Assembly (NCBI GenBank): GCA_013239625.1
Contig: MU057344.1
Coordinates: 9,026,727-9,090,726, forward strand
DNA from: Lama guanicoe
Taxonomy: Eukaryota
Direction: 5' to 3'
Length of the DNA stretch: 64,000 nucleotides
In this document: piece after piece, positions 1 through 64,000 of the stretch
Layout of the letters: each line of letters starts with the position of its first letter
Numbering within the stretch: the stretch's first letter is position 1
Notes under the pieces: model-generated
What the model was told of the DNA's origin: nothing
The model's database searches: none
The model's input: only the letters and a program-made list of their open reading frames with translations
Translations under genes and position numbers: made by a program

Positions 1-519
1 AATTTGTATATCTGCCTAATGTACTTTATCTGAAAAATAACAACAAGGTGGAATGGGAGGGAAATAGACATATTCAAGAATGTTTAGTCAGGCGTAGAAA
101 TCCAAAAAAGAAGCTAAGACATAAGCCTGGGTTAGAGAAATCCAAGGATTTTACAATTTTCATGACTTACCATTGGAAAACTGGAGGCACTTAATTATTA
201 AACACTTCTTTTCAGTTTGATAAAATTGTTAAGTTTCAGTGATAGGTGTGGAGAGATTCTTCTCTGCCTATACACTGATAGAATCAATACGTCATGTTCT
301 CACATTTGATAAAACTCAAACCTTGCGATATCTGTGTTAGACAACGGGGTATGTAAGTCAGTGCTGTTGAAGTCAACGCGGAATGTGAAAGTTGTGAAAT
401 ATGAAAGCACTCCCACGGGGGTTTGCAGCCTTGTAGGAACCTTAAGGAAGTTACTCCAGTAACAACTTTTTAGAGTCTATAGTTGCTCTAGAATATATTA
501 TTATTGCAGCTATGATTAC

Positions 520-705
520 TGCAGTTCAGAGATTCTGCACTGGGAGGGTATCTGGGAATGTGTGTAGTGTTTTCGATTGTCAAAATCATCAGAGAGAATA
601 GCTGGCTTTGATTACACAAGGCGGCGCTAAGTGGCCTTAAGGGAAGGGACAGTCCTGCATGAGAGTTGTCCAGCTCAAAATGCAGTGGTTTTCTGTTGAG
701 AGGGA
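520..705. mobile_element. Degenerate hAT-Charlie DNA transposon, MER20/MER20B-like
   Basis: Motifs such as ttttcgattgtcaaaat and gttgtccagctcaaaatgcagtgg...gttgaga resemble the MER20 family. Boundaries approximate. Confidence 0.45.
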
Positions 706-1329
706 TGGCCAAAATCTCAGTCTTTTTTGTAGCATCCCTTGTTTTCAATATAGTTTAATAAATCTAATTTAAAAATATAATTTGAGAAGTCAGTGTCAGA
801 TTTGCAGTGTTTTTGATATTGTAAAAATATTTCAGAGATATAACTTGACAATGTGAGTAAAGAGGGACAGAGAAAAAAATAAGGGTCTGATTTTTAGCAA
901 TTAGGATTAGAAGTGATAGAGAGGAAGGTCCAAGCTTGTAGGCGCCTAGTGAACTCTTAAAAAAAATAGTGCTAAGATACATCTGTTCTCTGGAAAGAAA
1001 TGACGTGTGCATGGGTGAACAAAGGAGGAACAGACAGTGTAGAAAGTCACAGATTATTAGTCTTGTAACAATCTGAATTGTATTTGTAAGTTTTTTATTA
1101 AGAAGAAGTTGAGATTCCTTGAGATAAATGAAAGAATAAAATGTCTTAAGTACTTTGATATTTTATGCATCTGTAGATATCATAGTATCCCGGTTGTGTG
1201 ATTTGTTCCTGTGAGCTAACACCTAAAAAGGGAGGAAAAGGAAGGGAAATGTGTTAAAGAGGGAAAAACAAGTGAAGAGCAGATGGAAAGAACAAGGCAG
1301 CATCTCAGAAAATGGCAGCTCCATGCTTC

Positions 1330-2120
1330 ATGTCCTTAGGATAAAAACCCTGGTGTCATCCATGACTTCCTCTCTTTATTTTTTTCATACATAGCATTGA
1401 ATCTGGTAGCAAACCTGAGGGCTCTGTTTTAAAAATCGATCCAGAATCCAGTGTCTTCTCTCATCTCTTCTACTACCTGGGCCAAGCCATCATCATCTCT
1501 TGCCTCCAGGGGGATGTTAGCCTCCGAAGAGGCTGCTCAGCCCCACCTTTCTCCCTTACAGTCTCCTTAACAAGGCACACGAGGTCACTTCTGCCACCTT
1601 GAACCTCCCAAGTGGCTTTCCATCTCTGGATGGAAAAGCTAGAGCCACTGGGGTGAAACAGTGCTTACTTTGCAAAGCTTGTGCTTGAATCTGCCTCGCC
1701 TGTTCCCGGACCCCGCCCCCCACCCTGTGCCTTTCTGACATCTGCCTGCACTTTCCCTCATCTGCTGCGCGCAGGTCTTGCTGCCTTACAGTGCTGCCCC
1801 CCACCTCCCCGACTTTCCTGACTCTCAGCTCTTCTCCTTCCAGCTTTTAGCAGATGTCCCTTTCTCAGGGAGGCCTCCTCTGACCGTGCTGTCGGATTCA
1901 CAGGCGTTTGGCATAGAGGCAGATTGTAATCCCCGTCTCCCTCTCCTCCCTCTCCTTCTCCTGTTTTTCTCTAAAGCGCTTTCATTATCTGACATACTAC
2001 CCATTTTATGGACTTACTTGTTTATCATGGTCACCTCCCTTAGAGGGCAGGGATCGGTCTGCTCACTGCTCAGAAATAGTGCTTGGCTTATAGTAGGTGC
2101 TTGAAGGGAGGCAAGAATAA
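1330..2120 (+). mobile_element. LINE-2 3' fragment
   Basis: L2-type motifs (atccagaatcc, ccaagccatcatcatctcttgcct, tttctcagggaggcct) ending in gtgcttggcttatagtaggtgctt. Confidence 0.7.
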
Positions 2121-2134
2121 AAAGTTGGTGATTG

Positions 2135-2191
2135 TGGTGTACGCCAGAAATCGACACATGGTAACTGACTGTACTTCAATTTAAAAAAAAA
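2135..2191 (+). mobile_element. Extreme 3' end of a lineage-specific L1 with poly(A)
   Basis: tgtacgccagaaatcgacacatggtaactgactgtacttcaattt followed by A's resembles camelid/cetartiodactyl L1 3' termini. Confidence 0.65.
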
Positions 2192-4042
2192 GCAGTAGCA
2201 GAAATCAAAATCATGATTCCCTGGATGAGTTATTTTAACCTCCTTGAATCTGTGCTGTTAGTTGAAAAACTAACTTTGTGAAAATTCGCCGAGCTGATTT
2301 ATGTGAAGGAAGCTCAGTGCCTGCTAGTCTTAGAAGAGCTTCGTAAGTGATACCAGTGATTCTTATGAGAAGGAAAAGACAAACCAAAAGAAATGGTAAA
2401 GCATCTTTCCAAAGATCTTTCTCATTAAAGCATTTGCATTTTACTGCAGGTTTTTTGTTCTGTTACTCAGAGAGAACTCCCTGTGGCCAGCATTAGTACA
2501 TCCACCTCTAAAAGCTTGGTGAGGGCAGTGAGACCCCAGCCATTTCCTCCATTCCCGGGGGCCTGAGGTGTCACACAGGGTCCTCCCGGTGGAGGCTTGT
2601 GTGGTGGAGGAAGTCCGGCATGCACGCCTTAGGGTCCACTAACCTCACCACTGCTGGACACCTAAATACACATTTTTAACATTATAAACATTTCAAGTGT
2701 CATAGAAAATGATTGATTATATTCAATAAAGGGTGTATACTAAGGAAGGACATGTTAAATATATGTGAGAAAGATGCTCAGTATTAAAATTTAAAGGATT
2801 GGACTTCATGGGTTAACCGCCAGATTCTGAAATCGTATTCACTGAGTATTGTATGTATTACATTGGTGTGGCTAGTACCAAGCTCTCTAGCAAGTTGCAC
2901 GGTATTGAATACATTCCCTGTGCCAGTTATGAGTAGAAACAAGTTCAGGTGGCCAGACCCTCACTAAAACATGGTGCCTTTGTTGATTAAAGGCGATCAG
3001 GTGAGTGTGGTTAAAGAGCTCAAGGGAGAAAACTCAACACAAGCCTCATTAATGAAATGGAGTGAAATGTCAAAGCGCTGTTCTTTATGATAGTGGGCAG
3101 GCAGTATATTCTGGGATGGAGAATGTTCTTATACGTTCCTTGGTTTATTAGCCGTTAGAACATGAAGTTATAACGTGAGCCGACTCTTGTGGGTCTAGGA
3201 AGGAAACATAAATAAAAGTTCATGAAGAAACAGAATTATGCTTAATGGTGTGTGAATGTATACATGCTGAAAATGCTAGGAATATTACAGTGGAAGTGAT
3301 ACTCTCATGATTTTCTTGTATTATGAATGATGTCAAATGACTCCTAAGACATTGCAGAAAAGACCATCTTCATATAGATTGTTGTTTAGAAACAAATATT
3401 TCATTTGCATTTACAGGAAATGATTTTGTCTTCTCGTTATGATACTATGAATATACTTAGGAAAAATTGTAAAGGAATAATTGTAGTTCTTTTCAAACAG
3501 ATTTTATTAAGATACTTGCATTTTACTGCAAGGTTTTTGTTCTGTTCCTCAAAGAACTCTCCATGGATGTTAGTAAATGCAAAATGTTAGTAAATCTACC
3601 TTTCTACTTCAAGAACTTGAAAAAAATGAAATAATGTAAAGGGGCCTGATTGTGTTTGTATCCAGCACAGTATTGATATACATAAAAGAACATTTACATT
3701 GTGTAAGTTACTCAGCACTGCTTTGTGTTTCTGACTATTAACAAAGCTAAATTATTTCTTTGTAGGCATGATTCAATTCCAAAGCAAAAATTTGATGTCA
3801 TTCTGATGAGTCTGCTTTCAATTGCAGAGTACAGTGAAGCCCCAGTAAAGAATAGTAAGAAGTCTATTTTATTGTAGATAATAAATCTGCAAAGTAAGTT
3901 CTCAGCATAGACTGAAGTTGATCTGGCACGGAGTTGCTTTATGAATAGCCCTTTGAGCAAACTCTACCGTTCTTTATGTGGTTTTAAATCACTGTAAATT
4001 TGTAGGCAGGTACATATCACAATTGTCTGTTTTTCTTTTTAG

Positions 4043-4116
4043 GGCTCATGTAATCAAAGAAGTTTCTTTGTTGTGTGTATCTTTTCAGAACACAACAGGA
4101 ATTGAAAATGAATCAG
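4043..4116 (+). CDS. PRDM2: PRDM2 exon 2: 65 nt of 5'UTR plus the first three codons (ATG 4108-4110, M-N-Q)
   Basis: Acceptor tttcttttAG at 4041-4042, donor CAG|GTGAGT at 4117. The 74-nt exon encodes MNQ, the PRDM2/RIZ1 N-terminus, and joins exon 3 in phase 0. Confidence 0.93.
4048..4053 (+). promoter_or_regulatory. Minimal start-stop uORF (ATGTAA) in the PRDM2 5'UTR
   Basis: ggctcATGTAAtc lies within exon 2, 60 nt upstream of the main ATG. Confidence 0.6.
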
Positions 4117-6939
4117 GTGAGTTTAAAAATAAGAATTTATACAAATACAATACCTAGATGTTAGACCAGTTCTTGATTTTTAAGATAGTAACACACACAT
4201 TCATTCGTCCCAGATTTTCCTTCCTGTTTCTTAATACCATTCATTAGTTCATCACTTTCATAGTGTCCGTTTGTTCATGGAATGGAGTGTGCATTGTTTT
4301 GGCATGAATTGGCATTTCTGTGGAACCCTGAATAGAGGACTCATTCTTAGGGACCTTAGTTCAGACTTTCTTTTTTTTTACCTTCCCTTGTTGCACTCTA
4401 GAGTTAATTTTGTTTGTTTGTTTTGAAGCTTATTAAGCCTTCATTTTTAGTACTTTTTATTTTGTAATAACTCATTTGTTGCAAAGGGAAAAATCGGAAC
4501 TTATTTTTGGAGACTGAAAATGATCAAATGGGAAACTTTAAGCATTCTGTCCTTGAAAAACTCGTTCTTAGAATAAAAACAAGAGGGCAGATACTGAAAT
4601 GTAAGATGTGTTTCTTCTTACAGGAGGGTGTGGGGTTACCTGGAGATTAGACAATTCTGCTATGAATATTTCTGCGGCCTCAAGGGTGTAGAACCAGTTA
4701 TGTGGATTTGATATTCTAAAGTAGGATTCTTATTTTTTGGTCTTAATATCATTTCACTCACATTTATGGATATATATAGAGATATCAAAAACCTCTTTTG
4801 AAATCTTTATAAAAACATTTTTTAAAAATATGAAGGACAAAACTTAAAAATGTGAAGTCTGTAATTTTTATTGCTTTGCATAAAACTGTCACACTTGAAA
4901 ACATTTTGTACCCTCATCAACTGAAGCTTTGGACATCTTTTTATCATTTACAGGTGCCTCTAACTGGAAATCACAAGTCCCCTTTCATTAGGTGACCAAG
5001 TTTAATAAACTCATTCCTGTGTTGCATTGAGAGATGTGAAATTTTTGGAATGGATTCTTTTGATTTCTTTTCATTACTTTCTTTATCAAAAATACGTTTA
5101 TTTTAAGGCCGAGGACCATACATCATAAAAAATCAATCTGGCAAACGTATGGGGCACATGGTTTCTATTATTTTAAAACTTGCAGATTTACTGACATGCT
5201 TTTGAAGGCAAATTATTTTTGAAATGCTAAGATGGGGGAGGGAAAAGAGAACAGTGGATTTTCACAGTCATTGTCCATCAAAGTTGTATGCATAGATGTT
5301 GTAGATTTCATTTATTCTCCCATTTTAAGCTTGATTCTTAATGCTGGTCTCCCCATGGAACTTGCTTTTCTGTTGCCTTGAAACTGTTGGAGGAGTCTCG
5401 ATTCTGGATTAGAATAATGGGGAATGCTTCCAAAGTGGAATCTAAATATTGACTTTGCTTAGGTTGCATCATTCTTCAACAGTCATTTATTTCAGGTGGC
5501 TAATCGTATTAAGCTAGTAATATTTTATTTCAAACGTATTTAGATCTATTTGACACATCACACTGTCGCTTTAATATTCCATTTATATCAAAAGAACTTG
5601 TGTTTAAAGAAAGTCCACATGCCACTCAAAAGAGTTGTAGCAATAACCGTTTATTTTTTTGGCTCTTTTACAATTCGTTTTGACAAGTTTTAACATCAGG
5701 TCTGCAGAGGACTGCCTTTGATGCCAAATGCCGAGTATCGATGGAAAAGTGTATCTTACGTGTCTAATGGTTAGCACATTTCTGATTTGGGTGTAATTTA
5801 AGTGTTCTGGTAGTAATGGAACTTTTATTTGGATTATAAAAATTGTCCACTCTTTATAAGTAAAATTTTCAGCCTCTTCAGTTACAGTTTTATTATTTGA
5901 GAAGTATTAGTCCCATGATACTGAAACCAGATTATTATGTCATGACATACAATCAGTGAGTGTTTTTCAACAATTGTCTCAGTGATTTTTTAGAACTAAG
6001 AATTGTTTCGGGACATTTTATGTTTTTCTGTCTTGTATTTATTTTTACTTCCAGCCAGTGAAATTGTATAGTAAGTGCTTGAAAAGCTTCAAAACAACTA
6101 TTCAAAAATTCATATATTAGAAAAGCTTTAACTGGAACCAGACTGATTTTTAATTAAAAATCTTGATGATGAGTTTAGGGTTAGATTTTTCTCTCCAGGG
6201 ACTGACCAGCATTGTTTTGATGAATTTTAGCTGTCAGATCTGTTGTTTGTAATTAGTGTAGTCTAAGAAAATAGCACAGAGTCATTCATTCATACATACC
6301 CAACAGTTGAGTTTTAGGGACTGAAGGATCCTAGGAGTGAGTAATAGTGTATTGTTTACAAGTGAGTCCTTCAGAAACAACAGCAGAGTCCCAAGCCTCC
6401 TGGCATTTTAAGCACTGATTATTGAAGCAGCGTTTTCAGCTGCTCAGGCTTATCAGTATGTTCCAAGTCCTTCCTGGTGTAGCTTGCCAGACTCTCCCTC
6501 TGTGCTCAGCTCTGGGCTCCATGAAGCTCCAGACCCACATGCTGTTTGTCCTTCTTTCTCTTCCAGTCTCTTCTCAACATTTGCCCCTTACTGTCTCTTA
6601 TCTTCCCAATGTGAAACCCAGCGTTCGCAGCCACTGTACCTCCTCCCCTCACTCTGCGTTTTCTTTTCTCTCCATTTTCAAATCACAGATACATCCTTTG
6701 CTTGCTTCATTATTATTCCACACTCATCTCAATTAACTTTTGAGATGTTCCACTATTTTTCTTATCTTTTCCTAGATTTATCTAAGAGAATCCAGAGATT
6801 GGCTGTCTCATTGGATAAAAAATTTAGAATGCTTTGCTTTACAGAGCATCCAAGGTGAACGAAGTTCCGTAAGGCAGATATCCTCATAGGAGTTTAAGTA
6901 GATATGCTGAGGTTTGCTTGCTGTCTAGGCAGTTCTTAA

Positions 6940-7135
6940 TCAACGTGCCGGGCACTGCAATGTGTATTACATACACGTTCTCATTAATTCAGTCTTTGCA
7001 ACCCTTCTGTGAAGAGTAGGTGTTAGAACTGTTTTATGGCTGAAGACATGAAGGTCCAGAGGCCCATGGTCACTTACGCAGTAAGTGATTGTGCTCTGAT
7101 TCACACCCAGGCCGTCAGATTCCAAAGCCAGGCTC
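6940..7135. mobile_element. MIR SINE
   Basis: gtgccgggcactg...ctcattaattc...ttttatggctgaagacatgaagg...gattcacacccaggccgtcagattccaaagcc, the MIR core pattern. Confidence 0.6.
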
Positions 7136-7149
7136 TTGTTCAGCTTGCT

Positions 7150-7440
7150 GTATCAGTCAGGATAAGCTGTGTTTTGCTGCACACACGAAAAGGCACTCCA
7201 AAAGCTCAGGGTGTTACAGGGCAGCCATTATTTCTGGATGCACATTCAGTACGGATCTGCTCTGGTAGTTGTTTAAGAACCAAGGATGGTGGAGACTTTG
7301 TCTCAATACACATTAATTCTATGTATATTTAATTGGCCAAAGTTAGTCATGTGGCTGCATCTAACTTAAAACTCAGGTGAGGAGAGCAGTGCAAACCCAT
7401 CCAGTGCTTGGGAGGAGAGAACTGTCATCTTTGGGTACAG
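7150..7440. mobile_element. MLT1-type (MaLR) solo LTR fragment
   Basis: Begins tgtatcagtcaggataagctgtgttttgctgc and includes attggccaaagttagtcatgtggctgcatctaact. Confidence 0.55.
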
Positions 7441-7839
7441 CCTGCTTTTTTCCTGCTTTACTGAGATATAATTGACATAGAACAGTATGTAATTTTAAGC
7501 CCTAATGATTTAATACAGCTGTCTTGATTACTAATTTTTTGAGTCACTTTTTTTTAAAGAATCTCCATAGAGCTCAAATTGCTATTAATATATGAAACTA
7601 TGAAACTTTCTATCAATACAGTAGTGTTATGATTGCAGTGTCTGCATACCGATCAGTCGTCTCTGATTTGCCAGTAACATGTAGCAAAGAAATTCTGCAA
7701 GTTAGCCTTTCAAACTAGCTTTAAGTTTTATGTAATAAAATAACAGAAGACGCTTTTAATCACAGATCCTGCAAAACCAACCTGAGAATGGTGGTCAGCC
7801 ATTCAGAGGTGCATTGTTTTAGCTGTTCTGAGTGTTCTC

Positions 7840-8440
7840 TCATTCCCTCGTTCATCCTGCATAGACTGCATCCCTGCGTGTTGTGGATTCTGCCTGCAGT
7901 GACCCAAACACGCAAGGGCTCTGCTTTGCAACTTACTTACTCATAGAGGGAGACAGTGAAAAAGCAGGACGGCAAACAAGATAATTCCAGACAGTGAAAA
8001 GTGCTGTGAAGACAGCGAACTAAGGTAATGTGCTGAAGATGGCGGGTGAAGGTGCGGGGACGTGCTCTGGATTCCAGGGCCAGAGAAGGCTGTTCTGAAG
8101 AAGTGATAATAATAGAACAGAGACTCAAGCAATAACCAAGAACCAGATATATGAAGATCCAGGGAAAGAGAATTCTAGGCAGAGTGAGCAGTGAGTGCTG
8201 AGGCTCTGAGGTGAGAATGAGCTGCAGGTCCAAGGAACAGAGAGCAGGCCAGAGGCTGGAGCCTGGCAAGCATCGGGGACTCCAGGACAAGATGGAGTTG
8301 GTGTGAGAGGCGGGGGCCAGGTTTCTAGGGCCTTAAGGACCATGAGAAGAAGCTTCTCTTTTTATACGAGTGCAGTGAAAAGCCACCGGAGAGAGACATA
8401 CTCTGGTTTCCATTTGTAGAGTAGCACCCCCACGGTGCTG
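7840..8440 (-). mobile_element. LINE-2 fragment
   Basis: Reverse-strand L2 motifs (agagggagacag, aagtgctgtgaag, ggccagagaaggctgttctgaagaagtga, gaggctctgaggtgagaatgagc). Confidence 0.6.
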
Positions 8441-9458
8441 CACAGGCTGTGTTTGTTAGGAGGCAAGGTGTAGTCATATGTTTGTTCACCATTGAGATTA
8501 ACACCGTATCTGAGGACTGTTTCTTCAGTTGGGCGACTTAATGGACCTGCCAGGTTTTGAAGGAGGGGACTTTTTTAATGTGTCTCAGATCTGTTTGATT
8601 GCTGTCCTTTTCCAAAGACGGTGTATAACGTTTTCTTGTCCTGTGTCCCCGTCTTACTGTTATTGCAGTCATACTCTCCGTTTTGCCCCACTGCTTGCCG
8701 CCAGAATGGTGACTAGGAGTATTGTTTGCAAGTCGAAACAAAGAGGAGTTGTACATGGAATTTCAGTGTCTTAATACTCTTTGATTCTTGGGTGTCTTTT
8801 GCTGGTGACAACAGTTACTATGGTTGTTATTAGTAGTCTGTTGTAGCAGTTCTGTGTGGCATAGTGTGACTATACTCTGATGTGCCTAATATTAAGGGGT
8901 GTTGACTCTGATCTCTCCTGTCACCTACTGTTATTGCTCTCCAGTGTTGGGTTGATCAAGTCGATACTTAAGAAATGAGGTACTTTAATTAAATAGGCTA
9001 AAACAGATAAAGTAATTTACGGTCAGTCTCTGGGTGAAGTGTATAAAAGGAGTTACTGATACAAACTTAAATGAAATACCAGTAAAGCTTGCTTATTCTT
9101 ATATTTTTAAAAATAAAGTCCTGAGTGCGCGTTGCCTCCGTGAGATGGCACTGGCGGCCTGTGCAACAGCAGCCAGTGCCAGTGCTCTGCTGTGTCGGAA
9201 GTCACCTTCCTAACCCCAGTGACTGTTCATCTGAGAGTGTGAGGAGAGCGGAGTGGGAGGAGGAGTGGGAGCAGCCTGGCTCCGAGGCCACCGTGCCTGG
9301 AGCAGAGCAGACCAGGTCAGAGAGGGGTCGAGTCAGACCTGTGGTCACTGTAGGGACTAGAGTAGACTTTGCTCGCGGAGGTGGGACACCTTTGGAGGTT
9401 TTTGAGCAGAATGCTTAACTTGGGTTGAAGAAAAATCTTGATCTAAAAAAATTGTTTT

Positions 9459-9532
9459 ATCAAGAGGTCCCCGGTTCACATCCGGGTGCCCCCTCCAAAA
9501 AAAATAAAATAAAATAAAATAAAAAATAAAAT
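9459..9532 (+). pseudogene. Retrocopy of the 3' half of mature tRNA-Cys(GCA), positions 38-76 including CCA, with an A-rich tail
   Basis: ATCAAGAGGTCCCCGGTTCAcATCCGGGTGCCCCCT-CCA (9459-9497) matches the recalled mammalian tRNA-Cys-GCA 3' half except at one base. Tail of A's and (TAAAA)n. TSD AATTGTTTT at 9450-9458 and 9533-9541. Confidence 0.88.
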
Positions 9533-9654
9533 AATTGTTTTTCTCTTATGGCATTGGTATTTTTGTTCTTTTTTCCCTTTGGGACACGAAAGTTTCATTT
9601 TAATAAGATATAAAGAGGAGAGTGTAGGATTCATTTACTTATTTTACTTGAAAA

Positions 9655-9982
9655 ATCAACTTTGAGTTATTTGTAGTAAATATACTCATTTGAAGTGCTG
9701 AGTTTTGGCAGATATCTGTACTCATGTACCTACCACTACTGTCAAGGTGCAGGGCACTGCCATCCGCCCAAAAAGTTCCTTCTTGCTGCTCTGTAGTTAG
9801 TCCTCCCCCTCCCACTCCCACCGCAGGCAACCACCCAGCCGCTTTCTGTTTTTGTGGTTTGGGTTTTCCCGTTCTAGGATTCCATGTATAGTATGTGCTC
9901 TTTTGTGTTTGTCTCCTTTTGGTCAGAAGATTGTTTTTGAGATCCTCCATTTGTTGTGCATATTAGTGCTTTATTCCTCTTA
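9655..9982 (-). mobile_element. Old L1 (L1MB-like) 3' UTR fragment
   Basis: ggcaaccac, gttctaggattccatgta, tttttgagatcctccatttgttgtgcatattagt are typical L1MB 3' UTR motifs. Confidence 0.65.
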
Positions 9983-10517
9983 CAGGAAATATTTTATCAG
10001 AGACCATCTGACCATCTAAATAAATCTGTTCGTAATCATATTTCTAAAGATTTGGTGAAACTGTGGGACGGCTACTGTCTTTCATTTTAGGTGTTGTCCC
10101 TGCTTTTTTTCTAATCCTAAAAATATATGGTGTAGAAAAATCAAAATCACTTTTGCTGTTGTAGTATAATTAATATAGAATTGTATTCTTTATAGGTAAT
10201 TATAAACACAAATTTTATATTAAAGACTTTTTTAAAAAAGACTTCCAAGTTAGGTGATTCCAATCTGTTGTTATAACTTAGACCTCAATTATTGAATGTA
10301 CAGTTTAAAAAACTAATGCATCGAATAATGAAGGCACTTAAATCTCATTTTGAATCATGTATTCTACTAGGTAGATTAGCAGTTTTTATAAAATTGGGAC
10401 ATTGTCTTTCTGAATGAAAATACTAGATTATTTCTGAAATTTGAAAAAAGAAATTAGCGACTTGAATAGCCTTTCCTTACATAACTGTGGGAAGGAACTG
10501 TGGCAAGAAGGCTTACC

Positions 10518-10561
10518 TTTTTTTTTTTTCTATTTTTTTTTATTGAGTAATAGTTATTTTA
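10518..10561 (-). mobile_element. Ultra-short, 5'-truncated young L1 3' terminus with poly(A) and a perfect TSD
   Basis: CAAGAAGGCTTACC (plus T's) is repeated at 10504-10517 and 10562-10575. The minus strand reads taaaataactattactcAATAAA followed by an A-tail. Confidence 0.75.
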
Positions 10562-13500
10562 CAAGAAGGCTTACCTTTTTTGTTGTTCTGGTATTAATGC
10601 TTTGGTAGAGAAGTAGGTTATAGGGTGGTTTAGCTCTGCCTCACCTTTGCTGTCTGGTGACTGGCTTTGCACCTCCAGCCATGTGGTCTTCGGCACGTCA
10701 CGGCACGTCACTCCCCTTCTCGGGATTTGCTTCCTTACCTGTTCAGTAGGGGTAGCAGTGTGCCCGCCCACTGCGCTTGTGGGCAGGAGTTAAGTAAGCA
10801 GGAAACATAAGGCAGTGAGGCTAGTACCTGGCATATAGGAAGCACTGTAAGTACTATTGTTACTGTTTTCAGCCAGTAACCAAGTCTGGATTCTGCCCTG
10901 TAAAATACGTTCTAATCACTGTCGCTGCTTGAGTGCAGACCCAGACATCCCTTGTTTGGACCAAACCTCCTAAGTGATGGAGCAACGGCCTTTCTCTCCT
11001 CGTAGAGCCATTCTCCACGTGCCTTGAGCACTCTGTGTGTATGGTGTGAAGCTGACCATACAGGAAATCAGAAAAGTGGACCGTTGTGCGTTGTTTGGAA
11101 TGTCTTCATGGAGGACGTTAAAGTCACTGGGATGTGAACCGGACTCGGAAGGATGTAGAGGGTATTGAGGGTCAGAAGGACCAGTGGCTGGGGTCCTTGA
11201 AGGCTGGAAACCTGGACTGTGAGAGACCCAGAGGAGTAAGGTCCCCAGCCGGTGAGGGCGGGAGGAGCCAGAGGGTAGTGCCTGTAGGGCCGGGGTGGGG
11301 GAGCTTTTAAAAGTAAAATGGGGATTTTTCTTCCAATAGCATTTTTTTTTTTTTAATCTGTGGGTAGACCAAGCAAACTACCTGACTTGAGAGGCCGTAT
11401 GCAGCTCCAGTTCACTGCGTTGGACAAAGGTAGTTGAAGAAGCCGCAGTGTAGTCTCACCACCAGCAGACTCACGGGGAGGCGGCAGCAGGTTCCTTTTC
11501 CCGCTCACCCCCGCCCCACGCGCACCCTGCGCCGGCATCTTCCGGACAAGGGGAACGGGTGTGTCAGGGTGAGAAAGCTCTCACCTTGTTTTCTTTGCTT
11601 CCCTTGAACCCTGAAAGTTTCTAAAACCAGTAGAGGAGCTACAGGATTTTGTGCAGAACGTTCTTAAAGAGTTTTGAACCAGATGCTTTACAGGAGGCAG
11701 AGTGTTTGGAGAAGTTAAATGTGGAATAGCCTGGAAGCCAAAGACTTCATCACATCTTGTCACTCCCCTGCCCCGGACCCTGTAGTGGTGTCCCCCTGCT
11801 CTCCAGAGGCCGTCTGGTCTCTGTGCCTTGGCCGTCCAGGCTTGGCAGGTGCTGGTGGTGGCCGCCTCCGCGTCCTCCCTGGCTCCCTCTGGCCTGGCCG
11901 CACTCTCCTCTCGTTCTCTGCTCTCTGGTCTCATCCACTCCCCCTGGACTCCAGGACCAGGTGAGTCCGTATCCTCTTACAGCCAGCTCTGTGCACCCAG
12001 ACCTCTTGGCACTGGACTGCCAGATGCTTGTCTGCTTGTTTGTTCCCAGTGACCACTGCTCCGAGGTCGGCGTCCTGTGCCAGGCTCTGGGTGCAGTGGC
12101 CAGTGAAATGGAACTGTCCCGGGTGTCTGCGACCTCACCTTGCCTCTAGTGGAGAGGCCGTTAACCAGGCCAGCTCGGAAGTGCTTTGGAGAGCAGGTGC
12201 AGGGAGAGCGGAGAGTGCAGGAAGCGGGCTGAGGGGGACTGTGCTGGAGGGCTGTGGGGACAGGCTTCTGCTGGGTGGGGCAGCGGCCTAGCATGCGAAC
12301 CAGACTGGCTCCCTTAGACGATCCTCAGGCCTTGATACGGTCCCAGCCCCACCATCTGGGCCTAAAAGCAGAGGGTAGGAACTCTCTTTGTTCTTCTTGT
12401 CCATCCACGCAGGAGCCCAAACAGGCGTCAATAAGTTGTTGCCTATAATATTAATAGTGTATTTTCCTTGTTCTCCTCTAGTGATTGTCAGTGAAACCCT
12501 TACAACAAGGCAACCAACCCTCATGCCTGTAGGGAGAGCAGCCTCTCTAGCCGTACTCAAGAAGCTGGGGCGGGGGCCAGGGGTGGCACAGATGCGAGGG
12601 TCCACATTCAGCTTCCCCTAGTGGTAGGTAATGTCTTACTTAACTCTAGCGTGGTATTAGCACCAGGGATCAGCTTGGTACAGCGATGTTAGTTAGACTG
12701 TAGGCCTTATTCATAAGTCAGAAAATTTAAAATATAAGATTCAACAATCACACATTGAATTAGCCTGTGGAATGATGACACCGTCACATGTCACAGCCTC
12801 CAGATTAAGGTGATACAAAGAGCGCTTGAAATAGTGTCTGACTTTCCTGAACTCTCCATCAGTGTTAGCTACGATTATGGTGTGTGGAAGTGCTCATTAG
12901 CACAGAGCACAGCCCAGAGGAAGAGTTGAGTGTCCTGCTCCCAAAGCTCCTGGCATCCAGCATGGAAGGTCATCCTGGGCCAAAGAAGAGTGTCAGAGGA
13001 AAGCACAGAAGGACCTTTAAGAGGCTCTGCAGCCAGGTCGAAACCGGAGACTCAACATACCACTAAGGCTTCTTGTGTCAGGAAGCAGAGTCAGCCGTTC
13101 CTTTAGCCGGTGAGCCTGTTGAGGAGGGGGCCTGCATCAGCTTCATTAACCATGTGTCTTCACCACCAGCCCAGCGCCAGCCCAGAGCACACCGGCACGC
13201 AGGAAGTGTTTGTGAGTGACTGAGCGATGGACTGAGTGCAGGTGGGACGCTGTGGCCAGTGACTGGGGGAGAGAGGGAAATTGACTCTCTTTAAATTTGA
13301 GGTGGGAATTAACGAGACCAATTAACAGTTAATAACTAACTTATTGACTTAAACTTACTGCATTAAATTTCCAGGTCAGTTGATTGATAGGTTTGGAGAC
13401 TGTACTTCACCAAGTAGGGAATTAAAGCGTTCTTATGTTTTCTGTTACATCACAGGAGAGTTCTCCTAACCTCCTCCAAGCTTATCTGAGTGGTCAGTGT

Positions 13501-14884
13501 TAGGGAGGCTGTTCTTCCCCCGGAAGGAGGAGCAGCCTGGGCCCCATGCAGCCTTGCCTCCGGTTGGTTCCTGTCTTCCCCTCTCGTTCTGTGTCTACCT
13601 AACCCTGCCTCCCTCCCTCCCTCACCCCCCAACCCAGCTCCTGCTACTTTTCTGCCCCCTGATCTGCTCTGGACACAGTGGTCTCTGCCTGTCTGTTCTC
13701 TGAACACACCAAACTTACTCCTAACTCATCAAGGTCCTTTCCTGGCATAGTTTCCCCACATATCATCACACGATTCCCTTCCTGTTCCTAGAGAGATCTT
13801 CCTTAAGCACTCTGTCTAAAATAGCACCCTCCTCCTCCTCTCGTCACTGTGTCCCCTTCTTGGACTTGATTTTTCCTCAGAGCATCAGTAACTACCAAGC
13901 ACTGTATGCCTTTGCTTGATTTTGTCTGTCTTCCTCGCTGGAATGACACATTGTTAAGGCAAACGTGATGCTTAAAACATTGCCTGGCCCATAGAAGGGA
14001 CTCAGAGATATTTTAATGAAAGGATTCTTATATTGACCCAGAAATACCTACTTCAGATTGAGGAAATCCAGGCCCACAAAGAGGAAATGCTTTCTGATAG
14101 GTGACCCTGCTGTTTTATTTGTTCCTAGCCCTCTTTTTTTCTAAAATAGGTTTAAGTTAGCTTACAAGAATCATGATTTTATTCAAGTACTTAAGTGACA
14201 ACAAACATTTCATGTCTGCTGCCGAGCACTGGGAATGCAACATCAAGTAAGATGGACACTGTCTTCACTGCAGTCTGGCAGGGGGTACATCAAACACATA
14301 ATTATACAAGTAATTATTTTGAAAGGTGATAAGACCTCTGAAGGAAAAATAAGGGAGGGGAGAGGGTAGTTCTGTTTAGGCAAGCCATCCCACCACCACC
14401 TTCTCCTTCTCAAATCACTGATTTTCTGAAAACGTTCCACACCGTTTCCAGCCGTAGCCACTGCCATGGGGATTCCAACAGCCGGAGATGGGGAGGGTGG
14501 CCCTGGGGCTGGCCAGTGTCTGGATGGCGGTCCTCTTCATTGAGCTGAGGCCCATTATAGTGTGAAGGATACTAAAATAAACAGGAAAAAAGCTTTCTTC
14601 TACTAGGTAAAGGGGCCGAAATGAAAAATAATGGGTTTGCTGAAAGTAACTAAATATGTGCATGGGGATTTTCCTTCTTTCGTCTTGTGGCAGCCCTGCT
14701 GAGGTCCCTTATAGTCACAGGCATCTCAGAAATTTTAACATAACGTGGTCTCCAACTTACACTCGTTGCAAATTTCCTATGGGAATGACCATTCCTGCCT
14801 TAGGTGCTGTCTCCTGTTGACATTTCTATGAAAGTTTGGAGGTTTTAGGGCAGAGGTTCTCACATTATGTTCCAGCAGAATCTT

Positions 14885-15181
14885 TTCTTTTTCCCCCTCC
14901 CAGCTTTCTTGAGGTATAGTTGGCGAATAAAATGATAAGATATTTAAAGTGTATGTACGTTGTGATGGTTTGATACACCTATACGTTGTGGAAGGATTTC
15001 TGCCATCTAGTTAATGAACACATCCATCACCTTGCATGTTTATCTTTTTCTTTCTGTCTTTTTTTTTTTTTAACTTTGGTGGAAATACTGAAGTTTTGCT
15101 CTCTTAGCAAATTGCAATTCTATAATCCAGTGCTGTCAACCATAGTCACCATGGTTTACGTGAGAGCCTCAGACCTGATCG
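14885..15181 (-). mobile_element. L1 3' end (L1MA9/cetartiodactyl-type) with TSD
   Basis: ctttcttgaggtatagttgg...ctctcttagcaaattgcaattctataatccagtg...atagtcaccatg. TSD AGCAGAATCTT at 14874-14884 and 15182-15192. Confidence 0.75.
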
Positions 15182-16985
15182 AGCAGAATCTTAACTGGAG
15201 ACGCTGCAGTGGTATGGACTCGGACTCTGGGGATTGACAGACAAAGGCTCAAATCCTGTCCCTGCCTCTTGGGCTCTTTGGAGTAAACTCATACACAAAC
15301 ACAAGACATCCTTTTAAGTCTTCATCTGTGTCCCATCTGGGAAGAGAGGAAAACTCCCGTTTCCGGCGCTAAATGGCCGTGTGCTGATAGGACTCGTCAC
15401 TGCGGCCAGTACTTGTTGACACTGTTTAGTTTATCCATGCTAAAAATAATGATTATATAGCCTAGGATACCAGCTGCCAGTTTAACACCTTTTCTCCCTT
15501 TGGAAAAATTTATTCACTTTCAAAATTCCAGTTTATAGATTAAAAATTTTTAAGTGGGGGCATTGTATTTAGAAGTGAGAAATTTGTGTGCTAAATTTAT
15601 TCACCCTTTAGCTAATGAAAAATACCATATGACCATGTTCTGGGCAGTTTTACTATTCCCATATGTTGGAAAGCATCTAAAGTGTGCTTGGTGATACTGT
15701 CAGGACCGAGGTGTGAATCGAGCTGGATTGAAGCATTTGTGCTTCTGAAGTGTGTGTGCACTGTGGGCTTTGCCCATCCAGGGAATGAATGCCAGTTCCT
15801 TGATGCCCACTTCTGTGCATTCCAACTCAAACTAGCAGAGAGTTGACCTTCATAGTGACTTGTTTGTTGCCGTGGGGTTTATTTCTCTCGAAGCAGCCTA
15901 TTGATATTTTTTAAAAAATGAAACGCTGAGAGTATGAAAATTTAGATGATATTTTCTTGGCATAAAACAGTCTTAAAAACTACAAGAACTTCATTGTTGT
16001 GGGAAAATTAATCTTTTTAGCTTGGAGTTTTGCTTTTTGCCCATGTTGGTTTCTTTGAAAGTCCTTGAGAAATGTTTCCCTTTGCAGTGAACTGAAAAAC
16101 ATTCAGACTACAAAACCCATCATTCTTGGTGGTGTCATGATCTGCACATCAGTTCTTTAGAGTATATGTGGAGCCAGTTAATAGCCACTTGGTTTTCCTT
16201 TGATTTGAAAGTTATTTTTAAAATGACAGTCATGTTTTATGGGTTGGCTCCATTCCTTTTCATACATAGCTAATAGTAGTCTTATTTCTCAAGATTACAG
16301 TGAATATATGGCATATACTTTGGTTAGTAATTATGTAAAATTCTCTATTTTTTAGAAACTTTGTGATATTGTGGGGACTTTGCTCTATAATTACTTGGTA
16401 TACAGTGCAAATTACTGTTTCCTGGAAAGGTCGCACTTCCATGGAGGGCCCAGAATAAGTTGTAGTGTTGTCGCTTGGACGCATCAAGTCCCTGTCAAGG
16501 GGGTGTTGTTGCTGGAGAGATGAGTCCTGTTTGGGATGGGGTCTGATTGACTGGCACGGCCTTTATAGCATGTGCCTGAAAGTGTTCGTTTTAGTGGGGA
16601 GTGGGTTTTTTTTTTTAGTGTTCTAAAATGCTGATAGTAGCCTTTGACTTTAAAGTAAGCTTAAGCTATATTTTGTTGCCAGATTTTGTGGGAGTTTAAA
16701 ACAATATGGTGCCCGAGATTTACATATTTTTAAAATGGCCACAGGTGGCGGGAACAAAATAGATTAACACAGACACGCTGGAAGGTTACAGCAGTTTCCT
16801 TTGGAGACTCAAAAACAAGCCTCAGAGCAACTCCTGAATTGCTTGACATCATCGTCTGAGTCTGATTTGCCAGCTTCGGGTTTCAGTTACAGTTTTGCAT
16901 ATTTGCTTATTGGACCAGAAAAAAGTCAAAACGTGAGCTGGGTTTTCTTCCCTTTGCTGTTATCCTTCTGTTTCTTAACTTGCAG

Positions 16986-17103
16986 AGCGCAGCTGAGCCT
17001 GTGGCGGCCGCCGAGAGCCTGGCCGAGGTACCCGAACATGTGCTTCGAGGCCTTCCGGAGGAAGTGAGGCTTTTCCCATCTGCTGTTGACAAGACTCGCA
17101 TTG
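16986..17103 (+). CDS. PRDM2: PRDM2 exon 3 (118 nt): SAAEPVAAAESLAEVPEHVLRGLPEEVRLFPSAVDKTRI-G, start of the PR/SET domain
   Basis: Acceptor ttaacttgcAG at 16984-16985, donor G|GTGAGT at 17104. The peptide matches recalled human RIZ1 (NTTEPVAATETLAEVPEHVLRGLPEEVRLFPSAVDKTRIG). Confidence 0.97.
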
Positions 17104-18674
17104 GTGAGTACTGGGTCACAGGAGGGGACGGGAAGGGAGAGCAGGCTGCAGCGAGGCTTCCTTTGGGGCCTTTCAGGTAAGGAGCTCACGGTAAAGCCAA
17201 CAGACTTTGAAGGTTATGTTTTCCAGTTAAGAATCTGGGGTGGACATAGATTATAAAATTAAACCAGAAACACCTCCAGTCCCATCCACCATCCTCCATG
17301 ACTCAGCCTGAGCAGCCCCTTCCTCCGTGTCTCCCCAGCTCTTCCTCCTGCAGAATGTATCACTCCCTCCTCTCTGATTCACCCTGGTTTGAGTGTGATT
17401 ATGCGTTTATATTTATTTCATTATTTTGTATTTGTTTTCACATCTGTCCCTGTCACTGACTGTGAGTTTCTTCATTTCTTATTTATCTGTATGTCTCTAG
17501 TACCTGATGCTTCATGGACCTCAGTAGATACTTGAATGAATTACAACCTGAGTGTATTTGAATGCTTCTAGCTGAAATTTCTTGTTGAATGCAGCCAAGC
17601 TTTTTTGTAATTGATCTTGCTTTTGTGTCCTAATCTTTAGAAAGAAGGCTAAGGAAGTAAATTAAAAACTTAATCAGAGTACAGTCTTGAAATATATCAT
17701 GTTTACATCCTGTTTCCTTTTTTAAAGATGTATTTCTCATATTCTGGTTTATGTATATATGTGTGTGAATAAATCTTTAGTAAATACTTTTTCTAATTCT
17801 CATTGAAAATTATTCAGTGAGTAATTTGACCATTTATATCGTTCATAAAAGTGGTTTGATTTATTTATCTCCACTAATTGATTATGAGCTGTGATATCAA
17901 GTGGGATTCATGACAGACTACGGTAAGTGGAATTAATGCATCAGAGCTGGGCAGGACTGGCCAAGACCACAGCCTCCTTCTGTACAGGAGGAAACTGAGG
18001 CCAGAAGGTGGGGGAACCTGTTGAAAGTGATGCTGTCAGTGGGAGTCACCTTGACGCTGGTTCCCTGGACTCCAGGGCATCTCCTGCTGCTTTACCCACT
18101 GCTTCTTCATCTTGTTTGTTTTCCTTGTGGTCAGTGTAGAGAAAGTAGAAGCACCCCTGAGAATGCCAGAGAGCAGCATAACTCTCGGTTGTCTGAAACT
18201 CTGAAAAGTGGAAATGTAGAGAGGAGAGGGTTTTCCACTTTGAGTAAATGAATTTCAAAAATATTTATTCATAAAACTGTATTTCTAACCCTTTTTAAAA
18301 GCAACTTATGTTCATTTGGGACAGTTTGAAATCTGTAGAAAAGTAGAAAGAGGAGTTTAAAAATTATTTTTAGTTTTATTAGATTCTAATATCTTTTTCT
18401 TTTGATTGTGATTGTGCTGTCTGGGTAATTTTAATTAAAAATTAATAAAAAATATGAAATATTCTTTCGTATTTATAAAACAATATAGGTTCTTTACAGG
18501 CTTTTAGGAAAATACAGCAGAATATAAATAAGAAAAATAAAAATCCCATTGAATGCTTGATTTAATTTGACTGCAGTTGATTTAACATTACCTTGCTTTT
18601 AGGCTCTCTAGTCTTTTAAATATTTCGTGGAACTGATTTGATTTTAATGCTTTAATCTTTAAATAACCACGTAC

Positions 18675-18822
18675 NNNNNNNNNNNNNNNNNNNNNNNNNN
18701 NNNNNNNNNNNNNNNNNNNNNNNNNNNNNNNNNNNNNNNNNNNNNNNNNNNNNNNNNNNNNNNNNNNNNNNNNNNNNNNNNNNNNNNNNNNNNNNNNNNN
18801 NNNNNNNNNNNNNNNNNNNNNN
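18675..18822 (+). other. PRDM2: 148-N gap, inferred to hide PRDM2 exon 4 (about 104 nt, VWATKPILKGKKFGPF...YMWE)
   Basis: I found no exon-4 sequence elsewhere between exons 3 and 5. Exon 3 ends in phase 1 and exon 5 starts in phase 0, so an intervening exon is required. The gap is large enough to hold it. Confidence 0.8.
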
Positions 18823-21440
18823 GGTCCTTTGTTTATCAGATTCTATACGTTTTGTAAAGAAATCATTCTATGCTTTCAGAATTTGACTTGTTGAAATTGA
18901 AATAATCATCTTAATGTGTTCTTTAAAAATCAAGATTATTTTTATTAAAGAGAAAAATGTGTTTCCTTGGATACAGACTGCTGTTTACATGTGTATTTTG
19001 GAAGTGCTTGGCTGTCCTTAACAGTAAATGTCACGTCGACTTTTTACTTGCCTTGTTCAGGGTGCTCTGTTTTGCAGCCAAGACTTAGGTCTGCCACTTT
19101 ACTAGCTTGCAGACAGACACCGTGAAGGACACTCCAAAGTGGCGCAAATACCACACTGTAGGGTCTTCTCTGTATTTTACAAAGTAATCTATGTGTTGCT
19201 GGAACATTCAGAGTTGGATATATTTAGCACATGGTATATTTATATAGTGCTTTGAACTTTTAGGAAGGCTTTCGTTCTGTTCTTTTCACATTCTCGTAAC
19301 GATCCTGGAAGACGGGGAGCGTTCACACACTCCTGAGGGAAAGCCATCCGGGACAGAGGGAGACGGCTCCTCCCCGTGGGGTCCACGTGTTGAGTGTTGT
19401 CAGTGCAGAACCAGAACCCACGTCCCCTGTGTGACAGTGAGGTCGTTAAAACTGTTTCATTGGATTACCTGGGTTCAAATCCTGCCTTTGTGACTCTGGG
19501 CAGGGTACATAATCTCTGGGCCTTAAAAATGGGGAGAATGAAAAAACAATAGTCTCATTAAGAAAGCTCTGAAGATAAAATACCTTGTTATGATTTCCTG
19601 ACGTGCTGCACGTGAACTGGGCGTCTCCACTAAAGTTAGTCCTCATCGTGTGATCTGGGGAGCTCCTCCCTGCCCCGTAGAAGGAACTCGGTGGTGTGAC
19701 TCCTTTTTAAAACAAGTGAAGGTTTTCGGTGGTGAGGAAAAGCGTTCCTATCAGGATGTCTTAAATTCCATCTTAATTTACATCTGTTTCACGTGTAAAC
19801 ATATAAAAGCCTGAAAATAAAATGCGCCTGGGAAATGTATGGACACTTTGCATCAGGAAGTTCCCTGGCGTTTGTATATCTGAGGTGTGCTGCTGTTTTT
19901 CTCAGTGCTACGAGTTAGTGTTTCTTACCTTGAAAATTCTGACGACTTCTCTCATTTTGAATCCCTTATGACAATTAACCCAAGGAGACTTGGGAAATGA
20001 GGATTTACCACGGGAGTAATTGTTCTATGCTTTTTAAGAATTTTTGAGTTAAAAGAGGGCTGTTTGTGTAGAAAAACTGCCCAGCCTCCCCCAAATTCCT
20101 CAAGACGATGCCTGAACAATTAAAAATGTCTTGACCACAAAATTATATTCCAAAATAAACTGCGTTTTTAATTTTAGAAGTTTCCCAAGGGAAACCAACA
20201 AATTTGGTCTACCAGGTTAGCATTCATCCTAGTGAGGATAATATCAGGGGACCAGAAAATTCTTACTCTAATTCTGGGTATATTAATGCTGGGATTGAAC
20301 GAATGTCATTAATATTAAACCTAAGTTTATGGTTCTTGTTTTACTCAACATAACAATTTGATATCGTTGGGTATATTGTATAAATTATTAAGGATGCCTT
20401 TTGTAAATTAAGCTTCATTTGTACTGAAATTCATGCATAGTATGAATCCATGGGAGTTTGATGCAAATGGTAACTTGGAGCCATGACGTATTAGAGATTC
20501 CATTTTTACTATAGACTTGTTAACATCCCATTGCTAATTTAAGACACTTCTACTTATATACTGTTTGTGAATCCTTATGACGTTGCCAGCTCTTCTAGTT
20601 AGGTTTAAAGATTTAGTTCTTGTTAAGGCTGGCTTTTCCTTCCTGCAACTAGAAAAAGTCTGGATGTCATTCAGATAGTTTGGACTACGAGGTATGCATT
20701 CCACACAGAAAACTTTAAACCTTTTGTTCTGTTAAAATAAAAGTAGATACACACATATGACATACACATGTAGAAGTATGTATTTGGCAAAGCATAGGAA
20801 GCATAAATTATAATGGTCATATTTCTTCTAAAGAAGATAATAAAAATCCAGGTAAAATTAAGTGTTTCCTCATTAACTGATTCCAATCTTGGTCCTGTCC
20901 TGGCATCAGAATGCTTCTTATTAATGTAACAGAAACTGCTTATCATTCAAATCTCCTCTTGGCATTTGTTCTTTCATTAAAGCCCCTTAAGGCCAGTTTA
21001 TCTTCTAGCAGCCTGGTCTTTTGCCTCAACTAAAACTCCATTTTAAAGCTAATCTAAGACAAAGTGGTAGCTTGCTTTTCTTGAGCCCTTGACTATCTAA
21101 CGCGGTCTTAAGTCCTCTAAGCTGTCACAGAGGACATTCTGATAAATCAGAAATAAAGAGAAACAGTGCGGTATCCTCAGGGTGGGGGCACAAAACAGAT
21201 TCTGGAAAGAGGAGAGCACTCTTTGATCAGTTCCTGGTGGGGACTGCTGGCCACCTTAATGCTGGGCTTCATGTAATACTTCCCTTGTCACCCCCCCCCC
21301 GACACACACACTGAGCAATGGGCAGAATTCTGACACCACTTCTGATAAAACACTTTTACATTCACATCTGTGGGGCTTACATTGTTTCTGATGAACAAAA
21401 CTTTTGAATTGTTTGCCTGTGAATTATTTTAATAAGTCTT

Positions 21441-21664
21441 TTTTTTATTCTTTATTTTTAAAGAGCAGTTTCAGGTTCACAGCAGAACTGAGCAGAAAGT
21501 ACAGAGTTCTTATCTCCCCCTCACCTCCACCCAGCCCTACACACACAGCTTCCCCCACTACCCACATCCCCACTGAAGTGGGACATTTGTTAAAACTGAT
21601 GACCCTGCACTGACACCCAGGGTCCATGGTTTACATTAAGGTTCGCTCTTAGTGCTGTACCTTC
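21441..21664 (-). mobile_element. L1MC-like 3' end with TSD, adjoining older L1ME-like sequence (about 21676-22330)
   Basis: agagcagtttcaggttcacagcagaactgagcagaaagtacagagttc. TSD TAATAAGTCTT at 21430-21440 and 21665-21675. Confidence 0.7.
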
Positions 21665-22667
21665 TAATAAGTCTTCTTTAGGTTATAAAAGTAATACATG
21701 CTCATTGCAAAATAGTATAAACACAGAAAACTATAAGCAAGAAGGTGAAAATCACCCATGAACATCTTGGTAAGCATTCTTTTAACTTCCTGCTTCTCAC
21801 ACACACACATCATCACCACATATAGATATTCACACAGTTGAGATCAAACAGTGTATGTATGCAGTTCTGTAACGTGCTTTTTTCTTTCAGTGTGTTATAG
21901 ACAGGTCCATGTCAAATACTTGTCTACATTATCGTTTCTTATAGCTACCTGGAATTCCATTGTATCCTTCCAGTGTTCAACCAGTGGGCATTTAAGTAGC
22001 TTTAAGTTTTTTCATGGTATTAACAGTTCTTCAAAGTATGAAACTTGCTGTGTATACATATTGGCTGACTTGTCTGGTTATCTTCGCAAGATAAATTCCT
22101 AGAAGCATAACTGTTAAGTCAAAATTTATGTACATTTTACCTTTTGGTAAATTTTTTTTAACAGATCTCCAAAAAGATTGTACTAACTTACATAACACCA
22201 AGAGTAAATATTTCTTCCTAGCTTTTTAAAACCCAATATTGTTAATGTTTTTAATAGTTTTTTCTCCCATTCTTATAGATGAAAACTGATAGTTCACTGC
22301 TTCTGTTTGCATGTTATTCATTCAGGAACAAATTTTGAGTCAGGAGGTTGGAGGGAAGAGGTAGGACTTCATTTCCGTCAAAATTGATAGATTGTTTTTG
22401 CGTAATGAGAAGACTTAAGTGTAATTTTTTTCAAAGTGAAAATGAACTTTTTATCATTTAATTATGTTATGATCAGATATTAACAGGTACATATCTATTT
22501 GCCATCTCAATTCTCCTAACTTCAAATTATTTCTAAGTTAAAAATGGAGGCAAGAAGATAAAGAGAGCAGAGAAGTCAACCAGCTGATTCTAGTACCTTT
22601 TTTCAGAGAGTACCTTTCAGGCCTGACTGCTACTTTCCAACTTCTGAACCATGCATCATAGTCCACA

Positions 22668-22968
22668 GACCAGGGGGGAGAATTCCAGCCTGCCACCTGT
22701 TTTTTACAGTCCTGGAGCTAAGAATGGTTTTTACATTTTTAAGTGATTAAAACAAAAATCACCTGTTTCGTAACACATGAAAATTATAGGAGATTCAAAC
22801 TTCAGTTCATTAATAAAGTTTTATTGGAACACAGTAACACTAATTTGTTTACATATTATCTGTGGCCACTTTTGCCCTACAGCGGTTGAGTAGTTGTGAC
22901 AGAGATCATCTGGCATGCAAAACTGAAAATATTGCCAGGACCTTCGCAGAAAAAGTTTGCTGAGCCCC
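22668..22968. mobile_element. hAT-Charlie DNA transposon, MER58-like
   Basis: ccagcctgccacctgttttt...gagctaagaatggtttttaca...taataaagttttattggaacacag...gttgagtagttgtgacagaga...gaaaaagtttgctgagccc. Confidence 0.75.
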
Positions 22969-24520
22969 GGTCCCAGCGTGTAACGAGGAGGAGCAGTGAG
23001 GGCGGGTGTGGCGATGTCTGGTATCTCAGTGTCCGCGCCTGGAAGCGGGCTAGCCGTGGAGCTGGTTGTCTTAAGAGACTGCCTGGCCAGTCCTAGGCTT
23101 CTCTCAGGAACTTGCGGGCAGATGAGGACCTTGAAGGACACGTAGCTAAGCATAAGGGATCTTCCTGAGTAAGTCAGCTTGTACTCAAATTGGCAGCTTG
23201 TTATGGTGCAAAAAGGAAAAATTACCTTTGAGAGTTTATTTATTTACTCACTTAACCCCTGTCTGTTAAGCTCTTGCCATGTGCTGGGCACTGTCTCAGT
23301 TCTGAAGCACTGAGCTGGCATATAACGTGTGGTATCATATAGGCTACTGGAGGACCCATGGAGATTTGTGTTTGTGGAGTAAAAAGGATAATAGAAATGC
23401 CCTAAATCTTCCCACTGATGAGAAATCTGAGTGCAGGTGGCTTGCATGATGTCCGAAAGCTGTCAGTCAGTGTTAGAGTTAGGGCTAGAGCCCAGGTTTC
23501 CTGGTTGCGTATTCAGTGCTCTTCCCATTAGCAGGGCTCAGAGATTCTTACTCTTTTTTGGGTTGTAGGCCCTTTTGAAAATCTCCCCAGAAAATATACA
23601 AATGTAAATATATGCGCAGAATTTGGCATATGATTTCTAGGGTTGTATGAAATTTTTAAACATCCATGGTCCAGAGTTAAAATTTCTAATTTAAGATGAG
23701 TTATCTCATTTATCCAGTGGAGGTTGATTAGGGCCCTACTTCGAACCCGTTGGCATTTATTGAGCATCTGTTATTGGGCAGTTTTCCAGAAACACTTGTG
23801 TAGTTGTTGGTCTGAAACTTACTCAGAATAATTTCAAGTGAGGGTCAAGGGTCAGGCAGTGTGGGGCTTTGCTAATAATGGCTCTGGGATGGGGTTTTGC
23901 AGGCCTGAGAGACCCAGCTGTTTCGTTTTTAGATTTGTATTTTAGAATCACCCACAGATTGGCTTATTGTAGTAAAATGTGCCACCAGCTATTAGGTCTT
24001 TTATTTCCCTTATTCTAGAATCTTCAGAATATTTCAGATAGAGTGATGCATTTGAATGGCTCTTAAAAGAAGCCCCTGGTTTTCTGAAGCAATCTGAGGA
24101 GTGACGTGGTTGGTACCAAAGACCCATTTTTGTCTGTAGTTCCTGGAAGTTACTCCCATTGGGTGGCTGTCTTACCAGGTCCTTAACAAGCCCTCTGGGT
24201 GTTGACCTCTGTAACTCACAAACAAGTGTGGTCTGGACAGGCCACGGAGGTGTGGTGTTTTCTAGGTAGCAGTGTTAATGCAGTTCTTCATAACTTTTAT
24301 TAAGTGTTTTCATTAAAATGCTCTTATACCAAAGGGACGTTATCCTTTTTTTCTTCATCATCACTTTTAAATGAGGATAATGAGCTCCTCATAGATTTAT
24401 CCGGCTGCAAAAGAGATGATAATATATGAAATCACTTAATGTAGATGAGTCTGGCTAAGTAAATATTAGTTGAACTGGAACATCGAAGAGAAACATTTGA
24501 ATGATCATGTAAAGGATAAA

Positions 24521-24696
24521 TTGAATTATAGTTGATTTATAATGTGTTAATTTCTGGTATACAGTATAGTGATTCAGTCATATATATATATATATATTCA
24601 TTTTCATATTCTTTTTCATTATAGGCTATTACAAGGTATTGAATATAGCTCCCAGTGCTATATAGTAGGACCTGGTTGTTTATCTGTTTTATATAT
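24521..24696 (-). mobile_element. L1 3' UTR fragment with an internal (AT)n run
   Basis: tatagttgatttataatgtgttaatttctggtatacagtatagtgattcag...ttgaatatagctcccagtgctatatagtaggacc. Confidence 0.75.
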
Positions 24697-27600
24697 CACT
24701 TTTTAAAAATGTTTGAGTACTTTTTAAAAGATTGCCAATCTTCATTTTTCTTGGACTTTCTCTTCTAATGTTATGTATGGGCTGCATTTGAACCAGAAAA
24801 TCAGAATACTATTTGGGGGGAAATCCTGGAACTAACTTTGGAAAGCACTGAGAGTAGTTATTTACTTACGGAAGCTCATCGGAGGTAACACTGTGGACCA
24901 GTGGGGATGCGAACCCCCTGTCTCCCTGTTACTCCTTTTGTCAGTGTAAACACGCGGAATAATTAGATAGAATTAGATACTGTCTGTCTTCCAGAACAGA
25001 CAGAGAAAGTGAGAAATGATCATAACGTTGGAAATTTGGCAAGCTCGATCCCCAGAGAAATTAAGATGAAAAGGAGCCTCAGGCAGTGTGACAGGCCAGA
25101 GCCACTGAATGGAGCATAGGCCTCCAGAAGAGGTTCTGTGTCCAGCATCACTGTGTTAGAGCTCTAGGCTCTGTGCAGGTGGAGGGGCAAGTTCGGAGAA
25201 CAGCCAGTGGAGTGGCGTGATTTCTGTAGACTCTGTGGGGACTGGTCTGGATGAATAAAAGACTTACCTCAGCATCAGAGTTGCTACCGCACGAGGCGGT
25301 GTCTTCGTTGCTCTGCCTTAATTCCTGGGAGTGATCCTTTCTGTCAAATTAAGTCGGTTACTGCAAGTTGAGGTTGGGTGAGGACCTAGGAGGCAGACAG
25401 TTGAGGGTTTGAATGATGTTACATACACACTAATTGAGTGAAAATTGTTTTTAATTTGCAAATTTGAATGAATACATGTCCAGTATAACAAGTAAATGAT
25501 AAAAAAAGATATCAGTTAAAACCCTCACCCCCAGCCCGTGAGGTAATAACTAACTATATTTAACAGTTTGGTTTGTTCTTTACAGGCCTTTCTCTGTATA
25601 TCATGAGGATATAATTTTTAACGTGGTTTTAAATTGGAATGTGTACTAAAGTGTGAATTTAGATTATTATTACAGCTTTTGAAATGACTGAATTAAATTG
25701 GGTGGTATGAAAATTGCATTCTGTTTGACAAAGAGTTAATACCCAATCTGTTTAGTGGTGGGGGCAGAGTGGAGGTTAGGCCCAGATAACCTGGGGGAGG
25801 TTAAGGATGGGAGGAGGGGTTTGGAAAGAGAAAAAAGTAGAAATGGAGGAGTAAATGAGGGACCAGGTTTGAATCCTGGCTCTGGCTCTTAGTGACTTCA
25901 GTGTTCTAGTAAAATTACCAACTTCCCTAGTATCCTCATTTATGAGGGGCTTCATATTTCATAGGGTTCTTGTAAAGGTTAAATAAAAATAACACATAGA
26001 GCATCTAGCCCAGTGCTTGGCACAGAGATGCTTCCCTTTCTTCAGTTCTTTCTCTCCAGATAGGGAATTTCCATGTGAAAGTTAACTTGTAAAAATTATT
26101 TTACAGTAGTACATAATCAGGTCCCCTTGCTTTGTTAAAAGGGACTTTTATAGATCCCATGAGGAAAAATTATTGATTATATGAAAGTATGTCTCCTTGG
26201 GATCAAGTCAGCTGAGTATTTCTTGATCATTAGAAAGATTTGGAAATAATTTGTTATACATCGCTGTTGAGCTTGAACCAGCGTGGGAAGTTTGACGTGC
26301 CTTTGCACTGTCTTTGTCTGGAAGGAAGGGATTCTGGTTCTCCCTGTCTTTCCACTAGCCTAACCTCACGGTGTTGGGGTACTTGTGCAGTCTAGTAATT
26401 TGTAGTTACACTAAGCAAAATTCGGTCCCATTTTAAAGATTAGGTTCTGTGTATCTGTCACTGAGGTTAATTCTGATTGGAAGCCAAGGTTTGACCAACT
26501 AAGGTAGGAACTGTATAAAAACACATTTCCATCCCAGTTCCTAATTGTAAGGTTAGACTCTCAATAAAAATGAGAAAGCTGCATACTTTAAAAAAAAGTC
26601 CGTGTATGATGATTCTGATGGGAGGGGAGGTAAGTCCAGGACTCAGCAGACCTCAGCGGCCTTCCTTCAGCCTTGGGTTTTCATTTCGGAAGACTAACTG
26701 GCTCTCCCCGCCCACTTCCCTGTTTTACTTAGAGCTAATACTATATCAGTGGAGGAAAGGTAGAAAATTCAGATGAGCAGAGGAAAGAAAATAAAAATTA
26801 TAGATGATTCCACTTCTCAGAGAAATCCATTAATAACATTTTTATGTATTAAGTTTCAGATTCTTTTTCTTTTCATACATTCATATGTTTAAAACAAAAA
26901 TGGTGTCATATAAGCCATCCGTTAAATAAATAGCTTTCTTCAGTCATCAGTGTAGTGTGACTGTCTTTCATACCAGTAAGTATATTTCCACAACTTCTGA
27001 TCATCTTTGTTGTCCCTTAATTATAGAGATCATGTGTGTTTACTGAAAAGACTCTTAAGGAATACAAAAGTAACAGAAAATAAAAGTTTCCATGTAAGTC
27101 AGTTAGTCATTCATACAACAGTACTTTTTAAGGTCTGCTTAATATTCTACTACATGCCTGGGTTATATACTGAGCTAATCTGTGCTACTCTCCATTTAGC
27201 AATTAATTGGAAATAGCCTATAGTGAACTACACTGCTAAGAGCATCTTTGCACATACATCTTCGTATGATTGCCCAATTATCTCAGACGTAAAGAATAAA
27301 TTCCTACCAATGTATATGCTGGTTAAAGTGTATGTACATTTAAAATTTTTCTTGTCAATATTGCTTAATTCCATCCACAAAAATGGTACCGATTTACTCT
27401 CTGAGCAGTATTTTTAGGGAATGTCGGCTTTCTAATCTTACTTTTGGTTTTCCCTTAAAAAAATGAATAAATATTATTTAATTTAAAGTTATTTTTGATT
27501 ATTAGGTAAATTTAATTTTTTTTCCCATAAAGTTTTGGCCTGGTGTATTCCTTTTTGAATTGTTTGTACATTTTAAAAAACTGAAGTATTCATCTTTTTT

Positions 27601-30072
27601 TATAAGACTAACTATTTTGATTTAAGTATGACTTAGCAGATTCCTTCATCTCTTCTGAAACAAAATGAGCTATCCATAAATAATTCACTCACGTGGAACA
27701 CGTTGCTCTTTGTGAAGGTCTTTACTGACCCAGGAGCCAGGACGTTCCAGTATAGCTGTGTTGTTATCTTTGGGTTGTAGGTAGACTCTTGATGCCTGCC
27801 TCCAGCTGCCTTCTTTAACTGTGTGCGGTTTTCCAGCACCATCTCTGCGTTCATCTGTAGCCACTGGTGTCTGTAGCTGTGTCAGTATGTGTGTAGGCGG
27901 TGGGTGGGACTATGCTATCTACTGTGATAAATCAGAACAAGACCTTTTATTCCCAAGCTGGTAAAAAGGAATGAATATGGACTGATAATGCTAAAAGACC
28001 AACTAACCACTCCCTTTTCCTTATTTTATCATGCTGGCAAATATATCTCTTAAACATTCAAGCAGCTTATATTATTTTGGTGTGGAAAGTTTAAATGTAT
28101 CATGATGCTGTCTCTTCATAACATACAATTTGGGACTGCTCTTTCTTTTTGTTTCGAAAGGAGAGAAGCGTGTGTGCCTCTGTGTGTGTGTGTGCACGCA
28201 CACACTTAAACGTGTATAAGCTGAGAGTGAGTGTGACAGTGAGTTTGAAAAGGAGACAAGTGTGATGTGGATAACCTCTTTTTAGAATGGTGCAGATAAG
28301 TGCTTTAGTAAACAACCAGTTTTTTCAACTCACTGCGTACTTACAGGAGAGTGAAAATATTCTCCTTGACACTTGGTAGTGATTAAATAAAGTAACCGCA
28401 GAGCACCTTCTAGCTTGGTACATGTCACATAGTCGTGTTCGTGAAATGATGGCAGTTGTACATTCGTGTATAACTATGTCCTTTCATTAATTTCATAGTT
28501 ATTTGTTGAGAGCCTGCTCTATGCCAGGCACTGGTCAAGGTCTTAGAAGTACTACAGTGAATGGAAGAACTAAAACGTTATCTCACAGGGCTAGTACTCT
28601 GATGTGGGGAGACTGTCACTAAGTAAGTAAGTAGATGATCTCACACTTTAAAAGAGCACAAGTACTATGAAGGAAAATAAATCGGGGGAATGACTGGGGG
28701 TGCTGATGGGAAGAGAAGGATTCACAGTTTTAGCTAGGATGGTCAAGGAAGGCACTGGTAAGTGGAGTCAGGTAGAGCTGGGGCCAAGCCTGTCTTCACT
28801 ACTAATTAAGTGACTTTGTGAAAGTTATTTACCCTTTGATCCTAAATTTTCACATGTTAAAAAAAGAGGTAAGGAACCTGATGCATAAGGTTAAATGAGA
28901 CAATATGGAAAGCATGTAGCATCATGCTGGCCATCTGACTCCCAACAGGAAGAAAGAGGTGTTAGTGGCCGGTAGGGTGGGCGCTGCCCCCGCAGTCACA
29001 GGCCGGGAGACACAGGCGCGCCCCGAGGAGCAGAGAGCTGCGGCTTTGCTCCAGAAGGGAAGCTGCAGTCAACCAGAGTGTGTAGTGTGGGTAGGCGAGA
29101 AAAGAAGAAATGAGTGGTGAGTCTTGACGGAATATGTGTGTATAGTCTAGGCAAGTGATGGACGTATCAGGAGTCTTTTTCTCCCAAAAGAGAAAGTAAA
29201 AGGCTCATTTCTTTTGCTTTGATTTTCACAGATCTTCACCTTTTGATTCTGCAGTTCTATTTCAGTGCCTCATCAAGTGCTTTACAGTCTCATTTGGGGG
29301 AAGTAAAACATAGATAGATGTACATATATATACAAAGAATAAGTTAAAAAATATCTGCTAAGTAGATTTTCTGTAAAATGAAGGAATACGTGCTGGAAGC
29401 TTCTGGGAGGAGGGATTGAGAGGGAATGATCAGGGGAAGCTTCTTGCAAGAGTAGGCGTGGTCTGACTCCTGAAAGAGGGGTCGGGGTTTTTGGTCTTTT
29501 TTGGAAGGACACAGATGTTCCCCAGGGTGCGGGGCCCCTGGATCGGGAAGCTTTTAAGGTCAGCTGAGGTTGCAGAAGCATGGTACGCTGTCGCGCTGTC
29601 ACCCACATGGAAGCTCACACTGCCTGTTCACTTACTGAGGTTTTGGTCAGCCCCGCAGTGAAGGATCCTGCGGAGCTGTGAACCCCAGCAGGGCTGGGCC
29701 CCCACACGTGACTTGCAGAGCAGCCCAGGGGAACACGGCTGTGAGCCCTCTCCTGCCCTGAGTTACTCATGTCCCACAGAGTTGTCGCCTGTCTTTGTGT
29801 ACATATTTGCAAAGCATTTGGAGATCATCAAGCATATTTACTATATAGCACTTTAGGAGAAAAAAAATTACACCCAAATAGGAAAATAACTAAGGAGAAT
29901 GATACAACTTTGGACCTCAGTTTTCGTCTTTATTTTTCTTTTTCCTGTTGCTAATTAATTTTGTTCCTATGAAACGCTTTATAGAGTGATACAAGAATTG
30001 CCTGAGAAGTTGAAAACGGAAATGTTTTAAAGATACTCCTATTTTAATAAATGTGTTTTTCCCTCTCCCAAG

Positions 30073-30225
30073 GTCTACTACCCTAATCTGGGGTGGATGT
30101 GCATTGACGCCACCGATCCTGAGAAGGGGAACTGGCTGCGATATGTGAACTGGGCCTGCTCAGGGGAAGAGCAGAATCTGTTTCCACTGGAAATCAACAG
30201 GGCCATTTACTATAAAACGTTAAAG
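30073..30225 (+). CDS. PRDM2: PRDM2 exon 5 (153 nt): VYYPNLGWMCIDATDPEKGNWLRYVNWACSGEEQNLFPLEINRAIYYKTLK, PR/SET core
   Basis: Acceptor ccctctcccaAG at 30071-30072, donor AAG|GTAAGA at 30226. Contains the PR-domain NWLRYVN motif. Too short to appear in the ORF track. Confidence 0.98.
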
Positions 30226-31639
30226 GTAAGAGTGTTAGAATGAGTGTGCTGTTAGTTACTTGGCATGCATATTTGCAAATACTGTCCTTAGTCGTGACTG
30301 ACAGTAACGACTTTGCAGACCTTGAAAGGGATATATTTGAAAGTGATCCACCAACACACTGAAAGGTCTGTGTTTTAAATATGCCGTTGCCACTGCTTCA
30401 CGTGAGTAAGGGCGCTAAGGCATGAAGATTGTGTTCAGTCTTTATAGACACTGATGAGTTAAGTGTGTGGCAGCCACTTCCCTCCTCTGAAGATACAAAC
30501 GCGTTGGGAACCGTCTGACTGGCAGATGAATCTAACTGTAAGGAACTCTGGTTCTGTGTTCACTAAAAACACATTCTTAGTCTTCAGTGTAATGTAGCCT
30601 TGGATTGGCTTTCCTTTTCCCTGAATTTTACTCAGAAGAGAAATTAAACTGAACATGTTTCTTCTGCCAGATTTTTATTTGGAGACATTAATTGTTGAGA
30701 TGAAAAGAAGAGGACAGTCATTTTATAGAGTTTGTGGTGAGGTAAGAGGTCACTTAGGGAAGTTAGTACTCCGAAGCATTGTTATTTCTGCAACAGGAAG
30801 CCCACATCTGTCTCCCTCGTTTTGATGTTCTGGAAGGCAAATCTGCACTCAACGTGCATGGAGATGTTCTCTAAGGTGAAGTCTTGAGGCTCTAAAAATA
30901 GATGATTGTTGCTTTCTGGAATAGGTATGTTTGCTGACATTACTGTAAGGCAGATTTTTCTTTATTCACTTACTTCTATTAAAAATGTCATAGATTAGGG
31001 GACAGTCCATGGAAAAAATGATCTCCATGGAGCTGAAAGCTCTTGATGAGCAAGCATTTCCGATGAGGGTCAGCTCTGCAGCATACTGAGTTTGGCCTGT
31101 GTGGTGGCAGTAGGACTTCTGGAAGCTTAACTTACAGCTATCTGATTTTCCTTTGCTGTATTTGTCCTGGCATCTTTAGCCAGTTGGATTGCCCTTTACC
31201 TCTTATATACCCATGTCCTTGCTTCCAATCCCTATAGGAAACATTTGTGTGTGTGTGTGGTACTTTCTCACTTAAAAGTTCTGTAATCTTCTTTCCCATT
31301 TTCTTTCTGCTGGATTGTGATAGCATGATTTTCTAGTAGGTTACACTGGAGCTTGAAATTGGATTCAAAATTTGATTCAAGAATTAATTCTGTTCCTCAA
31401 ATGTATTTAAAGTGAGAGTTACATCGGGCTGAATCAGTGAGGCAGAGTCTTGGTGGAGGTGAAGTACCAGCCAGGGGATGGCTATGAGATAGCTGAGGGA
31501 GTAGAGAGAAGGTCCCGGGGGAGGACAAGCCCAGGGAGGTCCTGGGACACTTGGCAGTTCCTCCATCAGACCTCAGGTTCAAATGTGTTCATCGCTGATA
31601 GCAAAGCCGGGAAACATAGAGAAGCTAGAAAGAATAGTG

Positions 31640-32130
31640 TCTGGGAGTTAAGTCTGGAGCCAGATTCCTGGGTGGAATCCTGACTTGCTATGTGACCCAA
31701 GGCAAGTTATTGTGATTTTAACTAGCTGTGAAATCTTAGACAAGTCACTTTCTGTGCCTCAGTTTCCTTACTTGTAAGATACACGTAATTATAGTATGGA
31801 TCTTATAGGGTTATGATGATTGCATAGGAGATTGTGAGTAGAGTTCTAGCACCTAAAAAGTGCTGAAGAAATGGCAGCTGCTCGTTTTGGCAAGGCAGTG
31901 TAGTGTCAGGTCAGGAGCGGGAACTCTGGAGCAGGCTGCCTTGTGAGCAGATTTTGGCTTTGAGATACGTGACCATAAGAAGTTACTTAAACCCCGTCTT
32001 CGTTTTCTCATCTGTAAAAGTGGAGGTGATAGTAAAATTAATACATACAGTTGTTGTGAAGATTAAACAAGCCAATATGTATACAGTTCTGTGAACAGTC
32101 CTAGTCTAACCCAAGTCCTCAAAGTGTTAA
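31640..32130. mobile_element. Two adjacent MIR SINEs
   Basis: ctggagccagattcctggg...ctgtgcctcagtttcctta and ctctggagcaggctgc...gttttctcatctgtaaaagtggaggtgatagta. Confidence 0.65.
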
Positions 32131-32874
32131 CAAGCTATACGACTACTATTATTATTTTTACCTGATTTTGTTCGAAGTAAAGTAGCTCTGATCTTTGCAG
32201 ACCCCGCCCCCCCACCCTAACCTTTGACATTTGCTCAAGTATGCACAAGACCTTTCAGATTCCTTGCTAGCGATTATCTAACTATATTCTTATAGACTAA
32301 ACTTTCTGTGGATTAGGTTATGTAATAAATTACATGTGATGTTCTCTGGGTCTCTGTAGCACCTTGTCAGCTATCACCTAGATAATTCGGAAATCTCAAC
32401 ACTGGTTTTGTTTGTAATATGATTAAAAACTGCTTTAAATTCCTGAAGGTTAATTGTTAGCCTGCTGTCCATCCATTCATCTGTTCATTAGTTCATCAAG
32501 TATTTATTGAGCGTCTGCTGTGTACCAGCTATTGATAGTAGTGAACAGAACAGACAAGGTCTCTGGTCTCATGGAACTTCTAACTTGTGGGGGAGGTAGC
32601 AGATAATAAACAAGTAAACAAGTAAACAAAATAATTTCAGATATCGGTAAGTGCTCTGAAGATAAGAAAATGTGATAGAAATTGACTTGGTGATGGAGGG
32701 CTACTGTAGTTCTGATGGGTCAGGGGAGACAAGACATACGGACACCAGCCCCACCCCCACCCCACCCTCCCCCACTGGCGTGAGAAGGACCCAGATACAC
32801 AGAGATCTCTGGAGCAGTTCAGGGAGAACTTCCCTGGCAGAAGCAGAAGTATGGAAGTAGGGATGATCTATACT

Positions 32875-32903
32875 GCGTGTGTGTGTGCGTGCGTGTGTGT
32901 GTG
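32875..32903. repeat. Imperfect (GT)n/(GCGT)n microsatellite
   Basis: gcgtgtgtgtgtgcgtgcgtgtgtgtgtg. Confidence 0.8.
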
Positions 32904-34479
32904 TTTTAAAGGAATTCAAAGGCTTCTATTGGTTTGGCTGTGTTGAGGAGAGGGATGGTGAATGAGGCTGGTGAGGTGGGCAGGGGCCAGATCAGGGAGG
33001 CCTAAAATATTATGCTGGAGGATAGATTGTAGTTAGGTAAGCATGGATATGCTTTGTGTGTTCTCATTATTCTGGAATATTTCTCTTAATTTGACCTACT
33101 GCCAGGAATATTTATGGGAACCCTTGCCTATTCCTAAATCGATTTGGTAAAATTTCAAGTTTATATTTACTGATATTTAGAGAAGAGAAAATGCTTTGTT
33201 CTGTAAGCCTTTCTGAACCCGAAGGAAGAATTTAAATTCGTTTTGTTGTTATTTTTGTTTTTTGTTAAATGTCAAAATACAACATATAAGAAAAGGTTGC
33301 TTGAACTTTTGACTTTATGTTTTAAAATGTGGGTTTGTATTTCCAGTGTTTAAGGACATACATTGTCTTCTGAAATTTGACTTACAAAATCTTAAATGTG
33401 CTAAGCAGTGCAGAATTAAAAACAGTGCAGTGCAGAAGCAGGCAGTCATTGATTTTAAAAGACGTATTATTTTCCTCTTGGTAAAATTAAGACTATTATT
33501 TGTGTAGCTGTTTTAATACAAAGCTGGGAAGCATATTGCTTGATAATATAATCATCTCAGCTGCTAACACTTTTGGGTGTAGTTTAATAACTAACAAATC
33601 AGGTTGTTCTTAATCTAGCTATTCACCAGTTCATTAACCATTTAGAAGTTTTACTTTAGATTTGAGGTAAAACATATTCTGGTATGTTTTTATGTTGTGT
33701 TTTTGTTGTTGTTGTTGTTTTTGTAACAACAAAAGAGTACCCTCCTAAGTAGAGAGTCTGTGTTGGTGTTTAACTCCTCCCAGTTGCTAGCTAGTATAAG
33801 TGGTAACTCTGCAGAAGGCTGGAGTGGAGTGAACAGGGAAGCTTAGGGCGCTGAGTCTGGGAGGAATCTTGAAGATGTCCAGTGGATTCTTCTAGCCAGT
33901 GTTCCGGTTATGCTGTTTGATTTAGAAATATATGGGGAATATATTTTTCCTTACTCCTTTCCATTTTCTTTTTTGCTTTGGTTTTATTTAGACTTTATAT
34001 ATTTCTGTAAACCCTAATCACTTCAAGGAGTATATGATACCAACATTTCATCAATATGTGACTTATAACAAAAATATGGAGAAGTAAACTATGTATTTGG
34101 AACTAGAAATAGTTTAAATAAAGAAGCCTATTCCTTCAGCAGCAATAGATTAGCTCATAAGAGTGCCAAAAGGCATCTGTAATGGCTATTTTAACTCATT
34201 AAAATCTTATATATTAAGTTTTTTGGTTTAGGTGTAACTGATTCAAGAAGGAAAATAATAATACATTGGTTTAAAGATAAGAAAATAGCAGGTTTTAACT
34301 GTCCTTGGGGAGAACAAAATAAATAGTGGCTTTAAAAAAAATCTTAACTTAGAATATTTTAAAATTTGGACTATATAAACATTGAGTTCTGCAGAGAATG
34401 AAATAAAGTAATATTTACTTTCAAGGGCTTTATCTGGGCTGAAAGGTATGTTGAAGTGAGGAACTACCTCTAAACTGAC

Positions 34480-35235
34480 ATCTTGATGGACTTCTACCTG
34501 CCCCGAAAAACAAGGGTATCTTCCATAACCACAGTGCAGTGATCAAAATCAGGAAACCCACAGTGCAGTGATCAAAATCAGGAAACCCACACTGGCACAG
34601 TATTTTATTAGCTAATCTATAAATCTTATTCAAATTCTGTCAATTGTTCCAATCATGTCCTTTTAGGAAAAGAAAACTCCGTTGCATTTAGTTGTAATGT
34701 CTCATCAGTCTCCTTAGTTTGGACAGTACCTCAGTCTTTGTCTTTTATAACCTTTCAGTTTTGAGAAAACTGGTCAGTAATTTTGTAGAACGTCCCACAG
34801 TTTGGCCTTCACTTGTGTTTTATCATGACTAATTACATTTGCACATTTTGGGCAGAAATCTCCAGAAGTGATGCTGTTATTTTCTGTGCATCATTATCAG
34901 GAGGTATATGATGTTGATTTGTCTCGTTGTAAAGGTACTGTTTTTCCCATTGTCATTAATAAATGTTTTATGGGGAGATATTTTGAGACTATGCAAATAC
35001 TGTTACTTCTTTGACTTTTATTCGCTAGTTTTAGCATTAACTGATGATTCTTGCCTGAATCAGTTATTACTCCGATGATTGTTGGTCGTTTTATAATTCC
35101 ATTACTTCTTTTTCACTGATTTTTTGGGATCTACTGAAGGGAGAGCTTTCCTTATTTATTTATTTTTATATTCGTTCATTCATTCATTCATATCAGTATG
35201 GACTCATGGATTCTTATTTTATTCACTGGGTTTTA
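34480..35235 (-). mobile_element. Old L1 (L1MC/MD-like) 3' fragment containing a 29-bp tandem duplication
   Basis: aaaacaagggtatcttccataaccacagt, ttgcatttagttgtaatgtctc, tttatggggagatattttgagactatgcaaata, cagtatggactcatggattcttattttattc. Confidence 0.7.
34529..34591. repeat. Perfect 29-bp tandem duplication (CCACAGTGCAGTGATCAAAATCAGGAAAC x2)
   Basis: Units at 34529-34557 and 34558-34586, followed by a partial CCACA. Confidence 0.9.
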
Positions 35236-35519
35236 GGTAGAATTTTACTTGTGTTGATACTCTTGGAACTTTTGAACAGATGAATCATTATGAGAGAAAC
35301 CAATAAGCCATTTCTTTGCATTTTGTTTGGGAGTGTAATCTTCCCACTCAGTGTATTTTTTTCTTCAAGACCTTGTTCTCTTGGTATAGTCAGTATGATG
35401 TGTGGTCCTTGTCCTCACTCCTCACAGGGCTGTTAGAAGTGAATGTTTTAGGAGCGTGATACATGTGCAGTATTTTTAGGCATTTCTTTGTAAATATAAA
35501 AGTTCCCTTGTAAAGCCGA

Positions 35520-36900
35520 TGTGCAGTGCTGAGGGCGAGGCAGCGGACCCCCGTGGGCCGAGCAGGCTGGCGGCGGTGCAGACGGTGCCCTGCCGGGCGC
35601 TCGCGTCCTCCGCGCCACCTCTTCCGTGGGCACGTCCGTGGTGTAACGAGCCGTGCGTTTACAAACGTGCGGTGACATGCAGTTCTTACCATGCTTAACT
35701 CGCTCTCGGACTCTGAAACCTGCGCTGACAATTAGCTTTCGGCACGTCTCTTTCCAAAGTGCCTGGCTCCTTTCGGTTATGCTTTATATTTCCCTTCAGC
35801 TTAGATTTCGTGGGCAAAATGGTTCCATAGTTTATTTTTCCTTGTGCGTGGATAGTCGTGAGGCTTTGAACGGTGAGATCCCGTGGCATATGTCAGGTTT
35901 GAGTGTAAAGCGATTCTGTCAGATGCCGACGTCCACCGGACGGACTCCGTGGAGCCGAGACGGCCAGGAAGTGAGGTCCTCCTTCCAGCAGAGGGTCCCT
36001 TCCCGCGCCGCCCAGGCCGCGGCTGCCGCGCTGGAGGAGCCCTTCCTGCCGGGCTGGCCTCCGGCGCGCCGCCCCGCTGGGAGCGCCGNNNNNNNNNNNN
36101 NNNNNNNNNNNNNNNNNNNNNNNNNNNNNNNNNNNNNNNNNNNNNNNNNNNNNNNNNNNNNNNNNNNNNNNNNNNNNNNNNNNNNNNNNNNNNNNNNNNN
36201 NNNNNNNNNNNNNNNNNNNNNNNNNNNNNNNNNNNNNNNNNNNNNNNNNNNNNNNNNNNNNNNNNNNNNNNNNNNNGGAAAGGTAGGAGCCCGCCGCCGC
36301 CCCGGCTCCCTGCCGCCGCCCGGCCCGGGCCGGATCCGGGCCCCGGCGGCGCCCGCGGCCCTCGGTGACCTTTCCCGGACACGGCGCCGGCCCGCGGTGC
36401 CAGCCCCCCCGGCCGCTGCTGAATCACGGCGCCGGACGCCGCGCTCGGGCTCTTTGCTAACTTGGGGCGGAGCAGCCGGGCGCGGAAAAGTGAGCGGAGC
36501 GGCGCGCCGCGAGGGCGGCCGGGCCGGCTGTCACCTCCCTCGCCGCCGTCTCCATAGCTGGACTTGCGGGCGGGAGCGGCTGCCGGTCTCTCGGAGCCCG
36601 GCACGCCGGTATATTCTTAGCTTTTTGTGCTGTTCGCCAGCGACGCGTCGTAAAATGTGTTTCGAGAGTGACATTTCCAGGTCCGAGGAGTCGGTGGCCT
36701 GTGTCCACCCAGACTGTGCGGGAGGGCTGGGCGCGCTGCGGGGCCGGAGAGCCGGCCGGGCCGGACACTGCTCCGCGGCCACCCACTCGTCCCGGGCCGG
36801 GCCTGCCACTCCGGCCACCGGGCCCGGCCGCCCGCCGCGCCACCCCACGCGAGGCCGCGCTGCGCACCATCGCTTTACTCGCGATGGGTGAAGGTTTTAG
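35520..36900. promoter_or_regulatory. PRDM2: Intragenic CpG island over the intron 5/exon 6/intron 6 junction; expected internal promoter of the PR-less RIZ2 isoform
   Basis: Very GC- and CpG-rich relative to the AT-rich flanks, with a GC box GGGGCGGAG near 36464. RIZ2 is known to start from an internal promoter around intron 5/exon 6. Confidence 0.88.
36156..36282 (+). CDS. PRDM2: PRDM2 exon 6: only the last 6 nt (GGAAAG) are visible; the rest lies in the 36089-36276 N gap, and the start is inferred from a 127-nt exon length
   Basis: GGAAAG|GTAGGA immediately after the gap fits ...S-R-K-G with a phase-1 donor, matching the exon 7 phase. Confidence 0.8.
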
Positions 36901-39900
36901 CGCAGAGCTTCCCGAAATTTAGGCCATTATCAAAATGGAAGTTGAACAGTGTGCTGTTTTGTCACTTTTGACTCAATTCCAATAGTTTTATTTTGTTTAT
37001 GATGTTTTCAAACAAAAGGTAAGGCGTAGTCACACAGAAGGCAAGGAATAATTTCTGGGAGGAAAATAGTTTGATTCGATATATCATGTTTCCAGCTGGC
37101 GCTCTACACGTTGTTGTTTGTTTTTTTTAAAGAAGAATTTTAATACGAATTCGTGAATTTTTCGGAGAGCCGAGTTTGAATATATGCCAAGGCGCGGTAT
37201 GGTTGTTTCTTATTAATGTAACCCCCACCCCCCTCCTTATTTTGCCCGCCTTAGGTGTTACATAAATTTTTGTATCCATCTGGACTTAGGCTGCCATCCT
37301 TTACTCAGAACATTGCAAAGTGAATTGGAGTCATACTGTATATAAAATCATAATGTAAACTTGATTTTGGAAAAACATGAAAGTAATATTTTAAAATGTA
37401 GGCAAGAAGTCCATTCTGATTTTTCTGTTACATGTTCTTTGTGTTTCACAGTGTAATGCAAGTGCAGCTAACCCATCCAAGGGACTTTGTTGGAGCCTTT
37501 TACTAAACACATGTTCTCTGTTTATCTAATGTGATTTTTGTCACAGTTTTAGGACATAAAATATTTTGATCTTGAGTCAGTTAGATGATCACGGTGTAGA
37601 AATTTGCCAGGTGTTTTTTGTTTGTTTTTTGTTGTTGTTGACTGTTTTAACAGGGTATTGAGATTTTTGTTGATATTAGGCTTAGAGCATAATTGTTTGC
37701 TAACTCTTCACATAATTCAGATTGTTCCCCTATTTAGCGTTCTTTTGTTTGTAACTAATGTCACCAGCCTTTCCAGGTAAGTTGTGTTTTGCAGGGGCTG
37801 GACTTTGGTGGGGGAGAGGGAATCTTGACTCTGCTACCGAGCATAACTAACTCACGTATTTAATGTGTGTGCATAGCTTAATAGCAAATTCATGCTAAGG
37901 CTTTCCTCTGTTCAGCATATTTTGGTGTGCATGTTTGAAACATTCCATTACTGTAAGTTTTCTATTTATCCCTTAATTGTTTTTCTTTTTGGATGTGGAG
38001 GAAAAAACTGAAAGTAAACTTTTTGCTTTATTAGTGATAGGTGAACTTACACATCTTCCTGTTTATACCTGCCCGTATTGCTGAATTTTGACATTAAGTA
38101 GTTCATATTTCTTGTTATCCTTTTATTCCTATTATTTATAACTACTCTGAGCTGAGTATAACCCACTGAATCTTAAGTTTTAATTAAAGTGCTTGCATGA
38201 AACTCACTCTTCAGCTTGACAGTCTGTTTTTCTGTTTTGAACAGCTTACTGGTAAAGAGGCCTGTTTGCTCTTTATGGTCTTAAGTTTGGAGGGTTTAAA
38301 TAGTCCAGCCGTTTTGTTTTTAAGTCAGATACTCTATAAAAACTAAGTTAGCTTACAAAGACTTGAAATGGAGAATTTTTTTATATTAATTTGGTTCTGT
38401 TTAGGTCCTAAGTGTGATCTCAGACATTTAAATATATTTTCAGGCAGTGATGTCAGAGAATAAATCAAGATAAGTTTCATTCGGTAGCAATGTTAACTTA
38501 GTATTTCTGAAAGCCAGATGTTGAAGACATTCAGCTGGCAGGTAGTAGACAGGCAGTGGCCCTAACTTCATTTCGGCTGGGAGGCAGGCGGAGAGAAACA
38601 AAGGGCTGAATTCCTCACAGTTCTAGGGCTCTGCTCCTTTGCATGACAGCTGCCGTGCCTACAGCTGTGCATTGCATGTGGTGCCTTTAGAAGTCATCAG
38701 ATCGCTGGTGGATCATGAGGCGTGTTGTGGGCAGTGAAAAGCCCTGATTCCTTTACATACAGAGCAGCCCCTTCTCCTCTCTCTCCCTCTCCCTCTCTAT
38801 CTCTGTCTCTGTCTGTCTCTTATTCATTCATTGAACTGATGTCTGTTAAGCCCCTGCTGTGTGCCAGGCACTCTGCTAGGTCATACCAGGCGGGCAATGG
38901 TGAGCAGAAAAGCAGCCGTGACTTTTTCTCCCGGCGCCTGTGGTCTAGCGGGGGAGACAGGCGATAGCTACATCAGTAAATTGCCAATCATGGAACAGGC
39001 CCTCAGTAAATATTTGTTGATTGACGAACAAAGACGCACACAAACCTGTGAAGAAGGAAGAGAACACACGGCTGTGACCAGGGAGCATGCAGTTTTGCCA
39101 GGGGCCAACGGTGTACATATGTTACGCATTTCAAACTAGAATTTTGGTGTCTCACCTTTGTAATTCAGCCTAACTTCTTAACGTGTCTGAGCAGCCCCTA
39201 TAATGAGGTTGAACGTGAGAAGTTGCTTGGATGGACAGATGAAACTTTTCAGATAGAGAGGAAGGGAGGGTTTTCAGTGTTGGGTGTTTCAAGTAATTCT
39301 CATTTGAACCATGGGAAGATTAGAACCTGTGAAGTAACATAGAAAGGCCAAATTTAGAAGCATTTATCATCTTTATTTCTGTTCCTTGTTTGTGAGAAAT
39401 GAGGGATTGAATTTGCTCATTAGCAGTAAGTGACTGTTGGCAAGTGTTCTTTTAAAACACAGACTTTTAATAGCGAAATGTGTTGCCCTGCTCTCTTGGC
39501 TACGTAGGAGCCTCACCTGAAGTTCTTTTACTCTAAAGAAATAGCAGTGTCTGGATACATGTGTGCTTAGTGGAAGGAATAAAAGGTGTGGGGCCCTTGG
39601 GTTTTTACTAGGTGTGTCACTGGGCAGATCATGTCACTTTTCTGGGGTGCCGTTTCCATAGCCGAAAAACCAGGTGTCATAACACAGAATGGCCCTTGTG
39701 CTACCTAACCTCGCAGACTTGCTGTCAAGAGCGGATGAGATCATGAAAAGGAACAGCTCTGCAGCATGCAGGTCCCTGGTACCTGTAAGTGCCACCGACA
39801 GAATGTGGCTGACAGTGACTTGCACGGGTCTTGCAGAGGAGCTGCCGGGTTTGTGCATCACTTAGTTGTTGGTTTTCATGGGGCAGCTGTGAAAGGTATG

Positions 39901-42900
39901 CGGTGGTCTGTCCCTCTCCCTTCCCGTGCAGAGCCTCACTCCAGGCTGATTCACCCTTATATTAGGCCTGCTTCTAACCTGTTGACTTTCCTATCCCATA
40001 GCACATTAGAAGGAGGAAATTAGGAGAGTTATTTATAGCAGCAAGTAGTTTTACAGCTGATAGCTAGACAGTTGAGAGACAGAAAGTTTATAACAAAACC
40101 CGTAATGAACTATGAAGAGCACAGTTCCTTGAGATCACTTAACAGGTTCAGATAATCTTTGATTAAAAACTGTAAATAGTCCCAGAAGATCAAATGAACT
40201 AGATCTTAGTATTTATCTAAGTGACTTTCAGTCACCACAGAACAGTTAAATTATAATCCACTAAAAAAGCAAATATATCATCTATTTCTGCAAATAAAGT
40301 TGTTCATATTAAAAACCTAGGTTTGTGGAGAACACAGAATATTAAAGTTGCACCTTTTTGAAGTTCTTTCTTCTCTAAAGTTGACAAAGCCTGTAGAAAT
40401 TTACGGTCCATTTGTGGTGGGGTGGGGAGTGGGGTGGGTAAGAGATCCACATGCAAAATAAGTTAGTCTCAGGCATTTTAAGAAAAAAAACAAGAAGCGC
40501 TAAAGTAATGGTGCAGGCAGTAGGACTGTTGATGCTGAGAGCGGGAGAGGGACTCTGCACTGGGATGCCTGCGAGTCTTTATTTAGAAAGGGTGGCAGGA
40601 TGGGGGCATTTAGAACCTGGAGAGGGGCAGGGAGGACACGCAGAGGGCGCTTAGGGACACTCAGGTCCAAGAAGTTGTAAATGGGTGATGGTCCGTGCCG
40701 AACCCTCCCCCCCATTTAACAGGTGTTTGCTCTGTGTCAGACACGATTCCAGGTGCTGAAGTTACAGTTGAGAACTAAAACAATCCAGGTTCCTGTACTC
40801 ACGGAATTTACATTCTGGAAAGTGAGGGCACCACCAGCCAACAGGTGAACAAGACAGGTCTTGAATGCTAATAAAGTGTGTGTGTATATGTGTGTTGGTG
40901 GTGGTTAGGTTTGGTGTGATCGTCAGGGGTAGCCTTTCAGAGACTGTGACATGAATGACACCATCTCTGTCAAGTTCTCGGGGTGGAGAGCTCTAGGAAG
41001 GGGGTCCAAGCTGGGTGTTCTTTTAGCAATTTGGGAGATTTACTGTGGGGGTGGTGTGTAGAGAGAGCCACCTAGAAACCCGCATGAGTCTTTCTGTATA
41101 AAACTCAGTTCTGCAAATGGACACACTGGCCCCTCCTCTGCCAGCACTGCACTTAGCTGCTGGACTGGTAGGGGAGGTCAGAGAGGTGAATAAAACATCC
41201 AAGGAGGAGCTTACTGTCTGTTTTATGGCAGCTTAGTATGGGTCACGCATACTAGATGTTCTAGGTGATGTGTGTGCAGGCTCCAGGATAGGGAGGGCTT
41301 GACAGGAGCCCTGTGGGAAAGGAAGTGATGCTTTGTGGTCGAAAAGCAGAGCACAGTGGGGAGGACTCCTGCAAAGGATATTGAGGAGGAGGAGAAGGAG
41401 AAGGGAAGAGTTAGGGAAAGACAAACTCACAGGCACATGAGAGGTCACAGGACATTGCTGGACAACAGGTAGAACACAGAGATGCAGCAAGAGGCTCTGA
41501 TGAAGAAGCAAGCCCGTGGGCAGAGGTGAGCAACGCCCAGCCAGCCGGAAGAAGGAGCCCCGAGCAGTGCTGAGTGGTCTTGAGCCCCCTGTGGGTTTTC
41601 CTGCTGAGCCTCTGCTTCTGCGTGGTTGGTCTGTACCAGCTCCACGTGAGGCCGCAGACACCTAGGGAGGGTGATAGCTTGTCCAAGCTCTCTCTGCCAG
41701 TGTCAGAGTCAGAATTTGACCCAGGTTTTCCAAGCCTTTTCCTGTACATAGTATGCTGTTTTCTTGTCCACTTCTACATTCAGTGGGCAATTGCAGTAGA
41801 AGTGACAATGCTGGTTCCATTTAAAATTACAAGTAGAGAATACATTTAATAAAAGCAGAGAACTGGTAGGTTTCAGAGGAGTTTGATGTCTCAGCCTTCC
41901 CTAGCAGCCGACAGCTCTGTTTGATGCTCCTTGGCAAAGCTGAAGGGTAGAGGCCTGGCCGAATGATAGAGCCCTGGCCATGGTGCCTGAGGATGATGGC
42001 AGATGGGCCCTGAGCCTTCTGGGTGCCTGGTGGGCAGGTCCTGTGCCCACATACAGGGCATTCTTTATATTTCTTGCTGGCAGGTGCTGGAGCAGGGCGT
42101 GGAGCGATTAGAGGTGGCTACGATCCTGAGGAGATACGGCCCCAGCATTAGATGTTGTATGGCTTGCAAGCTTGTCACTTTGGGCCCAAGTGAGCAGGAT
42201 CCTGTTTGGTCCCCAGGGGAGCTCTTGCCTCTAGCTGAGTGATGCCTTTGCTGAGCACCGGTTGATAGTTAGAGATGGTTGCCTGTCAGGTTGATTCCTG
42301 CTGTTGTGGTGGTGGTCTAAGTTTAAAAGCTCAGTGCAGTTTTAATATCTTTTCAATAGTAAGAGTCAGGGAATTTTTAAAAAATTTTAATTCTGCTGCT
42401 GCTACTGAATTGCTTCAAATTTAGGTAAAGAAGTTGGTCAGTATTTTTGTGCCTTTGATTCTTGCTGTGTATAACCTTGTTCATACGGAAATTACGTGGA
42501 TTACTTAAAAATTTTCAAAGCATTTTGCAGATTTTGCAACTGTGTTTTAGTGGATGAATTTGCAAAAATCCTAATATGTGCCATGATTAAAAACTGCTTC
42601 AAACTTTATAATTGAATGTGTTGGGACATACACTGTGCTCTGAGGTTGCTATTCTGGTTCTTCTGTCCATGGTGGAAACTGGAAGATGAGACTTGCTAAT
42701 ACAGGGAAAAGGGGTTAATTATGATTAAGTTTTCTAAAAGGTAAAAAGACCCTTGATGTAGGGACTTCAAAATAGTTTTTGAAAATCCAGAGTAATTTAA
42801 AAGTAAAAAGAACAATTTGCTTTGCTTTCCCTAGATAAAAATACTAGGTTCTTTTTCTAAATTACAGACTCTTTATTATTTTTAAAATTCATTGAGTATT

Positions 42901-45900
42901 TCCTTTTCTTAGGCAGTTTTACTTTCCTGTTTATAGGTAGGCTGTTATGGCACCTGAATTTCATGTTCATAGTAGAATTACAGAGAGGAGAGTGTGTAAG
43001 TTTTATATTTGAAGTTGTCCCTAAAGAACTGAGGAATTGGATAGATACTCCAAGGATACCCTCATGCTGGTTAAAAATTAATAGACATTTCTCACATTGA
43101 ATGGTTGTGGGGGGAAGGGGGAGTTGCAGCTTCAGACAGGCTGGCACAGTGCTGTGTTGGCACTCAGAGCATCTGCTCCTACTCTGCATGCTGCCAAGGA
43201 CAGTTCTAAAGTGTGCTTTTATTAATGTTAGTAATTTGGTTGACATAGTTTAGGAAGCTGAATGATTTGGAGAAGCAGGAGTTATTTGAAAACATGACTG
43301 ATGTTTCTCAAAGTGAAAAAAATAAATACTGAAAGCAGCTGTTCATTACCACTCAGGTTAAACCAGCGTCAGACATTACAAGAGTTCTTGGCTGAACTCA
43401 TTCATTACGGTATACTTTGATATATTCATGATTTGACACTTAACTACTCATCATGTCATTATGTGATGAACTGCTGTTTTCTGTTGATGGTGGCAGTGAG
43501 CGCAGTTACTCGTTTCTTCAGCAGGTCTTCGTATACCTAGTGCTGTGCTTGGGGCTCCATATACCGCATGCAATCCTGCCAATAGTCCTGAGAGGTAGGG
43601 AGCACTCTCCTTTGTGGATGAGGATCCTGATGCTGGAGGGCTTCTGCGGTTTGCCCAGGTTCACCCAGCTGCTAAATTGTGTGGCTCTGCCTTGCCTAAA
43701 TCCAGCGTTTGTTTATAATGTTTCTAAGTACGACAGATATACTGAGTAAGTAGCAGTGTTTTATAAGGCTTTGCTAATTAGCCAAGATAAATTTTCATAC
43801 TCACTTTAGAATTGCCCACTTTAATCCTGTGTAATAAGATAGTGTGATTAAATGGAGTCTTTGTTATCGGAGAGCTAAGTTAGGTGAGAGCTCATAATGC
43901 CTTCAGTTATTTTTGCTTTGGGGTTTATGGGTTGAGTAGATCGATTGTAGGCCTTTGAGCACCTCAAATAAACAGTTTTTTCAAACATTAGATTTTCAGC
44001 CCTTTCTAGCTCTTGTCTGTTAAGTGTTTTTTTAATGACATATTTGTTGGTTTGGGCTTCCTATGAATATTTCATTTCTCTTAAGCTTTATATTATTTTT
44101 GAAATCAGCCTGGAAACCACGAGAACAGAGTGAGACGTTGCCTCGGCCTGACTCCCTCTGCAGTGCGGATGGCAGAGAGCTTGCATCTAGGGCTGTGGGC
44201 TTCTTTCATTTTGCTTTATTGTTGATTTCAAGACGCCGGTAGCTTTTAGCTTCCTTCTCTGCTCCAGTGTTCTTTTGTTGAGAATGACTGACTATTCCAC
44301 TGAATAAAAGATAATTTAAAAAGTTTTCTTAGGCTCAGTGTTACAGATCATGAACATATGTTAATTAACATACTTTCAAAATTAAATCTAGAAACTGATT
44401 TTAAGTGTAATTCTGATGTGTTTGTGGTATAATTAAAGTCATGCTTGTTAGATTCTTTCACTGTCTTAAGATATGACAGCAATAAAAGATACATATTTTT
44501 TAAATTTTGTTTTGTCAAAATGTTTTTTGGAGGGGTAGTTTTTTGGTTTTTTCCTGTTCCTTTAACAAGAGTTCATCGGAACTGTTTGAAGCAGTAGCTT
44601 CTTAAGAGGTTTTGTTTGCTGGTAAAGCCGTTCCTATTCTAGAGGCTTGAGTCACTTCTGAGGAAAAGCAGAAAAGGAAACAAGAACGAGAAAGGAGTTG
44701 CCCTGACCTGTCTGTGTGCGCTCCTGAGTTTTCCTCATGTGGGGCAGGGGTTGATCGTTGCGTTTATCCCACACTAGCATCTTCAGAATATGTGTGCGTG
44801 TATGAAAGCTTTAAAACTTCTTGGAGCTGTAATAAAATACAATCTGACCTCTTCTACCTAAACTTTTACTGAGAGTGCTTTATTCAGTTGCTCCTTAAAG
44901 GTTTAGTTAGGTCGTTAACACCCTCCCCTCTGCCTCACTCACACTGTAGGCTGGACAGACCATTGCTTAGGAATCTGTGCTTTCATTTTTCAGATTTCTG
45001 AAGCACTTTTCTTTCTGTCTTATCCTTCTCTCTCAAAATTAAGAGGAGGCAACTTTGTTTAAAAGGTTAAAACCTGACACATATATTAAGAAAAAGTCCT
45101 GAGGATTGTAAGGGACTAGAAAACTCTTGAGTGTTCTGAGGCATTTTTTTGTAGCTATTTATTTCCTCTTCCCATTTTTATGGTCATGATCCTGAAATTT
45201 AAAAGTATTTTTTGACAGAAATTTTCATTATTATTCAGTGGTAAACGTATAATTATTTTAATTGTTATATAGTAAATTTAATATGTTTTTAATATACAAA
45301 GAGTAGTTGAATAGTTTCAGAGAGGAGAGATTAATTCTAATAACAAAATAATGATATTATATGTGCATGGTGTTTAAAAATACCTGATTCTGAAGATTAT
45401 GACAGCCGGAATTCTTGCTAATTTTGATATTTTAAGAACTTTAAAGTTGATATGTTCTTATTAGTTTAATCGGTGTCTGAATGACCAAACGGAATTTACC
45501 CTTAATGAAAGAACTGTGTTTTACCCGTTACATAGAGTTGCAGAGGATTATCTTTGCTTTGGTTAAAAAGAAAAGCAGTAAGTGCTGCTTAGGCTAAAAT
45601 ACCCTCCTCCCCCTTATTTCTGTTACATCTTCAGTGATAAACAGTCTTTTCCTCTTGTACTTATAATCCTGCCTCTTGGTGCAGTCTTTTGTAGGTTTCC
45701 TGAGACACCACATGCCGCAAAAATGAAGGCAAACTGGTTTGTTCACCCTGGTTTAGAACCCCAAAACCGAATCATGCTCAGTGTTTGTGGTTGTAGGAGG
45801 CTGTAGGACAATTTAGAACCGGCAACACCGAAATTCCTATGCCTTTTGTTAATTTTCTACTGTTTGCATTCTCAGGTTCAGTTCTCATTCTCTTGCCAGT

Positions 45901-48074
45901 TTGAGGTGTAGAGTAAACCTCTCTGGTTCTGTTGGCTGTATTTTTTTTTAATCTGTGAGATTTTCAGAACCTGTTTCTCTGCAGTAAAGTGACTACTGGC
46001 TTGAAGCAGAAAGTCTTAGGTCTCTGTGAGGAGTGGGAGCATACTGCCCACCGCCTCCTCCCTTGGTCCCCTCTCCATAAACGTGTTGATGCCAGCATCA
46101 ATGGAAAGCAAGTCTCATGTTCATGTCTACTGGGTTCATGCTGCAGGCAGCAAGCATGGTGCTGGTTAGTTGTAGTTTTGATCTATGTCTGTTTACACAT
46201 AATGTATTGTAACATTTGTACTATTAACACTGGAGTTGAAATTAAAGTTTCCCTCTCACTGTCATCCAAAACAAGTAATAGAAAGGAGTAGCTATCAGTA
46301 GCCTCAATTTTGGCTGGATTTTTGAACAGGGGCTTTAAGATTCCAGATTTGCTTGTTTTTAAAAGTTTTATTAGCTGCTCAGTGTATTATCCAGAAAGTA
46401 TCTTTGATCATAGAAGTATTTGATAACAAGATCAAATTTGACTGTTAAGCATAATATCTATTTGTGGTTTTGATTCCATCAAAATTATAAATTCAGGCAT
46501 TCAGGCTGGAAAATAATGTAAATTACTGTCTGTATGCCAAAGCAAATTAAATTCATGGTGATCCTTAACTAACACTGTTTCTGATCCTCTTCAGTTTTAG
46601 AGAGGCAGGGTTCTCTAAATCTCACAATTGATTGTCAGAAAGTACATGGAACTGGTAAACTTTGTTTTCACAGAAAATGATTGTTATGCTCCCCCCAACT
46701 TCAGTTTCTCTGTTAAAGCTCATTAAGTATATTTACTCAGGCTTCACTGTTGCTTCTGTATTAAATACAACTGGATCAGTATTTTGTAAATAGATAACTT
46801 GCTTAAAACGAGCCTGATGTGAGTGTACGTTGGATGGAGGAGAGAAGGGAAAAATTGTTGGCCCAGTTATACCTTTGAGTGCTGGGAGATGTACAGGATG
46901 TGGACTTCATTGTGGCGTGCTGGAACTTAGCCTTGGAATTACAAGGCCAGGTTCAAACCCCAGCTCTACCAGTTAACAGTAGTGTGACTTTGGAGGGGTT
47001 ACTCTACATATATTGATCTTTGGTTTACTTGTCTGTAAAATGGGATAAGACCTACCTTGTAGGGTTACCATGAGCATTAAGTGAGAGCCTCATAGGAGCG
47101 GGTGTGGCATACCAACCTGGGTCTGTTGTAATTGGTGATTGCTGGCAAAATCAGCTGTGTGGTAATAACTCTGCCTGTTCTTGACTTATTGTGGCACTTC
47201 TGGATTAAAAAAAAAATGAACAGCTTCAGCATCTTCTAACGTGTTTTTTGAAGATCCTTATGTTTTGCTTTGGTGACATGGAGTGAATTAAGTAGATTGC
47301 AAATTAGGTGAGACAGCAGAGCTTTGGATCTGCAACTAGATACACATCAGGACACTAGAGGATTCCTCTGGTGTCGGGCATCTGCTTCTCTCTTAAAAGC
47401 TGTCTTGTTTCACTAGTTACGCAAACTAGGACACCTGTGGTTACACAGGTTGGTGGCTTGGATAACTCTTGGAGTCTGATGTGTTGCACGGGCAGAAGTA
47501 AATGTGTTTCACTGCTTGCTGCCCAAATGAAGGGTTTACTGTTTTCTTCCTGCTGTGTGTCTTAGGTTTATGTGGTCCAAACCACTCATAACTGTACTTG
47601 GTTATAACAAAATTTTATGCAGGTGACATTTTGGATGAAATTTGAATACATTTTCTTGGATATTATCAGACGGCCTTGAAGGTAACTGTGTGGGAGCTAT
47701 TTCAGTGCTGTATATGACAGATTAGGAAATCTGGATATGAAATCAGGGAAAAACAAAAGTTTGAAAGAGCTATTTTCTTAGGAGAAGTGACTGATTAAGT
47801 TGATGATATGTTTTATTTATTATGCACAATTATATATTGTACATCATTAAGTGTCCTGATTATCTGTGCAACATGTTTATCACGCAGTCTGAGGCACTGG
47901 GGCTTTCTTTTCAGGATCACGCAGGAGTACTGTCTGCGCATATTCACGTGAACTAGCAGCTTGACTGTATGGCATCACAGGTGGTCTCAGCCCCAGAAGT
48001 TGTGTTTATGGCTGTTCATGACTGTCTGGGGAGAGGAGCCTTAGGTGTTAGCTGATTTTCAAAGGGGTCTAAGG

Positions 48075-48105
<31 letters not shown>

Positions 48106-48253
48106 TTTTAAATCCCATTCTCTGCCCGCTACAGACCCAGAGGTTCTGCTGCAAATGGTCTGGGGCACATCCTGGGCCCCAGCATTTTTCTGGATGTTCT
48201 CCCAGGCAAGTCTACTTTACATGTTTTTCTCAGTGAACACGTTAGCCTTGAAA

Positions 48254-48604
48254 CATAGATGTGCAGGCTGTACTCCCAGGTGTGGGTGATGCGGGAATTC
48301 CACAGATTAACGTGGGCTCGGTAGGGCCCTGCGTCCTCCCAGGTCAGGCCGCTGATCTGCAGGGAGCGGCCTGGCCCCACCACACTCAAACGACCCCAGT
48401 ATGGCGTTTCCGCTTGGTAAAAGGCATCTGGCCCTCCAGCTTCTACCAGGGTTATCGTGGCTATAGCCCTGGGGACCGAACGACACATCCAGAGGATGCT
48501 CTCCACCTGCTGTTCATCCTGCAGCTGCAGGGGCAGAATGACAGACCCCCCTAGGGTCCCAGTTACCACCACGGGGGCTGAGTCCTCTCCGGAAGCCCCT
48601 GGTC
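48254..48604 (-). CDS. Uninterrupted SLAM-family IgV exon (351 nt, phase 1-1): GPGASGEDSAPVVVTGTLGGSVILPLQ...ESILW...YWGRLSVVGPGRSLQISGLTWEDAGPYRAHVNL...EYSLHIY; coding function unproven
   Basis: Resembles human LY9 domain 1 (ASGKDSAPTVVSGILGGSVTLPL...YLGRL...SLCISNLTLNDAGSYKAQIN...FTLFVY). Has the C-strand Trp and D-x-G-x-Y motif and lacks the B/F-strand cysteines, as SLAM V domains do. Preceded by acceptor cttctgttctgtgtctgcAG. No in-frame ATG or leader upstream. Confidence 0.85.
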
Positions 48605-48682
48605 CTGCAGACACAGAACAGAAGCTTCAGAAGCAGCTTATTACGTCGGAGGCTCACAGCAGGCCTGAGAGTCAGGGCAGTG

Positions 48683-48768
48683 ATTATTATTCCTATTTTG
48701 CAGGAGAGAAAACAGAGACCCACGGAATTTAGTTGCCTTGCTCAAGACCACACAGCTAGTTCATGATA
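48683..48768. mobile_element. MIR fragment carried inside the SLAM-like retro-insertion (parental intron sequence)
   Basis: attattattcctattttgcaggagagaaaacagagac...ttgctcaagaccacacagctagt is the MIR core and lies inside the TSD boundaries. Confidence 0.65.
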
Positions 48769-51256
48769 GACTAAGGTTTCTTCTTGAAGAGATTAGGAAC
48801 CACTAAAGGGAACTAGTATGCTTAATTTAAAAAATTAAGCAGAGGGTGTTTGTTAGAAGCAATAAAATAAGTGGGATATGGACTTTAAAAAAATGAGGTG
48901 TGCTCACAATTTCTGCTATTAGAGCATTTATACATACTGATAGGGATGTCAGCGAGTGTTTGATGTAATTCTTCTCTCAGTGAAACGTCTGCCCCACTGG
49001 ACTTGTATGTTTCCGTAATGATACCTGGGTGGGATTGTGTGAATCGTTGTAGAACAAATGAGCAAAACAAATGGATGGATTCGGGTTTGTTAGTAGAAGC
49101 AGAATGTCATTGTCTTCATAAGAGGGAACATATGCTGACAATTTGGACTTACAGGCATGGGGTTTCTGTAATTTGTTCAGTAGGATCCACTGTGGATACT
49201 CCTTACAGTTGATTCCATTTATTGAGTCTGTGTCAGGCACTGTGCAGAGTTCGTTCTTTACGCACATTATCTCCGGTTCTCCTCCCAAGGACAGTATCGG
49301 GCAGTTTTCACCGGGATGTGTCGTAGTCACTTCCCCTCTGCCCTGAACAGCATTACTTCTCATTATTCAAGTCATAGTCCATGGCTGCGCAACTCAGTCT
49401 GAGTTTTGTGTGTGTCCGTTTTGAGGGCTTCTGTCCCCGAGGCCCCGTTTTATTCACAGTGCCGCCTCAGCACCGGAGGAGGGGAGTAGGGAGAGCCCAG
49501 TCCCGAGCCTCACTTTAGTTGAGGTCAGCTCTTTGCAGGGAAGATGTGTGACCTTGGGGACACAGAACCCTTTTGGGGGCAGGTGAAATGAGTAGCTGGA
49601 ATGAGACTGAGACCCCTTTCCCAGCGTGGACCTGGCCTGGGAGACAGCTGTGTTTCAGATCCCCCCTGTGTGAGCCCCTCCTCCTGGGCTTCCTGGTTGG
49701 CGGGGAGCATTATTTTACCCTTGTGTTGGCAAAAGAGAGAAGCGTCAGCTCAGGACCCTGTGGGATGATCCTTGGAGACCAGCACTGTGCAAGATTTAGT
49801 ATCTCTAAAAGGCTGTGATCTCAGTGCGAGAGCCCCTTGGCTGTGCTCCTACAAGAGCCGTAGCTTGTAGCAGGGCCAGCCGTCCCCTGAGCCTCCCAGC
49901 TTCGCCTGGCTGGAGGGCTGTTTACATCCCCCTCGCCACCCCTCTCAACCCGCCACCCTGCCTCCCGCAAATCCATCTCTCTGTCTCTGTCCCTCCAGCT
50001 CTCTCCCCATCTCCCTGTCCTTCCCTCTTCCCTCCTGCCTGATTTCCTCCCTCCTGCATTCCCTTCTTTTTATTTTTAATGAAATACAGATTTTTCTGGA
50101 ACATTTTTCCATTCAGAATTTGCTTTTTGTCACTAATAGGGCCTTTCTGCAAACGGGCTTGCTTTTCACAGAGTTAGACGTATAATTTCCGTTTTACATT
50201 CCTTTGGGCCAGACTCTTTGTCGTAATATATATGTATTCCCTGTAGCTCTTAGCAAAATGCCTTGTAGTTAGTAAGCACCCAAGAAGAATTATCTAACTA
50301 CTTCTGCTTCACTGTTATTCCAGAAACTTTACAAAGCAATGTAGAGGAAGAATTAATCTAGCAAGAATAATGAGCCTGGGCCAAATGTGAACAGTAGTCT
50401 GATGTAGGCTAGTACATCTGAGAATGAGATGAGCTATTAAATAGGCTAGTAGGATTTTGTACTTAGGTGGAGAACTGAGAAAAAAATTTGAAATTGAATT
50501 TAAATGTAATTTGTGATTTACAAAAATAACTACCTTATGAAGAGAACACATTTTAGATCTTTCTCTGCTTCTTGAATCTGAAAGACAGCCTCGGCAGTTT
50601 TGAGTTTGTCAGGGGGTGAATTTTGTGCTGGCCTGTGTGCACGCGCAAGCCCTGGAGAACTCCAGGCTCTTTTCTGATGGAGCAGAGACACATCTGAACG
50701 TGCAAAAGCAGCTGGAAGACAGTGGAGGGCTTAAACAAGAGGGCATGAGCTCATTTAGCAACAGCAATGAGAGTCTTAATAAGTATACTGGAATCAAAGG
50801 GTCTCATTCCATGGTAGGTCCCAGTGATTAGGTAGTTTAGTTACCTGTAAGTTCTTTAATTTTTGTGAATAAATTTCTTAAACCTCTACCAAAATGTGTC
50901 ATATTCAAGTGCCATGGCCTCATTTTTACATTTTAGGAGAGGCAAAATAAAAGCTAGTGAACAAGACTCTGACTACCAAAACACTGACCCTCAGCTTATA
51001 CCTGCGAGGCACTCAGCGTGATTGTTTAAATTAGATTTTTGATTTACATAATTATGGGTATGGTAACCAAGTGCATTGAAACAAGAGGAAGAATAGGAGA
51101 CATGTGGCTGTTCCAAAGGAGAAAAAAAAATCAATTTTTTGTTTGCAATAATGTGATCACAGGAAAAAGCTGAAGGATATACACCAAAAGGCTCACAGCG
51201 GTAATTTGAAGGCTTAAGCAGTTTGGGCTGTTTAAATAATGTCTTGTTTTTGAATA

Positions 51257-51487
51257 TAGTTGATCCTCGAACAACGTGAGTTTGAGCTGCATAGATTAAC
51301 TTACATGCAGATATTGTTTTCAGTAGTCAGTAGTAAGGACTAAACTGAGGTTGGTTGAACCCAAGGATGCGGAAACATGGATAGGGAGGACCCGAGTATA
51401 CGCAAGGCTGGCTGTAAGTTATCCACGAAGCTGCCGCTGCCCGGAGGATTGACACTCTGGACCCCCATGTTGTTCAAGGATCAAATG
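51257..51487. mobile_element. Tigger2-type (TcMar) non-autonomous DNA transposon
   Basis: Imperfect TIRs tagttgatcctcgaacaac and gttgttcaaggatcaaatg, flanked by TA at 51255-51256 and 51488-51489. Confidence 0.8.
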
Positions 51488-54400
51488 TACTTTAAATCCC
51501 TTTTAAATCTTTGTGTCTCTGTTCTGGACTTGGTATTTCTGGGGAAGGTCTGTTTTTCTGTGCGCTATACTAGGATGTACAGGTAGGAGATGGCAGAGAA
51601 AGCACTTCAGCAGTGCCTCTTGCTGTGTGGGCCAAAGTAGAAAGTTGAGGCCTTTTCCAAATTGTACTGATGTAAAATTGCATGTGTTTATCTCCACCAA
51701 AAGAAACATCTTCAATTGTCTCATTAATTTTGCTTTTGTAAGTATATCTTTAAAAAAATCATTTTTTAATTTTTTTGGCATCATGTAACCAAATGTTCAT
51801 CTAGAAAAATTAGACAATACAGACACATGGAGAAACAGGTACCATACCCTCATCAGTAATGTCGTCACTGGGTGCCACCCGCCAGCATCTTAACGCAGAT
51901 CCTCTTGGTTTACATCTATGGATAAACTATAGCCTGACTTTTATTAATTAGCGATATGGCTTGACCACTGTTCCTGTGAGCATTTCTGTACACAAATGTA
52001 AAGAATGAATTTTATATGTTGCAATTGTGTTGACTTAGATTTTTGTATGTAGATTTTACTTCCTGAAAATATTTTTAAACTAAATTTTATTATTATTTCA
52101 CCAGGATATAGTGTTATAAAACTTATTGTGGACTTTGAAAGGGAAAAAAAAGACTTTGCTTGTAGCTGAGACTAACCAATTCTCGAGGGTGTGGCCGTCC
52201 CCTCTGTTTTAGGGTTGCCATGCACTTTTAACACACCGCCTCCTGCGCAGCTCCCAGGCCTGCTTTGTTTGGCCACCGGGGACTGACACCTGAACTTGAA
52301 TTAAGTTCTTTGCAGTTGCCAATTCACTTTTTATATGTAAGGTTTTCAGGCTTTAGAGACACCTTTTTTCCCCGTAAGATAAAGGCTACTGAAATTCCAT
52401 GAGAAGAACTCTAGAAGTGAAAATGATTATAAAGCAGAACAGGCTAGTAGCTTGTTTAAGTTTCAGAGGTATTTAATTAGTCTCCAACATTTTGTTTATG
52501 CCAAAGACTTTTTGAGGTTCCCAAGAGTGTAAGGAAATTTAAAGCTTCCTTAGTTTGAAATTTCTGAAGTTTGTTTGGGGAGCCATTTCTAGTATTTGGA
52601 ATTAACCAGTCAAAGCTGCTAAAAGCCTTTTTAAAAAAAGAAATTAAAGGCTCCCTTCAGATGTAATCTTTGCTGTCCTCCCATCAGCCTGACATTTGGA
52701 AGAGTTGGGGAGCCAGAGCCTCCCCAGCGGCAAAGGCTGTACACCCCACCCCCTCCCTGCGCGGGATGCAGGCATTCCAGGAATTTATACTGTGATCCAC
52801 AGCACTGAAAAATCCAGAACTTTGTTCCATTGTTTCTGTTGAAGCAAAGCCTAGAGTCCTGTTTTAATACCAGGAGCAACTTAAAACCAGAGAGGTTTTA
52901 TTTTTATAATTTGCTTCCAGGATTACAGGCAGCTCTGGGTGAGGAGTTTACAGAAAAAGATTTGAAATTATGCCCAAGGAGCTTAACAGAATTTTTTTAG
53001 TACCAGGTGCATTTCAAAATTATTCTCTGTGCAAAAGCAATCTATAGAAAACATACAGCATATTGCCTTCATAAAAACCAACTATTGCAGCATCTTACTG
53101 CTTCACATTTCTCTCTGAAACATCGTGGTCTGATGGAGCCAAGGCTGAAGGGGCTCGCTTGCCCGCTGAGCTCACCGTGGCCGGTTGTAGAGGCCACTTC
53201 TGATCATCAGGCAACGGGTAACGCTGTCGGCCTTTACCAACGAGGAAGACTTTTCTGCTGGCAGTTTCTGAGTCCCTGTTCTCTCCCCAGTCCTACTGCC
53301 GCAGGCTCCCCCCTTGTCCTGTCAGGGCCTTTTGATGACTTCCAGGGTCACCAAGTCATTATCTTCGTCGTCGTCGTCTTTTCTAAGCGTACGTGAAGGA
53401 TATTGAAGTGGACTGTTAATTCCTAGTGGAAAACCTAGTTTCATATCTGTTTCCAGCTTCTCTTCTCTACTCATCACGCCAACTGCAGCATGTTACCCAC
53501 TGCCCCATGTGAAGCAGTGCTGAGGCCTAACCCTGCCCACCCTCTGCAGCTCGCACAGAGCGTCCTTTTGGCCATCCTGTAAGCGAACAGTTCTGCTGTT
53601 GTCTGCTGGGTCCCTTTCTTGACTACATGATGTGTTAGAGGTTTGGGTTTTTCTCAGTCCTCGAAAGAAATTACTCAGCATGGACGTTACGCTTTTCCCC
53701 GTAAGCGTTTCATCTGGTTTGGGGCCTGCCGTCATGGAAGAAAACCACACTCTTGCCTTTCAGAAATTCAGAAAGATGTGTAATGAGTTTGTATGTTCAT
53801 GATGAATTTCTGGAACTTGCATGGAATACAGATGGCACAGTTAATCCTTTTTAAGGGTGATACTGGAACCCACACAGTGTCACTAACAAGGCTGGTAGAA
53901 CACGGTGGATAGAATAGTGAGTTGTTTGGGAATTAAAATCGCAGCTTTACTGCAAACTTGCTGTGAGAGTTTAGGTGGTTCTTGTGATGAGATAAAGCTC
54001 AGAGGAGTGTGTGTGTGAAGTTTGGCTCAGCCATCTTCAGGGCTCTTTCTACTTCGGATTCAGGGTTCTCTCTCTTACCTTTTATTGTAGCCCATTCATT
54101 CCATTATTCCATATCATTTCTGTTCTCTGAGGTCTGTACCCTCTGCTTAGCTGAGTACTTTGTTGAAGTCTTTCTTCAGCCTTGAGTGAACTCATGCTTC
54201 CAGTCTTCAGATTTCCTTTGTAGGATCCTCTCATTTTGGGGCAGGAAGAAGAGAAAGATTTTTGTAATAGAATGGTCACGAAGAGAGGACATTCCAGATG
54301 GTAGTGTCACAGGGCTGGGGAGAGAAATTTTCAAAATGTAAATCCCATCAAATGCCAAAGAGGAACTTGGGGCAAATAAAGAAATCTGGGGTTTTGTAAC

Positions 54401-55819
54401 TACCAGGTCAGAAGTAACCATGGAAAGTGGAGTTCCAGTAGCATGGGAGGATGAGAATTCAGTGGTAGGGATGGCGGGCTGAGTGAGTGAGACCTGGAGG
54501 CTGCACGCACAGCCCCCCTCTCTGGGGAGTCAGGGCTGGTCCCTGTCCAGGGCAGCCCGTTTCCTGGATGACCACTCATGGTACGATGTGGACCCTCCCA
54601 GGTGGGGACTTGCCTGGTTTGGAATCATCTGTGTAATCTGAGTGAGGTCGCCAGCTCCCCGAACACAGAAGAGATAGACCTGCTTTGGTGCTCTCATGCT
54701 GACTTCTGGTTTTATGCTGTAGAGTTGGGTAGCTCCCCAGTGAAGAGGCAGGCGGTGCATGTAGAATTACATATGGTTCTAAATTTAATTCATTTAAATC
54801 ACCAAATGCATGAGCCTTCACTGTTGTGATGAATTTTTAATGTAGCTTGAGCAAGCCTTCTAGAATTTTGCATTCTCTCTGATGCCTGACCATTTTAAAG
54901 TGAAACATTCTTTAGAATTTCCTAGGGTTTGTCTAGTTCATCAGAAGAGTAGAACATAGTCCAGAACCTAAATTATTCATGTGCTGCTTTATGCACCTTA
55001 CATTGCAGGCACAGCAGAATCATGCTACGCGTTGTCTTTAAAATGTACTCATTGTGGCTGTCAGATTTCTTTATATGGTAGCTCTTTCTCCTGAAAATCT
55101 AGTTTTACTGATTTTATTTAGCAGTGAATCATATTTGCTCAGATGGGGGTTCTATGCTGTTGACTGATAATTGTTTCTGGCATAAGATGAAGTGGGAAAA
55201 AAAATCTGCATTCCAATTTGATTGTCCCTTTTCTGTAAATGCAGTAAAAGTCTATATCACTTTTATTTGCCCTTGAAACAGAGTGAAATAATGGTTATAA
55301 CGTGCTTTGTAAAGAATAAGATTACTCTTACTATGTCATTATCGGTCTTAAGAACTGAACGTGGTAGAGCACTTCAGGTATCATCATCCTCAGGTTTGAA
55401 TTTTAACTCCAGAGATGATTTAGGTGTGTGACCTCGGACGGATGACTTTACGTCTGTGATCCTTGGGTATCTGTAAAACAAGGGGCAGGGATTGGGACTT
55501 CAGGGCTTCCTAGCAGAATGGTACTTAAGAGGTAAGGGCATCAGTCTCACAACGTGGGCAAGGGATAGGCCTGAGAGTAAGTATACCACATCCTGCCTGC
55601 CACGGAGAACACAGAGATGATTCTGGGGGTCCGGGAGGGAGAACCTTGATGCAGTGGGTAACTGCTGTTTTCCCTGTCTCAGTTTTCAGTTTCCTTCATC
55701 TTTATATGTGTGTTTCTTTTCCTCATATACATAATGTTTTGTCCTGTCTTCGTTGTGTTCTTTGTCATCGTTTCCATTTCACTTTCCTTGTGTTTCATTC
55801 CTGTATCTTTCTTGTTTAG

Positions 55820-55877
55820 ACCAAGTGGAGCACGCAGCTGGCAGAGCCTCTGTGTAGGACCCTTCAGGAACCTGATG
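55820..55877 (+). other. Candidate 58-nt alternative (poison) cassette exon in PRDM2 intron 6
   Basis: AG at 55818-55819 follows a 128-nt AG-free pyrimidine-rich tract (55690-55817). Consensus donor ATG|GTAAGT at 55878. TAG at 55855-55857 is in the RIZ1 frame. Confidence 0.6.
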
Positions 55878-56595
55878 GTAAGTGCACACGTGTACTTACC
55901 AGGCTCGCAGCGGCTCTGCCGGACCAGTTCTCCAGGCACCTCCTGCCTCGCAGCCAGAAACTAACACATCCCCCTCCCTGTGTAGAAGTCCTTTCAGGTT
56001 GTCTTTGGTTATAAGTTTTTTTCTTTTAATTTGATTACATATAGAACAGAAACCAAGCATCAGGCGGGGAAATGTATCGATAAAAGGAAACGTGCAGCTT
56101 CCACCAGCTGTTAGTACGCTCTTTGGCTTTGAGCGACACCAGGCAGACCCAAGTGTGAGTCAGGTGCCCAGGTTCCAACTTCTGTCCTGTCACAGACTTG
56201 CTGGTTATTCCCCCTGGGACCCTGGTCTTCGTTTCTGTCACAAAATCGCAGATAGGACAGGTGATTTCAGTAGCCCCTTCATCTCTAGTCCATGGTCCTA
56301 ATTAGAAGTAACTCGAGTGTTAGATGGTTCTGATAGAGATTGAGAAAATCATTTCATGTATCAGACAATCTCGGTTCCATGGATGAGTGGTAACTGGATT
56401 CATGACAGACTCATTTCTGTCATAAGCTAAGTCTGTCGTGTTCACCCAGGCACATAGGAGGTAAGTTTAATTGTCCATTCCTTAGCTTTTAGAATCGATT
56501 TATCAGTGTTATTCAGACACTTTAAAAGTTGTAATGAGTGTGTAGACCGCAGAGCCCCGTGTGTCTCTGGTGACCTGTGTTGTGTTGGTTCAGCC

Positions 56596-56803
56596 CAGTG
56601 GTTCTTAACCTGGAGGGACACTTCCTCCCGTTTTTGGTGAGACCTTTGGCCGTGTCACAACTAGAAGGAGGGGGATGCTATTGGCACCTAGTGGGTGGTG
56701 GTCAGGGGTGCTGCTGGGCAACCTCCGGTGATGCCTTGGACAGCTGCACGACAGAGTGTGGTCAGGCCCTGAGTGTTGGCTGTGCTGCGGTCGAGACGCC
56801 CTG
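56596..56803. mobile_element. MER20 (hAT-Charlie)
   Basis: cagtggttcttaacc...tgtcacaact...gatgctattggcacctagtggg...gtgctgcggtcgagacgccctg. Confidence 0.75.
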
Positions 56804-59499
56804 GGACTGCGGCAGCCTGTGGTGGGTACTCTTGTTCGTCCTTGAATGGGATGCTCAGGTCCCTACTGCACGTGGCTTCTCTTCAACAGGACATCAGGGT
56901 TTCCTGGTCACGGTTTTTAGAGAGGAGGTGGGGGAGGGGTTGGAAGGAGTGGCAAAGCTTCTCACTGATTGTGTTTGGAGAGTCCAAAAATAGACATTTG
57001 ATACTAAGTATCAGCTAGGTGTTCTAACATTGTTTTTATGCAAGGAAAAAAACTCAGAATAGCACTTTTACCTTTTAGTTATGTGATTTTATCCTTAGTA
57101 CATATTAACAAATGGTATTATTAAAGTTATGCTTTGTTTTATTACAAATCTAGAAATTTTACTTATTTAATACTCTATTTCATATAGGCTGGTTTACTCT
57201 TTTTGTACAACCTGCTTACCAGCTTCATAGACTGTGCTTGAGACGTTGCAGAAAAAATTTTGAATTGCTTTTGTAAGGGATCGTATTACAACAAATCAAC
57301 ATCTGTTTTTCTGTTACATTTTACTGTGTATCTTTTAATTGAAAAGTAAGGTTTATGCATAAGAGGGAAGATTTAGACCTCCATTTTTACTTTATTTTGA
57401 AAGTTCATACCTGTACAAAGTAGAAAGTAAAAGGTTAGTAAGAAGGGGTCATAGGCTTTGGCTTGTTTGGGGTACCTGTGGTGGTACTGATGTCTTATGA
57501 CAATTTGGGGGTTTTGATCCAGGGAAAAACCTTTCTGAATATAACTTTTGAATCCAGTGTCTGAGGGCCCTTTACGTGAACCTCATGAGACATGAACGGC
57601 AGTACTGGAGCAGTTATGCTGGAACCAGGTAATCATTTATGTTACCTGCATTGTTTGCTACCAGTAGTCTTGGATGCACTGAGCATCTCACACAGGGAAG
57701 AGCGTGTGTCATAGTGAGGATAAGGAAACTGGCTGGATCCAGATTCGCTTAAACACGACTGGGTTTCTCAAGGCCTTTGTTAACAGATTTGAGTGAAGTG
57801 CTGTTAAGTTGACCAAAGGAGAAAGACTTGAAAGAGGAGGTTACGTCTCACGACATGAAAAGGTGGTTTCGTGTCCTTGCCCCGTGCGGCGGGAATTGCT
57901 TTATAGCCCTCCCACCTGGAGACGCAACTCGGCCGTCTCCGTGCAGACTTCTGTTTCCACCAAAACATGGTTCCAGTGAAGTGTGTGCCTGTATCCTCAG
58001 TTCCCCTTCAAGCTGCCTTTAGAAATGAATGGATTGGCATGTTACCAGGAATTTGAGAGAAGGTCTTATATAGTTGCAGAAAACATCTTCTGTGCTTTTT
58101 ATGGACTGAAGAATCAGGGACTTAAAACGGTATTTTAGAATTTACTTTTTAAGGCTAACAAGTTAAATGGCTGCTTATTAAGTATTTTATACTTTTTTTC
58201 CTGTGCATTTCTCAGATATTTATCAGAGTCTGGTGGTGGTTTTTTAGGCTTAATGTTTGCTTTGTATCATGACTGATGTTTCTGTGTTTAATCATTGTGA
58301 TCTTTGCAGTGATGATATTTTGTGTCTCTGACCTCATTTTTACCTGTTGTCTACATTTTAGTTAATTATGCTCTTCTGTAGTGATTCTCTGTTCTGGAAT
58401 GCCATTTTCCAGAAGCTATGAGTGTGGTTTCTCACTTGTCATTTTACTAAATCAGAGATAAAGCTGGCAAGAGGCTTGTTCTGAAAGAGAAAGGACAGCT
58501 CCGGGAGCGACTGAACCCTGGTCCGGGAGAACACTGCAGAAAGAGAAGGAAAGGTTTAGGACCGATCAGTAGGAACTTACTCTGAATCTGAAAACTGAAA
58601 AAACAAAAGCTACTAGGAATAAGAAACACAGAATTTAAAAAATGGAAAAGTCACAAATTCTGATTAAATCCCCCAAAGACTGAGCTCCCCAGCCTTCAGT
58701 GTTAGTGCTTCTGTAGAGAAGTTCTGTAGAGTTGTTGATCCACATGGAATATCTTGGTGACTTTCGTCCATTGCTCCAGCTTGTCAGAAATGTGTTGCAT
58801 TTAATCTTATCTTCTGGACTGTGTTATCACTTGGAATGCAGTTAATGTTTCCTGACTTCCATTCTCTGAATTGTTAATGAAATATTGAATTGTGCTGGGC
58901 CTCGAGTCACGTCCCTCAGGACCCTCAGAGTGCCGTGCCGTGCCGGCCGACAGTGAATTATTCATAATCACTCTGCTTTTGATATTTGAGCCCTGGTGCA
59001 TGGGTAGCCCTTGCAATTCAGCATCATCTCGGCTTCTGTTGTTTTACTTTGACAATTCTGGATAATCTTACCTTAACTAAAAGGGCCCCAGGTTATACCA
59101 TGTTGTTTGTCTCTAATGTGCTGCTTACGCATAACCAGACTTCTGCCAGTTCCTATTACTTGTGTGGTGTTGAAATGTAGTGCCATTATCTGATTTGCCT
59201 TGCACATCAGTATTGTTAACTTTTCTAGAATATTAGTTTGATAGCTATTATAGCTATGAGAGGAACTGATTGATGCCCAAGATTCTCAAAAATGCAGGAT
59301 TTATAAGTTCTTTTCTTTGACATGACTTAAAAGTTTTCGTTTTCATCATCTGTTTCTTTCTTTAGATATCTGAAGTGTTAATGACTTAGAAATCTGCAGG
59401 GTGCTATGTTTGGATTAGTAATTGTCTCCTTCAGGAATTCAGGATAATGGTGATGGAATGAACGAACAAACAAACAAATAAATAAATACTGTGTTTCAG

Positions 59500-59610
59500 G
59501 GAAGAAAAAATCCCAGGAAAATAAAAACAAAGCAAACAAAACTGAAGACATACTGCTGAAGACAAGTGAGCCAGATTCCACCCCTGCAAATATGAGAGAT
59601 TCTGTGGAAG
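59500..59610 (+). CDS. PRDM2: PRDM2 exon 7 (111 nt): G-KKKSQENKNKANKTEDILLKTSEPDSTPANMRDSVE-G, including Met202 (ATG 59592-59594), the RIZ2 start
   Basis: Acceptor gtgtttcAG at 59498-59499, donor AAG|GTAAGC at 59611. The peptide matches recalled human RIZ1 residues 171-207. With exon 4 = 104 nt and exon 6 = 127 nt, the ATG is codon 202. Confidence 0.95.
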
Positions 59611-59839
59611 GTAAGCCTGGGGGTTGGGCTTGTATGATTCGGGTGTGTATTGCCAGCTCCTTTAACTTTGTATCTCCTTGGAATGCCCTTCTGAGACTCA
59701 TCTGAGAGCCACAAAGGGTTAAACAGCAAAAAGGCCACCAAAATTTAGTGTGGCCAGCTGAGCCTTCCACATCCCACCTCCCCTTCAAAAAAATCATTGA
59801 AGCCCTTCCTTGTTAAAAATGAAGATATTTCTGGGTAAA

Positions 59840-60085
59840 ATAAAACATACTATATGATTACATTTATAAATAATCTGTAAAGTACCAAACCATCAAAACA
59901 AGTCTATGGTGATAGAAGTCAGATTGGCAGGGACCCGAGGCTTCTGGGTGCTGGTACTGCTCCATCACTGAGCTGGGGGTGGACGTGACAGTGTGTTTAC
60001 TTTGTAAATATCTGATCTTGCTATATACTTCTGATTTACACACTTTATATATGTTTTGCACTTCAATCAAAAATTCACTTAAAAA
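59840..60085 (+). mobile_element. L1ME-like 3' end
   Basis: catactatatgattacatttata, tctatggtgatagaagtcaga, ggcttctgggtgctggta, acttcaatcaaaaatt. Confidence 0.6.
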
Positions 60086-62289
60086 TAGCAAACACCTTCG
60101 ATTTTATACATCAGAATGAAAAGTGTGTAGAATGAAAAGTATTTCTGTTTTTTGGTTAGAATTTAAACTCCCCCTTTATCTCTTTGTGTTTCTTTCCACA
60201 GGATTTTCTTCTTTATAGCCCCTTCTGGGAATTAGTATTCTCAGCCCTCCATGATCTTAGAATCCCCAGAGAGGTGGATTGAGAGGCCCTCGGGGAGGCA
60301 GGCTGTCCTGTGCTTGCTGGGGTTCAGGCACCGTACTGAGACTATTTCCATTAGAAGTGAGGGAGTTGTGTCTTCATTTGTCATGTGGCGGATTTATGCA
60401 GAGACTGGAGCTTGCCCAAGAGTTGTTCGTAGTGATGCAAATAAGCAAATTTTAAAATACAGGCTGTGACTTTGAGAAAACATTTGTAGAGAAAATAACC
60501 CAATAAAATATTGCAGATGCCTGTTATAATCATTTTATTAGCCCTGTTTGTGGGGATGACGTTCGTAAAGGATTGTAATTTTCTGTGGCATTGTATGAAG
60601 CAAGAATAGACAGGTTTATTTCCCAGAGCCTTATTAAAACTAAGTCCTGCCTGCTGATAGCAGGTTTGCCAAGACATTTGTTTGAACAAGAACAATAAGA
60701 AAAATACTTAAGAACCTTAGTGCCTTTAGTGGCAAAATTTAAAAAAAAAATCCAGTAGATCCCTCCTCCCTCCCTGCTTCAGTAATTCAGGAGTTATATT
60801 TTCCTGATACAACATCAGGTCCTATGAAAAAAGATACTTAATATTCACCTGTTTGTGAAACAGCTGGTCAGTATTCCACTGGCTCTGTACCGTATGGTGG
60901 CTAGCTTCTCCTGAATGTTCTGTGTGGTCCTCAGAAAGTGGACTATACGCTGAGCAAACAGTCTGGACTCTTCCTTGTGTTTCCCAAACCTTCCTTTATG
61001 TTTAAAACTCACCAGGCCTCCCCCAGCGTGTGGGCACACTCTGGTTCATAGAGTCGTGCACGTTTTGGTTCATATTAACTTTGGACAGTTTTAAATCTGG
61101 GATGGTTTACTTGTCTTAGAAATAATTTTTTTCATTATGAGAAACCACGCATTTTGGCTGAAAATGAACTCTATATTTTTGAGCCTTAGAGGTGTTATTT
61201 TCATTTCTGTTGTCTCATTATGACTTTTTTTTTTAAAGCAGTATCCTGTGTCTTTGTTGAAAATGTATTTTGAAAGGGAGTTAGTTCCTAATTTGAAATA
61301 CCACCGTCAAATGACTGGTCTCCCAGTTAGTGGAAGACTCATGGGACTTAAGAAATTTGGGGGAGAGAAGGCTGGCGTCTAGTTAGAGGCAGAAACCTCA
61401 CTGCTAGTGGATGTAGTGGAAGGTAGAAGTGGGACCGATGTTCCTAGGAAACAGCAGTGGGGCGAGGCTGAGTCACTGAGCTTGTGCCAGTGCCTGCCTG
61501 TGCGGTGCTGGGAAGGCCTGGCCTTTTTCACCCCTCCTTGTCCCCTGTATCCAGGCGGTCACCAAGTCTGTACCAGGATTCTTGTATCGACAATCGGGCC
61601 ACTTTTTTCTGCCTCTTCTGTTTCTTTCCTTTTGCATCTCAGTGTAGGCGGCCACCATCCTCTCCCTTCTTATACCACCACATCAGTACTGGTTTTCTGC
61701 CTCCTCCCAGTCCCTTAATCCACACTGCAGCCAGTCTCCCAAATGGCACTCTTCTACTTGAAAGTGTCTTAATGGCTCCTGTTGCCCCCAGCTAAGTCCA
61801 TACTAGTCTCCAGTGTGCTGCATGTTTGGGTTCCTCCTGCTTGCTTTCCCTCTTCTGTCCTGGCCTTCAGTTTCCACCTGCTCAGTGCTTTCTCTGAGGA
61901 GCCTTCCCTGGTTAACCAAGCCACTGGGTATTCCTCGTGTGCTTCTGTAGCAGCACGTGCTTCCCCGACATGCGTGACTTCATGCATTTTCATAGTGTGG
62001 CGGGCTTGCCTAGCTCCTGTGAAGTGGAGCTCTGTAATGATAAGGACCTTGATGGTCCACTCACCTGGTCCTGATGAAGGGCACTCATTTGTCCGGTGGA
62101 GGGGAAGACCCTGTTCCTAGGGCCAGGAGAAGTGGGAGCAGCTGTGCTTCTCCTCCGGAACCTAACTCTTCGGGAGCCTGCGGCAAAGGGGTGTAACTCA
62201 GCAGACATGGACGTGGAGCACCAGTGCTCTGTGACAGCTCCTGCCGTGGAGCCCTTGCTGCCCTCCCTCTCCTTCCAGCCACCACCCCA

Positions 62290-63440
62290 TTTCTCTGCTC
62301 TCCTTTACAGCTAAACTACAAAGAGTCACCTGTAGTCTCCTGTCTCCCCCTCCTCCTCCCGTTCTCTCCTGAACTCCATTAGGCGTTTGTCCCCACCACT
62401 CCTCAAAACCTGTCATGATGACCACCACACCTCCACCTTGTAAATGGAATGCTCGGTTCTCAGTCTGCATCCTGCCCAGCCCACCAGCAGTTCTGGGCGC
62501 AGCTGACCCCCTCTCCTTGAAACCTTTACTTAATTTAAGGGCCCCCGCTCTCTTGGCTCTCCAGATACCTCCCTGGCCATTCCTCTGACCCCAGGTACCA
62601 GAGTCAGTGGGGGTCACGGTCTTTCCTTCCGAGGACAGGTGACCTCGTCCAGGCCGAGGCTTCAAGTGCCATTTCTGGTCTGAGGACATTTCCAGGCTTA
62701 GCCCCTTTGTCAGACCCACTCACGCGTAACTACTTAATCTGTTTTCTTGGCTGTCTGTCAGGTACCTTAAGCCTCAGCACATCCGAAGTAGACTCCAGTC
62801 TCCCGCCAGAACACAGAGACGCCCACAGACCAAGCTTACCTTCCCTCAGTCTGATACAGCCTGGTGATCAGGTTCACTGCAGTCGCTGTGGCATTGTCCT
62901 TGACTTCTCTCTCCCCCCTCCCCCCTCCCTCAAGTCCACAAGCCCATCTGGTCAGCTTCATCCCCGAGATACATCCAGAGTCTGAGCGCTTGCCATCCTC
63001 TTCCCCCCGCCAGCCCTTCCCCCGGAGACTGTTGTAGCCTCCTCTCCTGCCTCCCTGCCTCCCCCTGTCTACCTAGAGCCAGGGTTCTGTCTTCCTCGGA
63101 GCAGCTGGGCTGATGCTCTTGCAGTTCAGTTAGGCATCTTTATCGGTGACAACTTTTCTGGTAGCCCCCTGTTTTCACTCGGAGTAAAGGCCAGCAGCCC
63201 ATGAGTTTCCGCCTGAACCAGCCCCATCTCCTGCTCTCCCCCCCCCCCCACCCCCGGGTCCCCGACCACCCCCGGGTCCCCTGGCCTGAACTTCCTTGCC
63301 GTTGCTTGAACTCAGAGCTCACGCACTCGCCATTTCCTCTGTCCAGGGGCTTCTCTCCCCCAGATATTTGCATGACTCATTTTCTTTACATCTTTGCTCA
63401 CCTGTCAGTGAGTCCTTCCCTGACCCCCTGTGTACCGTTT
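62290..63440 (+). mobile_element. LINE-2 fragments
   Basis: Pyrimidine-rich L2 body motifs (gtttgtccccaccactcctcaaaac, cagctgaccccctctccttgaaac, cattgtccttgacttctctctc, atacatccagagtctga). Boundaries approximate. Confidence 0.6.
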
Positions 63441-64000
63441 ACCTCAGATTGGGCTGGGCTGGGTTTCTCCTGGGCGCAGAGACTCAGAAGTGACTTCAGA
63501 TTTCTCTTTCCTTCCTGAGTGCTCCTGCGTTCTCAGTAATTTAGTTGGGCTTGGAAGAGATGCTCTCTGGAGGTACTTGAACAGTTCTGAGCACATGACT
63601 CTGGAAAATGTGCGAGGTCCAAATATATAATTTTAGTCAGACAAGAGAGAGAATCGTTCCGTTTAAGAGAGACCACTAAGAATGTGACCTAGTCATATGT
63701 TTTGCAATTTCCCTGTTTCAGTTTGGAACCATGAAAAATAGGAATTCACAACTAGTGTCTTGAATTTCAGTATCGGCTACGGCAACACAGTTTTAAGCAC
63801 TACAGTTTCTGTAAACAAAAATATGTTTACAGACCTGTGACTGAACACGGAAAACCTCAGCTCCTCATGGGTGTTGAGGTCATGTTGTGTCTCACTGCCC
63901 ACCGAGTTGGAGTCGCGCATACACAGCAGGTGCTCTGTACAAACATCTGTTGAATGCAGGAGACAGATTTATATCCAGCAGAACTTCATATGTGAGAAAG

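Follow-up and report, generated by a model that had tools for sequence, protein, structure and literature searches.

Tailless tRNA retropseudogenes were reportedly described by Schmitz et al. in 2004. In the account of Noll et al. (2015; PMC5322556), these elements are mobilized by L1, flanked by duplications and end at defined positions; they are 3'-truncated 5' parts of tRNAs that lack an A tail and often derive from precursors, and a second source also presents them as 5' pieces without tails (PMC3747384). The copies analyzed here share the first three properties but are mature 3' parts that carry CCA, an A tail and a base change at position 58. tRNA/LINE-1 chimeras (bioRxiv 10.1101/2025.02.02.635956) likewise contain tRNA halves that arose in a single L1 event and come with duplications and an endonuclease motif, whereas they mostly hold the 5' half (positions 1–37) in antisense orientation joined to L1 sequence; the words "CCA" and "modification" are absent from the main text of that preprint. 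The misincorporation signatures of mim-tRNAseq involve the same positions (58 and 9) and the same dominant bases, i.e., T at 58, G after G57, and C at m1G9, but are made in vitro by TGIRT (PMC8062790), whereas the changes considered here have become part of the genome itself, presumably through germline activity of ORF2p. A natural reverse transcriptase (RT) that halts at m1A58, with a second stop near position 54, and leaves a DNA record of this is found in the plus-strand strong stop at the retroviral primer binding site (PMC8599865); in that case the tRNA is a primer of which 18 nt are copied by a retroviral RT within a replication cycle, whereas in the present copies the tRNA served as a passenger template, and the RT often read through while misreading the base. 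Simple tRNA-derived SINEs, such as the Ala SINE of the genome studied here, also have a tRNA body, sometimes a CCA end, an A-rich tail and an L1-type insertion, but unlike the present copies they are high in copy number, mostly full length, derived from a master gene and A58-bearing (about 88 of 94 among the matches listed). The copies are a variant of the known L1-made tRNA retropseudogenes. In the full-text literature, outside of which lie most subscription papers and the supplements of the bioRxiv preprint, signatures of modification were found to be described for no genomic retrocopy of a tRNA, and a prior description is quite possible.

The locus from which this analysis started lies in a window of 64 kb (the whole stretch of DNA that was analyzed). 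The parts of the insert are given in Table 1, and the positions that the first-pass annotation of this DNA had assigned to its start, changed base, CCA, tail and flanking repeat all hold. The exact part of the direct repeat around the insert is 9 bp long; at random positions of the window a 9-mer is repeated 30–130 nt downstream in 0.15% of cases. At its left edge the 5' duplication has C, T and then an A run, which resembles an L1 endonuclease site. The L1 endonuclease consensus is TT/AAAA, of which this edge is a variant. A duplication within the range expected for L1 target-primed reverse transcription (TPRT) products, about 7–20 bp, a 3' A-rich tail and an endonuclease-like T/A-run site, all hallmarks of such products, are present. 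The base directly 5' of A38 (9459) is the T of the duplication and not G37, so that the tRNA match begins at 38, or at 39 if that A is untemplated. No tRNA gene was called by ARAGORN in the 64-kb window and Rfam gave sub-threshold matches only on the insert locus, as expected of half a molecule. The insert is without positions 1–37, and so without the full cloverleaf with A and B boxes of a functional tRNA gene, and its intact 3' end, CCA and tail set it apart from tailless retropseudogenes.

Table 1. Features of the tRNA-Cys insert at 9450–9541 of the window.
Feature	Position	Strand	Remarks
5' target-site duplication	9445..9458	+	9450–9458 exact; 14–15 bp with one mismatch in the A run
tRNA-Cys(GCA) positions 38–73	9459..9494	+	Identical to six genes of the same genome except at position 58
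Position 58	9479..9479	+	C; A in all 21 listed genes; likely RT misread of m1A58
CCA	9495..9497	+	Encoded after 0 of 21 listed Cys genes; mark of a mature tRNA template
A-rich tail	9498..9532	+	35 nt, decays into A4T-type repeat; last 5 nt may be duplication
3' target-site duplication, exact part	9533..9541	+	Repeat of 9450–9458

The parent genes were sought in the whole 2.05-Gb assembly with Cys positions 39–73, allowing up to 3 mismatches, and with the reversed pattern as control; the search gave 22 rows, the insert and 21 tRNA-Cys genes, against none for the control. Six of the 21 genes differ from the insert at position 58 only (A to C), in line with the sole mismatch given in the first-pass annotation, and the CpG sites of the insert are unchanged relative to the parent genes. 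A58 and G37 are present in all 21 genes, none of which is followed by CCA, and across all tRNA types CCA follows 1 of 151 gene calls. The gene concerned is a tRNA-Ala(AGC) (L279:5221-5295), where the CCA is likely due to chance. A source that already carries C58 was found neither among the 21 Cys genes nor in the tRNA-derived SINE of this genome, which is of Ala type and retains A58. The form of the insert is single-copy in the genome and the other Cys copies differ in ends and bases, which argues against a SINE family. The CCA, the tail, the duplication and the CCA-less parent genes support the original assignment of the insert as a retrocopy that has L1-type hallmarks and whose template was a mature tRNA-Cys ending in CCA.

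To place the insert among related copies, four genome searches were made for Cys, Phe, Asn and Arg-CCT, each with a control. The query consisted of positions 59–76 and five A only, and the searches are therefore blind to base 58. They returned 9 rows for Cys (0 in the control), 37 for Phe (15), 22 for Asn (4) and 19 for Arg-CCT (8). A filter of at most 2 non-CpG differences at positions 59–73, no more than 1 in CCA, and 7 or more A among the 10 nt that follow was passed by 50 of these 87 rows, and 47 were kept (Phe 25, Asn 8, Cys 7, Arg 7) after removal of two SINE rows (L107 and L198) and a segmental duplicate (L186); the 37 filter failures include L348, which is treated apart below. One copy with T at 58 and 6 differences (L041) was left out as its parent gene is outside the comparison library. 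Parent genes of all four types were taken from the same genome, those of Phe as a sample with 2 variants, and A58 is found in every listed parent gene (21 Cys, 11 Asn and 7 Arg-CCT). Duplications with a score of at least 8 flank 31 of the 47 copies as compared to 4% of mismatched flank pairs. Narrower generic patterns gave matches at about control level overall and were used for seeds only; one of them required a base other than A at 58 and does not enter the counts. One search with T fixed at 58 served only to locate Arg-CCT genes. Generic motifs also picked out other abbreviated tRNA ends, each with CCA, an A tail and a duplication.

Most copies that extend beyond position 58 have another base there than their gene. 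Read-through was defined as a match to the gene upstream of 58 with a score of at least 4, by which 0.86 false read-throughs are expected. Without the four seeds, 15 of 18 strict read-through copies differ from the gene at 58 (T in 12, G in 2, C in 1; A in the remaining 3), against a background of 7 differences at 220 non-CpG sites of positions 59–73 (about 3%), a rate that is biased low by the search; duplication pairs, for comparison, differ at 17 of 315 sites. The excess has P=1e-8 even with a background of 20%. Under a looser rule that includes the seeds, 24 of 28 copies carry a change at 58, and no other scored position is changed in more than 3 of 28. The enrichment of mismatches at 58 for which the first-pass annotation had proposed to test other CCA- and poly(A)-bearing tRNA-Cys copies is strong among the independent copies of the four tRNA types. 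The new base is mostly T, a transversion (12 of 15; P=3e-4 vs. one third), while C is rare (2 of the 24 changes in the looser set). A G at 58 is confined to copies in which G57 precedes it (5 of 17, and 0 of 14 of the others; P=0.048, pooled and including short copies and L348), which agrees with the context dependence of the TGIRT m1A signature. In the mim-tRNAseq data, human Cys-GCA, with about 90% misincorporation at A58, has T at 0.78–0.81, C at 0.06–0.07 and G at 0.04, whereas human Arg-CCT has G at about 0.6 (PMC8062790). For human Phe-GAA-1 misincorporation at 58 is 0.64–0.74 in the same data (PMC8062790), and 9 of 12 strict Phe copies differ at this position; the modification levels used in these comparisons are those of human, a species other than Lama guanicoe.

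The Ala SINE served as a control, in the form of a generic search for T-loop, CCA and A-run that it dominates (123 matches, of which 100 were considered). Among the matches listed are 94 SINE-like rows that share the loop and the tail; as judged by eye, about 6 of them have a changed base at 58, five by A to G. Twenty low-scoring tRNA matches (L403–L422) were all SINEs, and A58 was found in 20 of 20. This tRNA-Ala-derived SINE, which we take to be vic-1, is abundant (L023–L052 and L403–L422), some of its copies have CCA and an A tail, and ARAGORN and Rfam call it a tRNA. The excess at 58 in unselected read-through copies, relative both to neighboring sites and to the SINE, means that misreading of m1A58 by RT is well supported as the origin of the change across the copies.

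A58 is retained in 4 of the 28 read-through copies, and other patterns gave further examples (two Ala, one Phe and one Asn). The A58-keeping copies are not younger, with a mean of 2.5 differences at positions 59–73 against 1.3. Partial modification could explain them; several human Ala isodecoders have misincorporation of 0.4–0.5 at 58 in the mim-tRNAseq data (PMC8062790). Ala is outside the blind counts, since these would be swamped by the Ala SINE. Two of the Ala matches (L140 and L150) are true 3' copies of tRNA-Ala that start at 52–53, have clear duplications and retain A58. An Asn 3' copy (L296; G000:C7349:261108) has a duplication, an A tail, a non-CCA end and A58. Its template may have been a precursor before methylation, a suggestion from this one case.

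A single copy (L348, also L401; G000:C6178:9823769-9823845) spans the whole of tRNA-Arg(CCT); it ends in CCA followed by an A tail, and the duplication around it measures about 17 bp. Compared with seven listed Arg-CCT genes it differs at positions 8, 9 (G to C), 36–37 (one change and one inserted base), 58 (A to G) and 63. The main TGIRT signatures of human Arg-CCT are G9 to C (0.67–0.72) and A58 to G (0.60–0.63) in the same data (PMC8062790); the changes of L348 at 9 and 58 match these m1G9 and m1A58 signatures, while those at 36–37 and 63 are without a listed signature. As L348 reads past m1G9, an m1G need not halt the enzyme, and its full length indicates that whole tRNAs serve as templates too.

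The 5' ends give a less uniform picture. A clear extension above 58 is missing from 18 of the 47 copies and measurable in the other 29, which start at 54–55 (18 copies), 51–53 (7), 44–49 (3) and 38 (1, the insert). Duplications that reach 59–60 are found in 4–5 of all 47 copies. With 18 of 29 starts at 54–55 there is no pile-up at 38 of the kind that the annotation had proposed to look for; only 1 of 47 copies, and 1 of 7 Cys copies, starts there, the others at 44 or later and mostly at 54–60. For a comparison of starts in G37 tRNAs, the searches for Pro, Trp, Tyr and His gave no long copies. The 54–55 and 59–60 starts have what are presumably the sizes of tRF-3b and tRF-3a. Ends at 59 and at 54–55 coincide with such tRF-3 sizes as well as with RT stops, which are known at m1A58 and, in tRNA-Lys3, at m5Um54 (PMC8599865). 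Chance alone would seldom place a start precisely at 38, yet there is one such copy only. The annotation had read it as a stop at m1G37, and this fits the misincorporation of about 70% at human Cys-GCA G37, a position annotated as m1G (0.67–0.73; PMC8062790), but a single copy looks the same as a half cut in the anticodon loop. A stop at m1G37 is the somewhat favored explanation of this start, whereas a half cut beforehand in the anticodon loop is rather unlikely and random truncation improbable.

More generally, the templates may already have been fragments, i.e., an anticodon-loop-cut 3' half for the insert and 18- or 22-nt tRF-3 for the short copies, the ends being nuclease cuts. From the preferences of angiogenin and RNase L the Cys loop would be cut before 36 or 35, not 38, and on a template cut there RT would still meet G37. 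The clustering of the starts at the two tRF-3 sizes speaks for pre-cut templates, as does the uptake of tRNA halves by L1, seen in chimeras whose 5' halves end where cleavage is known to occur (bioRxiv 10.1101/2025.02.02.635956). The same two places are however those of the m1A58 and m5Um54 stops (PMC8599865), and L348 is a case of a whole-tRNA template. Fragmented templates are thus a tentative possibility, under which the m1A58 misread would still hold.

The reading that is preferred with good confidence takes the insert as a 3' half from a mature, CCA-bearing tRNA-Cys, likely copied into the germline by LINE-1 ORF2p, with a changed base that likely records a misread of m1A58. ORF2p would have nicked the T/A-run site, primed on the A tail, copied CCA and the acceptor and T arms, put in a wrong base at m1A58 and come to a halt at A38, next to G37. 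That the enzyme was ORF2p is suggested by the L1 hallmarks only, and m1A58 as the cause of the change and m1G37 as the cause of the stop are presumed. The tail might have been added to the tRNA by oligoadenylation, or the RT might have jumped to the tRNA from the poly(A) of another RNA. Template jumping occurs in non-LTR and group II intron RTs. It is from this jumping, together with the L1 chimeras (bioRxiv 10.1101/2025.02.02.635956), that one would suppose that the tRNA itself carried no A tail, ORF2p having started on an L1 or SINE poly(A) before switching to the 3' CCA end of the tRNA. The tail abuts CCA without a spacer in 38 of 47 copies, as such a switch would have it, although this is a feature that the searches demanded. 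Against it, three Asn copies (L220, L224 and L239), all with T at 58, end in C and an A tail in place of CCA, which fits trimmed, oligoadenylated tRNA decay intermediates, and a template switch is a tentative possibility.

It is very unlikely that the insert is an ordinary 5'-truncated retrocopy in which the change at 58 is a later neutral mutation and the start at 38 is due to chance. 5' truncation is common among L1 products, a single change in 36 nt is unremarkable alone, and A to C is a minority change in the copy set. The insert is however otherwise unchanged, CpG sites included, the excess at 58 is class-wide (24 of 28 vs. about 3%), and the estimated likelihood of its base is about 7% under misreading as compared to about 0.3% under neutral change. 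The base of the insert is C where T is usual; since C is rare among misreads the C58 of the insert could be an ordinary mutation, but the chance of this is slight and it is very probably a misread. An unseen variant gene or small SINE master already altered at 58 would be conceivable from the sampled Phe genes (2 variants) and a possibly incomplete assembly, but is hardly credible with A58 in all listed Cys, Asn and Arg-CCT genes and with copies that span four tRNA types, differing 5' ends and three different bases at 58.

The wider proposition is evenly balanced: mammalian genomes may contain a class, so far undescribed, of 3' tRNA retrocopies with CCA and an A tail into which L1 ORF2p wrote germline tRNA modifications, as misreads of m1A58 and m1G9 and as stops at 58, 54 and m1G37. 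If this is true, copies dated by orthology would tell which tRNA sites were modified in ancestral germlines, and roughly to what extent, and also which errors ORF2p makes in vivo when its template is modified. DNA does not normally preserve modifications of RNA, and the copies would be a datable record of tRNA methylation in past germlines that can be read from any mammalian assembly. They also show which tRNA forms are taken by L1, i.e., mature, CCA-ended and mostly shortened near the T loop, and how ORF2p behaves at blocked bases in vivo. As the copies carry CCA and a mismatch that tRNA-seq pipelines score as m1A58, they are decoys able to capture or mimic reads of 3' fragments.

Some observations concern the distribution of the copies and the surroundings of the insert. 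Two Phe copies (L062 and L063; G000:C9521) lie 0.68 Mb apart with common flanks, which indicates one insertion inside a segmental duplication. There is an apparently strong bias in tRNA type, with 25 Phe copies kept but 0 tailed copies for Pro, Trp, Tyr, His and Asp; as search designs differed between types, the bias is no more than a lead. A Pro search with the whole gene, which like all whole-gene DNA searches detects long matches only, gave 21 full-length gene-like matches and one contig-end piece but no tailed copy. Positions 50–73 of Trp, Tyr, His and Asp, the last being a low-m1A58 control, gave genes only and one short, tailless Trp-like match followed by CCA, with patterns that are CpG-rich and so blind to old copies.

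The insert looks young, having no CpG decay, but shared. In all of 4 runs, which carry four organism labels, contigs contained its right flank together with the final 15 nt of the tail and showed no loose end, though such contigs drop rare variants; no empty allele was seen in these 4 runs at the right flank, the side that was covered. The insert is most likely inert and has no sign of function, and no Pfam match was obtained in 56 of the 153 open frames of the window. On the + strand of the window (1–64000) there is more T than A (20037 vs. 16849) and more G than C, a skew that suggests an intron transcribed on the + strand.

Follow-up and report, generated by a model that had tools for sequence, protein, structure and literature searches.

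A young camelid retrocopy fragment of a four-Ig SLAM paralogue in Lama guanicoe, probably inserted by L1-type target-primed reverse transcription

Known retrocopies and SLAM-family V domains

Partially processed (or semi-processed) retrocopies with truncated 5' ends are an established class (Casola and Betran 2017, PMC5470649, citing Soares 1985, Baertsch 2008, and Zhang 2014). Here we describe an insert in a 64,000-nucleotide stretch of Lama guanicoe DNA (contig MU057344.1, the window hereafter) that resembles them in its target-site duplications (TSDs), its 3' A tail, its 5' truncation, the loss of one intron alongside the retention of another, and the lack of a promoter. It differs from them in being a single-exon fragment, with one Ig domain rather than most of a coding sequence, and in carrying a junction, formed by exon skipping, with a terminal-exon-like piece absent from current camelid gene models. 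A second precedent comes from herpesviruses, which have captured SLAM-family genes by a process for which L1 mediation has been proposed (PMC5199112). In both cases a SLAM-family RNA would have moved by a retrotranscription route, but here the copy went back into the genome of the host itself, and what resulted is a non-coding fragment where the viruses gained an expressed gene.

The absence of the canonical disulfide between the B and F strands is an established trait of CD2/SLAM V domains. True LY9 (CD229), CD84 (2PKD), and NTB-A (2IF7) have the same V-set fold without this disulfide as the exon carried by the insert, and CD84 was its best PDB match by sequence as well as by fold. These proteins are, however, only 32 to 36% identical to the exon, indicating that it comes from a different member of the family.

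Anatomy of the insert and identity of its exon

The insert occupies positions 48084 to 48770 (687 nt), has its sense on the minus strand, and is bounded, on direct reading of the sequence, by 15-nt TSDs. The repeat CTAAGGTTTCTTCTT is found both at 48069 to 48083, on the 3' side of the insert, and at 48771 to 48785, on its 5' side in its own minus-strand sense, with 15 of 15 positions identical; by our own estimate, chance alone would yield about 0.002 such repeat pairs over the 1.9 kb examined. The GAAGAG that directly follows 48771 to 48785 on the + strand gives a candidate L1-endonuclease-type nick site, recorded for that strand as TCTT/GA, which is degenerate: four pyrimidines and two purines flank the nick, and four of the six bases agree with the TTTT/AA-like consensus. 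A 13-nt poly(A) tail remnant (48097 to 48109, minus strand) is separated from the 3' TSD by a (GAA)4G microsatellite (48084 to 48096, minus strand), most simply explained as a repeat derived from the tail or from the TSD. No L1 sequence was found within the insert. The base composition (T in excess of A and G in excess of C) supports a + strand transcription unit, to which the insert would lie antisense. The first-pass annotation had taken the site to be intron 6 of PRDM2, and two N-masked stretches may cover exons of that gene. The exact TSDs and the minus-strand A13 tail, both reported in the first-pass annotation, were thus confirmed, and the skew supports the antisense placement that it had proposed.

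At the core of the insert is an entire IgV exon, exon 2 of the parent gene, which encodes domain 1; it is 351 nt long and lies at 48254 to 48604 on the minus strand, in phase 1-1, with 116 full codons and no stop. It is spanned by a 161-amino-acid open reading frame (ORF; 48129 to 48614) whose call begins at a GTG inside the splice acceptor. Among solved SLAM V domains, the peptide matched CD84 (E = 5.7e-12) and SLAMF6 (6e-7) in sequence; its Pfam V-set score was only 17.6 bits, against a cut-off of 26. The AF2 model had a mean pLDDT of 82 and a pTM of 0.73, and its top Foldseek matches were CD84 (TM 0.73 to 0.79) and NTB-A. The single cysteine among the 116 residues (residue 40) is at neither the B- nor the F-strand position. 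Sequence comparison and predicted fold together confirm the assignment of the putative product to the SLAM-family V domains. The open phase 1-1 exon behind a pyrimidine tract and AG, the GTG start in the acceptor, and the SLAM/CD2-family features of the peptide had all been described before and proved correct.

The same description had placed the peptide closest to domain 1 of LY9/CD229, which has to be revised. The exon peptide is 36% identical to domain 1 of true camel LY9 (P0013), compared with 98.3% (114 of 116 residues) for domain 1 of the Camelus and Vicugna proteins P0162, P0163, P0214, and P0216. True LY9 was ruled out as the parent on this difference. The four proteins represent a separate camelid four-Ig SLAM paralogue, named "Ly-9-like" or "SLAMF9-like" by NCBI (for example, XP_045373094.1 in C. 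bactrianus, XP_031291809.1 in C. dromedarius, XP_031545050.1 in Vicugna pacos). Orthologues of this parent were found in Camelus and Vicugna, and in the dromedary the gene shares its scaffold with true LY9. The insert shares with the paralogue the boundaries and phase of the exon; it differs from it in lacking exon 1 (with the signal peptide), the C2-V-C2 exons, and the true terminal exon, and in having W at residue 101, where both camelid tribes have R.

Upstream of the exon lie 166 nt (48605 to 48770, minus strand) that end in ...TTCTGTTCTGTGTCTGCAG, abutting the first exon base, with a pyrimidine tract and CAG (48605 to 48607) as acceptor. The match to mature camelid proteins begins only with the Gly codon split between exons 1 and 2. 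In P0210, a read-through ORF from a relative's genomic DNA, the start is the same GTG within the acceptor, and the reading is MS-V-GPG where the insert has MS-A-GPG; the last 10 nt of the acceptor are common to both. This acceptor anatomy and the 10 shared nucleotides suggest that the 166 nt are the 3' end of the parent's intron 1. Part of the segment may be MIR-like, as the first-pass annotation had stated; an nhmmer search within the window, with 47380 to 47415 masked, gave a single weak match (E of 0.11). When all fetched proteins were compared by tblastn with the non-exon parts, only noise was obtained, for example, six residues (GSLFSL) against a cetacean N-terminal extension (E of 0.89).

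Splicing of the source RNA and origin of the insert

On the downstream side, homology to the mature parent ends exactly at the last exon base, which is the exon 2/3 junction, and the protein-level comparison showed that the parent's short intron 2 is absent from the insert. Read-through into this intron was rejected as the source of the next 144 nt (48110 to 48253, minus strand), as the parental intron 2 reads GECLGDGD... in the camel read-through models P0192 and P0181; in five independent genomic read-through ORFs (P0210 to P0213 and P0200) it reads GE-C/F/Y.... The first ten codons of the 144-nt piece, taken in phase, give VSRLTCSLRK, which agrees at 7 of 10 positions with ASFLPCSLRK, the conserved beginning of the family's terminal exon, where the motif C[S/C]L[R/K]K was seen in 28 proteins. 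It was the sole window with at least 7 of 10 matches to this start among the 127,942 ten-residue windows of the six-frame translation of the window. What had first been annotated as 144 nt of unrelated sequence is therefore better described as a diverged copy of the family's terminal exon, in phase with the V exon, followed by 3' sequence. Neither AATAAA nor ATTAAA occurs in this piece, and no poly(A) signal is present 10 to 30 nt upstream of the tail.

An in-phase match of this kind at the end of the exon shows that the source RNA, while apparently keeping intron 1, joined exon 2 to a terminal-exon-like acceptor. Skipping of this type is annotated in the family, as in the squirrel RefSeq isoform P0194 the V exon is spliced directly to that terminal exon. 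When the 161-amino-acid ORF was used as a query, no V-only isoform between 89 and 282 amino acids long turned up in camelids, and the insert's tail was absent from an 11-member camelid protein cluster, whose members carry four other C-terminal exons. The V exon is also much closer to its parent (114 of 116 residues) than the 3' piece is to the true terminal exon of camelids (7 of 10 residues, with no agreement after that), and the source of the 3' piece may be a pseudo-exon missing from the annotation or else a paralogue.

We consider, with good confidence, that the insert is a young, 5'-truncated, partially processed camelid retrocopy fragment (retropseudogene) generated by L1-type target-primed reverse transcription. 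The template would have been an RNA of the four-Ig paralogue that retained intron 1 or began inside it, and in which exon 2, encoding the first IgV domain, was spliced to the terminal-exon-like acceptor with the C2-V-C2 exons skipped. Reverse transcription would have been primed at the A tail on the TCTT/GA nick and would have halted 166 nt into intron 1, leaving the fragment antisense to the + strand transcription unit. L1 is the enzyme suggested by the TSDs, the tail, and, less clearly, the Y4/R2 nick site. That an incompletely spliced RNA of the SLAM family was copied and inserted by L1 machinery had been proposed in the first-pass annotation. This model is supported by the TSDs, the tail, the nick site, and the exon-bounded homology, as well as by the retention of the upstream acceptor together with the loss of parental intron 2 downstream. 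The degeneracy of the nick site, the lack of a well-placed poly(A) signal, and the strong divergence of the 3' piece speak against it.

Other origins would leave part of this structure. In an orphan 3' transduction, or L1-initiated read-through, a sense L1 or another promoter in intron 1 would drive a transcript through exon 2 that is spliced to a downstream terminal exon and copied in cis by the L1 proteins, with 5' truncation removing the L1 itself. This would account for the kept intron 1 alongside normal use of the exon's donor and for the mobilization of so odd an RNA, and its end product would have the same TSDs and tail, but the insert contains no L1 sequence and first introns are often retained in otherwise spliced RNAs without any L1, so that we find it unlikely. 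The greater divergence of the 3' piece could also point to two loci and thus to a chimera in which template switching during reverse transcription joined the tailed 144-nt piece to a SLAM pre-mRNA. Against this, the junction falls exactly between the last exon base and the first base of an in-phase terminal-exon homologue, a precision that splicing predicts and a random template switch does not, and we regard the chimera as highly improbable. Almost no credence can be given to a DNA-level duplication or an assembly artefact, in view of the tail, the TSDs, and the spliced-out intron 2. As for the artefact, 83 to 96% of the sampled 31-mers of 47600 to 49250 were present in 14 DNA sequencing runs carrying five organism labels, and the top shares exceed what could be reached with every junction word absent; this is weak evidence, and the run with the highest share may be the source sample.

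Age, coding status, and significance

At residues 62, 101, and 114, Camelus has S, R, and H, alpaca has Y, R, and R, and the insert has Y, W, and H. The insert thus appears to hold the inferred ancestral camelid sequence plus one private change, R101W, which is nonsynonymous, non-conservative, and of the CpG-decay type. Ancestral residues retained with only one private change indicate that the insert is young, and on this estimate it would be missing from the other camelid tribe. At 0.5 to 1% divergence, the probability of an open frame by chance is 0.57 to 0.75, so the intact frame is expected at this low divergence and probably reflects youth, not selection; it is no evidence of function. 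Neither an ATG nor a signal peptide nor a donor site of its own was found in the insert sequence. The first two absences had been pointed out before and hold, the signal peptide being missing because it sits in the parent's exon 1, which the insert does not include. Of the "splice-ready" module that had been envisaged, the acceptor is intact, while the exon's own donor is gone.

A functional element, in which a minus-strand antisense transcript takes up the exon by way of the native acceptor or the V-domain peptide is under selection, would fit the open frame, the intact acceptor, and the predicted fold. In some RNA runs, 26 to 30% of the sampled words of 47600 to 49250 were present, which could mean transcription, but the parent's mRNA or the pre-mRNA of the host gene would be just as good a source of these words. 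Two scans of metagenomes for host-derived contigs with the V exon found none. With no ATG, signal peptide, or donor at the exon end, a frame expected to be open by chance, and a CpG-decay R-to-W replacement among the very few changes, function of either kind is very unlikely. Another idea is that the fragment is more than debris, either because it faithfully records a regular, unannotated V-only SLAM isoform (secreted and decoy-like) with no human or mouse counterpart or because a minus-strand transcript in the host intron splices to its native acceptor and so tests a ligand-binding Ig module in a new setting, as in early exon shuffling; this we hold to be distinctly unlikely. The insert brings with it neither a promoter nor a start codon, signal peptide, or donor, and it is most likely inert; its appearance is that of a common kind of dead retrocopy fragment of recent origin and not that of a new gene.

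As there is no sign of an effect on the host gene or of an encoded product, its wider importance is small. It does provide a clean, datable case in which a half-processed RNA of an immune receptor was apparently copied by L1 machinery. It would also preserve two things missing from the current annotation of a little-known four-Ig SLAM paralogue, namely, a splice form joining exon 2 to a terminal-exon-like piece and the inferred ancestral camelid residues of the paralogue's first V domain. Within camelids, the presence or absence of the insert could serve as a marker, and its structure could direct attention to isoforms of the parent gene.

Structure and genomic setting of the insert

The insert spans 687 nt (48084-48770) between two copies of CTAAGGTTTCTTCTT (48069-48083 and 48771-48785), which are identical at 15 of 15 positions in a direct repeat search of 1.9 kb, where about 0.002 such pairs are estimated to occur by chance. 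Read on the minus strand, it is composed of an intron-side segment (48605-48770, 166 nt) that closes with a pyrimidine tract and CAG, a V exon of 351 nt whose phase 1-1 frame is open on translation over 116 full codons (48254-48604), a 3' piece of 144 nt (48110-48253), a run of 13 adenines (A13, 48097-48109) and (GAA)4G (48084-48096), which adjoins the second repeat copy. Re-reading the repeats, the tail and the exon coordinates bore out, base for base, the anatomy given by the first-pass annotation, and no second copy of the insert was found elsewhere within the 64-kb window. The nick site on the pre-insertion plus strand, ...TTTCTTCTT/GAAGAG, has four pyrimidines followed by two purines and agrees with the L1 endonuclease consensus at four of six bases. 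Neither AATAAA nor ATTAAA occurs upstream of A13 in 48110-48253 (minus strand). The sole signal-like hexamer near it, TTTAAA, overlaps the tail itself, and the A13 run may be partly templated from an A-rich source site rather than being a true poly(A) tail.

Each of the eight 8-kb bins of the window has more T than A (skew of 0.05 to 0.12), and seven of them have more G than C, a known signature of the non-template strand in transcribed mammalian regions. This indicates that the plus strand is the sense strand of long-term transcription across the window, and the insert is therefore antisense to that transcription unit. There are two N-masked stretches, 18675-18822 (148 nt) and 36089-36276 (188 nt), the latter in a segment (36-40 kb) where CpG is denser than anywhere else in the window (CpG observed/expected of 0.76) and which looks like a CpG-island promoter.

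Fourteen DNA sequencing runs, with five organism labels and from at least eight studies, contained 83 to 96% of the sampled 31-mers of 47600-49250, lending weak support to the assembly and to sharing among close relatives, given that insert words may derive from the parent locus and that the run with the highest share may come from the source sample. The RNA or putative RNA runs X15-X19 (organism F; "reproductive system metagenome") held 26 to 30% of the sampled words from this stretch, of which the V exon and the 144-nt piece make up 30%. These words could represent parental mRNA, host pre-mRNA or DNA of a diverged relative. No contigs carrying the V exon were found in metagenome scans.

Family identity of the V exon and its parent gene

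The V-exon peptide matched the Pfam V-set below threshold (17.6 bits versus a cut-off of 26), and a sequence search of the PDB retrieved CD84/SLAMF5 (5.7e-12) and NTB-A/SLAMF6 (6e-7). An AlphaFold model built from a 28-sequence family alignment is a nine-strand sandwich (mean pLDDT of 82), for which CD84 and NTB-A were the top Foldseek matches, with TIGIT, nectins and CD2 ranking lower. The peptide contains a single cysteine, and the canonical B/F positions, where cysteines are usually missing in CD2/SLAM V domains, have none. Sequence matches, fold ranking and cysteine pattern together uphold the original assignment to the SLAM/CD2 family.

To find the parent, all of 1.8 billion representatives were scanned with HMMER, followed by a search at 90% clustering and by re-scoring against the V-exon peptide. 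The scan matched a group of proteins inconsistently named "SLAM family member 9-like" or "T-lymphocyte surface antigen Ly-9-like", with identities to the window peptide of 97 to 98% in camelids, 82 to 85% in cetaceans, 76 to 80% in ruminants and pig, about 70% in carnivores, and 62 to 72% in afrotheres, rodents and tarsier. These values mark the source genome as camelid. The parent protein (ca. 450 aa) has a signal peptide, V-C2-V-C2 domains and a short, highly conserved terminal exon that begins ASFLPCSLRKEF. Domain 1 of true camel LY9, encoded on the same dromedary scaffold as this paralogue, is merely 36% identical to the window peptide, versus the 97 to 98% of the camelid paralogue, which rules out true LY9 as the parent. 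The earlier statement that the peptide was most like LY9 domain 1 agrees with one NCBI label but does not hold for the gene itself.

The four-Ig paralogue (database proteins P0150-P0223), with its ASFLPCSLRKEFLLFLILGALQIE-like terminal exon, was found in xenarthrans, afrotheres, several rodents, carnivores, artiodactyls, cetaceans, camelids and tarsier, under NCBI labels that vary among SLAMF9-like, SLAMF5-like, Ly-9-like and Ly-9. The HMMER and 90%-cluster protein searches returned no member from anthropoid primates or Mus, and a literature search for "SLAMF10" gave nothing relevant. The paralogue may represent a tenth, as yet unnamed SLAM gene that humans have lost.

Splice form of the probable RNA template and proposed route of insertion

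Identity with the mature camelid proteins starts where exons 1 and 2 meet, at the split Gly codon, and runs as far as the single G closing exon 2. Upstream, in place of the signal-peptide exon, lies an intact acceptor, the last 10 nt of which are common to P0210, a genomic ORF from a relative with the same GTG start inside the acceptor. Past exon 2, the genomic continuation is G|GT GAG (read Y-G-E...) in seven sources, namely, five independent read-through ORFs from other mammals (P0210-P0213 and P0200) and two camel gene models retaining intron 2 (P0192 and P0181; apparently just ca. 126 nt in P0192, as read off the protein alignment). The insert has G|TT TCA AGG at this point, and intron 2 was therefore removed exactly at its donor.

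The V exon and the 144-nt piece were each searched separately. The latter had been described as unrelated sequence, a view that we abandon, as it opens with VSRLTCSLRK in the phase of the V exon, against ASFLPCSLRK in the family terminal exon (core C[S/C]L[R/K]K, in 28 of the retrieved proteins, among them those of sloth, elephant, camel and alpaca). When the entire 64 kb was translated in six frames, giving 127,942 windows of ten residues, a single window matched this start at seven or more of 10 positions, and it is located exactly at the junction. The similarity stops after the lysine. We rejected the piece as the terminal exon of current camelid models, since the two sequences part there and both tribes carry the standard ASFLPCSLRKEFLLFLILGAWHIE; it also matched none of the four C-terminal exons found among 11 camelid isoforms. 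The piece is therefore related to the terminal exon but has diverged from it, and may be an unannotated pseudo-exon or the exon of a paralogue. A junction of the same kind is present in a Sciurus carolinensis RefSeq isoform (P0194, isoform X2), in which a V-domain exon (...LLVY) is joined directly to the terminal exon (ASLLACSLKKEF...) and the C2 exon is skipped, so the family has an annotated precedent for such in-phase skipping.

L1-type target-primed reverse transcription of an RNA from the SLAM paralogue is the clearly favored origin. The template would have retained intron 1 or begun within it, exon 2 would have been spliced to the terminal-exon-like acceptor, and the cDNA would have been truncated 166 nt into intron 1. 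The proposal that L1 copied an incompletely spliced immune-receptor RNA is kept, with a parent other than LY9. Lacking a promoter, start codon, signal peptide and donor site, the inserted product is most likely a dead-on-arrival fragment. Read-through from an L1, or orphan transduction, is an unlikely source. A template-switch chimera is less probable still, because the junction joins an exon end to an exon start in matching phase, which favors splicing. Hardly more plausible is that an antisense transcript actually uses the acceptor. DNA duplication or artefact, finally, we consider highly improbable.

Age of the copy and residues preserved

At V-domain position 62, three Camelus species have S and both alpaca and the insert Y; at position 101, Camelus and alpaca have R and the insert W; at position 114, Camelus and the insert have H and alpaca R. 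Y62 and H114 are found in cetaceans and other outgroups. By parsimony, the insert represents the ancestral camelid exon with a single change of its own, R101W. W101 is encoded by TGG, and a parental CGG would make the change a CpG transition. Whichever tribe the insert belongs to, the remaining mismatch with the parent gene of that tribe came about on the parental side, once the copy had been made.

When substitutions are weighted for transitions and CpG sites, 4.1% of those in the V exon create stops, and the frame would stay open with a chance of 0.57 to 0.75 at 0.5 to 1% divergence (indel share assumed), so the intact frame carries no information. At 2 to 4% neutral divergence, 4.9 to 9.8 nonsynonymous changes are expected versus the one seen (Poisson estimate, P of about 0.04 to 0.0006). 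The copy probably postdates the separation of Old and New World camelids, provided that this separation corresponds to the assumed 2 to 4% divergence, and the perfect target site duplications and pure A13 fit a young age.

The insert belongs to the described class of partially processed and truncated retrocopies (PMC5470649), and SLAM-family RNAs are also known to be retro-copied when herpesviruses capture host genes (PMC5199112). The interest of the insert is modest and stems chiefly from what it preserves, the splice form and the ancestral residues.
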